DNA from: a virus | Taxonomy: Duplodnaviria > Caudoviricetes | Reading direction: 5' to 3' (one strand) | Length of the DNA: 33,938 nt | IMG/VR virus record: IMGVR_UViG_3300025655_000154 | Coordinates: 1-33,938 of that record | Shown: positions 1-33,938 of the stretch, piece by piece | Layout: each line of letters begins with the position of its first letter | How positions within the stretch are numbered: position 1 is the first letter of the stretch | Notes under the pieces: generated by a model | Databases searched by the model: none | What the model was told of the DNA's origin: nothing | Seen by the model: only the letters and a program-made list of their open reading frames with translations | Program-made: the position numbers and the translations under genes

Positions 1-2
1 CT

Positions 3-86
3 CAAGCAGACTCAGCAGGAGGAACGGTTACCGTTTCTGCTGCTTTAGATATATTATTAATACAAAATAGACCGTACCCTGAATGA
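3..86 (+). CDS. 3' end of a truncated gene (partial), probably virion-associated
   Basis: Open frame from the window edge, QADSAGGTVTVSAALDILLIQNRPYPE, ending at TGA 84-86. Confidence 0.55.
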   Translation, partial: QADSAGGTVTVSAALDILLIQNRPYPE

Positions 87-175
87 ATGTATTAGGCGAA
101 GGTATTTTAAAATTAAAGAGAAATACAGCAGTGTCAGCAACTTTTGAGGGCGTATTAATAGATAACGCTTAATTT

Positions 176-688
176 ATGGCACAAGTTTGTATAAGGTGTA
201 ATGAAGAAAAACCTTATACTAGCTTTCCTAAAAACTACGGTTGTACACCTAAAAACAATCAAAGAAAACGTGAAGCGGTTTGTACCCCTTGTCGCATAAA
301 ACGTAAAAACGAATTAATTTCTAGTTGCCCAGAACGTTATATAAAAAACCTTTTTGTTCATTTAAATAATAAAAGAGGAAAAGTACAAGGGTTAAATATT
401 ATAGTTACTTTAGAAGAACTTATTGACTTGTATCATAAACAAGACGGTAAGTGTGCTCTTAGTAATATAACTATGACTTATAATAAAGACGGTACAGGTA
501 AAGATAACGAACACGCTCAAACTAATATTTCTATAGATCGAATAAACCCTTCAGGAAATTATCAAATAGAAAATTTACAATTAATTTGTAATCAAGTAAA
601 TTTTATAAAACATGTCTTAAAACAAGAAGATTTATTGTTTTGGGTTAAAGCTATTTATGAACATAATGCTTTATTTAAAATGCAATAA
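176..688 (+). CDS. HNH-type endonuclease with N-terminal Zn finger (putative homing endonuclease)
   Basis: N-terminal CxxC...CxxC; C-terminal GKCALS...SIDRINPSGNYQIENLQLICNQVN matches the beta-beta-alpha-Me (HNH) pattern; visibly AT-rich. Confidence 0.75.
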   Translation: MAQVCIRCNEEKPYTSFPKNYGCTPKNNQRKREAVCTPCRIKRKNELISSCPERYIKNLFVHLNNKRGKVQGLNIIVTLEELIDLYHKQDGKCALSNITMTYNKDGTGKDNEHAQTNISIDRINPSGNYQIENLQLICNQVNFIKHVLKQEDLLFWVKAIYEHNALFKMQ

Positions 689-698
689 TAGCTATGAT
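667..698 (+). promoter_or_regulatory. Putative sigma70-type promoter (variant of the repeated phage promoter)
   Basis: GC-TTTATT (670-675), 17-nt spacer, TATGAT (693-698), upstream of the structural gene run. Confidence 0.45.
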
Positions 699-782
699 AT
701 TGAATATATCAGGGGTTGGTATAACTACCTGCATTCAACATTCGTTGAATTTTTAACAAAAATTAGTTATTAACAGGACGTA

Positions 783-1088
783 ATGGCAGAGAAAAAACGG
801 AAAGCAAAATCCATACCTCGAACAACAAAAGGCAAAGGGGCTAATTATAGACCTACCAAGAGCGGTGCAGGCATGACCAAAAAAGGAGTTGCTGCTTATA
901 GAAGGGCAAATCCTGGCTCGAAGCTCAAGACTGCTGTGACTGGAGAAGTTAAAAAGGGTAGTAAAGCAGCAAAACGTAGAAAGTCTTACTGTGCAAGATC
1001 TCTCGGTCAATTAAAAAGAAGTTCAGCTAAAACCAGAAACGATCCTAACTCTAGAATAAGACAGGCAAGAAGACGATGGAAATGTTAG
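783..1088 (+). CDS. Small highly basic conserved phage protein (DUF6321-like)
   Basis: K/R-rich; GMTKKGVAAYRRANPGSKLKTAVTG...RRKSYCARS...DPNSR...RRWKC motif recalled from marine phage proteins; AGGA RBS. Confidence 0.7.
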   Translation: MAEKKRKAKSIPRTTKGKGANYRPTKSGAGMTKKGVAAYRRANPGSKLKTAVTGEVKKGSKAAKRRKSYCARSLGQLKRSSAKTRNDPNSRIRQARRRWKC

Positions 1089-2146
1089 AAAAAGGTGGTA
1101 TCGCCTCTTTATCAGAAGCAGAAAAAATTCAAAAAGATTTTGAATACGCTACTCAATATGGATTAGGTAGTGAAATTAAAAAATTTGTTAAAAAAGCAGG
1201 ACCTGCAATCGGTGCAGTTATAGGTGGTATGATTGGCGGACCTGCAGGAGCAGCCATTGGTGCAGGAATAGGTACAAAAACTTCTGCTAGTGATAACTAT
1301 GCTCAAAATATGTTAGCGGCTTTTACACTAGCTTCTGCTTCAGGTATGCAGGGTCAAGGGATGAATGTCTTTAAGCAAAACCCTATAACTTCTTTTCAAC
1401 AAAGTTTTGCTGGTTTCGATGAGTCAACCATAGGAACTATGTTAGGTAAAAATAAAGCAGCACAAGTTGATGCTTTAAGTAAATCTGGGCAAGCAGACAT
1501 ACTTAAAAGAATAAATGAATTAAATGCAACTGGAATTACAGACCCTGATAAAATATTAAGTTCTTTAAATACTGAATTTGGAAGAGGAACGATCTCTGAT
1601 GCTATACGAATGGGTGGAGGACAAGGGTACGGACCAATAAGTGCTGCTAGAGAAGTTCCAATTTTAGGAACAGCTATAAATTTAGGAGAAGGTTTAGCTT
1701 CTTTTGCTGCAGATAATCCATTACTTACACAGTTAGCAATGCCTAAAATAGTTGAAGCTATTTACGGTGAAGACCCATATGGAACAAGTGCAAATTTAAG
1801 TTTTGCAAGTCAAAACTTAACTCCTGGTGTTAATTTAAACGTAAACCCTTACATTGAAGGCTCAAGAGTAAACGCTCCTCAGTTTCCTAACTTAGAACAA
1901 TTTGTAGGGGCTAAACGAGCAATGTTCGGTGGTAAAATAGGTAATAATTATAAAGAAGGTGGTAAGCCTTTAGTTAGACCTGATGGACAAGTTACAGGTC
2001 CAGGAACACCAACAAGCGATGATATCCCTGTATATTTAAGTGATCAAGAATATGTAATGCCAAAAGTTATGGTAGACTATTTTGGAAACGGTGATTACGA
2101 TAACGGTATAGCAGCATTAGAACAAATTAGAACAAGGTTAGTATAA
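1076..2146 (+). CDS. Putative internal virion protein with glycine zipper
   Basis: GAVIGGMIGGPAGAAIGAGIG glycine zipper; C-terminal GPGTPTSDDIPVYLSDQEYV motif typical of phage virion/tape-measure-type proteins; start may be ATG 1082. Confidence 0.65.
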   Translation: MEMLEKGGIASLSEAEKIQKDFEYATQYGLGSEIKKFVKKAGPAIGAVIGGMIGGPAGAAIGAGIGTKTSASDNYAQNMLAAFTLASASGMQGQGMNVFKQNPITSFQQSFAGFDESTIGTMLGKNKAAQVDALSKSGQADILKRINELNATGITDPDKILSSLNTEFGRGTISDAIRMGGGQGYGPISAAREVPILGTAINLGEGLASFAADNPLLTQLAMPKIVEAIYGEDPYGTSANLSFASQNLTPGVNLNVNPYIEGSRVNAPQFPNLEQFVGAKRAMFGGKIGNNYKEGGKPLVRPDGQVTGPGTPTSDDIPVYLSDQEYVMPKVMVDYFGNGDYDNGIAALEQIRTRLV

Positions 2147-3621
2147 TGGCAGTAGAATCCCAACAACAAACCGTAGTACCAGCAAGACTGGTTCAACAAT
2201 TTTTAGGCGGAGGGGGTGCAGGAATTCCTGGACTGTTTCCATTATTAAATCAACAATTAGTTAGCCAGTTTTCACAACTTGGACTACCTGATACTAGTCC
2301 TTTTACTTATACAGGTCAAAGAATCGCTGGGTTCACTCCTCAAGAACAAAGAGCTTTTCAATTAGGTGAACAAGCTATTGGTTCTTATTTACCATTTTTA
2401 GAAAGAGGAGCAGGTTTAACTGAAGAAGCTGCTCAACAATTAATGATGGGTAGTAGGTTAGGTGCTGAACAAATACAAGGTGCTTTAGGAGAAGCTGAAC
2501 GCTTAACAGGCAGAGGAGTCGGTCAATTAGAAGCTTCTTTAAGTCCAGAGTTAGCTCAATACCAACAAGCTGAACGTGCTGCTCGTATGGGAGCAAGAGA
2601 CGTAGGCAGAGGAGTAAGAGAAGCACAAGCAGGTTTTAGAGGGCTTGCAGGAACACAAGCACCGTTTATAGGATCTGCTATGCAAGGTCTTGGTCAAGCA
2701 GGGCTTGCAGGACTTATGTCAACAGGAGCTTTTGATCCTAGATCTACTGGAGCTTTTTATAATCCATTTGAAGAACAAGTAGTACAACAAACTCTTTCTG
2801 ATATTGGTGAACAGTTCGGTAAAGCAGGGGTGGCTGAAAGTGCTAGGCAAGTAGCTAGTGGAGCTTTTGGCGGTGCTAGAGGTAGATTAGCTCAAGAAGA
2901 TATAGCCAGACAATTTGGTAGAGGAGCTACGGAAGCAGTTAGCGGTATCAGAGCAGGTGGTTTCGGTCAAGCTCAACAAGCAGCTCAACAAGCGTTTGAA
3001 GCTCAACAAGCAAGACAAGCAAATCAAGCAAGATTGCTCTCACAACTTGCAGGTCAAACAGGTGCTCTAGGTCAACAAACTCTTGCAGGTCAACAAGCAG
3101 GTCTACAAGGTTTATTAGGGGCTACACAATTAGGCGGTGCTCAACAAACACAACTAGCACAACAACTAGGGACTTTAGGTCAAGCAGCAGGTACAGCAGG
3201 CAGACAAGTAGGTCTAGGTGTAGGTCAACTTGGTTCACAATTAGGAACTTTAGGCGTAGGTGCTGGAAGATATACAGGTCAATTAGGTGCTCAATTAGGA
3301 CAAGGATTAGGTCAACTAGGGCAACAAACTATGGGTATTGCTAGTGCTCTACCTTCATTACAAAGAGCCGATGTACAATTACTAGGTAATATTGGTGGAA
3401 CTCAAAGAGGTATGGAACAAGCTGGACTAGATCTAGGCTATCAAAACTTTGTAGGTCAATATAACCTACCTATGCAAACTCTAACTAATGTTGCAGGAGT
3501 CTTTGGACCTCTAGCAGGATTAGCAGGATCAACTACTGCGTTACAACCACTTAGTAATACAAGTTCTTATTTAGGTAGTGGTCTTGGAAGTGCAGTTTAC
3601 GGTGGAGGACAGTTAGTATAA
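2146..3621 (+). CDS. Gly/Gln/Ala-rich putative DNA ejection (pilot-like) protein
   Basis: Low-complexity G/Q/A/L composition with GQLGxQLGxLG repeats; TAATG overlap with neighbours; position among internal virion genes. Confidence 0.65.
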   Translation: MAVESQQQTVVPARLVQQFLGGGGAGIPGLFPLLNQQLVSQFSQLGLPDTSPFTYTGQRIAGFTPQEQRAFQLGEQAIGSYLPFLERGAGLTEEAAQQLMMGSRLGAEQIQGALGEAERLTGRGVGQLEASLSPELAQYQQAERAARMGARDVGRGVREAQAGFRGLAGTQAPFIGSAMQGLGQAGLAGLMSTGAFDPRSTGAFYNPFEEQVVQQTLSDIGEQFGKAGVAESARQVASGAFGGARGRLAQEDIARQFGRGATEAVSGIRAGGFGQAQQAAQQAFEAQQARQANQARLLSQLAGQTGALGQQTLAGQQAGLQGLLGATQLGGAQQTQLAQQLGTLGQAAGTAGRQVGLGVGQLGSQLGTLGVGAGRYTGQLGAQLGQGLGQLGQQTMGIASALPSLQRADVQLLGNIGGTQRGMEQAGLDLGYQNFVGQYNLPMQTLTNVAGVFGPLAGLAGSTTALQPLSNTSSYLGSGLGSAVYGGGQLV

Positions 3622-5426
3622 TGGCAACATTAGAAGATTTAGAAAAAAGAGTTGGAATGATGGGGGGATTATACCCTTATGATCTATATTCGCTATCCCA
3701 AGGAACTGATCCAATGAGCCAAGCTGTACGAGGATTCAGTGGTGGAGTAAATATACCTGACGTTAATTTACAAGGTGCTCCTACGTTGACTCCTGGTCAA
3801 GTTACAGGAGTTAGTGGTGTAACTGGTGGTAGTTTACCAAAAGGTAACTTAACCACAGGAACTTCTACAGGAACTATGGGTAATAGGTTAGACGAACTAG
3901 TAAACGATAGTTCTCCTGTAACTGCTGAAGGCATAGGAACGATGGCTGAACTTTTAGGCTCTATTGATCCAGATAAATTAGATATGGGTAATATCAACAC
4001 AGTTGCCGATATGTTAGTAAGTCAACAATATCCTAATTTAGGTACTGAACAAAAAGGAAAAGTAATAAATTTAATAGCGGATTTATATGCCGCAGGTCAA
4101 GACCCTCAGTTCCAACAATCTTATTTTGAAACTAAAAAAAGTTTATCAGCATTAAATAAACAAAAACGTATTCAATATCAACAAGCAAAAGCAGCTTCTA
4201 AAGATAAAATTTATGGTAAATTATTAGATTATGTTTTAAGAGAAGATAAAGATAGCCCTGTTGGAACTAAAATTGTTAACGTATTCCGACCTGATGTACT
4301 AGAAGGTGGAGGCTCAATAGATGATGCTACACAAAATGCTAGAATTAGAACTAATGCAAATGGAGAAGAAATATTAGAAATAGTTTCAGGTGTAGACCAA
4401 AACGGAAATAATATTTATCAAACTGCACCAGCAGAAACAGTAGTTATCAACAATCCAGGACAACTACAAACATTAAGAGACGGTGCTAGAGGTAAAATTG
4501 ATTTTAAAGAATACGGTAAAGCGTTAGACGCTAATAATGCAAAAATTGCTGCGGCACAAAACATTGTAGCTCCAGTTAATCAAATGTTAGAAATAGCTTC
4601 TAGTCCGCAAACTCCTAGAGATATTGCAGGGTTTACAGGTGCTATATTTGATACTGTAGGAAGAATAAAAACTGAATTAGACGTCCTACAAAATAACGTA
4701 TTAGGTAAATTAGATAAAGATCAACAAGCTATTGCAAATAGAATTTCAGGTTATTTTGATAATTTAACTGCAGATAACAACACTACTTCTGCTAATGGAT
4801 TAGAAAACGCAGTAGATGAAAATGGAAAAGCATTAAATTTTAAATGGTCAGAACTTGGTACACAGGTAGCTAACAACGCAGTTTATAAAGCTCTCTTTTT
4901 AGAATTAGCGTATTATTCATTATTGCTTAAAGGACAAGAATCTAGGGCGGTATCTGATAAAGATATTGTAAACGCTTTAAGAACTATTGGTGGAGACGCT
5001 TCAACACCTGAAGCCGCTATGAGGACTATTGTAAATTTTACTTCTAAAGCATTAAGTGCCGCAGAAAACGAAGTAGCTGCTGCAAGAAAAGTATATAAAA
5101 CCAAAGCTTATGAACCTTTTAGAAATCAATTCGGTTATTCTGAAGAAGATATTGATAACGAATGGCAAGGTCCAATAACCTCTCTTATGAATCCGTCTAG
5201 TAATTACAATCAAGAGTTTACAGAATTTTTAAACTTTGCTCAAATATACGGTGGTGATATAGGGAATCAAAAAGGTCCGTTTAATAGATATTTAGCACCT
5301 TTTGTAGGTAGTGTTTTACAACAACAATCTCAAACTGGTAAAAATTTACCAAAAGAAGAACTAACTAACGAAGACATTGCACTTAATGCATTAAAAGCCG
5401 CAGGAATTAAAATAGGGTCTCAATAA
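3621..5426 (+). CDS. Putative internal virion/ejection protein
   Basis: 601-aa ORF translationally coupled in the run of large virion genes; function inferred from context only. Confidence 0.55.
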   Translation: MATLEDLEKRVGMMGGLYPYDLYSLSQGTDPMSQAVRGFSGGVNIPDVNLQGAPTLTPGQVTGVSGVTGGSLPKGNLTTGTSTGTMGNRLDELVNDSSPVTAEGIGTMAELLGSIDPDKLDMGNINTVADMLVSQQYPNLGTEQKGKVINLIADLYAAGQDPQFQQSYFETKKSLSALNKQKRIQYQQAKAASKDKIYGKLLDYVLREDKDSPVGTKIVNVFRPDVLEGGGSIDDATQNARIRTNANGEEILEIVSGVDQNGNNIYQTAPAETVVINNPGQLQTLRDGARGKIDFKEYGKALDANNAKIAAAQNIVAPVNQMLEIASSPQTPRDIAGFTGAIFDTVGRIKTELDVLQNNVLGKLDKDQQAIANRISGYFDNLTADNNTTSANGLENAVDENGKALNFKWSELGTQVANNAVYKALFLELAYYSLLLKGQESRAVSDKDIVNALRTIGGDASTPEAAMRTIVNFTSKALSAAENEVAAARKVYKTKAYEPFRNQFGYSEEDIDNEWQGPITSLMNPSSNYNQEFTEFLNFAQIYGGDIGNQKGPFNRYLAPFVGSVLQQQSQTGKNLPKEELTNEDIALNALKAAGIKIGSQ

Positions 5427-5427
5427 T

Positions 5428-8400
5428 ATGGCAGAGCCAATAACTCTTTTACGTCAAGAAGATTTAAACGTTATTGAAAGTATTAATGCTTTATCTGAAG
5501 ACGAAAAACAAAAACTATTTTCTGATAATCCTGCTGCTAAAGATTATTACGATACTTTAGTTAAAAGAGTTGAAGCTCCTAGAACACCTATAGAATACGA
5601 TCCCACAACTCTACAAAGTGGGATACAAACAGTTGGGAAAGGTTTAACTGCTATTGGAGAAACTGCAGAAAAACTAGAAGAAAAATTACCTCCAGTACAA
5701 TTACTTCCGTTCTTAAATACACAAGATATTTTAAATGCTTATAAAAACATTTATAAACCTATTGGTATGTGGCTTGACGATGAAGAAAAACTAAGGCAAG
5801 CAGGAGAAATAGGTATAGATATAAATACAACTGGTGCTAATCTTTTAACAAGATTAAAATCTGGTTTTGGCTCTAGACAACTTTCTTTTGAAGATACTAA
5901 AAAATTATTAAGCGAACAACTTGGTAAAGAACCATATTACATGGAAGATATCGAAGGTGTTGGAGTAGTTTTTCAAGAAAATAAAGGTGATCGCTTAGTA
6001 GCTTTTAACCGTCCAGGAGCTGACGTAGGTGATGTTGTTGAGTTTATAGGAGAAGAAGCTTTACCATTAGGTTTAGACGTAGCAACACAAATAGCATTAA
6101 CAAAAAATTTAAAAAGATTACCGCAAAGCACATTGAATAAAGTTTTTTCTGGTGCTTCTACTGCTACTACATCAGGCGTTACAACTTACATGGGGGAACT
6201 TACAAAATTAAAAGTAGGTCAAGATTTATTTGGTTTAAATAAAGATAAAAATTTTACTGATCTTTTAGAAGAATCTGTGAATCCAGCATTATTATCAGCT
6301 GGAGGTACTGCTGCTTTTAATTTAGTAGGAACATTTGCTACAGGCTTATATAGAGCTTTTAATCAAGGTAAAATCCCTAATGAGGTTGTAAACGATATTA
6401 ATGAAACTTTACTTAGGATAAAAGAAAAAGGCGAAGGAGCTGAAGTTTTACCAACAGGTGAAATACCTAACTTTAAACCTACGTTAGGACAAAGAACAAA
6501 AGACCCTGAACTTCTTGCATTAGAAGATGCATTTATTCTTGCACCAGGAGCAGATCAAAACGTCAGAAGAAAATATTTAGCACAACTTGATGATAACGAA
6601 GAGGCTTTAGTTGAATACGCTACAAAACTTGCAGACGAATTTGGTTTAGATTACGCTAATCAAGCGATAGAGGTCTTCGGCAGAAATTTTAAATCTGCTG
6701 CTGGAGATAAAGCAGATGTATTAAAACAAAGAGTTTTAGATAGTTATAAACTTTCAAGGGAAACTGCTGGGGCAAGTATAAAAGGCTTAGATGGATATGA
6801 AGGGGCAGCAGGTGATTTAGGATTAGATTTATTAACGATTACTAATAAATCAGCTGATGAACTTACCGAAGGAGATACAGTATTACAGACATTATTAAAT
6901 AGAGCTAAAGAACAAAGTAATACGATATTTGAAACTGTAAAACAGGCAGTAGGTGTATTACCTGCTAGACAAACTAATACTTATAATGTCCTTAAAAAAT
7001 TAGTAGACGATCCAGGAGAAAGATCAATATTTACTGCATTAAATGACCCTACTTTTACAAACAGAGTATTTCCTGATCCTGCAGAAGCAAAAGAATTATT
7101 ATTAAGATTAAGTAATCGAGATGCTAATGGTAGGTTTACTACTCCTTTAAATTTATCTGAATTAATTGCTACTAGAAAGTTTTTAAATATGGCTAAAGGT
7201 GGTAAAAAAGACATAGATCTAGATGTTAGAGAAGTTAACGAACTATTAAAAGCTATAGATCAAGATATAGCTGATTCTCTTAAATCAGCTGATTTAAAAG
7301 GTGGAAAAGTAGTAGTAGAAGGTCAGGAACTACTACCAAGTGAGGCTTGGAGATTTGCTAACGATAGATATACACAGGCTAATAAATTAGGACGAAAACA
7401 ATTTATAGGTGAAGTAAGAGCAGGGAAAATTCAACCTTCACAACTTTTTGATATGACCATGTCTAAAAGCGTTAGAGGTGCGAGAACTAACGAATATTTT
7501 GATGACTTGTATGAAGTATTAGAACTTGGTGACGATAAACTTATAACGGATTTACGTTTCGCATTTGGTGAAAGATTAAAAGACACTATTAAAGATACTA
7601 ACATAGCAAATAGAAATAAAGCGGTTAATGAATTTTTAGATCTACATAGTGGTATTTTTAAAAAACTATACCCTACTAAAGGTGATCAATCTGCATTTAG
7701 GTTAGCGGCTCGTGATTTAGATAACGTAGCGAAATCTAAAATAAAATACGATAATGCTATAGACCAAATTAATAAAAAATACGGTCAATACACAGGTAAA
7801 ACAGACGACGTAATACAAAATATTTATAGTATTTTTAAAGGTACACCTGAAGAAAGCTTGTTGCAATTAAATGGTCGTAGAAAAGAATTAGCTAAAATAT
7901 TAAATACTAGCCCTGAATTAAAAAACCAATTTCAATATCATCTACAACAGGTTTTATTAAGAGATATGAAATCTGTTGATCCTTTTTATGGTGATATATT
8001 AGATCTAGATAAATTAGTTAAAATAATACAAGACCCTAATTTTGAAAAATCATATGGAACATTTTTCAATAAAGAGTATATTAACAATCTTAAGAAGTTA
8101 GCAGAAGTTACACAATTTACTAATAAAAGAATTCAATCAAAAATACCTCAAGAATCTAGGCAAAATGCGAAAGATATTGTGTCTAAAATGACTACTCCTT
8201 TTTCTGAAGGACAACAAGCAGCACAAGGTATTTTAGGTCCATTGAACCCTATTAGTGTTAAATTTAGAATTTACGATAAAATACAATTAAACAGAGGGTT
8301 TAAAACATTAAATAATTTAATATTAGATGCTGACGCTTTAGATAGTTTTATTAAAAACAGATTTAGTACATTTAAAAATATTAAAAGAACAACACCTTTT

Positions 8401-8484
8401 GGAGGGTTATATGCACGTAATTTTGATGATATAATGAGTGATGATGATATACCTGAAGAAGTAAGGTTAATAGAAGAAAAATAA
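5428..8484 (+). CDS. Large putative internal virion/ejection protein
   Basis: 1018 aa, helical-looking, in the usual position of the largest podovirus ejection protein; no catalytic motif recognised. Confidence 0.55.
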   Translation: MAEPITLLRQEDLNVIESINALSEDEKQKLFSDNPAAKDYYDTLVKRVEAPRTPIEYDPTTLQSGIQTVGKGLTAIGETAEKLEEKLPPVQLLPFLNTQDILNAYKNIYKPIGMWLDDEEKLRQAGEIGIDINTTGANLLTRLKSGFGSRQLSFEDTKKLLSEQLGKEPYYMEDIEGVGVVFQENKGDRLVAFNRPGADVGDVVEFIGEEALPLGLDVATQIALTKNLKRLPQSTLNKVFSGASTATTSGVTTYMGELTKLKVGQDLFGLNKDKNFTDLLEESVNPALLSAGGTAAFNLVGTFATGLYRAFNQGKIPNEVVNDINETLLRIKEKGEGAEVLPTGEIPNFKPTLGQRTKDPELLALEDAFILAPGADQNVRRKYLAQLDDNEEALVEYATKLADEFGLDYANQAIEVFGRNFKSAAGDKADVLKQRVLDSYKLSRETAGASIKGLDGYEGAAGDLGLDLLTITNKSADELTEGDTVLQTLLNRAKEQSNTIFETVKQAVGVLPARQTNTYNVLKKLVDDPGERSIFTALNDPTFTNRVFPDPAEAKELLLRLSNRDANGRFTTPLNLSELIATRKFLNMAKGGKKDIDLDVREVNELLKAIDQDIADSLKSADLKGGKVVVEGQELLPSEAWRFANDRYTQANKLGRKQFIGEVRAGKIQPSQLFDMTMSKSVRGARTNEYFDDLYEVLELGDDKLITDLRFAFGERLKDTIKDTNIANRNKAVNEFLDLHSGIFKKLYPTKGDQSAFRLAARDLDNVAKSKIKYDNAIDQINKKYGQYTGKTDDVIQNIYSIFKGTPEESLLQLNGRRKELAKILNTSPELKNQFQYHLQQVLLRDMKSVDPFYGDILDLDKLVKIIQDPNFEKSYGTFFNKEYINNLKKLAEVTQFTNKRIQSKIPQESRQNAKDIVSKMTTPFSEGQQAAQGILGPLNPISVKFRIYDKIQLNRGFKTLNNLILDADALDSFIKNRFSTFKNIKRTTPFGGLYARNFDDIMSDDDIPEEVRLIEEK

Positions 8485-10148
8485 TGGCACTATCAGAAAC
8501 ATTAAAAGATTTAACAGAAGGTATTTCTTCTTTGAGAAATCAAACCTATAAACTAGGTGATCGGTATATGCAAGGCGAAGATATCATGAAAGACGGTATG
8601 GATCTTCGTAATATGTTAAAAAATATGGATATTGAAATTACCAAATTAGAAGGTACTTCAAGAAAAGATAATCCGTCAGTTTATGATGTAGAAGTAGAAC
8701 AATATACTTCAGATGAAGCAGGTAAACTTAAAAATAGATTAGGTGAACTAATGAACGCTACGTCTGATTTTGACGAAGCTCCTGGAATGTTCGATGGTGG
8801 AATGCTGACAGGGGTTATCGGTGGACCTGTTGATGTAGAAAAACTTGACGAATCAAGAACAGTTCCAGGAATTATCAAAGAAACATATTCAGACCCCATG
8901 TTACGTTTAATATCAGGACAACGTGCAGGGTTTTATCCACAACTAGGTTTTGGTGCTGATCCTTATGAAAATGTATTTAAACGTGCTTTAGGAATTCCTG
9001 TTGCTGAAGCCCCTACAACACCACCACCTGATAGACCTCCGTACATACCACCACCTGATGGACCTCCTTTCAAAGACCCACGTGATGGAGATTTTTACGA
9101 TCCTAGAGACGATTATTTAAGAGATCGTTTTTTAGATTTTAGAGACGCTGACCTTTTTGATTTTACTCCTATTGGGACTCCTGATACACCAAAAGTTCCT
9201 ATGGATTTTGATCCTGCCGCATTTAGAGAAGATATATTATCAAACATACCTGCCTACGATCCTTCTGAATTAGAAAAAGGAATTGCAAGTTTACAAGAAC
9301 AAATAGGAAGTTTTAAACCGCCTACATTAGACATAGGTCAAATTACTAGAGATATTCAATCTCAACTTAAATTACCTCAAACTCCTCAAATAGATAGAGA
9401 AGCTCTTGTTAGAGATATTCAATCTAGCATAAAAATTCCTCAAGCTCCTCAAATAGATATTGAAGCTTTAAGATCAGATATTTTAAGATCTGTTCCACAA
9501 CAACAATTACCAGATGTTTCTAAATTTGTAACTCAATCTGATATCAATAAAGCTCTTGCTAATATACCTCAACCAGAACAATTAGATAGACAGGCTTTGA
9601 TTAGAGATATACAGTCGCAAATAAAAGTTCCTGAAAGATTTGATCCAACTGGTTTAGAATCTCAGATATCAGGTTTACAATCTCAAATACAAGGAATACC
9701 ACAATTTGATCCAACAAGTTTACAAGCAAGATTGGGTGGGCTAGAGCAACAATTAGCAAACATTCCGCAACCACAACAAATAGATATTGGAGCATTAAGA
9801 CAAGATATTTTATCTCGTGTTCCACAATTTGATCCCTCGTCTATTCAACAAGGATTAGCAAGTTTAGAATCTAGATTACAAAATATTCCCCAAGTAACTC
9901 CTAGAAGCGATGCGGAAATACAATCTTTAATAAACAGGTCTATTTCAAATATTCCTACTCCTCAAACACCTGATGTTTCAAGATTTATTACAGCAGATGA
10001 TTTAAGCAGAGGATTAGCTTCTATAAATATTCCTCAAGTAAATTTAGACCCAATTACAAGCAGATTGGCTCAACTAGAAAAACAATTAGCAGGTTTATCA
10101 ACACCTTCCGTTTCAATACCTAACTTTAGAAACTTTACTTTAGGATAA
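8484..10148 (+). CDS. Repeat-containing putative virion protein (Pro-rich linker, segmented helical repeats)
   Basis: PPPD repeats followed by roughly 19-22-aa units such as PQIDREALVRDIQSSIKI, PQFDPTSLQARL and PDVSKFVTQSDI. Confidence 0.6.
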   Translation: MALSETLKDLTEGISSLRNQTYKLGDRYMQGEDIMKDGMDLRNMLKNMDIEITKLEGTSRKDNPSVYDVEVEQYTSDEAGKLKNRLGELMNATSDFDEAPGMFDGGMLTGVIGGPVDVEKLDESRTVPGIIKETYSDPMLRLISGQRAGFYPQLGFGADPYENVFKRALGIPVAEAPTTPPPDRPPYIPPPDGPPFKDPRDGDFYDPRDDYLRDRFLDFRDADLFDFTPIGTPDTPKVPMDFDPAAFREDILSNIPAYDPSELEKGIASLQEQIGSFKPPTLDIGQITRDIQSQLKLPQTPQIDREALVRDIQSSIKIPQAPQIDIEALRSDILRSVPQQQLPDVSKFVTQSDINKALANIPQPEQLDRQALIRDIQSQIKVPERFDPTGLESQISGLQSQIQGIPQFDPTSLQARLGGLEQQLANIPQPQQIDIGALRQDILSRVPQFDPSSIQQGLASLESRLQNIPQVTPRSDAEIQSLINRSISNIPTPQTPDVSRFITADDLSRGLASINIPQVNLDPITSRLAQLEKQLAGLSTPSVSIPNFRNFTLG

Positions 10149-11579
10149 CCAAGCTTGAAAACCGTCTCCTAAGACTTGTTTTGCTAAATCGTGTTTCGCC
10201 CTTAAAGACTTTACTATCTTTTCATCAATAGTATCTTTGGTTGTAAGGTCATAATAAGTAACTTTATTTTCTTGACCTATTCTATGAGCACGGTCTTCAG
10301 ACTGTAATCTTTTTTCTAGATCAAAACTATTAGAATAATAAATTACGTTGTTAGCTTTAGTTAACGTAATACCATAACCAGCAGTCATTTGATTACCTAC
10401 GAAAAATCTAGGGTATTCGTTATCGGATTGGAATTCTTTAATCGCTGACTTTCTATGGTCTAGGTCTGTATCCCCATAATAACTAACTACACTTGCTCCA
10501 CCATACTCTTTTTGTAAAGCTTTGGTAATTTTTTCTATATTGTGAACATAGTTCGCCCATATGATAACTTTTCCATCCATATAAGAAATAAGTTCCATCA
10601 TAGCATCTATTCTATTATTATCTATATCTATAATTTCATCTTGATCGTTTCTTACAAAACCACAAATCATGGTATGTAATCTTAAAAGCTGTGTCATGAC
10701 AGAAGTTGCGGTAACAGTTTCTTGGTCTTTTAAGACTGCCATCGCATCTTTTTTCATTTCTTTATATAATTTATTTTGTTCAGGTGTTAATTCAACATAA
10801 TGTTTGTTATAAATTTTATCAGGTAAATCAAGGCATTCTTTCTTTAAAACTCTGAAACTATAGGCTTGTGTAAGCGTCTTTAGTTCGTGTAAGTTCCTAT
10901 ATCCTTTAACTTCACGAAAGCTATGAGACCCTATTGATCTTTGAATGATCTCTGCAAAGTGGTTTTGAAATGAATAATAAGATTGGAAACCTAATATGTG
11001 TGTATCAAGAAATTTGAACTGTGTGTAGAAGTCTAAAGGTGATCTTGTAATAGGAAAACCTGTAAGTATTCTACGAAACTTTGCATGTGCACTAATTTTT
11101 AATAAACTTTTTGTTCTATTAGCTTTTGGGTTTTTAATAGTTGTACTTTCATCTATAGCTATTAAAGAATTAGTAGACTGTAATAATTTTTCTGTAAAGA
11201 TGCGACCTTTCTCAGAAGAAAAAGCTTCAACGTTTATAACTAAGATTCTTAATTTATCTGTTTCCGTAAACAGTTTCATAAGAGCTTCTTGTTTTCTTTT
11301 AGTAGGTGAGGATTTCCAAAGTGTGGTATAGCACTCTACGTGGTCAGGCATGTGTGTAGGTAACTCTTTATCTATCCAGTTTAGATATACTCCTTTAGGT
11401 GCGATAATAACTGCGGTATTAATTGCCCCTCTATCGTAGAGAATAGCTATGTTATCTATAAGAACTTTAGATTTACCTGTACCCATTTCCATAAAAAATG
11501 CATATGCAGGCTTATTCCAACTTTGTTTTAAAGCCTCTAATTGATGTTCATAAGGTACTGTTTTAAACTTATATTTCAT
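10140..11579 (-). CDS. SNF2-family (SF2) helicase
   Basis: Motif I FMEMGTGKS, motif II IDEST, motif III LTGFP, C-terminal GITLT...QSEDRAHRIGQ. Confidence 0.92.
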   Translation of the reverse strand: MKYKFKTVPYEHQLEALKQSWNKPAYAFFMEMGTGKSKVLIDNIAILYDRGAINTAVIIAPKGVYLNWIDKELPTHMPDHVECYTTLWKSSPTKRKQEALMKLFTETDKLRILVINVEAFSSEKGRIFTEKLLQSTNSLIAIDESTTIKNPKANRTKSLLKISAHAKFRRILTGFPITRSPLDFYTQFKFLDTHILGFQSYYSFQNHFAEIIQRSIGSHSFREVKGYRNLHELKTLTQAYSFRVLKKECLDLPDKIYNKHYVELTPEQNKLYKEMKKDAMAVLKDQETVTATSVMTQLLRLHTMICGFVRNDQDEIIDIDNNRIDAMMELISYMDGKVIIWANYVHNIEKITKALQKEYGGASVVSYYGDTDLDHRKSAIKEFQSDNEYPRFFVGNQMTAGYGITLTKANNVIYYSNSFDLEKRLQSEDRAHRIGQENKVTYYDLTTKDTIDEKIVKSLRAKHDLAKQVLGDGFQAWLS

Positions 11580-11624
11580 CTTCTTCTTTCTAGTAAAACT
11601 ATATTACTATAAAAAATAATAAAA

Positions 11625-11656
11625 CGCTTTACTTTGCTTAAATAATTTTATATCTT
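11625..11656 (+). promoter_or_regulatory. Repeated phage promoter
   Basis: CGC-TTTACT-TT, 17-nt spacer, TATCTT (11651-11656); AGAAAGGAAGAAA RBS follows. Confidence 0.75.
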
Positions 11657-11694
11657 AGTTAACGTAACTAATAACTTAAAGAAAGGAAGAAAGT

Positions 11695-12048
11695 ATGAAT
11701 GAAGATTCTAAGCCGACAGTTTATGTCGTTCAGGAAACTCCTGGAAGAAACATTCTGAAAGCTACTTCGTTTGGTAATATTGAAGTTTTACTTCCTGCTA
11801 ACACAAATATCATGTTTAGCAGCATTCCTGTTATTAGAAAACTCAAACGTAAACTATCTAATTATAACTCCGATAAAGATTATCTACTACTTATAGGAGA
11901 TCCGTCTGCTATTGGGGTTTGCTGTGCAATTATTGCACAAAAAGCTAGTAAGTTTACTGTTCTAAAGTGGGATAGAGAAACGCAAGTTTACTATCCTGTG
12001 TTGTTGGATTTGATGGCAAAGGAGGACTTAGAAAATGACATCGGATAA
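11695..12048 (+). CDS. Hypothetical phage protein (first gene of replication operon)
   Basis: Promoter and strong RBS; DYLLLIGDP motif; function unknown. Confidence 0.75.
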   Translation: MNEDSKPTVYVVQETPGRNILKATSFGNIEVLLPANTNIMFSSIPVIRKLKRKLSNYNSDKDYLLLIGDPSAIGVCCAIIAQKASKFTVLKWDRETQVYYPVLLDLMAKEDLENDIG

Positions 12049-12601
12049 TTTAACAGCTGAGTTTTTTGAAAAAGAGGTAGACTGGAAAAGCCTTACAACT
12101 GATGATCAGATGAAAGGTGTTTCCGAATTAGCTCAAAAACAGGTAGAAGCGAAAAAGAAAGTTGATGAACTTACTGGTTTGCTTGACCAAGCTAAAGAAG
12201 AACTCAGAGATATTCAGGAAAGACAATTACCTGAAAAAATGGCTGAAGTTGGCTTCAGCGAAATAAAACTAAATGACGGTACTAAAATCGTTATTGAGGA
12301 TTTTTATAATGCTCACATCTCAAGAAACCATGCCGACCAAGCTTTTGATTGGTTAGAAGGTAATGGTTTCGGTGACATTATAAAACATGAAGTTGGTGTT
12401 AAATTTAACAAAGATCAAGCGTTAGATGCAGCATCAGCTTTTGATCAGCTTCGTGCTATGGGTTTTACTCCTTATAATAATAAAGGTGTGCACCCATCAA
12501 CACTAAAAGCTTGGGTGAAAGAACAAATACAAAATGGTAATGGAGACATTCCCACAGAGTTGTTTGGTCTTTTTATTGGTAGTCGTGCTAAAATAACTTA
12601 G
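12035..12601 (+). CDS. Hypothetical replication-module protein (N-terminal coiled coil)
   Basis: GGAGGA RBS; AFDWLEGNGFGDIIK and VHPSTLKAWVKE motifs recalled from phage replication modules. Confidence 0.7.
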   Translation: MTSDNLTAEFFEKEVDWKSLTTDDQMKGVSELAQKQVEAKKKVDELTGLLDQAKEELRDIQERQLPEKMAEVGFSEIKLNDGTKIVIEDFYNAHISRNHADQAFDWLEGNGFGDIIKHEVGVKFNKDQALDAASAFDQLRAMGFTPYNNKGVHPSTLKAWVKEQIQNGNGDIPTELFGLFIGSRAKIT

Positions 12602-12613
12602 AAAGGAGGATAT

Positions 12614-13360
12614 ATGTCTGAAGAAAGTAAGAAAAGCACAGATTTAGCTGTCTTTGATGACGATCTGCTATCCGCAGGTACTGGTCTAGAGGAAGTTAAA
12701 AGCGATGATTTAGCTATCCCTTTTATTAGGATACTACAAGCTATGTCACCGCAAGTGAACAAACGTGCTGCAGAGTACGTTGATGGAGCAGAGGTCGGTA
12801 TGATATTTAATACTGTTACTAATGCTATCTACGATGGTGAAAAGGGTGTGGAAATTATTCCGTGTTCTTACACTAAAAGATACCTTGAATGGATTCCTAG
12901 AGAAAAAGGCGGTGGTCTAGTAACCGCTGACCATTCTCCAGATATCCTGAGACAGTGTACTAAAAACACTAAAGGTGAATATGTGCTCGAGAACGGCAAC
13001 ACTATAGATGAAACTGCACAGTTCTTTATTCTATTATTAGATGAGAACGAAGGTCCACAGCAAGCTGTGTTGAGTTTTAGCAGAAGTCAGCTAGGTGTAG
13101 CTAGGAAGTGGAATACTATCCTTCGCATGGCTAAAATTCCTAACTCTGAAGGGAAACTAGTTCCAGCACCTATGTTTGCTTATAAATACCTATTAACCAC
13201 AGTTGAGCTATCTAACGATAAAGGCTCTTGGTTTGGGTTTAATGTCTCTCAGGCTGATGCCATTGTAGGTAAAGAAAAGGCTCTAGCATATGAAGCTAGA
13301 GATTTTATGTTAGCTGCAAGATCAGGTGATGTTGAAGTAAAACACGACGACGTTTTGTAG
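12614..13360 (+). CDS. Putative single-stranded DNA-binding protein
   Basis: DDLAIPFIRILQAMSPQV...NDKGSWFG pattern, acidic C-terminus, position before primase; AGAAAGGAGG RBS. Confidence 0.6.
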   Translation: MSEESKKSTDLAVFDDDLLSAGTGLEEVKSDDLAIPFIRILQAMSPQVNKRAAEYVDGAEVGMIFNTVTNAIYDGEKGVEIIPCSYTKRYLEWIPREKGGGLVTADHSPDILRQCTKNTKGEYVLENGNTIDETAQFFILLLDENEGPQQAVLSFSRSQLGVARKWNTILRMAKIPNSEGKLVPAPMFAYKYLLTTVELSNDKGSWFGFNVSQADAIVGKEKALAYEARDFMLAARSGDVEVKHDDVL

Positions 13361-13364
13361 ATAG

Positions 13365-14894
13365 ATGTCTTTAGCTCGAGATTATGCAAAACTTTTTGCT
13401 GGGCTAAAACAGGCGTATGGAAAGTTTACTCAAACTTCTGACCTTAGAGACGACGGTAAAGTTGGCGGAAAGGTTGTTACTGTATCAGAACAACTAACCG
13501 AAAACAGACTAAGGGAGCTTTGGCAACAGCACTTAGACGGTAAGACTTCGATAGGTATTGTTCCTATAGACGAAGATAATTGCTGTCAATGGGGTGCTAT
13601 AGACGTAGATGATTTTACGCTAGACCTTAAAGGTTTAGCTAAGAAACTACATAAACTAAAGCTTCCATTAGTTCTTTGTCGTAGTAAAAGCGGTGGAGCA
13701 CATATATTTCTGTTTGTTTTTGATCCAGTTCCTGCAATCATTATGCAGAGGAAACTAAAAGACATTGCCGCATGTCTTGGTTTTGGACAGGCAGAAATAT
13801 TCCCTAAACAAACTAAACTATTAATAGAAAGAGGGGATAAAGGAAGTGCTTTAAACATGCCATACTTCGGTGGAGAAGATTCTACTAGATATGGTTATGG
13901 AAACTCTGGAGTTGCTCTTACTCCAGAAGAATTTATAGAACTAGCTAATGAAAGAACTATAACTGCAAAAGAGCTAGAGGAGTATGTTATTGAAGCTTCG
14001 CAAGACGAAGAATGGCTAGACCAAGCTCCTCCCTGTTTACAACACCTAATTACACAAGGCTTTCCTAAAGGAACACGTAATTCAGGATTATTTAACGTAG
14101 GTGTATTCCTTAGAAAGAAATACGAAGATGATTGGGAACACCGTTTAGAACAAGTTAATATGAACTATATGTCACCACCGTTAGTGGCACAAGAAGTTTT
14201 AACAATAATAAAACAAGTTCAGAAAAAAGATTATTTCTATCGTTGTAACGATCAACCTATTGCAGGTCATTGTAATTCAACGGTATGTAGGACTAGAAAG
14301 TTTGGTATAGGGTCATCAGGTGGTACACCGCAGTTTAGTAACCTAACAAAACAAAACTCAGATCCACCGATATGGTTTTTAGATGTAGAAGGTGGAAGGT
14401 TAGAACTAGAAACAGACGACCTACTAAACCAAAACAGATTTCAAAGAAAGTGTATGGATGCACTCAATATAATTCCACCTAGAGTAAAAGATAATGTGTG
14501 GAGACAATTAATACAGCAGTTATTAGATAATTTAACTGTAATAGAAATGCCTGACGACGCTTCTAACGAAGGACACTTTAAAGAATTATTAGAAACTTTT
14601 TGCACAGAAAGACCTGCAAGAGAACGAGATGAGATATTATTACATAAGCCTTGGACTGATGCTTATAAAACCTATTTTAGAGTTAGTGATCTAGTTGATT
14701 ACTTAAATAGAAATGGGTTTAAAGAATATGCTAGAAACAAGATTACTTCTAAGTTAAGGCAAATGGGAGGTGGTGCACACTTCTTCAATATAAAAGGTAA
14801 AGGAACTAACGTTTGGTACGTTCCTGAGTTTGAAACACAAAACGAGGTATTTTCGATACCTAAAGACATAACGGATATAGACGAGGAAATATGA
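13365..14894 (+). CDS. Archaeo-eukaryotic-type (AEP) primase with PriCT-like domain
   Basis: Motif I WGAIDVDD, motif II RSKSGGAHIF, PPC...GTRNSGLF PriCT-like segment, Cys cluster YRCND...HCNSTVC. Confidence 0.8.
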   Translation: MSLARDYAKLFAGLKQAYGKFTQTSDLRDDGKVGGKVVTVSEQLTENRLRELWQQHLDGKTSIGIVPIDEDNCCQWGAIDVDDFTLDLKGLAKKLHKLKLPLVLCRSKSGGAHIFLFVFDPVPAIIMQRKLKDIAACLGFGQAEIFPKQTKLLIERGDKGSALNMPYFGGEDSTRYGYGNSGVALTPEEFIELANERTITAKELEEYVIEASQDEEWLDQAPPCLQHLITQGFPKGTRNSGLFNVGVFLRKKYEDDWEHRLEQVNMNYMSPPLVAQEVLTIIKQVQKKDYFYRCNDQPIAGHCNSTVCRTRKFGIGSSGGTPQFSNLTKQNSDPPIWFLDVEGGRLELETDDLLNQNRFQRKCMDALNIIPPRVKDNVWRQLIQQLLDNLTVIEMPDDASNEGHFKELLETFCTERPARERDEILLHKPWTDAYKTYFRVSDLVDYLNRNGFKEYARNKITSKLRQMGGGAHFFNIKGKGTNVWYVPEFETQNEVFSIPKDITDIDEEI

Positions 14895-15487
14895 TTAAGT
14901 TTATTAAAGGTGGCATGAAAGGTTTTGATCCTTTAATTTATGAATGGGATGAACCTGTAGTTAGAGAATATTGCGGTAAAACTATCTATGGTAGAAAAAC
15001 CAAAGGTTTCGGTGAAGAAAGTTTTGAGTATGCAGGGAAGTTCTACAACCCTTCTCCATGGACTCAGCCTATGAAATATATTAAATGGAATACAGAAAGC
15101 TTAGTAAAGGCACAGATAGGTAAAAAAGTAGATTTTAATTTTTGTTTATGTGGTTTATATGAGGAAGATGGAAAAGGTATCCCTCATCATTCAGATACTG
15201 TTCCTACGTTAGATGATATAGTTGTATCACTTTCTTTTGGTGCACCAAGAATATTTGAATGGAGAGAATACCATTACGATATTAAAAAAGAAACCAATAC
15301 TAGTGAAACATACATAGATTTAGAAGGAAACGCTACTATAACTCATTATCTGCTAGAAGACGGTGATGTACTTATATTTGATGGAGCTTCTCAGATGACA
15401 TCTACACACGCTGTATTAGATGTAGTAGGTGCTAGAGATAGAGTTAACTTGACATTTAGAACAGGAATTAATAATGTCAAACACTAG
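14891..15487 (+). CDS. AlkB-like 2OG-Fe(II) dioxygenase
   Basis: HxD (IPHHSD), VSLSFGAPRIF, distal His (STHAV) and RVNLTFR 2-oxoglutarate-binding motif. Confidence 0.88.
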   Translation: MIKFIKGGMKGFDPLIYEWDEPVVREYCGKTIYGRKTKGFGEESFEYAGKFYNPSPWTQPMKYIKWNTESLVKAQIGKKVDFNFCLCGLYEEDGKGIPHHSDTVPTLDDIVVSLSFGAPRIFEWREYHYDIKKETNTSETYIDLEGNATITHYLLEDGDVLIFDGASQMTSTHAVLDVVGARDRVNLTFRTGINNVKH

Positions 15488-15653
15488 AGAAGATTATATA
15501 AAAGTTGTTGTTAAGTGTGATAATGTAATGCATAAAAATCTAAACGATTTAAAGAAAGCAGCTAAAGAAAAAATATTAAAAGACGAAATAATGTGGGTAG
15601 AAGCTATATCGCCAGCACATAGAAGAAAAGAAAAAATATATGTTGCCGACTAA
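15474..15653 (+). CDS. Small hypothetical protein (59 aa)
   Basis: Read by hand: MSNTREDYIKVVVKCD...KIYVAD; AGGA upstream; overlaps both neighbours and fills the gap. Confidence 0.55.
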   Translation: MSNTREDYIKVVVKCDNVMHKNLNDLKKAAKEKILKDEIMWVEAISPAHRRKEKIYVAD

Positions 15654-17133
15654 AACTCAGGTGATTCTTGGACCTCCAGGAACAGGAAAAACATCTACAT
15701 TATTACAACTTATAGAAAACGAATTAGATAGCGGTGTTTCTCCTAACAAGATTGGTTTCTTTACGTTCACAAAAAGAGCGGTAAATGAGGGTGTTGAGAG
15801 AGCCATGAACAAGTTTTCATTAACTAAAAAAGATTTACCTTATTTTAAAACATTACATTCATTAAGTTTTCATCAGCTTGGATTAAACAAAGAAGATGTG
15901 TTTGAACGTACACATTTAATAGAGCTTAATGATAAATTAAATGTAAAACTTACAGGCTCGCAAAGTACAGAAGACGGAACTATTTACAGTATGACTAAAG
16001 ATGATAGGTTGATGTTTATAGATAACCTAGCAAGAATGAAGAAGTGTTCGCTTGAGGATTTATGGCATGATGTAGAAGACGCTGTGAATTGGTATGCACT
16101 TGATAGATTTAGTAGAGGGTATTCAGCTTATAAGAAAGCTAGACGGTTGTACGATTATACAGATATGTTGCAGTTCTTTTTAGAAAGAGGTTATGCACCA
16201 AAGCTCGATGCACTGTTTATAGATGAAGCACAAGACCTTAGTCCTTTACAGTGGGCGGTAGTTAGAAAGCTTATAGATAGTAGCCATAAAGTATATGTTG
16301 CAGGTGATGATGACCAAGCTATTTATAAGTGGGCAGGTGCAGATGTAGATTATTTAATTAGTAATTGCACGAATGCAACTGTATTAGAACAAAGCTACAG
16401 GATACCTAGCTCTATACACGAACTAGCGAGAAAGACTGTAGGTAGATTAACTAAGAGAGTAGCTAAATCTTGGAAACCTAAAGACGATACAGGCGTGGTT
16501 AGTTGGGAAAGAGGTTTTGAACATATAGATATGAGCGAAGGCTCATGGTTAGTTCTAGGTAGAACAAATTACATATTAGAAAACGTAATAGATCATTGTA
16601 AACACGAGGGTTGGTTTTTTGAGGTTAAAGGTAATCCTAGCGTTGCAGGAGTTAAGTTAGACGCTATTAGAAGTTGGGAACGTTTTAATAAAGGTGAGGA
16701 GCTTACACTACAGGAATGTGGAACGTTTTTAAGATATATAAAGAAAGTAGCTAAAAACCAATTAAAGTTATTTGAGGGAGATCTAAAAGTAGGTAGAACT
16801 CATGTAGAGGGTTTAGTAGGTGTATTGCCTAAAGGTAGGTGGTACGATTGCCTAGATATGATCTCTATAACAGAAAGAAGTTACCTACAAGCTATGCTAA
16901 GACGAGGAGAGAAAGTTTTAAAACAACCACGTATCCGTATATCTACTATTCATGCGGCAAAAGGAGCAGAGGCTGACAACGTAATACTGCTAACCGACAT
17001 GACACATAAAGTTTATAACAGTTATCAACGAGACCCTGACGATGAAACGAGAGTGTTTTACGTTGGTATGACAAGGGCAAAAAAGAGGCTTTACTTGATT
17101 GAACCTACATCAAGGAAATATTTCGACTTGTAA
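15640..17133 (+). CDS. UvrD/Rep-like SF1 helicase
   Basis: GPPGTGKT, IDEAQDLS, AGDDDQAIY, QSYR, STIHAAKGAEAD, YVGMTRAK. Confidence 0.93.
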   Translation: MLPTKTQVILGPPGTGKTSTLLQLIENELDSGVSPNKIGFFTFTKRAVNEGVERAMNKFSLTKKDLPYFKTLHSLSFHQLGLNKEDVFERTHLIELNDKLNVKLTGSQSTEDGTIYSMTKDDRLMFIDNLARMKKCSLEDLWHDVEDAVNWYALDRFSRGYSAYKKARRLYDYTDMLQFFLERGYAPKLDALFIDEAQDLSPLQWAVVRKLIDSSHKVYVAGDDDQAIYKWAGADVDYLISNCTNATVLEQSYRIPSSIHELARKTVGRLTKRVAKSWKPKDDTGVVSWERGFEHIDMSEGSWLVLGRTNYILENVIDHCKHEGWFFEVKGNPSVAGVKLDAIRSWERFNKGEELTLQECGTFLRYIKKVAKNQLKLFEGDLKVGRTHVEGLVGVLPKGRWYDCLDMISITERSYLQAMLRRGEKVLKQPRIRISTIHAAKGAEADNVILLTDMTHKVYNSYQRDPDDETRVFYVGMTRAKKRLYLIEPTSRKYFDL

Positions 17134-17156
17134 AGAGGTTTTTTGTCGTATATAAT
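17128..17156 (+). promoter_or_regulatory. Sigma70-type promoter of the DNA-modification cassette
   Basis: TTGTAA (17128-17133), 17-nt spacer, TATAAT (17151-17156); AGAAAGGAGAAA RBS at 17177-17188. Confidence 0.75.
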
Positions 17157-17191
17157 TTTTATTTTAAAAGTAAACAAGAAAGGAGAAACTT

Positions 17192-18031
17192 ATGCCAAGT
17201 ATAAGAAAAAAATTAACAGCTGAACAAAACCCTAACGATTGTAAAAATACAAGAATGGATATTGCTCATGCTGGAGTGTTCGCTAACTTTAGACCTGATG
17301 AAATAGCTCATATTTCTAGGTTTGAAAAAATAGCTTCATTTCTAATAGATGAATCTAAACGTCAAGGTAGACCGCTAGATACTTTAGAGATAGGTTGCGG
17401 ACAGTTGTGGGTGCTACGAACTTTATATAAGTCTTTTGTAGTTAAGAAATCTGATGTAGTTTCATCTTATTATGGTTACGATATCGACCCTGCCTCATTT
17501 GAAGAAATCAAATTTTGGGCAGGAGAAGGTGGTCATGTAAACGATACTACTTGGATTAAAAACTTTAACGCTACTTTAGAATTAAAAGACGTTAGTGTAG
17601 ATCCGACATTACCCCATAATAGCGAAACTATAGACGTAGCTTGGTCTACCGAAGTTATCGAGCATATGCCAAGAGAAGCTGTAGAGCCTTGGATTGCCGA
17701 GTTAAGTCGTGTGGTAAAAAGTGGTGGAACAGTATTTATCTCAACACCTAACCACGATGGCTCTAACGATAAACTTCCTGAAGACCATATCTACGAGTGG
17801 GGTTTCGAGGAACTAAAAGGGTTGCTTACTAGATACTTTAAACTTGAATCTGTAGTAGGTGTATTTACTCAAACTAAAAAGTTCCAGAAATCTCAAGACG
17901 CTAAACAAATATGGACTCCTGAACAGTTAGACATGTTGAAAGAAAGATATGGAAGACAGTTCTTAAGAGTTGTATTAGCGACTTTTTATCCAGAGACTTC
18001 TAACAACTGTTTTTGGAGATTAACTAAGTAA
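17192..18031 (+). CDS. Class I SAM-dependent methyltransferase
   Basis: Motif I LEIGCG, acidic GYDID, STEVIEHM, KSGGTVFISTPN; lacks the DPPY/PC motifs of DNA methyltransferases. Confidence 0.85.
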   Translation: MPSIRKKLTAEQNPNDCKNTRMDIAHAGVFANFRPDEIAHISRFEKIASFLIDESKRQGRPLDTLEIGCGQLWVLRTLYKSFVVKKSDVVSSYYGYDIDPASFEEIKFWAGEGGHVNDTTWIKNFNATLELKDVSVDPTLPHNSETIDVAWSTEVIEHMPREAVEPWIAELSRVVKSGGTVFISTPNHDGSNDKLPEDHIYEWGFEELKGLLTRYFKLESVVGVFTQTKKFQKSQDAKQIWTPEQLDMLKERYGRQFLRVVLATFYPETSNNCFWRLTK

Positions 18032-18900
18032 TGTTCATAGAGGAAGAACTAGATAGATATATCTATTGGATAGAGGAAAGAGAGAGGATCAGGACTAAAA
18101 AAGAAGAAGAAGGTCTTGATCCTCCTTGGACTGACGACAAGATATTACAGGAGTATAAGTTCTGTCAAGTCTTTAGGGATGACGATAGAACTAGTCGGTG
18201 GTTTATAGAGCATATGCGTGATCCATTAAGAATGTCTCCTGAAGTATTTATGGCTACTGTTATTTTCCGTTGGTTTAATTTAATCCAAACAGGAGAAACT
18301 ATTCTTAAATATGATTTGCATACTGATTGGGATCCAACGATTGCAGATGTACAAATAAGAAAACAAAACCAATGGATAACAGGTGCTTATGTAATTAAAA
18401 GTCCAGACGGATTAGATAAGTTGCAAGGTATTATCAGGTGTATTAATTACATGTGGTATAGAAAAGATGAAATACTAGAAGAAGTTTACAACCGCATGGA
18501 TTCTATGCAAAAGATGTGGGAGTATTTACGAGGTTTTCCATTTCAAGGTCCATTTATGGCTTATGAAATAGTAACTGATTTAAGTTTTACTATGTTTTTA
18601 AAAGACGCTACTGATAGGTTGACTTGGGCTAATGCAGGTCCAGGAGCAATGAGAGGTCTAAACAGACTGACAGGTAGACCATTAGATTTTAAAAAGAAGT
18701 CAAACGATTGGGTTGGAGAAATGAACGAACTTTACGAAATATGTAAGTTGAGATTATCTCCTAGTATATTAAAAAGTAACAGACATGCCTTTGAGTTACG
18801 AGAAATAGAAGGTGGTCTTTGTGAGTTCGATAAGTATTCTAGGATACTAAAAGGAGAAGGAAGAACAAGGAGTAAGTATGTACACAATAAAAGCGTATAA
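18031..18900 (+). CDS. aGPT-Pplase1 / 5-hmdU DNA kinase helical-domain family protein (thymidine hypermodification transferase)
   Basis: PPWTDDKILQEYKFCQVFRDDDRTS, FRWFN, GPFMAYEIVTDL, GPGAMRGL and LCEFDKY match this HhH-glycosylase-fold family as recalled. Confidence 0.8.
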   Translation: MFIEEELDRYIYWIEERERIRTKKEEEGLDPPWTDDKILQEYKFCQVFRDDDRTSRWFIEHMRDPLRMSPEVFMATVIFRWFNLIQTGETILKYDLHTDWDPTIADVQIRKQNQWITGAYVIKSPDGLDKLQGIIRCINYMWYRKDEILEEVYNRMDSMQKMWEYLRGFPFQGPFMAYEIVTDLSFTMFLKDATDRLTWANAGPGAMRGLNRLTGRPLDFKKKSNDWVGEMNELYEICKLRLSPSILKSNRHAFELREIEGGLCEFDKYSRILKGEGRTRSKYVHNKSV

Positions 18901-19876
18901 CGTAAACGATGCTTTTTACAAAGGTTTAGATCTTTTTGGCTCTAACATTAACTATAGAGAATATGAAAGCAGAAACGGTAGAGTGTGGGAACTAAAAGAC
19001 CCAATCACTATTAAATACATTAATCCACACCATAGAGTTTTATTTGATAAATGGAGAGATTGTAATCCTTTTTTCCATTTAGCTGAAGGCTTATGGATGT
19101 TAGCAGGTCGAGGAGATTTAGCTTCTATGGAGCATTACGTTCCTAGAATGTCTGAGTTTTCAGACGATGGAAAAAGTTTATGGGGTGCTTACGGTTATAG
19201 ATGGAGATGGATGTTTGGCACTGATCAACTAAAAACTATTATTAAGATGCTACAAAGAAATCCTGATGATAGACGTTGTGTATTACAGATGTGGGGTGCT
19301 GAACAAGACCTAAACCATTTAGACGGTAAAGGAAAAGACGTGCCTTGTAATACTCAAATTTATTTTAAGATTAGAGACGGTGCTTTACGTATGACCGTAA
19401 CTAATAGGTCTAATGATTTAATATGGGGTTGTTTCGGTGCTAACATGGTTCACTTCAGTATGCTTCATGAATACATGGCAAGTATGATCGGAGTAAAGCT
19501 TGGTGAATATTATCACTTTACTGACAACTTACATATCTATGTAGACTATCCAATATGGAGAGATAAAGTTTCTCAAATAGACACAGAGGTAGGTTTATAC
19601 TGTTATAGAAATGATGACGCTTACCCTGCAAATTTAGTTCCTTTGGTGCTTGAGCCTAGTACCTTTGACCAAGAAGTTAAAGATGTATTAGATCGTGTAG
19701 AAAAAGATAAAGGTTATTATCAAAATCCTTTTCTAGAGTATACAGCAATTCCTGTTATAAATGCTTGGGATCTTTGGAAGAAAGGAGACCTTAATTCAGC
19801 TAAAGATGTTGTTGAAAGCATCGAAGCACAGGATTGGAGGACAGCTTGTTTAAATTATTTACAGAGGAGAAGTTAA
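18878..19876 (+). CDS. Thymidylate synthase homologue, probably dUMP hydroxymethylase
   Basis: GAYGYR, DDRR, catalytic PC (DVPCN), RSNDLIWGCFGAN with the dUMP-selecting Asn, DNLHIY; adjacent to the aGPT-Pplase gene. Confidence 0.85.
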   Translation: MYTIKAYNVNDAFYKGLDLFGSNINYREYESRNGRVWELKDPITIKYINPHHRVLFDKWRDCNPFFHLAEGLWMLAGRGDLASMEHYVPRMSEFSDDGKSLWGAYGYRWRWMFGTDQLKTIIKMLQRNPDDRRCVLQMWGAEQDLNHLDGKGKDVPCNTQIYFKIRDGALRMTVTNRSNDLIWGCFGANMVHFSMLHEYMASMIGVKLGEYYHFTDNLHIYVDYPIWRDKVSQIDTEVGLYCYRNDDAYPANLVPLVLEPSTFDQEVKDVLDRVEKDKGYYQNPFLEYTAIPVINAWDLWKKGDLNSAKDVVESIEAQDWRTACLNYLQRRS

Positions 19877-20200
19877 ATGTCAAATAATTATAAATTAATA
19901 GAAGACTTAGCATGGGGCGATGTCGAAGTATTAAAAGAAGCAGAAAAGTCTTATGGCACAAGTTGGAAACAACGTGGTGGTATAGGTGCTTTTATGATGT
20001 TAGCACGTAAGTGGGATAGGTTAGAAAACCAAGTTAAAAAGAATGGTTACGATGTTTTCCTATCTGCCTTAGAAGACCAAAGAGCCGAAGGTATCTTAGA
20101 CGATATCCGAGACCTTAGACAATACTTACTGCTAGTAGAATCTCATTGCTTAGAACTAATAGCTATAGATAAGCTTGGAGACGAAGTAGAAAGTGATTAA
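19877..20200 (+). CDS. Nmad1/DUF1599-like all-alpha protein (putative dNTP pyrophosphatase)
   Basis: KSYGTSWKQRGGIG...RKWDRLEN...DDIRDLRQY pattern; last gene of the modification cassette. Confidence 0.6.
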   Translation: MSNNYKLIEDLAWGDVEVLKEAEKSYGTSWKQRGGIGAFMMLARKWDRLENQVKKNGYDVFLSALEDQRAEGILDDIRDLRQYLLLVESHCLELIAIDKLGDEVESD

Positions 20201-20236
20201 TTATTTATGGGGTTGGTTTGACCCTGAACAACTACC

Positions 20237-22096
20237 GTGAGTCTACAGACAACATTGTTCGATCCAAAAGCCGACTGGTCTGCACCTGAGACTTTACCTA
20301 ATCTATCTGGAGCAAAAGAATTCAGTATAGATTTAGAGACTCGTGACCCAAATTTGAGAACTAAAGGCTCAGGTTGGGCTAGAAAGGACGGAGAGATAAT
20401 CGGTGTTGCGGTAGCGTGGGAGAGTGGTAAAGCTTATTTACCATTCTCTCATCTTGGTGGTGGCAACCTAGATAAAGAAATAGTTTATCGGTGGTTACAA
20501 CGACAATTAAATTCTAATGCGACAAAAGTATTCCATAACGCTACCTATGATTTAGGTTGGTTAACCTCTGAGGGTTTTAGTATAAATGGAAGTATCGTAG
20601 ACACCTTAGTTGCCGCACCTTTATTAGACCAAGATTCTTTTTCATACTCTTTAGATAACTTAGGAGAGAAATATTGTAATGAAAAGAAAAATGAAAACTT
20701 ATTAGACGAAGCATTAAATTCATACGGATTAAAAGATAAAGGTGATATGTGGAAGTTACCTGCAAAGTATGTAGGGTTATATGCAGAACAAGATGCAGCA
20801 TTGACTTTACAACTTTGGAAAATATTAAAACAAAAAATAAAAGACGAAAACTTATCTCAGCCATTCCAAACTGAAATGGAAATAGTAAAACTTGTTATTG
20901 AGATGAGGATGAAAGGTGTAAAGGTTGACTTAGAAAAAGCAGAAAAGATTATGCGAGAGTTAACTGTAAAAGAACAAGCTATCTTATTAGAGATAAAACG
21001 GAACTATGGAGTTGAAGTAGATATATGGGCTAATGCTTCTATCCAAAAAGCTTTTGATAAAATTAATTTATATTACCCATATACAGAAAAAGGCTCACCA
21101 AGTTTTCAGGCTAACTGGTTAGAAAACCACGAACATGATTTACCTAAAGCTATTGCTCGTGCTCGTAAATATAACAAAGCAGGTGGCACGTTTATTAAGA
21201 AGATGATCTTCGACCACCAAGTTAACGGAAGGATACATGCTGAAGCCCATAGTTCACGTTCTGAAATAGGTGGAACTGTAACAGGTAGGTTTAGTTATTC
21301 TAACCCAAACCTACAACAAGTTCCAGCTAGAGACCCAGAGATTGGACCAATGATCAGATCTATCTTTGTTCCTGAGCAAGGAGAAGAGTGGTGCTGTTTT
21401 GATTACAGCCAACAAGAGCCAAGAATAACAGTTCATTATGCTCATCGCCTAAAGATGACTGGGGCTGATCAAGCTGTTAAAAGTTATTTAGAAGGTAACG
21501 CTGACTTTCACCAAATAGTTGCGGACATGGCAAATATACCTCGCAAACAAGCTAAAAATATAAACTTAGGACTTACCTATGGGATGGGCGTAAAGAAGCT
21601 TATAAACGAGCTAGGGGTATCTGAGGAAGAAGGTAACGAGCTACTATCTCAATACCATACTAAAGTTCCTTTTATAAAAGGGTTGATGGATTACTGCACT
21701 AAACTAGCATCCGATAGAGGGTATATAAAAACTCTAGGTGGGAGAAAGTCTAGATTCGATTTATGGGAGCCAAGCGGAACGTATAACGAAGTATCAGCTT
21801 TACCAATCGAAAAGGCTTTAGAAAAATATGGGGCGGATTTAAAAAGAGCCTACACCTATAAAGCATTAAACAGATTAATCCAAGGGTCAGCAGCAGATAT
21901 GACCAAGTTGGCTATGTTAGAAGTTCGTAAACAAGGAATAGTTCCGCTACTACAGGTTCACGATGAGTTAGATTTTTCTTTAGGTAGTGAAGAAGAAAAA
22001 CAAACCGTTAAAGAAGCCATGATAAACTGTGTTAATTTAAGTGTTCCGATGGAAGTTGATATGGAGATCGGAGCAAGTTGGGGGGAGATAAAATGA
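20237..22096 (+). CDS. polA: Family A DNA polymerase with 3'-5' exonuclease (Leu762 type)
   Basis: ExoI DLET, ExoII HNATYD, ExoIII YAEQDA; TGRFSYSNPNLQQ; motif A DYSQQEPR, motif B AKNINLGLTYG, motif C VHDE; GTG start. Confidence 0.96.
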   Translation: MSLQTTLFDPKADWSAPETLPNLSGAKEFSIDLETRDPNLRTKGSGWARKDGEIIGVAVAWESGKAYLPFSHLGGGNLDKEIVYRWLQRQLNSNATKVFHNATYDLGWLTSEGFSINGSIVDTLVAAPLLDQDSFSYSLDNLGEKYCNEKKNENLLDEALNSYGLKDKGDMWKLPAKYVGLYAEQDAALTLQLWKILKQKIKDENLSQPFQTEMEIVKLVIEMRMKGVKVDLEKAEKIMRELTVKEQAILLEIKRNYGVEVDIWANASIQKAFDKINLYYPYTEKGSPSFQANWLENHEHDLPKAIARARKYNKAGGTFIKKMIFDHQVNGRIHAEAHSSRSEIGGTVTGRFSYSNPNLQQVPARDPEIGPMIRSIFVPEQGEEWCCFDYSQQEPRITVHYAHRLKMTGADQAVKSYLEGNADFHQIVADMANIPRKQAKNINLGLTYGMGVKKLINELGVSEEEGNELLSQYHTKVPFIKGLMDYCTKLASDRGYIKTLGGRKSRFDLWEPSGTYNEVSALPIEKALEKYGADLKRAYTYKALNRLIQGSAADMTKLAMLEVRKQGIVPLLQVHDELDFSLGSEEEKQTVKEAMINCVNLSVPMEVDMEIGASWGEIK

Positions 22097-22251
22097 ATTG
22101 TTGGCACTGTAACACAAAACTAATATGGGGTGGAGATCATGATATTCAAATGGAGGATGAAGAGTATATTATCGAAACTAATTTAAGCTGTCCTAATGAA
22201 AAATGCAGGGCAGCAGTTTATGTTTATTTACCAAAGGAAAAAGATGAGTAA
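22093..22251 (+). CDS. Small Zn-ribbon protein (52 aa)
   Basis: Read by hand: MNCWHCNTKLIWGGDHD...NLSCPNEKC...; GGAG RBS; ATGA overlap with polA stop. Confidence 0.7.
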   Translation: MNCWHCNTKLIWGGDHDIQMEDEEYIIETNLSCPNEKCRAAVYVYLPKEKDE

Positions 22252-22357
22252 AGGAAGCAAGCAAAGACCAATCAAAGATAGAAAGAAGTTTGAAGAAAAC
22301 TGGGAAAAGATTTTTAAGAAGGAGAAACCTAATGCAGGGAATAGAAGAAAAAGTTAG
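22244..22357 (+). CDS. Small basic hypothetical protein (37 aa)
   Basis: Read by hand: MSKGSKQRPIKDRKKFEENWEKIF...; AAGGA RBS; pattern recalled from marine phage microproteins. Confidence 0.6.
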   Translation: MSKGSKQRPIKDRKKFEENWEKIFKKEKPNAGNRRKS

Positions 22358-22655
22358 GGAGGAGAAATCCACCCAATATCCACTTATGGTTATGTTAAGT
22401 GAAAAAGGTATGACCTATGAAGAAATAGGCAGACAGTTTAATGTAACTAAACAACGAGTTCACCAAATTATTTGTTGTTGTAGAATAGGTAATGGTGATT
22501 ATTACGAAGGTAGAAAGTTAGCTAGAGAGTTTAGAACATACTTAAATTCATTAACTAAATCAGAAACAGAAAAACAAAAACTGTTTAAAGACTGGCTACA
22601 AGATAAAGGTGTAAAGGTATCAGAGAATAACAAAAATTATTCAACCTATGCCTAA
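22332..22655 (+). CDS. Sigma70 region-4-like HTH DNA-binding protein
   Basis: GMTYEEIGRQFNVTKQRVHQI helix-turn-helix; ATG 22332 chosen for its AAGGAG RBS (ORF track starts at 22290). Confidence 0.75.
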   Translation: MQGIEEKVREEKSTQYPLMVMLSEKGMTYEEIGRQFNVTKQRVHQIICCCRIGNGDYYEGRKLAREFRTYLNSLTKSETEKQKLFKDWLQDKGVKVSENNKNYSTYA

Positions 22656-23040
22656 AGAAACAACTCTTTATCAAAACCTTAAAAAACATTTACCTCAAGT
22701 TCATTGGCAAAGAATAGAATCACCAATGACTCAAGGAACTCCTGACGTTAATGGTTGTATCCAAGCTCAAGAATTTTGGCTAGAGTTAAAGATAGCTAGA
22801 GGTAATAAAATAAAGTTCTCTAACTTCCAATGTAATTGGGCAGTTAAAAGAATGGCGTCAGGAGGCAAAGTCTTTAGTTTAATCCAACACCATGATAATA
22901 AATGGATACGATTATACGAAGGCAACCAATTTAGAAAATTACAAGAAAGCCTCTCCTCTACTGAGTGTTTATACGAAATGCAACCGCAGTATACAAAAGA
23001 CAAATGGCTAGGATTATTAAATAATATTTTAAGTCGTTAA
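22648..23040 (+). CDS. PD-(D/E)XK nuclease (VRR-NUC/Holliday-junction-resolvase-like)
   Basis: RIE...GTPDVNG...FWLELK...FSNFQCNW. Confidence 0.8.
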   Translation: MPKETTLYQNLKKHLPQVHWQRIESPMTQGTPDVNGCIQAQEFWLELKIARGNKIKFSNFQCNWAVKRMASGGKVFSLIQHHDNKWIRLYEGNQFRKLQESLSSTECLYEMQPQYTKDKWLGLLNNILSR

Positions 23041-23041
23041 T

Positions 23042-23073
23042 CGCTTTACTTTCTAAACGCTGTTATTTATATT
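23042..23073 (+). promoter_or_regulatory. Repeated phage promoter
   Basis: CGC-TTTACT-TT, 17 nt, TATATT; 5' hairpin GTTAGCTA/TAGCTGAC and AGAAAGGAGAAA RBS follow. Confidence 0.8.
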
Positions 23074-23131
23074 ATTAAAAGTTAGCTAGGGTTAGCTGAC
23101 GGAAATGTCATAAATAAGAAAGGAGAAATAT

Positions 23132-24160
23132 ATGGCACACGAAGTAGAAACGATGGCTTACGCAGGGGAAGTGCCTTGGCACGGACTCGGTGTTAAAGTC
23201 GATGACACCCTAACGCCTCAAGAGATGATGAAGGCTGCAGGACTAGACTGGACAGTCTCTAAACGTCCAGGATACACTTTATCAGAACCTGCTTGGTCAG
23301 ATTCTGTAGAGGTTATCCAAACACCTGATACTTACTTTGTTGTTAGAGATTCTGATAACACAGTATTATCACATTGTGGTAATAGTTATATACCTGTGCA
23401 AAACGAAAGAATTTTTGAGTTCTTCGAAAGGTTTACTAAAGCAGGTAATATGACTATGGAGACCGCAGGCTCTCTAAAGAATGGTTCAGAGATATGGGGC
23501 TTGGCTAAAGTATCCTATGACTTTGATCTTTTAGGGGTTGACCATATAAAAGGGTATTTATTAATCAACCAACCACATAAGGTCGGTAAATCCCTATCTA
23601 TAAGGTGCACACCTATTAGAGTAGTCTGTAATAACACATTGACATTAGCCCTACAAAGCGGTAATGCCTTTAGAATGCCTCATGTTAGGGATTTTAATAT
23701 TGATGTTATGCAAGAAGCTGAAGAAGCTTTAGGTCTAACCATAGCTACTATGAAAGACTTCCAAGAAAAAGCTGAGTTCTTAGCTAAGTCTAAAGCTACC
23801 AAAGCACAGGTTCAGGAATTTGTGTCTAGGGTTTATCAACCTAATATATATGATGAACTTATGGCTTTTAGAAAAGCTAAAGAAGAAGGCAAAGCTGTTG
23901 GTGAGGAACCATTAATTATAGAACAGCTTGGTCGTTCAGCTAATACTGTTCTAGAAGCAGTCGAACGTCAGCCAGGAGCTGAACTAAAATCTTCCGCAGG
24001 AACATGGTGGGGTGCATTTAATGCTGTGACCTACTTTGAAGACCATAAAGAAGGTGAACATGAGTTAGGTAATACTTTACACAGTGCATGGTTCGGTGCA
24101 GGTGCAAATAGAAAAGCCAAAGCTCTCGATCTTGCGTTACAATATGCTAATGCAGCTTAA
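23132..24160 (+). CDS. DUF932/DUF945-family phage protein
   Basis: MAY..EVPWHGLG, AGLDWTV, ETAGSL, TPIRVVCNNTL, GTWWGAFNAVT, SAWFG. Confidence 0.88.
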   Translation: MAHEVETMAYAGEVPWHGLGVKVDDTLTPQEMMKAAGLDWTVSKRPGYTLSEPAWSDSVEVIQTPDTYFVVRDSDNTVLSHCGNSYIPVQNERIFEFFERFTKAGNMTMETAGSLKNGSEIWGLAKVSYDFDLLGVDHIKGYLLINQPHKVGKSLSIRCTPIRVVCNNTLTLALQSGNAFRMPHVRDFNIDVMQEAEEALGLTIATMKDFQEKAEFLAKSKATKAQVQEFVSRVYQPNIYDELMAFRKAKEEGKAVGEEPLIIEQLGRSANTVLEAVERQPGAELKSSAGTWWGAFNAVTYFEDHKEGEHELGNTLHSAWFGAGANRKAKALDLALQYANAA

Positions 24161-24380
24161 TCAAAACTTCCAGATCAGTGCTCGTCTTGCGAGCACTATC
24201 TGGATATATTTATACAATACAGGTCAAGAAGAACTTGCTGAATCTTTATCCGAATCCATGATTGAAGAAGGCGTAGAACTTGACCCTAATGTAGAAGGTT
24301 TCGAAACAGAACACCTATTAGCTTTTTGGTCACACCACCTTTTAAGAGAAGGTGTGATTAAAAAGGTTAAATTACATTAA
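24144..24380 (+). CDS. Hypothetical protein
   Basis: Overlaps the DUF932 stop; start taken at ATG 24144 (24150 also possible). Confidence 0.55.
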   Translation: MLMQLNQNFQISARLASTIWIYLYNTGQEELAESLSESMIEEGVELDPNVEGFETEHLLAFWSHHLLREGVIKKVKLH

Positions 24381-24397
24381 TGTAATTACTCGTAAAT

Positions 24398-24429
24398 CGC
24401 TTTACTTTCGGTTTTTAGTAAGGCACAAT
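24398..24429 (+). promoter_or_regulatory. Repeated phage promoter
   Basis: CGC-TTTACT-TT, 17 nt, CACAAT; AGAAAGGAGAAA RBS follows. Confidence 0.75.
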
Positions 24430-24468
24430 GATAATGTTTTTGTTAACTATTTAGAAAGGAGAAAACTT

Positions 24469-24810
24469 ATGGCAAAAGCAGCAAAAAAAGTCGACACTAA
24501 AGTCGCAACACCCCCAAAGGCTACAGGTAAAATATCAATACCTGCACCTGTAAAGAAGACTAGAGCTACCTCTGAGTCTTTAACGGTTAGAATTAAACAG
24601 CTTCCAGACGGTTCTGCGAAGTTACCTAACCAAATGTGGTCTATTCTTGAAGCATTAGAAACCTTTAAGAATAAGCAAGCTAATGTGAATGACCTTATGA
24701 CTTACGCTAGTAAGGAAGGCATACTCACTACTTGTCAAAGTCCTATGAGAATCTTTCGTTTTTATAAGAAAAGGTTTCTCGATGAAGGGATCTTGGAAGT
24801 TGTTAGCTAA
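24469..24810 (+). CDS. Winged-helix-like basic protein, paralogue 1
   Basis: C-terminal TTCQSPMRIFRFYKKRFLDEGILEV aligns by eye with 32826 and 33408 proteins; K/A/P-rich N-terminal tail. Confidence 0.7.
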   Translation: MAKAAKKVDTKVATPPKATGKISIPAPVKKTRATSESLTVRIKQLPDGSAKLPNQMWSILEALETFKNKQANVNDLMTYASKEGILTTCQSPMRIFRFYKKRFLDEGILEVVS

Positions 24811-24823
24811 CGCTACATTTTAC

Positions 24824-24881
24824 AAACCTCTAGTGAGTGGAGTATTATGGATATAATATTTTGCTCACCGAGAGGTTTTTT
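24824..24881 (+). terminator. Long imperfect hairpin with U-tract (terminator or RNase III site)
   Basis: AAACCTCT/AGAGGTTT, GTGAGT/GCTCAC, AGTATTAT/ATAATATT, then a T run. Confidence 0.6.
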
Positions 24882-24882
24882 A

Positions 24883-25326
24883 ATGGCTGACAGATATACC
24901 GTTGAGTACGATTTATCAGAAATAGATAGTTGGGAAGAACTATATACTTATGATGGAGACCAAATATTAGACGATGACGGTAATGAAATATCTAATCTTA
25001 GCCAAGACACCCAACAAATTATAGTTCACAGTGCACTGTTTGCTGTTCCTGTATTAGATGAAATAGGTATAAAGGAATGGTTAATACGACAATATTTATT
25101 ATGTAATGTTGGTTGTTACGATTGCCCTTTAAGTATTGATAGTTTATATAGACATAGGAATTTAAAAACAGACGTAGACTTTATGACTAGGTCTGATTGG
25201 TTTTCACATAATTTTTACCAACTTTGCACAGACGAAATTGAGAGGGTAGCACACGGTATTTATTTTGATTTTGTTAAAGAAAAAGAAATAGAAGAAAGAA
25301 GAAAAACAATTAAATTGGTAAAGTAG
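24883..25326 (+). CDS. Acidic hypothetical protein
   Basis: GAGG RBS before ATG 24883 (alternative ATG 24847); D/E-rich N-terminus. Confidence 0.7.
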   Translation: MADRYTVEYDLSEIDSWEELYTYDGDQILDDDGNEISNLSQDTQQIIVHSALFAVPVLDEIGIKEWLIRQYLLCNVGCYDCPLSIDSLYRHRNLKTDVDFMTRSDWFSHNFYQLCTDEIERVAHGIYFDFVKEKEIEERRKTIKLVK

Positions 25327-25331
25327 TTAAT

Positions 25332-25363
25332 CGCTTTACTTTGTTATTAATGTAAATTACTAT
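25332..25363 (+). promoter_or_regulatory. Repeated phage promoter
   Basis: CGC-TTTACT-TT, 17 nt, TACTAT; AGAAAGGAGAAA RBS follows. Confidence 0.8.
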
Positions 25364-25397
25364 TATATAGTTGTTTACTTTTAGAAAGGAGAAAAAT

Positions 25398-25784
25398 ATG
25401 GCAACGTTCCCAGATGATTACGATCCGACTGAGTTCGATAGAATGCAGGACGATGAAGAAAACGCTAGGCGTCCAAAGCTATCTGATTACGAGATAGAAA
25501 AACGTGGACCAACGATATCGGTCAAACTACACGGTGAATATATTTTACCTGCAGTTGCCGAGAACGTTGAACTCATAACTAACCTAGTTCAAAAGCTCAC
25601 TAAGGTTAGAACTATCTATATAGATGGAAAGATGTATAAGCGTATAGATAACGACCCTGTAATAGACCCAGAAGTCTTTATAAGCGTCGATAAGGTTTAC
25701 CTTAACGATAAGCTAGAGGTTAATAAAAATACACCTATACAGGACGCTATAGAAAGTATTTTGTTAGGTGATAAAAGTGCTTGA
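25398..25784 (+). CDS. Hypothetical protein
   Basis: ATG 25398 follows the consensus RBS (ORF track start 25371 lies upstream of it). Confidence 0.75.
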   Translation: MATFPDDYDPTEFDRMQDDEENARRPKLSDYEIEKRGPTISVKLHGEYILPAVAENVELITNLVQKLTKVRTIYIDGKMYKRIDNDPVIDPEVFISVDKVYLNDKLEVNKNTPIQDAIESILLGDKSA

Positions 25785-25813
25785 CTATTTTGTTGTTTTA
25801 TGTATGATAAAAT
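25781..25813 (+). promoter_or_regulatory. Putative sigma70 promoter of a small RNA
   Basis: TTGACT (25781-25786), 16 nt, TATGAT (25803-25808); alternative extended -10 TGaTAAAAT (25805-25813). Confidence 0.55.
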
Positions 25814-25814
25814 G

Positions 25815-25881
25815 ATCATTCTAACCTTATCTTCCTCTCGTAAGAATGTGTTAAAGCCCTGTCACTTGATGGGGCTTTTTT
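25815..25881 (+). ncRNA. Putative ~65-nt trans-acting antisense sRNA
   Basis: Promoter, then hairpin CATTCT/AGAATG with a C/U-rich loop, then an intrinsic terminator; no ORF; complementary to the RBS/start at 30486-30505. Confidence 0.65.
25853..25881 (+). terminator. Rho-independent terminator
   Basis: AAAGCCCTGTC-ACTT-GATGGGGCTTT followed by a T run. Confidence 0.8.
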
Positions 25882-25897
25882 GTTATATGATAGGGTT

Positions 25898-26212
25898 ATG
25901 AAAAGTTGTTTGATCTGTTTTAAAGAAATATCGAAAGGTGAATTTTGCAGCGATGAATGTAGAGCTAAACAGTATAAACACACTGGTTCAACTTACGGTC
26001 AAGGAGGAGATCCAGAAACTTATTCAGCTTATGCTTGTTCTTACGATGAATACCCAGTCGATCAAGGTATTTTACAATTAGCAGAAGCTAATGAGTCAGC
26101 CTTTAAATGGAATCAAGAAGCTTTAATGAGGGTGGGTTCATCCTCTAGAGGTAAAGAAAGGTTTGGAAAACAGAAAAAACCTAGAAAAAATACATTAAAT
26201 AGTTTTTCGTAA
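25898..26212 (+). CDS. Small protein with N-terminal CxxC...FCSxxC Zn finger
   Basis: CLICFKEISKGEFCSDEC; no clear SD, possibly leaderless (TATGAT ends 6 nt before ATG). Confidence 0.6.
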   Translation: MKSCLICFKEISKGEFCSDECRAKQYKHTGSTYGQGGDPETYSAYACSYDEYPVDQGILQLAEANESAFKWNQEALMRVGSSSRGKERFGKQKKPRKNTLNSFS

Positions 26213-26214
26213 AT

Positions 26215-26246
26215 CGCTTTACTTTCGGTTAAATGGGCTTTACTAT
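26215..26246 (+). promoter_or_regulatory. Repeated phage promoter
   Basis: CGC-TTTACT-TT, 17 nt, TACTAT; ATAGGAGAAA RBS follows. Confidence 0.8.
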
Positions 26247-26278
26247 TTATATAGTTAATAATTTTTATAGGAGAAATT

Positions 26279-26476
26279 ATGAAAGCAGAATGTAGAATTT
26301 GTTCAGAGCCAGTTGACGAAGGTCGCTGGGCTCTAGGTAGAAATACCTGTTTAGAATGTGGTGAGATACAAGCTAGAGAGCTTGCCACCAAAAGACGTAT
26401 GCAGATTGCTCCGATGTATAACAAAGGTGCATATCAGTATATAACTGAAAACGATCTACTACATATTGGTAGATAA
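26279..26476 (+). CDS. DksA/TraR-like C4 Zn-finger microprotein
   Basis: CRICSEPVDEGRWALGRNTCLEC plus APMYNKGAYQYI tail; lacks the DksA acidic coiled coil. Confidence 0.65.
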   Translation: MKAECRICSEPVDEGRWALGRNTCLECGEIQARELATKRRMQIAPMYNKGAYQYITENDLLHIGR

Positions 26477-26477
26477 A

Positions 26478-26941
26478 TTTTTGTGTGCGAGGGGTGAAGG
26501 TGAAATTAGCTGTTACTGAGCCTTCCACTTGGTGCTAACGAGATTCACGAGGTTAGTTAAATGAGACTTGTTAAACACTCAAGCCAAGCGATACTCCAAC
26601 AGCCCACACGAAAACGTAGTTAGGAAAGAGCCTTGTAAAAGCCTTTGAAAAATAAGGTTAGGATAAAAGTAAATGAGAACTACACCTTCATGCACTAACT
26701 ACAAATGTAAGGTGTCCTGTTAAGCGATTAGTACAGGAATGGACTTAAATAGCTTCCTGTTGGATGGGTTTATAAGCATCCTATAAACATTGCCTTACAC
26801 CCTAGTATAGCCAGTGATTGGTCGTACAACAATCCGTCACTGAGTAGCCAACGGATACTGGTTATACTATGTGGTCAACAAATAGTCATTAATTGTTGTT
26901 AAAGATAAATTGAAACAAATGCATACTAAATTTATCGCCAC
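26478..26941 (+). ncRNA. Large multi-domain structured RNA region (unclassified)
   Basis: No ORF in the track; five abutting domains each closed by a helix: 26478-26614, 26616-26702, 26706-26799, 26803-26869, 26871-26941; G-U wobbles favour the + strand. Confidence 0.7.
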
Positions 26942-26960
26942 GCCTTTTTAGAGAAAGTTT

Positions 26961-27134
26961 ATGAAAGAAAATACAGATAAAAAACAGTGTCATAAAGATG
27001 CTCATGACTGGGGTTACAGTTATAATATTGGAGTATTAGGAACATTAGTTTCTATATTTGAATGTGAGAATTGTGGATTACGTATGAATAATCCTGATTC
27101 TACAATTATTAAGGAGAAGAAGAAAAATGTCTGA
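26961..27134 (+). CDS. Small putative Zn-binding protein (57 aa)
   Basis: Read by hand: MKENTDKKQCHKDAHDW...FECENCG...; overlaps next start. Confidence 0.55.
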   Translation: MKENTDKKQCHKDAHDWGYSYNIGVLGTLVSIFECENCGLRMNNPDSTIIKEKKKNV

Positions 27135-27357
27135 TTTTGGACCAAGAGAAGAGTGGACTAACGTGTTCATGGTAAAAGAAAAGAAAAACGAAAAGATGCC
27201 TGATTTTAAATCGAGCACCCCAGTCGTTATTGAGGGTAAAAATTTTGACGTATCTTTATATGCTAGGAACGATAAAAATGGCAATACTTACTACGGATGT
27301 AGGGTTACTCCAGAGTGGAAGCCTGAGCCTAAACAAGAAGATACTGGAGAAATTTAA
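27127..27357 (+). CDS. Small beta-rich protein, DUF736-like (possible ssDNA binder)
   Basis: KKNEKMPDF...DVSLYARNDKNGNTYY pattern with acidic tail; AAGGAG RBS. Confidence 0.55.
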   Translation: MSDFGPREEWTNVFMVKEKKNEKMPDFKSSTPVVIEGKNFDVSLYARNDKNGNTYYGCRVTPEWKPEPKQEDTGEI

Positions 27358-27554
27358 TGGCTGATTACGAAACTAGGGAAAAGTTAGCAAGGCGTAGAGA
27401 AGAACTTGCTGAAGAAGCTAAAGACAATAATCTTGTTTTTGATTATTATTCTAGTTTGATCGAGGACGGTATGCGAAAACAGTTTATATGGCATAAATTT
27501 GAATCAGGTAGAGAAACTAAAGAAACTATTACAACGCCATATAATGAATCCTAA
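27357..27554 (+). CDS. Hypothetical protein
   Basis: GGAG RBS, TAATG overlap. Confidence 0.6.
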   Translation: MADYETREKLARRREELAEEAKDNNLVFDYYSSLIEDGMRKQFIWHKFESGRETKETITTPYNES

Positions 27555-27807
27555 AGAATTTGAGCCTTTTAATATTGACGGTTATCATCGTGCAACAGAC
27601 AATACTCTCGTGCACTGGGAATACAAAGTTAGACCGTTATCTCGAATTTTCGAAAAGAACTACAGACCGCAACTTCACCATATAAAAATATTAGATAATT
27701 TTGATGGGTTGACGGAACGAAAATATGCAAAAGAAATCCTAGAGGAAATATTAGTGAACTCAGGTTTTAAAGAAAAGGAGAAAACTCCAGAGAGAAAGTT
27801 TTGGTAA
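27544..27807 (+). CDS. Hypothetical protein
   Basis: ATG 27544 overlaps the upstream gene end (ORF track uses 27499). Confidence 0.6.
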   Translation: MNPKEFEPFNIDGYHRATDNTLVHWEYKVRPLSRIFEKNYRPQLHHIKILDNFDGLTERKYAKEILEEILVNSGFKEKEKTPERKFW

Positions 27808-27808
27808 C

Positions 27809-27951
27809 TGAGTCAGGAACTCCTATTAATATCGTTGCGAGGGGCAACGTCAAGAAACTATACTTCCTGACTCAAACAAATCGGTAAAAGTTTTTAATCA
27901 TTTTGTTTTCTTTTATCGGTTAATTCATAATCTGTATAGTTTCTACCCCTC
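27809..27951 (+). ncRNA. Putative double-pseudoknot RNA with anti-SD and anti-start-codon loops
   Basis: Perfect 11-bp helices 27809-27819/27864-27874 and 27853-27863/27934-27944; hairpin 27833-27849; 12-bp hairpin 27879-27921; GAGGG(G)/(C)CCCTC pairing. Confidence 0.7.
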
Positions 27952-27957
27952 ACTAAT

Positions 27958-27989
27958 CGCTTTACTTTCTAGTAAATGTAACTTATATT
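27958..27989 (+). promoter_or_regulatory. Repeated phage promoter
   Basis: CGC-TTTACT-TT, 17 nt, TATATT; AGAAAGGAGAAA RBS follows. Confidence 0.8.
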
Positions 27990-28029
27990 ATTTATAGTAA
28001 GTAAACAGCTTTATAGAAAGGAGAAAATT

Positions 28030-28470
28030 ATGAAAGGATTACTTAACGGATACCTTATCGACCCTGTCGAACAAGAAGTTACATGGCGTAGTTTTAGTGA
28101 GTCGAAAATTAGAAACGTTATCGGTTGCGACTTACTCGAATTAGTTTATCTACATGACGAAAATCGCGTGATAGTTCTTGATGAAGAGGGGTTATTAAAA
28201 AACAATCAACGCTACTGGAAATACGGTGATATGAATAACGTCTTGAACAATGCTTTTGCAGGTAAAGGAATTATTTTAGGTTTCGATTTCGACAAAGGTG
28301 AATTTATTGATATTTGTCCAGATTTTCCTGACAAACAAACTGATTCAAACATAATTTTAGAATGTATTGAAAACACTTATACTGAAATTGAAGCTAAAGT
28401 TTCTTTTATTGAAGATGAAAATTACTCGGAAGAACCATTCTTCCAATTTGTTCCTATGGAGAATTTATAA
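28030..28470 (+). CDS. DUF3846-like protein
   Basis: YLIDP...IGCDLLELV...VLDEEGLL...FAGKGIILG pattern. Confidence 0.65.
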   Translation: MKGLLNGYLIDPVEQEVTWRSFSESKIRNVIGCDLLELVYLHDENRVIVLDEEGLLKNNQRYWKYGDMNNVLNNAFAGKGIILGFDFDKGEFIDICPDFPDKQTDSNIILECIENTYTEIEAKVSFIEDENYSEEPFFQFVPMENL

Positions 28471-28829
28471 TGGAAATTAAAAATATGCGAGGTGCATTCG
28501 GCTCAGATAAAATTGCAGACGATGTTATTCAGTGGGCGAGGGATTGTGGTTTGTTGTTACAACCGCAAACAGATCGTCAGTTTCTAAAACTTATCGAAGA
28601 AGTTGGCGAAACGATTAGTGCTTATAATCATCTAGCTCCAGGATCTTCGTTCGACGACAGCAAAGAACTTATCGATGGGTTAGGTGATTGTTTTGTCGTA
28701 TTAATAGTTATATGTGCACAGCTTGGTTGGCATCCGAACTGGGTTATTTCACAGGCTTACAATGAAATTAAAAATCGTAAAGGTCAAATGTTTAATGGTT
28801 ACTTCTTGAAGGAGAACGAAGATGAGTAA
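28470..28829 (+). CDS. MazG-like nucleotide pyrophosphohydrolase
   Basis: QFLKLIEEVGE...IDGLGDCFVVL...AYNEIKNRKG (EExxE...D metal motif). Confidence 0.85.
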   Translation: MEIKNMRGAFGSDKIADDVIQWARDCGLLLQPQTDRQFLKLIEEVGETISAYNHLAPGSSFDDSKELIDGLGDCFVVLIVICAQLGWHPNWVISQAYNEIKNRKGQMFNGYFLKENEDE

Positions 28830-29028
28830 ATATAACTATGCAATAGTGAAAACAATAACAGCATATATAAATGCAGAAGATGATAACGATCTACTCAATC
28901 TATATTCAGAGGGAATAGTAGACGAAGAATTATATGATGCAACAGAAAATGCTGATTACACCTTTTACAGAATAAACAGCAATAATGAAAAGCAAGTGAT
29001 TAACTTTAAGGAGAACGAAGATGATTAA
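28822..29028 (+). CDS. Small acidic hypothetical protein
   Basis: AAGGAG RBS inside the junction repeat. Confidence 0.65.
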   Translation: MSKYNYAIVKTITAYINAEDDNDLLNLYSEGIVDEELYDATENADYTFYRINSNNEKQVINFKENEDD

Positions 29029-29149
29029 AGTAATTATAGAATTAGAATTTGATGATAAGCCGACTGATGCAGATGTTTACAATTATCTGAATGAGTTAAT
29101 GGATAATGATTGTTTGGGATATGAAATCAAGGGGAACGAAGATGATTAA
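29021..29149 (+). CDS. Small acidic hypothetical protein (42 aa)
   Basis: Read by hand: MIKVIIELEFDDKPTDADVYNYLNELMDNDCLGYEIKGNEDD; lies exactly between two junction repeats. Confidence 0.65.
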   Translation: MIKVIIELEFDDKPTDADVYNYLNELMDNDCLGYEIKGNEDD

Positions 29150-29423
29150 AAACATATCGTTTAAAGATAAAGATGAAGCAATGGTATTCTTACGTGAAGC
29201 TTGTAATGGTAGATTAAAGCTCGGTGGAACTGAACACGGAAGCGAACTTTACCAAGTATCACCTGTTGCGATAGTTATCGTTAGGAATGTAGGATTAGTT
29301 ACATTTTTTATTAACGAAAGTTATGAAGATATATGCGAATATCTTGTAAGTTTCAATATAGCTGTAGATGAATTATTAGATGAAAGAGGAATTTATTACC
29401 TTAAGGAGGAAACAGATGTCTGA
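29142..29423 (+). CDS. Hypothetical protein
   Basis: ATG 29142 in the junction repeat (ORF track start 29106). Confidence 0.65.
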   Translation: MIKNISFKDKDEAMVFLREACNGRLKLGGTEHGSELYQVSPVAIVIVRNVGLVTFFINESYEDICEYLVSFNIAVDELLDERGIYYLKEETDV

Positions 29424-29757
29424 ATATAAAAACATAGGTTTACATGAAGTTTTATTTGCAAAATATGATGACGATGGAAACGCAGAAGAATGGGGGAGTG
29501 GAAAAGTAAAACTTTATACTGCACCTTATCAAGATTTTGAACATTTTTACGATTTTATAACTGAAGACGACTTAGAAGTAGATTCTTCTACCATAGACGC
29601 TTCAGATGCAATGGAAGTTTTATGTAGATTACTTACCCATATGTATGACGAAAATATATTAACGAGAGCTAGTGCTCAACGAGCCAGTCCTGAGTTAAAA
29701 AAGATCTATAACGATGCTTGCGAACTAGCAAATGAATATCAGGGGCTTCATGACTAA
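29416..29757 (+). CDS. Acidic hypothetical protein
   Basis: TAAGGAGG RBS before ATG 29416. Confidence 0.7.
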   Translation: MSEYKNIGLHEVLFAKYDDDGNAEEWGSGKVKLYTAPYQDFEHFYDFITEDDLEVDSSTIDASDAMEVLCRLLTHMYDENILTRASAQRASPELKKIYNDACELANEYQGLHD

Positions 29758-29980
29758 TCAACGATTTATTGGGGCAGTAGGGTATTTACTCGATACCATC
29801 ACCAAATCTGGCAAAGGACAGGAGACAGAGGTGATTATAAAATTAAAATTTAGATTACCTGAAGAAGAAAATCCAACCTTATATGCGAGCACTGTGACTG
29901 AAGCTTTACGTCGATTGCTCGATAGCAAAGAACTTTTTCGAAAGTTAGTAAAACTTGATAAAGGGGAACTAGATGATTGA
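29750..29980 (+). CDS. Hypothetical protein
   Basis: AGGGG before ATG 29750, overlapping the upstream stop. Confidence 0.6.
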   Translation: MTNQRFIGAVGYLLDTITKSGKGQETEVIIKLKFRLPEEENPTLYASTVTEALRRLLDSKELFRKLVKLDKGELDD

Positions 29981-30053
29981 TGTTCCTTACCCTTTATTTA
30001 TCATCGAAACATTAATTGCATTAATACTTTTTTACATTATTTGGAGACTATAA
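29973..30053 (+). CDS. 26-aa single-transmembrane peptide
   Basis: Read by hand: MIDVPYPLFIIETLIALILFYIIWRL; AAGGGG RBS; fills the gap between neighbours. Confidence 0.55.
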   Translation: MIDVPYPLFIIETLIALILFYIIWRL

Positions 30054-30176
30054 ATGTCGTGTGAAGAAAACCAAAGAATATTAGAAGATTTATATCAACA
30101 ATATATTGATAAAGGATATACGCCAGCGGTTGCTGAAGCGTTAGCTAAAAAAGATTTTGAGGATTTATGCCAGTAA
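30054..30176 (+). CDS. Small hypothetical protein (40 aa)
   Basis: Read by hand: MSCEENQRILEDLYQQY...KKDFEDLCQ; GGAG RBS. Confidence 0.6.
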   Translation: MSCEENQRILEDLYQQYIDKGYTPAVAEALAKKDFEDLCQ

Positions 30177-30201
30177 AAACATTAATGGGTTTATCGTTAA
30201 T

Positions 30202-30233
30202 GGCTTTATTTTCTAGTTTATGGTTAGTATTAT
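30202..30233 (+). promoter_or_regulatory. Variant of the repeated phage promoter
   Basis: GGC-TTTATT-TT, 17 nt, TATTAT; AAAGGAGG RBS follows. Confidence 0.65.
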
Positions 30234-30278
30234 TAATACTATAACTACTTTACTTTTCATACAAACAAAGGAGGGAAA

Positions 30279-30515
30279 ATGTCAGTAGAAAGAAATGTAC
30301 AAGTGCCACTAAATAGTATGTGGCAGTTTTTAACCAAAGAAAACTTTGAAGAACAACTCGGTAGAAAGATATCCGAAGCTGTTTGGAATGAGTTCTTGAA
30401 CCGTTGCCATGACGATTGGTCTACACAGGCAGCAGACTTAGCTTACGATATGTTGAGCGAAGAAATTGATGATATTATTTTTGACCTTACGGAGGAAGAT
30501 AATGGAACTTTTTAA
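30279..30515 (+). CDS. Small acidic hypothetical protein
   Basis: AAGGAGG RBS; D/E-rich. Confidence 0.7.
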   Translation: MSVERNVQVPLNSMWQFLTKENFEEQLGRKISEAVWNEFLNRCHDDWSTQAADLAYDMLSEEIDDIIFDLTEEDNGTF

Positions 30516-30801
30516 TATTTATACAGAACGTGATGCGGTGTTTAGCACTGGTTTCACTTTAGTTGCTAGAAACGTGACCTTAGATAATGCTAAAAAGATT
30601 ATCGCCCTTTACGATCAGCTTTGGGATATTGTTGTTGACAAAGGCTCTGAGCACTTAGAAAAAGGTCAAGAAACCGATTATTTGACAGCCGATACAGTTC
30701 TTCGTAGCTGGGAAGGTTGTGATGTTGTTGCGGTTAGTGTTGATAATTTGCGTCGTTATTATTACGATGACGGTGAGTGGGATACACTTAATAATAGTTG
30801 A
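30502..30801 (+). CDS. Hypothetical protein (putative sRNA target)
   Basis: GGAGG RBS before ATG 30502 (ORF track start 30466). Confidence 0.7.
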   Translation: MELFNIYTERDAVFSTGFTLVARNVTLDNAKKIIALYDQLWDIVVDKGSEHLEKGQETDYLTADTVLRSWEGCDVVAVSVDNLRRYYYDDGEWDTLNNS

Positions 30802-30827
30802 TGAGGTCAAGGGTTATGGGTTATAAT
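30798..30827 (+). promoter_or_regulatory. Sigma70-type promoter
   Basis: TTGATG (30798-30803), 18 nt, TATAAT (30822-30827). Confidence 0.6.
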
Positions 30828-30830
30828 AGT

Positions 30831-30944
30831 TTTGGTTGCTCTCCTGCCCTCCTTGTATCAACATCATATCAAATGGAGAGTAGCCAAACGCTCTCTGTGG
30901 AATCGACTCCTATTAGATTATTCATATTCGGTTTCGCAGAGGGC
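30831..30944 (+). ncRNA. Tandem hairpin RNA/leader with anti-SD loops
   Basis: 14-bp stem 30831-30844/30875-30888 (loop has CCCTCCTT) and 17-bp stem 30890-30906/30928-30944 (loop starts CTCCTATTAG); several G-U pairs indicate + strand RNA. Confidence 0.7.
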
Positions 30945-30965
30945 ACTTTTAGAAAGGAGAAATAA

Positions 30966-31229
30966 GTGATTATAGTTATTTACGAAATACGTGACGGTGA
31001 ACACGAATACGAGTCTATCGACTATTTTAGAGATAAAAATATATCCGATTATCGAGAAGGTAAAATTACCGATTTAGATTTATTAAACGAAAAATATGGT
31101 ATAGAAGCCAGTGACCGTGATAATGAAGATAGTAGTTGGTATTGGATGGGTGGTCTTAGAACAGTTCAAGTTTATAGTGTTCAAGAAATTACAGAAGAAG
31201 AATTAGATATCGTTTCGAGGTTTATATGA
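30966..31229 (+). CDS. Acidic hypothetical protein
   Basis: AGAAAGGAGAAA RBS, GTG start. Confidence 0.7.
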   Translation: MIIVIYEIRDGEHEYESIDYFRDKNISDYREGKITDLDLLNEKYGIEASDRDNEDSSWYWMGGLRTVQVYSVQEITEEELDIVSRFI

Positions 31230-31726
31230 ATATATTTGTATTAAACGAAGATCCAATCCAAGCTGCAAAAGACCAATGCGATAAGCATGTAGTTAAAATG
31301 ATATTAGAAACAGCTCAGATGTTATCGACTACTCAGCGTTGGTTTTACGAAGACGATTATTGTAATAGAGTTGGTTATTATAAGATTGCTCATATTAACC
31401 ACCCTTGTACGATTTGGGCTAGGACAGATGCTAGTAATTACCAATGGTTATACGAACATTTTGTAGCGTTATGTGATGAATATACGAAACGCTATGGCAA
31501 AGTCCATTTAACCGATACTAAGTTGCGAGATAAGCTATCTTACATTCCTGGAGATATGCCAAGTTCTTATCCAAATAAGACAACACCATTTGCCCAAGCT
31601 ATGCCTGACGAATATAAAGATCCAACCGATGCAGTTAAAGCATATCGGAACTATTACATTGGCGAGAAGTCAGGGTTTGCTAAATGGGAGTATACCGACC
31701 CTCCTGAATGGTTCGTTGCCAGTTGA
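31226..31726 (+). CDS. Pyrimidine-dimer DNA glycosylase/endonuclease V-like family protein
   Basis: MNIFVL...CDKHVVKMILETAQMLST, HINHPCTIWAR, EYTKRYGKVH, FAQAMPDEYK, AYRNYY. Confidence 0.75.
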   Translation: MNIFVLNEDPIQAAKDQCDKHVVKMILETAQMLSTTQRWFYEDDYCNRVGYYKIAHINHPCTIWARTDASNYQWLYEHFVALCDEYTKRYGKVHLTDTKLRDKLSYIPGDMPSSYPNKTTPFAQAMPDEYKDPTDAVKAYRNYYIGEKSGFAKWEYTDPPEWFVAS

Positions 31727-31730
31727 TCTG

Positions 31731-31753
31731 ACCCCTCATAAGAGGGGTTTTTT
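31731..31753 (+). terminator. Rho-independent terminator
   Basis: ACCCCTC-ATAA-GAGGGGT followed by a T run. Confidence 0.85.
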
Positions 31754-31779
31754 GTGCTTGGTTAGCTCTCCAGTCTATT

Positions 31780-32050
31780 AATTTATTAGTCTTATATAGT
31801 TATTTCTAAAATATTTTATTTTTTAAAAAAAATTTCTAAAATGGCTAATATCACTAATAAAGTAATAGAATCGTCGTCAAAGTCTCGTGGTTAAAGGTTT
31901 TTTCGGTCTATTACTTTTTTTAAAATCTATTAGATTTTAACCAACCTATTACTTTTTTAGAGTTGTGGGCAGGTGGATGCGGCACAGTATATAATTCAGA
32001 AAGGAAAAGTTTTTTATTTTTTCTTTTTTAATTTAAAATTAGAGAAATAT
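31780..32050. other. AT-rich non-coding region with inverted/direct repeats (candidate replication origin)
   Basis: CTATTACTTTTTT twice, inverted AAAGTAATAGA, 21-bp palindrome 31920-31940, A/T tracts on both sides. Confidence 0.5.
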
Positions 32051-32075
32051 ATCGACGCAACAGGGGTTTAAGCCT

Positions 32076-32621
32076 ATGAAAGAATTAGAGTACGTAAGAT
32101 TAGAACCAACAGAAGATGGTAAAGGTATGGTAGATCCAGACGGTAAGATCTGGCAACCGTTAAACAGTAAACAAAAACGATTCGTTAGCGAGTATATAAA
32201 AGGCGAAAGTGCTACACAAGCGGCTATAAAAGCAGGCTATACCAAGAATCGTAACGCAGCCAAACGACAGGGCAGTGTGTTACTAAATCACAACCCAGTA
32301 GTCCGAAACTACCTTATAGACCAATCAATAAAGTTGCAAGAGAGGTCTAGGGTAGATATAGACTCTCATCTTTCAGCTCTTTACGATTTAAGAGAAGAAG
32401 CCAAAGACCAAGGACAAATATCAGCGGCTATAACAGCCGAAGTCCATCGAGGGAAGGCTGGTGGACTGTATGTCGACCGACGAGAGATCATCCAACAACA
32501 GATCCAATCCATGCCAAAGGAAGAAATTATCCAACGCCTTGAACAATTAATCCAAGCCAACTTCCCAAAAATCATAGAAGCCCAAGTCGTCCAACCAACC
32601 AACCAAACCAAAGACCAATAA
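32076..32621 (+). CDS. terS: Terminase small subunit
   Basis: LNSKQKRFVSEYI...ATQAAIKAGY...GSVLL..P.V HTH typical of TerS; AAITAEVHRGKAGGLY. Confidence 0.85.
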   Translation: MKELEYVRLEPTEDGKGMVDPDGKIWQPLNSKQKRFVSEYIKGESATQAAIKAGYTKNRNAAKRQGSVLLNHNPVVRNYLIDQSIKLQERSRVDIDSHLSALYDLREEAKDQGQISAAITAEVHRGKAGGLYVDRREIIQQQIQSMPKEEIIQRLEQLIQANFPKIIEAQVVQPTNQTKDQ

Positions 32622-32684
32622 CCATCGTCCCTCGTCCTTCGTCCTTGGTCAATCGATCGTCTATCGTGGTTCGTGGTTCGTCGC
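32591..32684 (+). repeat. CCAA tract plus TCGTnnn heptamer array, block 1
   Basis: (CCAA)n then TCGTCCC TCGTCCT TCGTCCT ... TCGTCTA TCGTGGT TCGTGGT TCGTCGC. Confidence 0.75.
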
Positions 32685-32736
32685 AAACTAGGTGACTAAG
32701 CGATGAAAGAGGGAAGATAAATTAGATAAAATAGTT

Positions 32737-32766
32737 CTTTACTTTTATTATTAAATCGGCAACAAT
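32737..32766 (+). promoter_or_regulatory. Repeated phage promoter (variant)
   Basis: C-TTTACT-TT, 17 nt, AACAAT; 5' hairpin GTTAATTAAA/TTTAATTAAC; AGAAAGGAGAAA RBS. Confidence 0.6.
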
Positions 32767-32825
32767 ATATATAGTTAATTAAATGGTTTAATTAACACTA
32801 ACAAGTTTTAGAAAGGAGAAAGATT

Positions 32826-33107
32826 ATGAAAAAACTTGATATGCCAAACGTGACTGTTAGATCTAGACAAGGTGTGACAGCATACAAACTAACTTGCGAG
32901 TCTATTCCAAAGATCGCACCACAGGCTCAGCTGATCCTCTGGGCGGTTAGCGAGTGTGCTGACAAGAATGGTCTAGCGACAGTTGAGAACATTGCCGAGT
33001 TCCTAAAAGGTGTCGACAATTTCAAAACTGTCCAGCCAGTCATTAGGGTAATTAGACATTACCAAAAAGATATGGCTGATCGAGGTCTGATAGAGCTCGT
33101 AGCCTAA
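32826..33107 (+). CDS. Winged-helix-like protein, paralogue 2
   Basis: PQAQLIL...KTVQPVIRVIRHYQKDMADRGLIELV. Confidence 0.7.
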   Translation: MKKLDMPNVTVRSRQGVTAYKLTCESIPKIAPQAQLILWAVSECADKNGLATVENIAEFLKGVDNFKTVQPVIRVIRHYQKDMADRGLIELVA

Positions 33108-33110
33108 TCC

Positions 33111-33139
33111 AAAGTGCCCACTTCGGTGGGCATTTTTTT
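33111..33139 (+). terminator. Rho-independent terminator
   Basis: GTGCCCAC-TTCG-GTGGGCAT (cUUCGg tetraloop) plus T run. Confidence 0.9.
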
Positions 33140-33140
33140 A

Positions 33141-33293
33141 CCCAACCCAATCACCAATCAACCAATCGCCCAATCCAACCAATCAACCAATCCAATTAAC
33201 CAATTCCCAATTCCCACATTCCACCTTCCATGATCACTCGTCTCTCGTCGTTCGTGCCTGATAGTTCGTCGCTGATGGTTCGTGGTTCGTCGC
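33141..33293 (+). repeat. CCAAT tract plus TCGT array, block 2
   Basis: Degenerate CCAATC(A) units then TCGT units; ends in the same 18-mer TGGTTCGTGGTTCGTCGC as block 1. Confidence 0.75.
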
Positions 33294-33334
33294 TTTTTAT
33301 AGGTGATAAAAAAGATTAATAAAGATTAATAAAC

Positions 33335-33368
33335 CGCTTTACTTTTAAAATAATTCAGGCAATATAAT
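33335..33368 (+). promoter_or_regulatory. Repeated phage promoter
   Basis: CGC-TTTACT-TT; TATAAT at 33363-33368 (19-nt spacer); ATAGGAGAAA RBS. Confidence 0.65.
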
Positions 33369-33407
33369 AGGTATATTAACTAACTCAATAACTAATAGGA
33401 GAAAATT

Positions 33408-33713
33408 ATGAGTAAGAAAGTAAACTTAACCTTTAAAGCTACTAAGTCCGTTCGCAAGGGCAATCAGGTTTCCGCTTATACGCTTAACCCTGATAACTTA
33501 GGCGAGGCTAATAAAATGGCTGGGCAAGCTCAAGCTATAGTAGCTACGCTAGTAGAACTAGCTAACGAAACAGGTAGCTTAACTATTACTAGGGAAAAGC
33601 TACTTGATAGCCTTAACGCTACTAACGTTTTAGATAGCGTACAACCTACAGGTAAAGTCGTTAGCCATTACCATAAGAAACTACAATCGTATGGCGTATT
33701 AGAACTAATCTAA
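33408..33713 (+). CDS. Winged-helix-like protein, paralogue 3
   Basis: GQAQAIV...DSVQPTGKVVSHYHKKLQSYGVLELI. Confidence 0.7.
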   Translation: MSKKVNLTFKATKSVRKGNQVSAYTLNPDNLGEANKMAGQAQAIVATLVELANETGSLTITREKLLDSLNATNVLDSVQPTGKVVSHYHKKLQSYGVLELI

Positions 33714-33732
33714 TAGCTACTAGCTAACGGAT

Positions 33733-33756
33733 AGGGGGCTTAACGCCCCCTTTTTT
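33733..33756 (+). terminator. Rho-independent terminator
   Basis: AGGGGGC-TTAAC-GCCCCCT followed by a T run. Confidence 0.88.
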
Positions 33757-33811
33757 ATGCCCTTCGAAAAGGTTCATACCAACCTACCAATTATAAATAA
33801 TATATATAATA

Positions 33812-33871
33812 CCCCCCACCCCCCATAAGCAGCAGTTATGGTGCCCCCCCACCCACCCTCCCTTAATCCCC
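33812..33871 (-). other. G-quadruplex-forming motif on the minus strand
   Basis: 33844-33862 reads GGGAGGGTGGGTGGGGGGG on the minus strand; further G6-T-G6 at 33812-33824. Confidence 0.6.
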
Positions 33872-33938
33872 TCAAACAATCCTAGTAACTTTACGTTTGA
33901 AAATTTGTCGCATATGTATTTTTCAAATACCCCTTACT

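Follow-up and report, generated by a model that had tools for sequence, protein, structure and literature searches.

A probable hydroxymethyluracil cassette with a predicted metal-binding methyltransferase in place of the 5-hmdU DNA kinase in a marine phage clade, and a proposed route to 5-methoxymethyl-dU

Characterised thymidine hypermodification pathways proceed via 5-PmdU, produced by a DNA kinase (PMC8989533). The M6/YuA and PaMx11 clusters encode a dUMP-hydroxymethylase-type synthase and a clade 1 aGPT-Pplase by polA (PMC5889632, PMC8989533). Attachment of an amine or amino acid was shown only for clade 2 aGPT-Pplases, and M6 did not need its clade 1 protein, gp55, to form its glycinyl product (PMC8989533). 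In clade 2, the active-site motif includes a Glu and a Cys (PMC11472151). The same synthase and aG/PT-PPlase1 pair beside polA is already published for marine HTVC023P-type podoviruses (clades V, VIII and IX), the main text assuming an M6-like pathway and making no mention of methyl or of a missing kinase (PMC9599517). The uncultured marine phage described here probably belongs to this group, as judged from gene content and that study; no cultured member of the group was among the tblastn matches listed.

The window analysed (33,938 nt; IMG/VR record IMGVR_UViG_3300025655_000154) is a fragment, and a 48-kb record from this phage contains it at positions 431-34369. Between a UvrD-type helicase gene (15640..17133, + strand) and the family A DNA polymerase gene polA (20237..22096, + strand; 36% to the M6 polymerase) lie four + strand ORFs: a class I SAM-dependent methyltransferase (MT; 17192..18031, 279 aa; Pfam Methyltransf_23, E 5.8e-11), a clade 1 aGPT-Pplase (Pplase1; 18031..18900, 289 aa; PF18723, E 3.8e-44), a thymidylate-synthase homologue (TS; 18878..19876, 332 aa; Thymidylat_synt, E 5.8e-23) and a putative Nmad1/DUF1599-like small protein (19877..20200, 107 aa). 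The family check proposed in a preliminary description of the locus thus returned Pfam assignments for the first three and none for the 107-aa protein. Translational coupling of the four genes, also claimed there, was borne out: MT and Pplase1 share a TAA/ATG overlap at 18031, Pplase1 and TS overlap by 23 nt (18878-18900), and TS and the 107-aa gene abut (TAA, then ATG) at 19876/19877. The order MT-Pplase1-TS-107aa was found in 76 of 80 related Pplase1-anchored loci, the remaining 4 being truncated by contig ends, and polA lay downstream in 79/80. An AlkB-like gene was rejected as a cassette member (present in just 43/80 loci). The claim of a promoter of its own held in part. A sigma70-like candidate (TTGTAA-17-TATAAT, 17128..17156, + strand; score 10/12) overlaps the helicase stop codon, and the six closest loci (L001, L002, L003, L005, L007, L008) retain both hexamers at varying spacing, but promoter-like sites in the region are rarer than chance (23 found, 42 expected); the candidate is supported by hexamer conservation, not by score. 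A Shine-Dalgarno-like AAGGAG (17180..17185, + strand) lies upstream of MT, and a similar element lies 5' of MT in most relatives without an inserted gene.

Under the signature rules for thymidylate-synthase homologues (PMC13326640), TS carries the published dUMP-hydroxymethylase pattern (D154, C157, D180, N189), and the D/D/N signature was found in 71/71 clade TS sequences. TS showed 41% to M6 gp58, and its best PDB match was the CMP hydroxymethylase MilA (E 2e-23; best thymidylate synthase, 5e-15). With D180 and N189, TS departs from the 5-hydroxy-dCMP synthases, which have Asn and Asp at the positions of ThyA D169 and N177. The signature strongly suggests that TS makes 5-hm-dUMP from dUMP, as the preliminary description had supposed. 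The 107-aa protein had no match in Pfam, NCBIfam or PDB (Pfam was empty at E<=1 also for 8 relatives), and its family has no solved structural relative; it showed 42% to Pam3 gp54, annotated 'nucleotide modification', and its first ESM Atlas cluster (score 0.97) has DUF1599 in 11% of members. It may tentatively be regarded as a dTTP/dUTP pyrophosphatase.

MT was at first described as a small-molecule type; its metal ligands and its family make it more than a generic one. Residues E154, E157, H158 and H199 align exactly with those of human HENMT1 (4xcx) and reproduce the metal-binding quartet of Hen1 (E, E, H, H; PMC10781085); the motif set was found in 117/120 close homologues, 30/30 long forms and 152/161 distant-branch ORFs. 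MT is accordingly predicted by sequence to be a hydroxyl O-methyltransferase of metal-binding type. Its predicted model (pLDDT 85) has a class I fold, as have the Hen1/HENMT1 small-RNA 2'-O-methyltransferases, and fold searches did not set Hen1 apart from other class I enzymes: the listed Foldseek matches were small-molecule methyltransferases, and HEN1 (3htx) ranked 12 by VIA-align (Z 16.3, rmsd 3.2, 188 aligned; top Z 17.5). Unlike Hen1/HENMT1, MT has no N-terminal Hen1 domain and falls under the family cut-offs: the window MT did not match TIGR04074 (Hen1), and the homologue in Stenotrophomonas phage AXL3 reached 28 bits against a cut-off of 340. The sole NCBIfam match was UbiG (E 2.6e-4), in which the ExxEH motif is also present. 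The pI is 5.9, with no obvious DNA-binder profile.

The phage family that includes MT is linked to pyrimidine hydroxymethylases, in most cases in the absence of any Pplase. The MT tree splits the U-type from another branch, with long branches and branch support left open. Members stand beside Asp-type (dCMP) hydroxymethylases in AXL3, PW916 and two Manatee Spring phages, as well as in 31/32 loci of this kind. In the distant branch the synthase signature is D/D/D in 84/93; Pplase1 was found in 1/22 near-complete genomes, 20/78 viral loci had no synthase within 7 kb, and a synthase was present anywhere in 5/5 near-complete genomes and missing from 6/17 partial records. PF00145, a C5 DNA-methyltransferase-like domain, is fused to 28 of 30 long MT homologues; where this domain is fused or adjacent to cytosine-branch MT its motif I is altered, and no C5-domain match was obtained in 8 U-type genomes. 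MT-Pplase1 fusions were sought in 20 long Pplase1 representatives and 30 long MT homologues, and none was found. In AXL3 (gp27-gp31; PMC7504290), an MT of the same family (~24-28% identity, family motifs in common) adjoins an NTP pyrophosphatase and a synthase with the hydroxymethylase signature; AXL3 differs in its dCMP-type synthase, its own dNMP kinase and dCMP deaminase, and its lack of a Pplase. AXL3 DNA resists 35/35 tested enzymes having G/C in their sites, and the cassette genes were interpreted by the authors as dTTP supply (PMC7504290).

From sequence and predicted models we propose, with a probability of about 50%, that hmU replaces thymine and is then in part O-methylated to 5-methoxymethyl-dU, with no phosphorylation step. 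The preliminary description had foreseen an uncharacterised base, still the likely product, and had listed O-methyl-hmU among the options. TS would convert dUMP to 5-hm-dUMP, the most strongly indicated step; the Nmad1-like protein might clear dTTP/dUTP; and, by analogy with M6, host kinases would make 5-hm-dUTP for incorporation by polA. With moderate confidence, MT would hold Mg/Mn via E154/E157/H158/H199 and methylate the oxygen of 5-CH2OH from SAM, DNA being, at similar confidence, a more probable substrate than nucleotide. Action on DNA is favoured by the C5-domain fusions and by the finding of no dNMP kinase in U-type genomes, in a search that was insensitive (AXL3's own kinase scored only E 0.003). 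Since hmU and hmC have the 5-hydroxymethyl in common, the occurrence of one MT family with both was counted for O-methylation of that group. Direct O-substitution requires no kinase, which fits the swap of genes beside Pplase1-TS. Hen1 chelates a ribose diol and hmU has none, which counts against this reading, as do the outcome of the fold searches, the ExxEH motif in UbiG, the pI of 5.9 and the distant-branch loci with no synthase nearby. Pplase1 is probably not the transferase of the methylation step; it might belong to a core hmU module outside methylation and handle leftover hmU via a C264 thiolate, e.g. by conversion to thymine. The purpose, by analogy, would be shielding from host nucleases.

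Compared with M6/YuA and PaMx11, the cassette lacks a 5-HMUDK and a clade 2 transferase and has MT in the kinase's position; no PLP, radical SAM, Nmad5, HD or dCMP deaminase homologue lies near it. Across 80 Pplase1 loci, the slot beside Pplase1-TS holds MT in 60, a kinase in 9, and otherwise a TAGT glycosyltransferase (L510, with the phiJL001 gene order, L516, L518 and L519) or other enzymes; MT and kinase occur together in 0/80. Pplase1 and TS make up the core, accompanied by kinase plus transferase, by a glycosyltransferase or by MT. The cultured Alphaproteobacteria phage phiJL001 likewise has a kinase-less core (gp19 Pplase1, gp24 synthase), its partner being a TAGT glycosyltransferase (gp22, glucosyltransferase) and not MT; no literature report on its DNA base was found.

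Pplase1 matched PF18723 over the whole domain (residues 7-274; 151.6 bits, cut-off 25) and is the orthologue of M6 gp55 (34% over 295 aa). The preliminary description had such a protein attaching an amine or amino acid, a role not borne out here, as that activity was shown only for clade 2 and gp55 was not required (PMC8989533). E260 and C264 are invariant in the clade (Glu in 145/150 and Cys in 149/150 representatives), the correspondence of C264 to the clade 2 catalytic Cys being by motif only, as a profile comparison with M6 gp51 left C264 unaligned. Positions 261 and 46 are Gly and Gln in this clade, and His and Asn in 140/150 representatives; in L484 and L487, MT is paired with a His-type Pplase1. 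The predicted model (pLDDT 88) has an HhH-glycosylase-like fold; its structural similarity to HhH glycosylases was weak, as was that to PaMx11 gp46 (Z 8.7, rmsd 4.5, 209 aligned); no solved relative was found by sequence, or by Foldseek at E<=0.001. A two-cysteine redox mechanism was dropped (C45 is Thr in 70/150 representatives). Pplase1 itself as the kinase, a reading invited by the present name of PF18723 (HMUDK_hel, '5-hmdU DNA kinase, helical domain'), was rejected because the M6 kinase gp54 is PF18748, without similarity to Pplase1, and in SP10 gp186 the kinase domain is functional by itself (PMC8989533).

It is unlikely, although several features would suit it, that MT and Pplase1 serve one pathway, in which a Pplase1 C6 thiolate would activate unphosphorylated hmU and attach a nucleophile made or methylated by MT (methylated amine, thiol or SAM-derived group) to give a larger undescribed base. 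MT is translationally coupled to Pplase1 in fixed adjacency and occupies the kinase's place in M6, PaMx11 and Pam3; Pplase1 retains both motif residues, Glu and Cys, of the clade 2 active site (PMC11472151) and has the clade-specific changes H261G and N46Q; and in the cytosine branch a further C6-thiolate-type enzyme (C5-methyltransferase-like, altered motif I) is joined to MT or lies next to it. The CmoA/CmoX/CmoY carboxymethylcytosine system offers a precedent for a phage-reused RNA-modification methyltransferase homologue as donor maker (PMC12783734); there it works with a C5-methyltransferase homologue, whereas this clade has no CmoA-type gene and, by a search of 8 U-type genomes, no C5-methyltransferase gene, and the handle is hydroxymethyl. 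Coupling together with Gly261/Gln46 could mean co-adaptation, against which L484 and L487 speak. Hydroxide is a poor leaving group, which tells against such a pathway, as do the retention of Pplase1 with TS regardless of partner and the near-complete cytosine-branch genomes, most of which have MT and TS and neither Pplase1 (1/22) nor a C5 domain.

Quite unlikely, too, is an MT target off the base (RNA or DNA end, protein, sugar, metabolite), with virion DNA containing hmU and/or T made from hmU via Pplase1. The characterised relative closest by profile is Hen1, which methylates the RNA 3'-terminal ribose; some distant MT homologues adjoin terminase genes far from TS, and the fold equally matches many small-molecule methyltransferases. 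Against this stand the near-universal linkage of MT, across unrelated phages, to hydroxymethylases of either pyrimidine specificity and the fusion of homologues to a DNA C5-methyltransferase-like domain. Moreover, no Pnkp was found among the cassette neighbours or in the scan of G002, whereas a true viral Hen1 (L115) has a Pnkp partner.

Because the window is a fragment, near-complete relatives were needed to check that a kinase is absent. Among real window ORFs a Walker-A regular expression matched only the UvrD-type helicase; an SNF2 helicase (10140-11579, - strand) has a variant Walker-A motif. The 5-hmdU kinase profile PF18748 and the clade 2 aGPT-Pplase profile PF18724 (amino acid/amine:DNA transferase) each matched 0/24 records (17 at least 90% complete), with M6 positive for both (2e-48 for PF18724). 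A broader profile, made from 9 phage kinases, hit none of 26 virus records at E<=1, the set including phiJL001 and 24 MT-bearing records of 90% or greater completeness; M6 and Pam3 were detected at ~1e-25. P-loop ORFs in six whole records were just helicase-type or chance matches, and no conserved kinase-like neighbour of the cassette was found. A kinase elsewhere in the genome was rejected on these profile and P-loop searches; the earlier claim of a missing 5-hmdU kinase extends to near-complete relatives, where the proposed rest-of-genome search also came back empty. It is very unlikely that a divergent or host kinase makes 5-PmdU, with Pplase1 installing a known or near-known base and MT merely tailoring it. 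PF18748 is weak on PaMx11-type kinases (E ~1e-4 to 1e-5), one near-complete relative has many small ORFs without a family, and SP10 encodes kinase and Pplase1 as a fusion and lacks a clade 2 gene (PMC5889632 Table 3), but the searches above and the kinase-less Pplase1-TS of phiJL001 weigh against it.

Least credible of all is that TS makes plain dTMP, or 5-hydroxy-dUMP and then 5-methoxy-dU: Pfam and NCBIfam do name it 'thymidylate synthase', and 5-hydroxy-pyrimidine O-methylation would suit a metal-chelating enzyme, but an acidic residue at the ThyA L143 position with Asp at D169 (71/71) fits neither ThyA nor a 5-hydroxylase (PMC13326640), and the closest relatives are the M6/Pam3 enzymes and MilA.

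In main texts, no published account was found of MT in a TS-Pplase1 cassette or of the kinase's absence, and no description of 5-methoxymethyl-dU in DNA was found in the literature. A large marine phage clade with a hydroxymethylase and Pplase1, and with MT in place of kinase and transferase, would point to new base chemistry. It offers a clean system for two questions, the role of clade 1 aGPT-Pplases and the conversion of hmU to thymine in DNA (PMC5889632). More broadly, and at somewhat less than even odds, phages at large may use metal-dependent hydroxymethylpyrimidine O-methyltransferases, giving two natural DNA bases not described before, 5-methoxymethyluracil here and 5-methoxymethylcytosine in AXL3-like phages, as a kinase-free third branch of pyrimidine hypermodification in which Pplase1 would be an hmU-to-thymine enzyme. 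Since the family is also present in cultured AXL3, a phage with a cytosine-side modification, the chemistry can be checked directly on virion DNA. If confirmed, an hmU/hmC O-methyltransferase would be a labelling tool.

Two RNA runs yielded only 151-175-nt pieces at depth 2-7, uninformative on expression. One contig of unrecorded type covers 16900-20139 with 58 differences and is an independent copy of the cassette.

The 33.9-kb window corresponds to positions 431-34369 within an IMG/VR record of 48 kb, and its gene content was podovirus-like (ejection proteins, SNF2 helicase, primase, UvrD helicase, polA, small terminase). Flanked by the UvrD helicase and polA, four coupled genes encode a class I methyltransferase (MT; 17192-18031), a 289-aa PF18723 protein (Pplase1; 18031-18900), a thymidylate synthase homologue (TS; 18878-19876) and a 107-aa protein (19877-20200). 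IMG/VR was searched with the PF18723 protein and the best 80 of 149 related stretches were used as loci. All four genes were present in the same order in 76 of these 80; contigs of the other four began within or just ahead of Pplase1 (3) or ended within TS (1). The same order was recovered with an MT alignment (best 80 of 279 stretches, overlapping the first set), and a contig from one unrelated run covered the cassette with 58 differences over 3240 bases. The cassette is real and conserved, and the ORF coordinates and kept order bear out the preliminary description, which had placed four coupled genes between helicase and polA. Its claim of a dedicated promoter stood in part: both hexamers of the promoter-like site (17128-17156) were kept in the six closest loci, with variable spacer length, and the score by itself was not above chance. 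A TTTACTTT-type promoter element recurred at 23045-23073 and 27961-27989 and lay upstream of MT in related loci L011-L091; in many relatives the element belongs to an inverted repeat (TTTACTTT...AAAGTAAA) preceding the cassette.

TS was 41% identical to gp58 of phage M6, and its best solved relative was the CMP hydroxymethylase MilA. The available portion of PMC13326640 gives an acidic residue at ThyA L143 as a hydroxymethylase mark, Asn at ThyA D169 as a 5-hydroxylase mark and N177 as a dUMP specificity mark. Because D154, D180 and N189 of the window TS, kept in 71/71 distinct clade sequences, fit these rules, TS is predicted to make 5-hm-dUMP, in agreement with its earlier assignment as a dUMP hydroxymethylase. 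The 107-aa protein was 42% identical to Pam3 gp54, and its likeness to DUF1599/Nmad1 came from a language-model cluster only. Nmad1 has a MazG-like fold. By analogy with the dapT pathway, which includes a dTTPase/dUTPase (PMC13458397, available text), and from its gene position, the protein may be a pyrophosphatase. A separate MazG-like pyrophosphatase (28470-28829, plus strand) lies outside the cassette and was found in a minority of related loci.

PF18723 is presently named '5-hmdU DNA kinase, helical domain' in Pfam; a reading of Pplase1 as the kinase from this name was rejected, as the M6 member of PF18723 is gp55 and the kinase gp54 belongs to PF18748 (the glycine transferase gp51 belongs to PF18724). 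Window Pplase1 was 34% identical to gp55 and had no relationship to gp54. Since the M6 glycinyl product is formed with gp54 and gp51 alone, gp55 not being needed, and the SP10 gp186 kinase domain is active by itself (both from the accessible part of PMC8989533), no activity is demonstrated for clade 1 proteins in the literature found. The Pplase1 structure model matched HhH glycosylases and PaMx11 gp46 weakly (Z 8.7). E260 and C264 were near-invariant among 150 representatives; position 261 was Gly in 80/80 clade loci and His in 140/150 representatives, and position 46 was Gln in the clade and Asn in 140/150. Two loci (L484 and L487) paired MT with a His-type Pplase1.

Searches of 24 clade records, of which 17 were at least 90% complete, with profiles PF18748 (kinase) and PF18724 (clade 2 transferase) yielded no match at E<=1; M6 scored positive. 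As PF18748 was only moderately sensitive (PaMx11-type kinases scored only E 1e-4 to 1e-5), a profile was built from nine kinases; M6 and Pam3 were positive at 1e-25 and 0/26 virus records were positive. The 26 comprised 24 MT-bearing records of at least 90% completeness (one of them with terminal repeats), one 79% record and phiJL001. Scanning 63 ORFs of G002, a close relative at 99% completeness, against Pfam revealed no kinase, many small ORFs being without a family. The absence of a visible 5-hmdU kinase noted in the window held in the records searched (0/24 and 0/26), the proposed search of the remaining genome having been run on mostly near-complete relatives. Unlike the M6-type kinase-dependent pathway, the cassette has neither kinase nor clade 2 transferase, and it is not a member of that pathway.

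A diverse Pplase1 alignment was then used for searching (best 80 of 572 stretches); the partner was MT in 60 loci, a recognisable kinase in 9 and both in 0. Pplase1-TS was paired with a TAGT glycosyltransferase in L510, L516, L518 and L519; these loci and L525 (phiJL001 gp19-gp25) carried a dUMP-type hydroxymethylase and were without kinase. Gene order in L510 was that of phiJL001 (gp19, gp22 glucosyltransferase, gp24), whose record had no kinase in PF18748 and nine-kinase profile searches; this core is a candidate for base-J-like glucosyl-hmU in a cultured phage. Elsewhere Pplase1 and TS accompanied an unassigned 346-aa protein, a radical SAM/SPASM enzyme and a cytidylyltransferase-cupin fusion (L446, 5665-10531; L455), with no kinase in these partial records. 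Pplase1, TS, an FkbM-type methyltransferase and an HD hydrolase were found in L494 (5971-9615), with no kinase nearby; the FkbM-type enzyme is a second methyltransferase family in the MT slot.

MT homologues in cultured or annotated phages (5 records) all lay within a second cassette of MT, NTP pyrophosphatase, dNMP kinase, TS and dCMP deaminase (AXL3, PW916, two Manatee Spring phages). Here TS carries Asp in place of N177 and lay beside MT in 31/32 loci of this type; the dCMP-hydroxymethylase signature fitted 84/93 distinct sequences, with 9 outside the pattern used. Only enzymes with sites made up entirely of A/T cut AXL3 DNA (PMC7504290, available text). This cytosine-type cassette was seen in L139 (AXL3; 8851-12885), L142-L172 and L261-L265; its dNMP kinase is extended at the C-terminus by an additional domain that by eye looks UDG-like, and some loci carry a DUF1599-like gene in place of the kinase. 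A divergent Pplase1 stood beside MT and an Asp-type TS in L336 (4551-10709), L407 and L395; the L336 MT has an insertion that by eye resembles an intein or homing endonuclease.

In a wider MT set (78 viral and 45 metagenome loci, overlapping; 36 short loci dropped), TS lay <=7 kb from MT in 58/78 and 34/45 loci; the corresponding counts were 16 and 13 for a C5-methyltransferase-like gene and 1 and 1 for Pplase1, and neither kinase nor clade 2 transferase was found. Within the distant (cytosine) MT branch, Pplase1 was present genome-wide in 1/22 near-complete genomes and TS in 11/17 records tested (5/5 near-complete ones). Longer MT homologues carried an N-terminal PF00145 domain (28/30) with the PPC motif intact and motif I altered. 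Such fusions behind a C5 DNA-methyltransferase-like domain (proteins P0271-P0300; loci L269, L270, L273, L313, L343, L350) have ESV for ENV, and their phages also carry the dCMP-hydroxymethylase cassette. The best solved match of the MT family profile was an uncharacterised methyltransferase (E 6.8e-7), with Hen1 enzymes among the best (E 4.5e-6). MT E154/E157/H158/H199 align with HENMT1 E132/E135/H136/H181, which are Mg ligands (PMC10781085, available text), and the motif set was kept in 117/120, 30/30 and 152/161 homologues. In fold searches MT grouped with many class I enzymes and Hen1 did not stand out, and MT did not pass the Hen1 family tests. A Hen1-Pnkp-like pair occurred in a 224-kb virus record (L115, 9254-14975), both below NCBIfam cut-offs.

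For the chemistry, all of which we infer, the simplest reading, to which we give about even odds (roughly 0.5), is that MT would O-methylate the 5-hydroxymethyl group to give 5-methoxymethyl-dU. MT accompanies both dUMP- and dCMP-type hydroxymethylases, in most cases with no Pplase1; Pplase1 tracks the dUMP hydroxymethylase regardless of partner; and an enzyme that substitutes the hydroxyl directly can occupy the variable slot. DNA is the likelier substrate of MT, given the C5-domain fusions and a search (a weak test) that turned up no phage dNMP kinase; action on the nucleotide is less likely. As a guess, Pplase1 might handle the hmU that is left, perhaps converting it to thymine; the available text of PMC5889632 calls this step unknown. 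TS and aG/PT-PPlase1 beside polA are described for HTVC023P-type clades V, VIII and IX in PMC9599517, the available main text of which makes no mention of a methyltransferase or missing kinase. Literature searches (main texts only, without Iyer et al. 2013) returned nothing relevant on the MT link or on methoxymethyl bases of phages. We regard the cassette as a variant form of pyrimidine hypermodification in phages, and its prediction can be tested.

Around the cassette, an AlkB-like 2OG-Fe(II) oxygenase (14891-15487, plus strand) lies between primase and helicase and was present in 43/80 related loci. The SNF2 helicase (10140-11579) is the sole large gene on the minus strand. A 166-aa protein of cluster c11 (31226-31726, plus strand) is encoded 11 kb downstream of the cassette; in many relatives the c11 gene is inserted directly upstream of MT, and one member matched Pfam Pyr_excise. 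A Maricaulis MAG includes a 5-kb contig (L260) with an 85%-identical MT and the same upstream genes; the contig is probably of phage origin, and as a host hint it is weak.

What the first reader, a model, noticed from the sequence alone, without database searches (positions are those of the whole stretch)
25781..33401. Candidate system: several phage antisense RNAs whose loops target the translation-initiation regions of the phage's own early genes
Seen: three intergenic RNA loci (25815-25881, 27809-27951, 30831-30944) display five single-stranded segments with anti-SD (CTTCCTC, CTCCT twice, CCCTCCTT) or anti-start-codon (AATCAT) sequence. Three of them have extended partners in this window that fall on an RBS/start codon kilobases away (30486-30505; 29008-29153 and 29955-29980; 33387-33401). 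Established: anti-SD loops are how alphaproteobacterial AbcR and cuckoo/alpha-r14 sRNAs repress translation. Inference: a multi-RNA, trans-acting circuit that shuts off early or toxic genes. Most characterised phage antisense RNAs are cis-encoded, and I know of no such network.
Basis: partly seen in the sequence, partly recalled or inferred. Interest (0 to 1): 0.88.

Follow-up and report, generated by a model that had tools for sequence, protein, structure and literature searches.

The report
Phage RNAs clamping ribosome start sites
An uncultured marine phage carries three folded non-coding elements, one of them a double pseudoknot that matches no Rfam family, whose exposed strands are complementary to ribosome-binding sites and start codons, so they likely block translation of some of the phage's own early genes, though neither their expression nor that action has been shown.

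Summary
The three loci are real folds (z -3.7 to -6.5) in the early region of an HTVC023P-type marine phage, with no Rfam match. Three loops have own-genome partners beyond chance in compact-pairing tests: R1 to gene 30502, the R2 P3 loop to genes 29021/29142/29973, and R3 hairpin 2 to winged-helix gene 33408. Two segments have no significant partner.

New here: R2 is predicted to be a double pseudoknot, and the same fold recurs in relatives with unrelated sequence. R2 and R3 hairpin 2 place an anti-Shine-Dalgarno arm and an anti-AUG arm either side of a helix end, a 'clamp' layout also enriched in relatives.

Against a fixed network: 31 related phages show no excess of own-genome targets. R1 orthologues keep the loop but not the target. 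Specificity weakens once unfolding is paid for. No RNA library tested covered R1-R3.

Best reading (0.55): modular anti-ribosome-site RNAs that dampen early-gene translation, with targets that turn over fast. The scan noted similar anti-SD phage RNAs before on other DNA. Verdict: new variant of a known kind.

The parts
25781..25808 (+). R1 sigma70-like promoter (-35 at 25781-86, -10 at 25803-08)
   Evidence: kept in 7 related loci
25815..25884 (+). R1, predicted stand-alone ~70-nt sRNA: hairpin 25817-25848 with anti-SD loop 25826-25839, then intrinsic terminator 25853-25884
   Evidence: orthologues with two other loop variants
30486..30505 (+). SD and start of gene 30502 (99 aa, unknown function), partner of R1 (17 pairs with one bulge, extending onto the start codon)
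   Evidence: weaker
27809..27951 (+). R2, predicted double pseudoknot at the 3' end of the 26279-27807 unit, abutting the next promoter: P1 27809-19/27864-74, P2 27833-38/27844-49, PK1 27853-63/27934-44, PK2 P2 loop with 27946-51, P3 27879-90/27910-21
   Evidence: same fold with unrelated sequence in L005, L010/L008, L012, L017/L020, L085 (by eye) and L216-L218
27820..27832 (+). R2 anti-SD arm (starts at the P1/PK1 junction)
   Evidence: sequence
27922..27933 (+).
   Evidence: sequence; same arm in L085, L005, L088
27891..27909 (+). R2 P3 loop, U-rich linear antisense to the repeated start region of genes 29021, 29142 and 29973
29008..29030 (+). Start region of gene 29021 (42 aa), partner of the P3 loop
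29129..29153 (+). Start region of gene 29142 (93 aa), best partner of the P3 loop (24 pairs, one bulge)
29955..29985 (+). Start region of small ORF 29973 (26 aa), partner of the P3 loop
30798..30827 (+). R3 sigma70-like promoter
   Evidence: only
30834..30885 (+). R3 hairpin 1; 30-nt loop with anti-SD word at 30847-30854; no significant partner
30890..30944 (+). R3 hairpin 2, clamp hairpin: 17-bp stem, 21-nt loop 30907-30927 with anti-SD arm at its 5' end and anti-AUG arm at its 3' end; sits in the leader of the 30966-31726 unit
33392..33415 (+). Start region of gene 33408: SD side 33392-33401 (10 pairs) and start-codon side 33407-33415 (9 pairs, one G-U) match the two arms of R3 hairpin 2; also top-ranked, not significantly, for the R2 arms
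33408..33713 (+). Predicted winged-helix protein (101 aa), paralogue of genes 32826 and 24469; function unknown
   Evidence: best Z 7.7, rmsd 2.1 over 68 residues: a common fold, no function shown
26512..26931 (+). Neighbouring long modular non-coding stretch, upstream in the same unit as R2 (context, not part of the finding); strand inferred from gene context
   Evidence: identical contigs in RNA libraries of two studies

Best explanation
R1, R2 and R3 are structured non-coding elements of the phage's early region whose exposed strands are complementary to Shine-Dalgarno sequences and start codons, and they likely act as base-pairing RNAs that block ribosome loading on a subset of the phage's own early genes. 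Shown: the folds are more stable than shuffles; the R2 fold and R1 anatomy recur in relatives; three loops match own start regions. Inferred: (1) the RNAs are made from host-type promoters or as transcript tails, and their long stems and pseudoknots let them outlast the mRNAs, giving delayed negative feedback rather than a sharp switch; (2) there are two binding modes, linear antisense (R1 to 30502; R2 P3 to 29021/29142/29973) and a two-arm clamp in which the anti-AUG arm ends and the anti-SD arm begins at the same helix end, so the mRNA can pair on both sides and the variable SD-AUG spacer is skipped (R3 hairpin 2 and R2 to 33408, and more loosely to other genes); (3) scaffolds are inherited while arms and targets turn over quickly, so most relatives carry generic arms that would bind many SD-led, AUG-purine starts rather than one gene.
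For: Folds: z -3.7, -4.5 and -6.5. A structure-only search of 1144 non-coding segments (331 kb) gave 7 plus-strand hits scoring 75 or more (window, L005, L020, L010, L008, L012, L017) against 1 on the minus strand and 1 in 40 shuffled rounds; of 7 hand-picked elements only L017/L020 share blastn similarity. Clamp layout: among 914 distinct plus-strand helices, the anti-SD word at the loop's 5' end and the anti-AUG word at its 3' end co-occur 8 times against 0.75 expected, mirror order 0, minus strand 0 of 890. Six clamp stems differ widely and still pair (8 of 9 consensus pairs show a both-sides change, rough alignment). Own partners. Read by eye: the R2-type arms resemble each lineage's own SD type and the start of its 33408 orthologue. 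Precedent: C4 RNA uses two loops; cuckoo sRNAs show anti-SD loops on variable stems.
Against: No clade-wide excess of own targets: at or below -26 kcal/mol, 18 of 1081 own vs 50 of 3243 foreign; compact score 30 or more, 20 of 1081 vs 103 of 6174. Only 1 of 17 two-arm sets has a significant own target. R1 orthologues lack a stand-out target. When both partners' own folding is paid for, R1 to 30502 falls to rank 2 of 65 (-15.5; 5 of 700 foreign as good), P3 to 29142 stays first but only at -10.9 (2 of 700), and R3 hairpin 2 shows no binding, although that model cannot represent pairing inside a closed loop. The 8 clamp hits are 4 sequence families including the window's own, on which the pattern was defined. 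In 76 held-out loci it recurred only 2 times in 536 helices (0.11 expected), one from a known family and one probably chance. The clamp layout is not universal in the pseudoknot family: L012 lacks the anti-AUG arm, and L017, L020, L216-L218 and L256 carry the anti-SD-like word after P1 instead. The three P3 partners share a repeated start region and are not independent. The window was selected for these matches.
Confidence: 0.55

Rival explanations
1. The arms are generic inhibitors of translation initiation aimed mainly at host mRNAs or at co-infecting related phages; matches to own genes are a by-product of shared SD usage plus selection of this window.
For: Arms are nearly invariant across unrelated hairpin scaffolds. 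Own and foreign start regions fit equally in 16 of 17 arm sets and clade-wide. Some arms fit sister phages better by eye: the L085 R2 arms fit the 33408-orthologue start of L083/L084/L086 better than their own. Modules are swapped among relatives. Only 2 of the 7 virion-module genes in the window show an SD-like word, so late genes would be spared.
Against: Three window loops have long, compact own-genome matches that foreign start regions almost never reach. Replication genes also carry strong SDs and would be hit. No host genome was available, so host targets are untested.
Confidence: 0.22
2. The elements act in cis, as transcript tails or leaders that fold onto a start region of the same message (icaR-like), or insulate the next unit from read-through translation.
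For: R2 and most clamp hairpins sit at a unit's 3' end directly before the next promoter, with no terminator. The best own match is the unit's first gene for L005, the preceding gene for L124b and the next gene for L158. The R2 P3 partners lie 1-2 kb downstream with no terminator listed between them. Precedent: PMC3868564 (abstract). Lead from earlier finding e1-6243596.
Against: R1 has its own promoter and terminator, and R3 is two terminators away from 33408. For window R2 the unit's first gene ranks 7 of 52 and the next gene 8 of 52.
Confidence: 0.13
3. The folds are transcript-end protectors, processing sites or catalytic RNAs, and the anti-SD/anti-AUG words are incidental or bind a protein.
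For: The pseudoknot scaffold persists while the arms move or vanish. It stands where a terminator would be. Pairing specificity weakens.
Against: Oriented enrichment of the two words on the transcribed strand only. R1 keeps its loop while the stem changes. No invariant core suggesting catalysis is visible among the 7 elements, and there is no Rfam ribozyme hit.
Confidence: 0.1

Closest known systems
C4 antisense RNA of phages P1/P7 (PMC5320573, passages)
   Same: Structured phage RNA, processed from a longer transcript, with two separate single-stranded parts that pair with the phage's own mRNA, one covering the ribosome-binding site.
   Different: No Rfam C4 match. Here the two arms flank one helix end and read SD plus start codon; several unrelated scaffolds coexist; the phage shows no integrase or repressor in the window.
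Cuckoo sRNAs of alphaproteobacteria (PMC4615179, passages); AbcR sRNAs (recalled, not checked)
   Same: Anti-SD word shown in hairpin loops on freely varying stems.
   Different: Cuckoo has 2-4 hairpins each with the same 9-nt loop motif; these loops differ from each other, add anti-AUG arms and pseudoknots, and are phage-encoded.
Trans-acting phage sRNAs VpdS, PreS, DicF (PMC12197685, parts 1-2 of 6)
   Same: Phage-encoded RNAs acting away from their locus; DicF blocks translation by base pairing.
   Different: Those come from temperate phages or prophages, are Hfq-linked and act largely on host mRNAs or sRNAs; no sequence or fold likeness was tested; chaperone need is unknown here.
icaR 3'UTR-5'UTR pairing (PMC3868564, abstract and outline)
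   Same: An anti-SD word at a transcript's 3' end that can mask a ribosome-binding site.
   Different: icaR acts on its own message; R1 and R3 partners lie in other transcription units.

Membership tests
Any Rfam 15 family (including C4, cuckoo/alpha-r14, AbcR/alpha-r15 and ribozymes as held there) | Covariance-model match at gathering score | tested here: not met
   Window: one chance rsmX hit at E 0.5 elsewhere; 8 relatives: 0 hits
Cuckoo sRNA | 2-4 adjacent hairpins, each loop with the CCUCCUCCC motif | tested here: not met
   Motif; none of the loops carries it
Cuckoo sRNA | Anti-SD loop on a stem of variable sequence | tested here: met
C4 antisense RNA | Three stem-loops with a' and b' loops; RNase P processing | tested here: not met
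   Features; no CM match and folds differ; processing itself not testable
C4 antisense RNA | Two separate single-stranded parts pair with one phage mRNA, one at the RBS | tested here: inconclusive
   Predicted for R3 hairpin 2 with 33408; not significant for 16 other arm sets; binding not shown
Trans-encoded base-pairing sRNA | Own promoter and terminator, or defined processing | tested here: inconclusive
   Met in sequence for R1; R2 is a tail and R3 a leader with no terminator
Trans-encoded base-pairing sRNA | Expressed as a discrete RNA | tested here: inconclusive
   Three RNA libraries (contigs only) did not cover R1-R3; short RNAs are easily lost
Trans-encoded base-pairing sRNA | Loop and target co-vary in relatives | tested here: inconclusive
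   Not met for R1 and P3; suggestive by eye for R2 arms; the formal permutation test was not run
Trans-encoded base-pairing sRNA | Pairing-dependent repression of the target | not testable with these tools
   Needs reporters or toeprinting
icaR-type cis tail | Target is the start of the same message | tested here: not met
   Window R1, R2 arms and R3; met as best rank in L005 and L124b only

The most novel reading that the evidence does not exclude
A widespread group of marine phages encodes an undescribed class of 'start-site clamp' RNAs: hairpin and double-pseudoknot scaffolds that hold an anti-SD arm and an anti-AUG arm at one helix end, imitating the two RNA contacts of the initiating ribosome. 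They would silence SD-led messages broadly (own early genes, host genes, rival phages) while SD-poor virion genes escape, and be swapped between phages as cassettes: an RNA-only translational takeover switch.
Probability: 0.22. Interest if true: 0.9.

Novelty: new variant of a known kind. Interest (0 to 1): 0.68.

Why it matters
The trans-acting phage RNAs in the review parts I read (2 of 6) come from temperate phages of model bacteria. Here a probably lytic phage of an abundant marine group carries several modular anti-ribosome-site RNAs, one with a fold that matches no Rfam family. A two-arm clamp that skips the SD-AUG spacer would be a compact, programmable way to silence translation, and it can be tested with simple reporters without culturing the phage.

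Tried and rejected
Rfam: nothing. Cultured relatives: no DNA similarity over the RNA loci among 50,697 phage records; the HTVC023P, HTVC027P and 023Pt_psg01 stretches gave no clamp hairpin.

Host: the TerS scan of GTDB genomes found nothing and the 26279-family scan gave five distant hits in unrelated taxa, so the host is unresolved.

Expression: three metatranscriptomes (contigs) cover 26512-26931 and scattered coding pieces but not R1-R3, apart from the R1 terminator matched by foreign contigs. This is no proof of absence.

Minus-strand (CsrA-sponge-like) reading: rejected because the conserved promoter and terminator of R1 face the plus strand and the clamp layout is absent from the minus strand. 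The 49-codon ORF at 30816 over R3 was judged spurious by its weak SD and overlap with two strong stems; it was not searched. HDV-like and pistol ribozyme folds: helix order differs from my recollection of them, and there is no Rfam hit.

R3 hairpin 1 and the R2 anti-SD arm alone: no significant partner. One search used wrong arm coordinates for L088; corrected. A pattern scan for the L141-type hairpin gave 11 stretches; of the 8 newly fetched, 4 were family members and 4 chance. Target proteins: no Pfam or PHROG family for 30502, 29142 or 33408; Atlas hits all under 0.9; Foldseek gave no significant hit.

A permutation test of whether each phage's anti-SD arm tracks its own SD type was not run, so that co-variation rests on reading by eye. 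Literature searches for the combination returned 1, 0, 10 and 0 papers, none of whose listings describes such RNAs; subscription journals and supplements are not covered.
Full report
CONTEXT. The window (35.6% GC) is most of an HTVC023P-type marine phage: its DNA polymerase's best hits among 50,697 phage records are 023Pt_psg01, DSL-LC04, HTVC023P and HTVC027P at 47-52% identity. It carries primase, helicases, thymidylate synthase and a 5-hmdU kinase-like gene; passages of PMC9599517 mention such partner genes in uncultivated members. The finding lies in the variable stretch of small genes between DUF932 (23132) and the small terminase (32076), plus two genes after it. Calling these genes early is an inference from repeated promoter-like motifs and strong SDs. 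The host was not resolved. Relatives were fetched from IMG/VR and metagenomes; about six distinct close phages and a broad clade resulted.

R1 (25815-25884), R2 (27809-27951) and R3 (30831-30944) fold at z -3.67, -4.50 and -6.51, with 0 of 200 shuffles as stable, and match no Rfam family (0 hits in 8 relatives). I tested the segments against 67 own and 1947 foreign start regions and against shuffles that keep the core word fixed. R1 to gene 30502 is -27.4 kcal/mol (next -18.7; 0 of 1947; 0 of 150). The R2 P3 loop to 29142 is -23.0, with 29021 second (1 of 1947; 0 of 150); its U-rich strand can pair with A or G where the partners differ. The R2 anti-SD arm, R3 hairpin 1 and R3 hairpin 2 read linearly are not significant (60, 110 and 63 of 150). 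Window intergenic RNA reaches 36 on 2 and 34 on 5 of 948 foreign start regions. The window was chosen for these matches, so its lead over relatives is partly selection.

The linker 27853-63 is complementary to 27934-44, and the P2 loop to 27946-51. A structure-only descriptor run on 1144 non-coding segments (331 kb) returned 12 distinct hits at 66 or more. The seven plus-strand hits at 75 or more are the window, L005, L020, L010, L008, L012 and L017, against one minus-strand hit and one hit in 40 shuffled rounds. L010/L008 differ by one base and L017/L020 are 80% alike; otherwise the elements share no blastn similarity, so the helices are fully exchanged. L085 carries the same fold, found by eye. 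In 76 held-out loci scanned whole, 15 rows scored 70 or more; I judged 4 to be members by eye (L216, L217, L218, L256) and the other 11 chance.

In window R2, L085, L005 and L010/L008 the anti-SD arm starts right after the 5' strand of P1 and an anti-AUG arm ends right before the 3' strand of PK1; P1 and PK1 abut, so both arms meet at one junction. R3 hairpin 2 does the same in a plain loop. An mRNA could pair its SD with one arm and its start codon with the other and leave the spacer free (inference; the likeness to the 16S tail and the initiator anticodon is from my own knowledge). Among 914 distinct plus-strand helices found by structure alone, this layout occurs 8 times against 0.75 expected, never in mirror order, and 0 times in 890 minus-strand helices. 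The 8 are four families including the window's own, on which the pattern was defined. Held-out recurrence was thin: 2 of 536 (0.11 expected), one from a known family and one probably chance. Stems of six clamp hairpins vary yet pair. Most sit directly before the next promoter, often at the end of a long modular non-coding stretch. The layout is not universal: L012 lacks the anti-AUG arm, and a second subtype (L017, L020, L216-L218, L256) has an anti-SD-like word after P1 and no anti-AUG arm. Scored as two arms, R3 hairpin 2 fits gene 33408 with 19 of 21 loop bases (-21.7; next -14.4; 0 of 2272 foreign; 0 of 40 shuffles; 0 of 105 other loci). Gene 33408 encodes a predicted winged-helix protein of unknown role.

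RESULTS AGAINST A FIXED NETWORK. R1 orthologues (7 loci, 2 loop variants) keep promoter, anti-SD loop and terminator but have no stand-out own target (12 of 2334, 34 of 2359 and 25 of 2344 foreign as good; two of these genome sets are fragments I grouped by guess), and the 30502 orthologue in L027 has no SD. P3 loops of L085, L005 and L012 have none either. Of 17 two-arm sets only R3 hairpin 2 is significant; L005 and L124b are borderline. Clade-wide, own and foreign start regions pair equally with intergenic RNA: 18 of 1081 vs 50 of 3243 at or below -26 (which also shows that loose duplexes of R1's strength arise by chance when all intergenic RNA is searched), and 20 of 1081 vs 103 of 6174 in the compact scan. 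With both partners' folding paid for, R1 to 30502 ranks 2 of 65 (5 of 700 sampled foreign as good), P3 to 29142 ranks 1 of 66 (2 of 700) with 29973 and 29021 fourth and fifth, and R3 hairpin 2 shows no gain, a model that cannot pair inside a closed loop. By eye, R2-type arms resemble each lineage's SD type and the start of its 33408 orthologue, but in L085 they fit sister phages better than their own genome, and the formal test was not run. Three RNA libraries held contigs identical or close to 26512-26931 (depth 23 in X1 against 2.6-4.1 for its identical single-read pieces nearby) but none over R1-R3 beyond the R1 terminator; contigs cannot show strand or level, and short RNAs are easily lost.

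MECHANISM. Most likely (0.55) these are modular base-pairing RNAs that dampen translation of some early genes. R1 and R3 hairpin 2 would have to act in trans because terminators separate them from their partners; the R2 P3 loop could act in cis on read-through transcripts. R1 and R3 have host-type promoters, so I expect gradual feedback through RNA stability rather than timed shut-off; nothing shows the targets are toxic. Rivals: broad action on host or rival-phage messages (0.22), cis fold-back or insulation (0.13), end-protection or catalysis (0.10).

COMPARISON. It works like C4 (two single-stranded parts, one at the RBS; PMC5320573 passages) and cuckoo sRNAs (anti-SD loops on variable stems; PMC4615179 passages), but fails membership of both. 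Trans-acting phage sRNAs are known (PMC12197685, parts 1-2 of 6). Cis masking is known from icaR (PMC3868564, abstract and outline). AbcR is recalled only. Four searches for this combination listed no paper describing it; the library lacks most subscription journals and I read no supplements, where motif catalogues could hold the fold. This scan noted anti-SD phage RNAs in at least 19 other genomes (unchecked AI notes, not support); no note matched R2 by sequence or the bipartite-pseudoknot wording.

VERDICT. Observation confirmed; interpretation partly supported; new variant of a known kind, with a fold absent from Rfam and an unusual two-arm layout. Interest 0.68.

Noticed in passing
window 26478-26960: Long ORF-free stretch built of modules that are shuffled among relatives; contigs with 0 differences over 26512-26916 and 26512-26931 in RNA libraries of two studies.
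   Followed up: partly
window 24469, 32826, 33408: Three paralogous small proteins with a predicted winged-helix fold, each first behind a phage promoter-like motif; the family is present across the clade.
   Followed up: partly
window 24390, 25330, 26210, 27955, 32745, 33335 (approximate): Repeated promoter-like motif with a CTTTAC core and an AT-rich second box, usually followed by a long, nearly invariant SD; it differs from the TTGAC-type promoter of R1.
   Followed up: no
window 31770-32070: AT-rich non-coding stretch with long inverted repeats before the small terminase gene, conserved in relatives; possible origin or packaging site.
   Followed up: no
window 32590-32680 and 33140-33290: Pyrimidine-rich short tandem-like repeats between the terminase and winged-helix genes, with different units in relatives; C-rich tracts at 33800-33880.
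   Followed up: no
window 28800-29160: Genes 28822, 29021 and 29142 share a repeated SD-spacer-start sequence of about 17 bases that overlaps the preceding gene's end.
   Followed up: partly
L124:6697-6810 and L097:3833-3950: Two clamp-like hairpins in tandem directly before a promoter, like the tandem pair in R3.
   Followed up: partly
L216:7995, L217:7543-7995, L218:4489-7995: In this lineage several promoter-proximal genes use a different SD type from most of the clade, and the pseudoknot element's anti-SD word matches it by eye.
   Followed up: partly
window 17192-19876: Methyltransferase, 5-hmdU kinase-like and thymidylate synthase genes in a row, suggesting DNA base modification.
   Followed up: no
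run X4 laid on window 25840, 27900, 27905: A close strain differs inside R1 and the P3 loop; the partner positions were not shown in the cut table.
   Followed up: no

Follow-up and report, generated by a model that had tools for sequence, protein, structure and literature searches.

The RNA decoys described so far imitate a host RNA that can be recognised, in many cases by repeating a single unit, and each of the known large non-coding RNAs has a single, fixed architecture. The accessible part of one report describes pseudo-ToxI of phage PhiTE as a phage RNA decoy that mimics the type III system ToxIN (PMC3475682), and that of another describes the Racrs, small phage RNAs that mimic solitary CRISPR repeats and tie up a host complex (PMC10651486). 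The PeSL cassettes of the T4-type phages RB49 and phi1 are, in the portion of the source available, portable non-coding elements with sigma70-like promoters that are shuffled by recombination in a variable region (PMC2839356). Here we describe a phage array that is a real, expressed and uncatalogued system of portable RNA domains, the structure and modularity of which are well supported. We tentatively propose, at a probability of roughly 0.4, that the array is a trans-acting phage non-coding RNA whose modules serve as exchangeable decoys or aptamers against host factors.

The window analysed here is the whole of a linear viral record (33,938 bases; estimated completeness 57%), and the DNA polymerase it encodes shares 47-52% identity with the polymerases of HTVC023P, HTVC027P, 023Pt_psg01 and DSL-LC04. 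The array sits amid small genes without functional annotation, with the polymerase on one side and the small terminase on the other. Positions 26478-26941 are free of open reading frames on the + strand and consist of five closed RNA modules, D1 to D5, which by prediction fold independently of each other, and an arm nested in D1. Directly 5' of the array lies a 65-aa gene with a CxxC..CxxC motif (26279-26476, + strand), a homologue of which is annotated by one source as 'predicted nucleic acid-binding Zn ribbon protein', and the next ORF 3' of the array begins at 26961. The geometry reported by the initial annotation held throughout: the array starts 1 nt past a stop codon (the 65-aa ORF terminates at 26476, and D1 starts at 26478), all five closing helices, the four inner helices of D1 and the pseudoknot GCTGTT (26509-26514)/AACAGC (26598-26603) were recovered in place, and the domains, given as 1-3 nt apart, are joined by linkers of 1, 3, 3 and 1 nt. 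The sole ORF that overlaps the array is a 51-aa minus-strand frame with a GTG start over its first 51 nt. A coding role was rejected, because homologues differ by so many indels and swaps that no reading frame can be common to them.

Elsewhere in the window, genes for a thymidylate synthase homologue and for methyltransferase-like and alkylated-DNA-repair-like proteins are clustered ahead of the polymerase (14891-20200), which may hint at modified DNA bases. Three small proteins (24469-24810, 32826-33107 and 33408-33713), with no PHROG family and C-terminal ends that look alike by eye, are apparently paralogues. A lone strong fold with an 11-bp closing stem and an inner hairpin (27809-27874, z -5.4) follows a 102-aa ORF; nhmmer returned no further variant of this element, and in two other loci (L079, L080) an entire array is placed after a homologue of the same ORF.

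D1 (26478-26614, + strand) comprises a closing stem P1, an invariant CGA, and helices P2 (26491-26495/26593-26597) and P3 (26496-26500/26521-26525), with the loop of P3 pairing with 26598-26603 to form the pseudoknot; it also contains a helix, GGGGT/ACTCC, beyond those initially annotated. The P4 slot of D1 is swappable, the distance between P3 and P2' ranging from 7 to 81 nt, and here it houses arm A (26526-26590, + strand), a three-way module that is free-standing in other phages and has a predicted 5-bp loop-loop pairing, which is invariant and hence outside the reach of covariation. D2 (26616-26702, + strand) has a conserved core, made up of the closing stem, a CCTT/AAGG helix with an A-rich bulge and a 3-bp helix (26626-26628/26686-26688), and a swappable stem tip that bears other modules in other arrays; its 41 variants have a middle part of 30-164 nt. 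D3 (26706-26799, + strand) consists of four helices, a GNRA tetraloop and two pseudoknots absent from the initial annotation, one of which (26714-26717/26741-26744) covaries and the other (26768-26772/26784-26788) is invariant. D4 (26803-26869, + strand) is a three-way junction on a 13-bp closing stem; two sequence types of it were seen, between which the closing pairs are, by eye, compensated. D5 (26871-26941, + strand) carries two hairpins on a closing stem; its two types have stems that by eye are wholly different yet paired, and the predicted loop-loop pairing is AGT/ACT in one type and GGT/ACC in the other. D5 is the last module in 8/8 DNA arrays, and in two loci (L058, L071) it stands alone behind a promoter-like site. 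The 3-bp helix of D2 and the likely loop-loop pairings of arm A and D5 are likewise absent from the initial annotation. The smallest natural forms measure ~75 nt for D1 and 94 nt for D3.

Several resemblances extend beyond these modules. A D2-like module with the bulged helix of D2 and a different terminal loop (L003-L006, L184) suggests that D2 belongs to a wider superfamily, and a TRTAAA-bulged helix recurs in several inserts. Modules in four loci (L163, L173, L187, L191) have closing stems near-identical to those of D2 and D4 of the window (of the type GTAGYYAG...CTRRCTAC) around different cores; such stems could possibly be recombination handles or a shared protein-binding site.

The unconstrained minimum free energy (MFE) of the + strand was ordinary (z -0.64, with 24/100 shuffles as good), the - strand folded better than the + strand (z -2.51), and, among the modules folded singly on the + strand, D4 alone stood out (z -2.7). 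RNAfold with a pair span of ≤140 nt returned exactly the five domains (z -2.0), and local folding at other span limits gave z -1.4 and -1.5. By a statistic devised for this analysis, the best chain of back-to-back helices amounted to 46 bp, compared with a mean of 33.5 and a maximum of 42 among 100 shuffles, none of which reached 46. The initial annotation would have given up a structured RNA that was no more stable than shuffled sequence; such equality was indeed seen for the global MFE, and it is outweighed by covariation, which decides whether the structure is real; the global MFE is uninformative.

Covariation among homologues, the check that the initial annotation had itself named, was evident for D1, D3 and arm A, the pseudoknot pairs of D1 and D3 included. 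The sequences compared are related to each other and the shuffle control is not a probability; the search patterns fixed some positions and left the covarying ones free, and the closing stem of D1 was wholly unconstrained. In D1 (19 sequences; 98.6% of cells paired) 12/23 pairs, among them 3/6 of the pseudoknot, were altered on both sides, a value reached by 0/500 shuffles, and controls in which the pairing was slid were 29-45% paired. In D3 (14 sequences; 96.6% paired) both sides had changed in 10/34 pairs, including 3/4 of one pseudoknot; this count of double changes was reached by 3/500 shuffles, and a measure of further pair types fell below the shuffles. Arm A (8 sequences; 93.5% paired) had 7/23 pairs altered on both sides, and the 3-bp helix of D2 was paired in 35/36 cells across 12 core types, as GTG/CAC, AAG/CTT or ATG/CAT. 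The stems of D1 and D3 covary while their loop and junction bases stay invariant. The alternation of G-U with A-U and G-C at the paired positions establishes the + strand as the RNA strand.

The impression that the region matches no familiar RNA class was confirmed by searches. Rfam 15 at the gathering threshold gave no match in the window or in 20 related loci, nothing fell within 26478-26941 at E≤10, and the minimal forms of D1 and D3 yielded chance-level matches alone (best E 1.4). ARAGORN found no tRNA or tmRNA in the window and a tmRNA in 0/42 carrier records, and RF00023 was not matched; among 60 loci scanned, the only tRNA was a tRNA-Tyr lying a few bases 3' of a D1 module (L191, 1333-1415, - strand). 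Cultured phages gave chance-level matches of 30-42 nt for the window region and none for three related arrays, a D1 model had no hit in the portions examined of DSL-LC04 and 023Pt_psg01, two relatives that are cultured or named, and the D2 pattern had two matches in GTDB genomes, both without the stems. No description of such module arrays was found in the literature, of which few subscription papers were within reach, and six motif terms had no match in six supplementary files of PMC10690425; single modules may already be among the candidates of that source. A retron or another reverse transcriptase-associated RNA was rejected, the one reverse transcriptase family searched (RVT_1, PF00078) being absent from 42/42 carrier records and from all 10 that are near-complete. 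A reading as transposon ends of the TG...CA type was likewise rejected, because the ends of the closing stems vary.

We considered how far the array extends among phages. The upstream 65-aa gene was present in 40 loci, of which 2 were identical to the window, 5 contained parts of the array and 33 had no similarity to it, and an array behind this gene was confined to close relatives (L001-L006, L039). Relatives in which the upstream protein is 78-82% identical carry different sets of modules at this position: in L005, D1 with arm A is retained and a D5 variant comes last, L006 has D1 with another insert, and L003 and L039 are without D1. L004 and L039 lie on one contig, so that the locus occurs there in two versions, with and without D1, reflecting either assembly strain mixing or a genuine duplication. 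Pattern scans of viral contigs and one metagenome scan placed the modules in many other contigs. After removal of duplicates and of chance matches, the latter by inspection or stricter patterns (for example L049-L052, L059-L067, L074, L076, L078, L083, L085, L149, L167, L185, L186 and L197), 142 records were condensed to 70 non-redundant arrays, some with imprecise boundaries. Scored with 30 motifs hand-picked from the arrays themselves, the 70 arrays displayed 56 signature orders, and every signature was found in at least two arrays. Each of the pairs D1/D2, D1/D3, D2/D3, A/D2 and A/D3 was seen in both orders, partly through nesting. The window has D1-D2-D3-D4-D5 and another array (L073) has D3-D2-D1-(other)-D4. 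By eye, and in one contig each, D3 lies within a module within D2 (L151) and appears as a circular permutation (L168). In 26/70 arrays (for example L097, L103, L113, L115 and L133) the final signature is a small pseudoknot of the H type whose loop is A-rich, in many cases stacked behind another pseudoknot module; the array of the window lacks it, and it may resemble the knots of tmRNA. The initial annotation had inferred a new large phage non-coding RNA. That it is a new phage non-coding RNA is upheld by the covariation, by the RNA contigs described below and by the Rfam searches, whereas a single large RNA class is not, since the five modules recur alone, reordered and nested in other phage contigs. 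The same freedom of order, number and nesting fits poorly with the fixed geometry expected if the modules were RNA-RNA interaction units that form a scaffold, cage or condensate like ROOL, GOLLD or manA, and all the conserved pairings found are satisfied inside a module. The apparent abundance of the RNA, the loop-loop and A-rich bulge elements, and the cages that manA (RF01745) and other short RNAs of natural origin form according to the available part of 10.64898/2026.07.01.735769 speak for such an assembly, which we nevertheless consider quite unlikely.

The carriers belong to two phage lineages with almost no genes in common. The polymerase of the window had a match in 29/42 carrier records (4 at 83-100%, 4 at 58-60% and 21 at 25-36% identity) and none in G008, and two carriers (G034, G039) have a T7-like primase-helicase, polymerase and ribonucleotide reductase. 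No protein family was present in all 8 carrier genomes compared, two of which were partly covered, the window itself being incomplete; G034, G039 and G041 have one or two families in common with the window. Since arm A of G034 is identical to that of the window at 54/57 positions even though these phages have just two protein families in common, we infer lateral exchange, which in turn would imply a shared host. The patchy presence of the array, absent from most loci of the upstream gene, together with closing stems common to different cores and the DNA-level shuffling of PeSL cassettes in phage variable regions (available part of PMC2839356), might be expected of selfish or near-neutral mobile elements or DNA hairpins, spread by recombination without benefit to the phage. 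We regard this as very unlikely: G-U pairs, GNRA loops, covarying pseudoknots and RNA contigs indicate selection on RNA, RVT_1 is missing from the carriers, and the known modules formed one array per genome in 7/7 larger records.

Parts of 26200-27000 are contained in 14 RNA runs, labelled aquatic, freshwater and salt marsh. Four of these metatranscriptomes, from four studies and picked by the same interval, were mapped onto the region; the resulting contigs give presence and not strand, ends or level. Contigs within 26494-26947 were obtained in 4/4 mapped runs at a depth of 4-56, whereas the remaining 3.1 kb of flanks yielded a single 151-nt contig, which lies on the 65-aa gene at a depth of 2.7, and one dissimilar contig that matches the upstream terminator over 32 nt. 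The bare flanks, by which alone DNA carry-over is excluded, lend weak support to a selective presence of RNA over the array, weak because 26200-27000 was the interval by which the runs were picked and because the contigs could conceivably come from a relative that has this array between other flanks. In 3/4 runs a single unbroken contig of 405-420 nt leads from inside D1 into D5, and processing of the array into separate RNAs, which the initial annotation had offered as an alternative, is not favoured, partial processing being compatible with the contigs. Other RNA contigs differ in order, having either D1, then a D3 variant and D2, or D3-D4-D5 flanked by different neighbours at each end.

These contigs bear on whether some modules, chiefly D1 and D3, are new self-cleaving ribozymes or processing elements, for instance ones that cut the array from the upstream mRNA at the CGA of D1. 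Ribozymes would be in keeping with cores that are compact and pseudoknotted, junction bases that never vary, a variable arm that can be dispensed with and a single apparent permutation, and the three stems of D1, with a pseudoknot joining a hairpin loop to the junction that the other two stems form, have the connectivity of a circularly permuted pistol ribozyme (available part of PMC4604425), a source which, in the same part, also places ribozymes commonly near phage genes and other ribozymes. The pistol ribozyme has a strictly conserved 2-nt cleavage junction that separates P3 from P2 (PMC4604425, part available) as opposed to the 3-nt junction of D1, which was CGA in 19/19 aligned sequences, CGA having formed part of the search pattern, and no Rfam ribozyme was matched. 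D1 is the first signature in 13/20 arrays that have it, and its CGA was not covered by any mapped contig, the earliest starting at 26494; on the other hand, D1 also occurs mid-array and last, and the contigs of the 3/4 runs pass unbroken through the 3' part of D1, D2, D3 and D4. We consider ribozyme activity unlikely.

The ends of the arrays were inspected for transcription signals. A candidate promoter, TTTACT-17-TACTAT (26218-26246, + strand), matches the consensus weakly, at 8/12 positions, and was missed by our promoter scan; judged by its sequence, it likely drives both the 65-aa gene and the array. Counts in the promoter and terminator scan of the window were no higher than in shuffles. 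CGCTTTACTTT recurs 5' of early genes of the window at 26215, 27958 and 33335, where it probably constitutes the -35 region of a common promoter. Promoter-like sites (≥9/12) ending 3-16 nt ahead of the first module were seen in 11 arrays, and in 7/11 the first stem begins 6-7 nt past the -10 hexamer. At the other end, a T-run after the last module (26945-26949, + strand) is a candidate 3' end: TTTT is found within 10 nt after 30/37 last modules as against 7/54 internal ones, an excess part of which T-richness ahead of ribosome-binding sites could account for.

The last modules end 15-39 nt 5' of a start codon, and this, followed by the T-run, together with the position of the first stem relative to the promoter-like sites, would also be expected if the modules acted in cis on neighbouring early mRNAs as riboswitch-like leaders, nuclease blocks or terminators. 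Presumably, the D1 loop is similar to the T-loop found in the FMN and cobalamin riboswitches, and we take D5 to resemble the tuning fork of purine riboswitches, neither being a match. A cis role is nonetheless improbable: the ribosome-binding site lies outside the last stem, no switching hairpin was seen, the same module precedes unrelated genes (64 downstream ORFs fall into 37 families), the ORFs downstream were without an RNA contig, and dozens of distinct folds would be superfluous if protection were the sole task. A riboswitch in the strict sense was rejected, both for the distance of the last stem from the start codon, which is at odds with an expression platform that overlaps a terminator or ribosome-binding site, and for the lack of a consistent class of downstream gene.

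We return to the proposal that the array is a trans-acting RNA of decoys or aptamers. Since modules survive changes of position, neighbour and nesting, their function would reside in the local three-dimensional fold or surface and not in order or ends, and since no phage gene travels with them, the partner likely comes from the host. Counter-defence genes turn over fast in the variable early region. It is this turnover, the local-fold function, the absence of a co-travelling phage gene and the selective presence of RNA, which suits a stoichiometric role, that lead us to favour decoys, and the varied downstream genes and the lack of a protein family in all carriers examined are in keeping with them. 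Against this, the modules resemble no known host RNA open to mimicry in Rfam or, for the D2 pattern, in GTDB, the 15-39 nt spacing to the start codon equally fits a role in cis, and pseudoknotted permutable cores with variable arms equally fit ribozymes. According to the proposed mechanism, host RNA polymerase would transcribe the array, here through the 65-aa gene and in other arrays from a promoter 6-7 nt before the first closing stem, and base-paired ends and a U-tail would confer stability on the RNA. During infection the array RNA would then serve as a trans-acting, multivalent decoy, in which each module likely binds and ties up one host factor, be it a defence protein, an RNA-binding protein or a nucleotide signal, so that its target would be host-encoded and its role one of counter-defence or host takeover. 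Modules would be exchanged by DNA recombination between co-infecting phages at short common stems.

The modules may differ in function from one another. As a broader and still more tentative possibility, aquatic phages could keep a shared, recombining library of dozens of RNA aptamers, strung together and nested in one abundant transcript per genome, in which some would soak up immune nucleotide signals or inhibit host defence proteins and others would be new ribozymes; if true, this would be the RNA counterpart of anti-defence gene cassettes, and if the modules are decoys they would constitute a new layer of phage-host conflict. Whatever the function, the arrays offer some 30 candidates for new RNA folds, 60-140 nt in size, several of them with covariation, and show that folded RNA domains evolve like swappable protein domains, with free order, number and nesting, and that near-identical modules cross phage lineages.

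Among the closest known systems, pseudo-ToxI is likewise a phage non-coding RNA array that evolves through expansion and recombination (available part of PMC3475682), and it has in common with our array the decoy logic that we propose. Whereas pseudo-ToxI repeats one host-like unit, the array described here combines many unrelated folds with no known host original; a type III antitoxin mimic with tandem near-identical repeats was rejected, as blastn and nhmmer gave one match per module in the copies of the window itself and the five modules are unrelated. The Racrs differ in that our modules are multi-helix folds of 60-140 nt without a CRISPR-repeat match in Rfam. PeSL cassettes consist of a promoter and a terminator stem-loop, are dispersed and move genes, whereas here complex RNA folds are themselves the cargo; with one array per genome in the 7/7 records and modules that are multi-helix and pseudoknotted, the array is not a PeSL cassette. 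Finally, the large ornate RNAs ROOL, GOLLD and OLE (accessible part of PMC12286853) and the RNAs manA and EGFOA (10.64898/2026.07.01.735769, accessible part) are intricate non-coding folds of unknown function that measure several hundred bases or less; each of these has a conserved architecture and an Rfam model, in contrast to the array of the window, which has no Rfam match and whose modules are free in their order.
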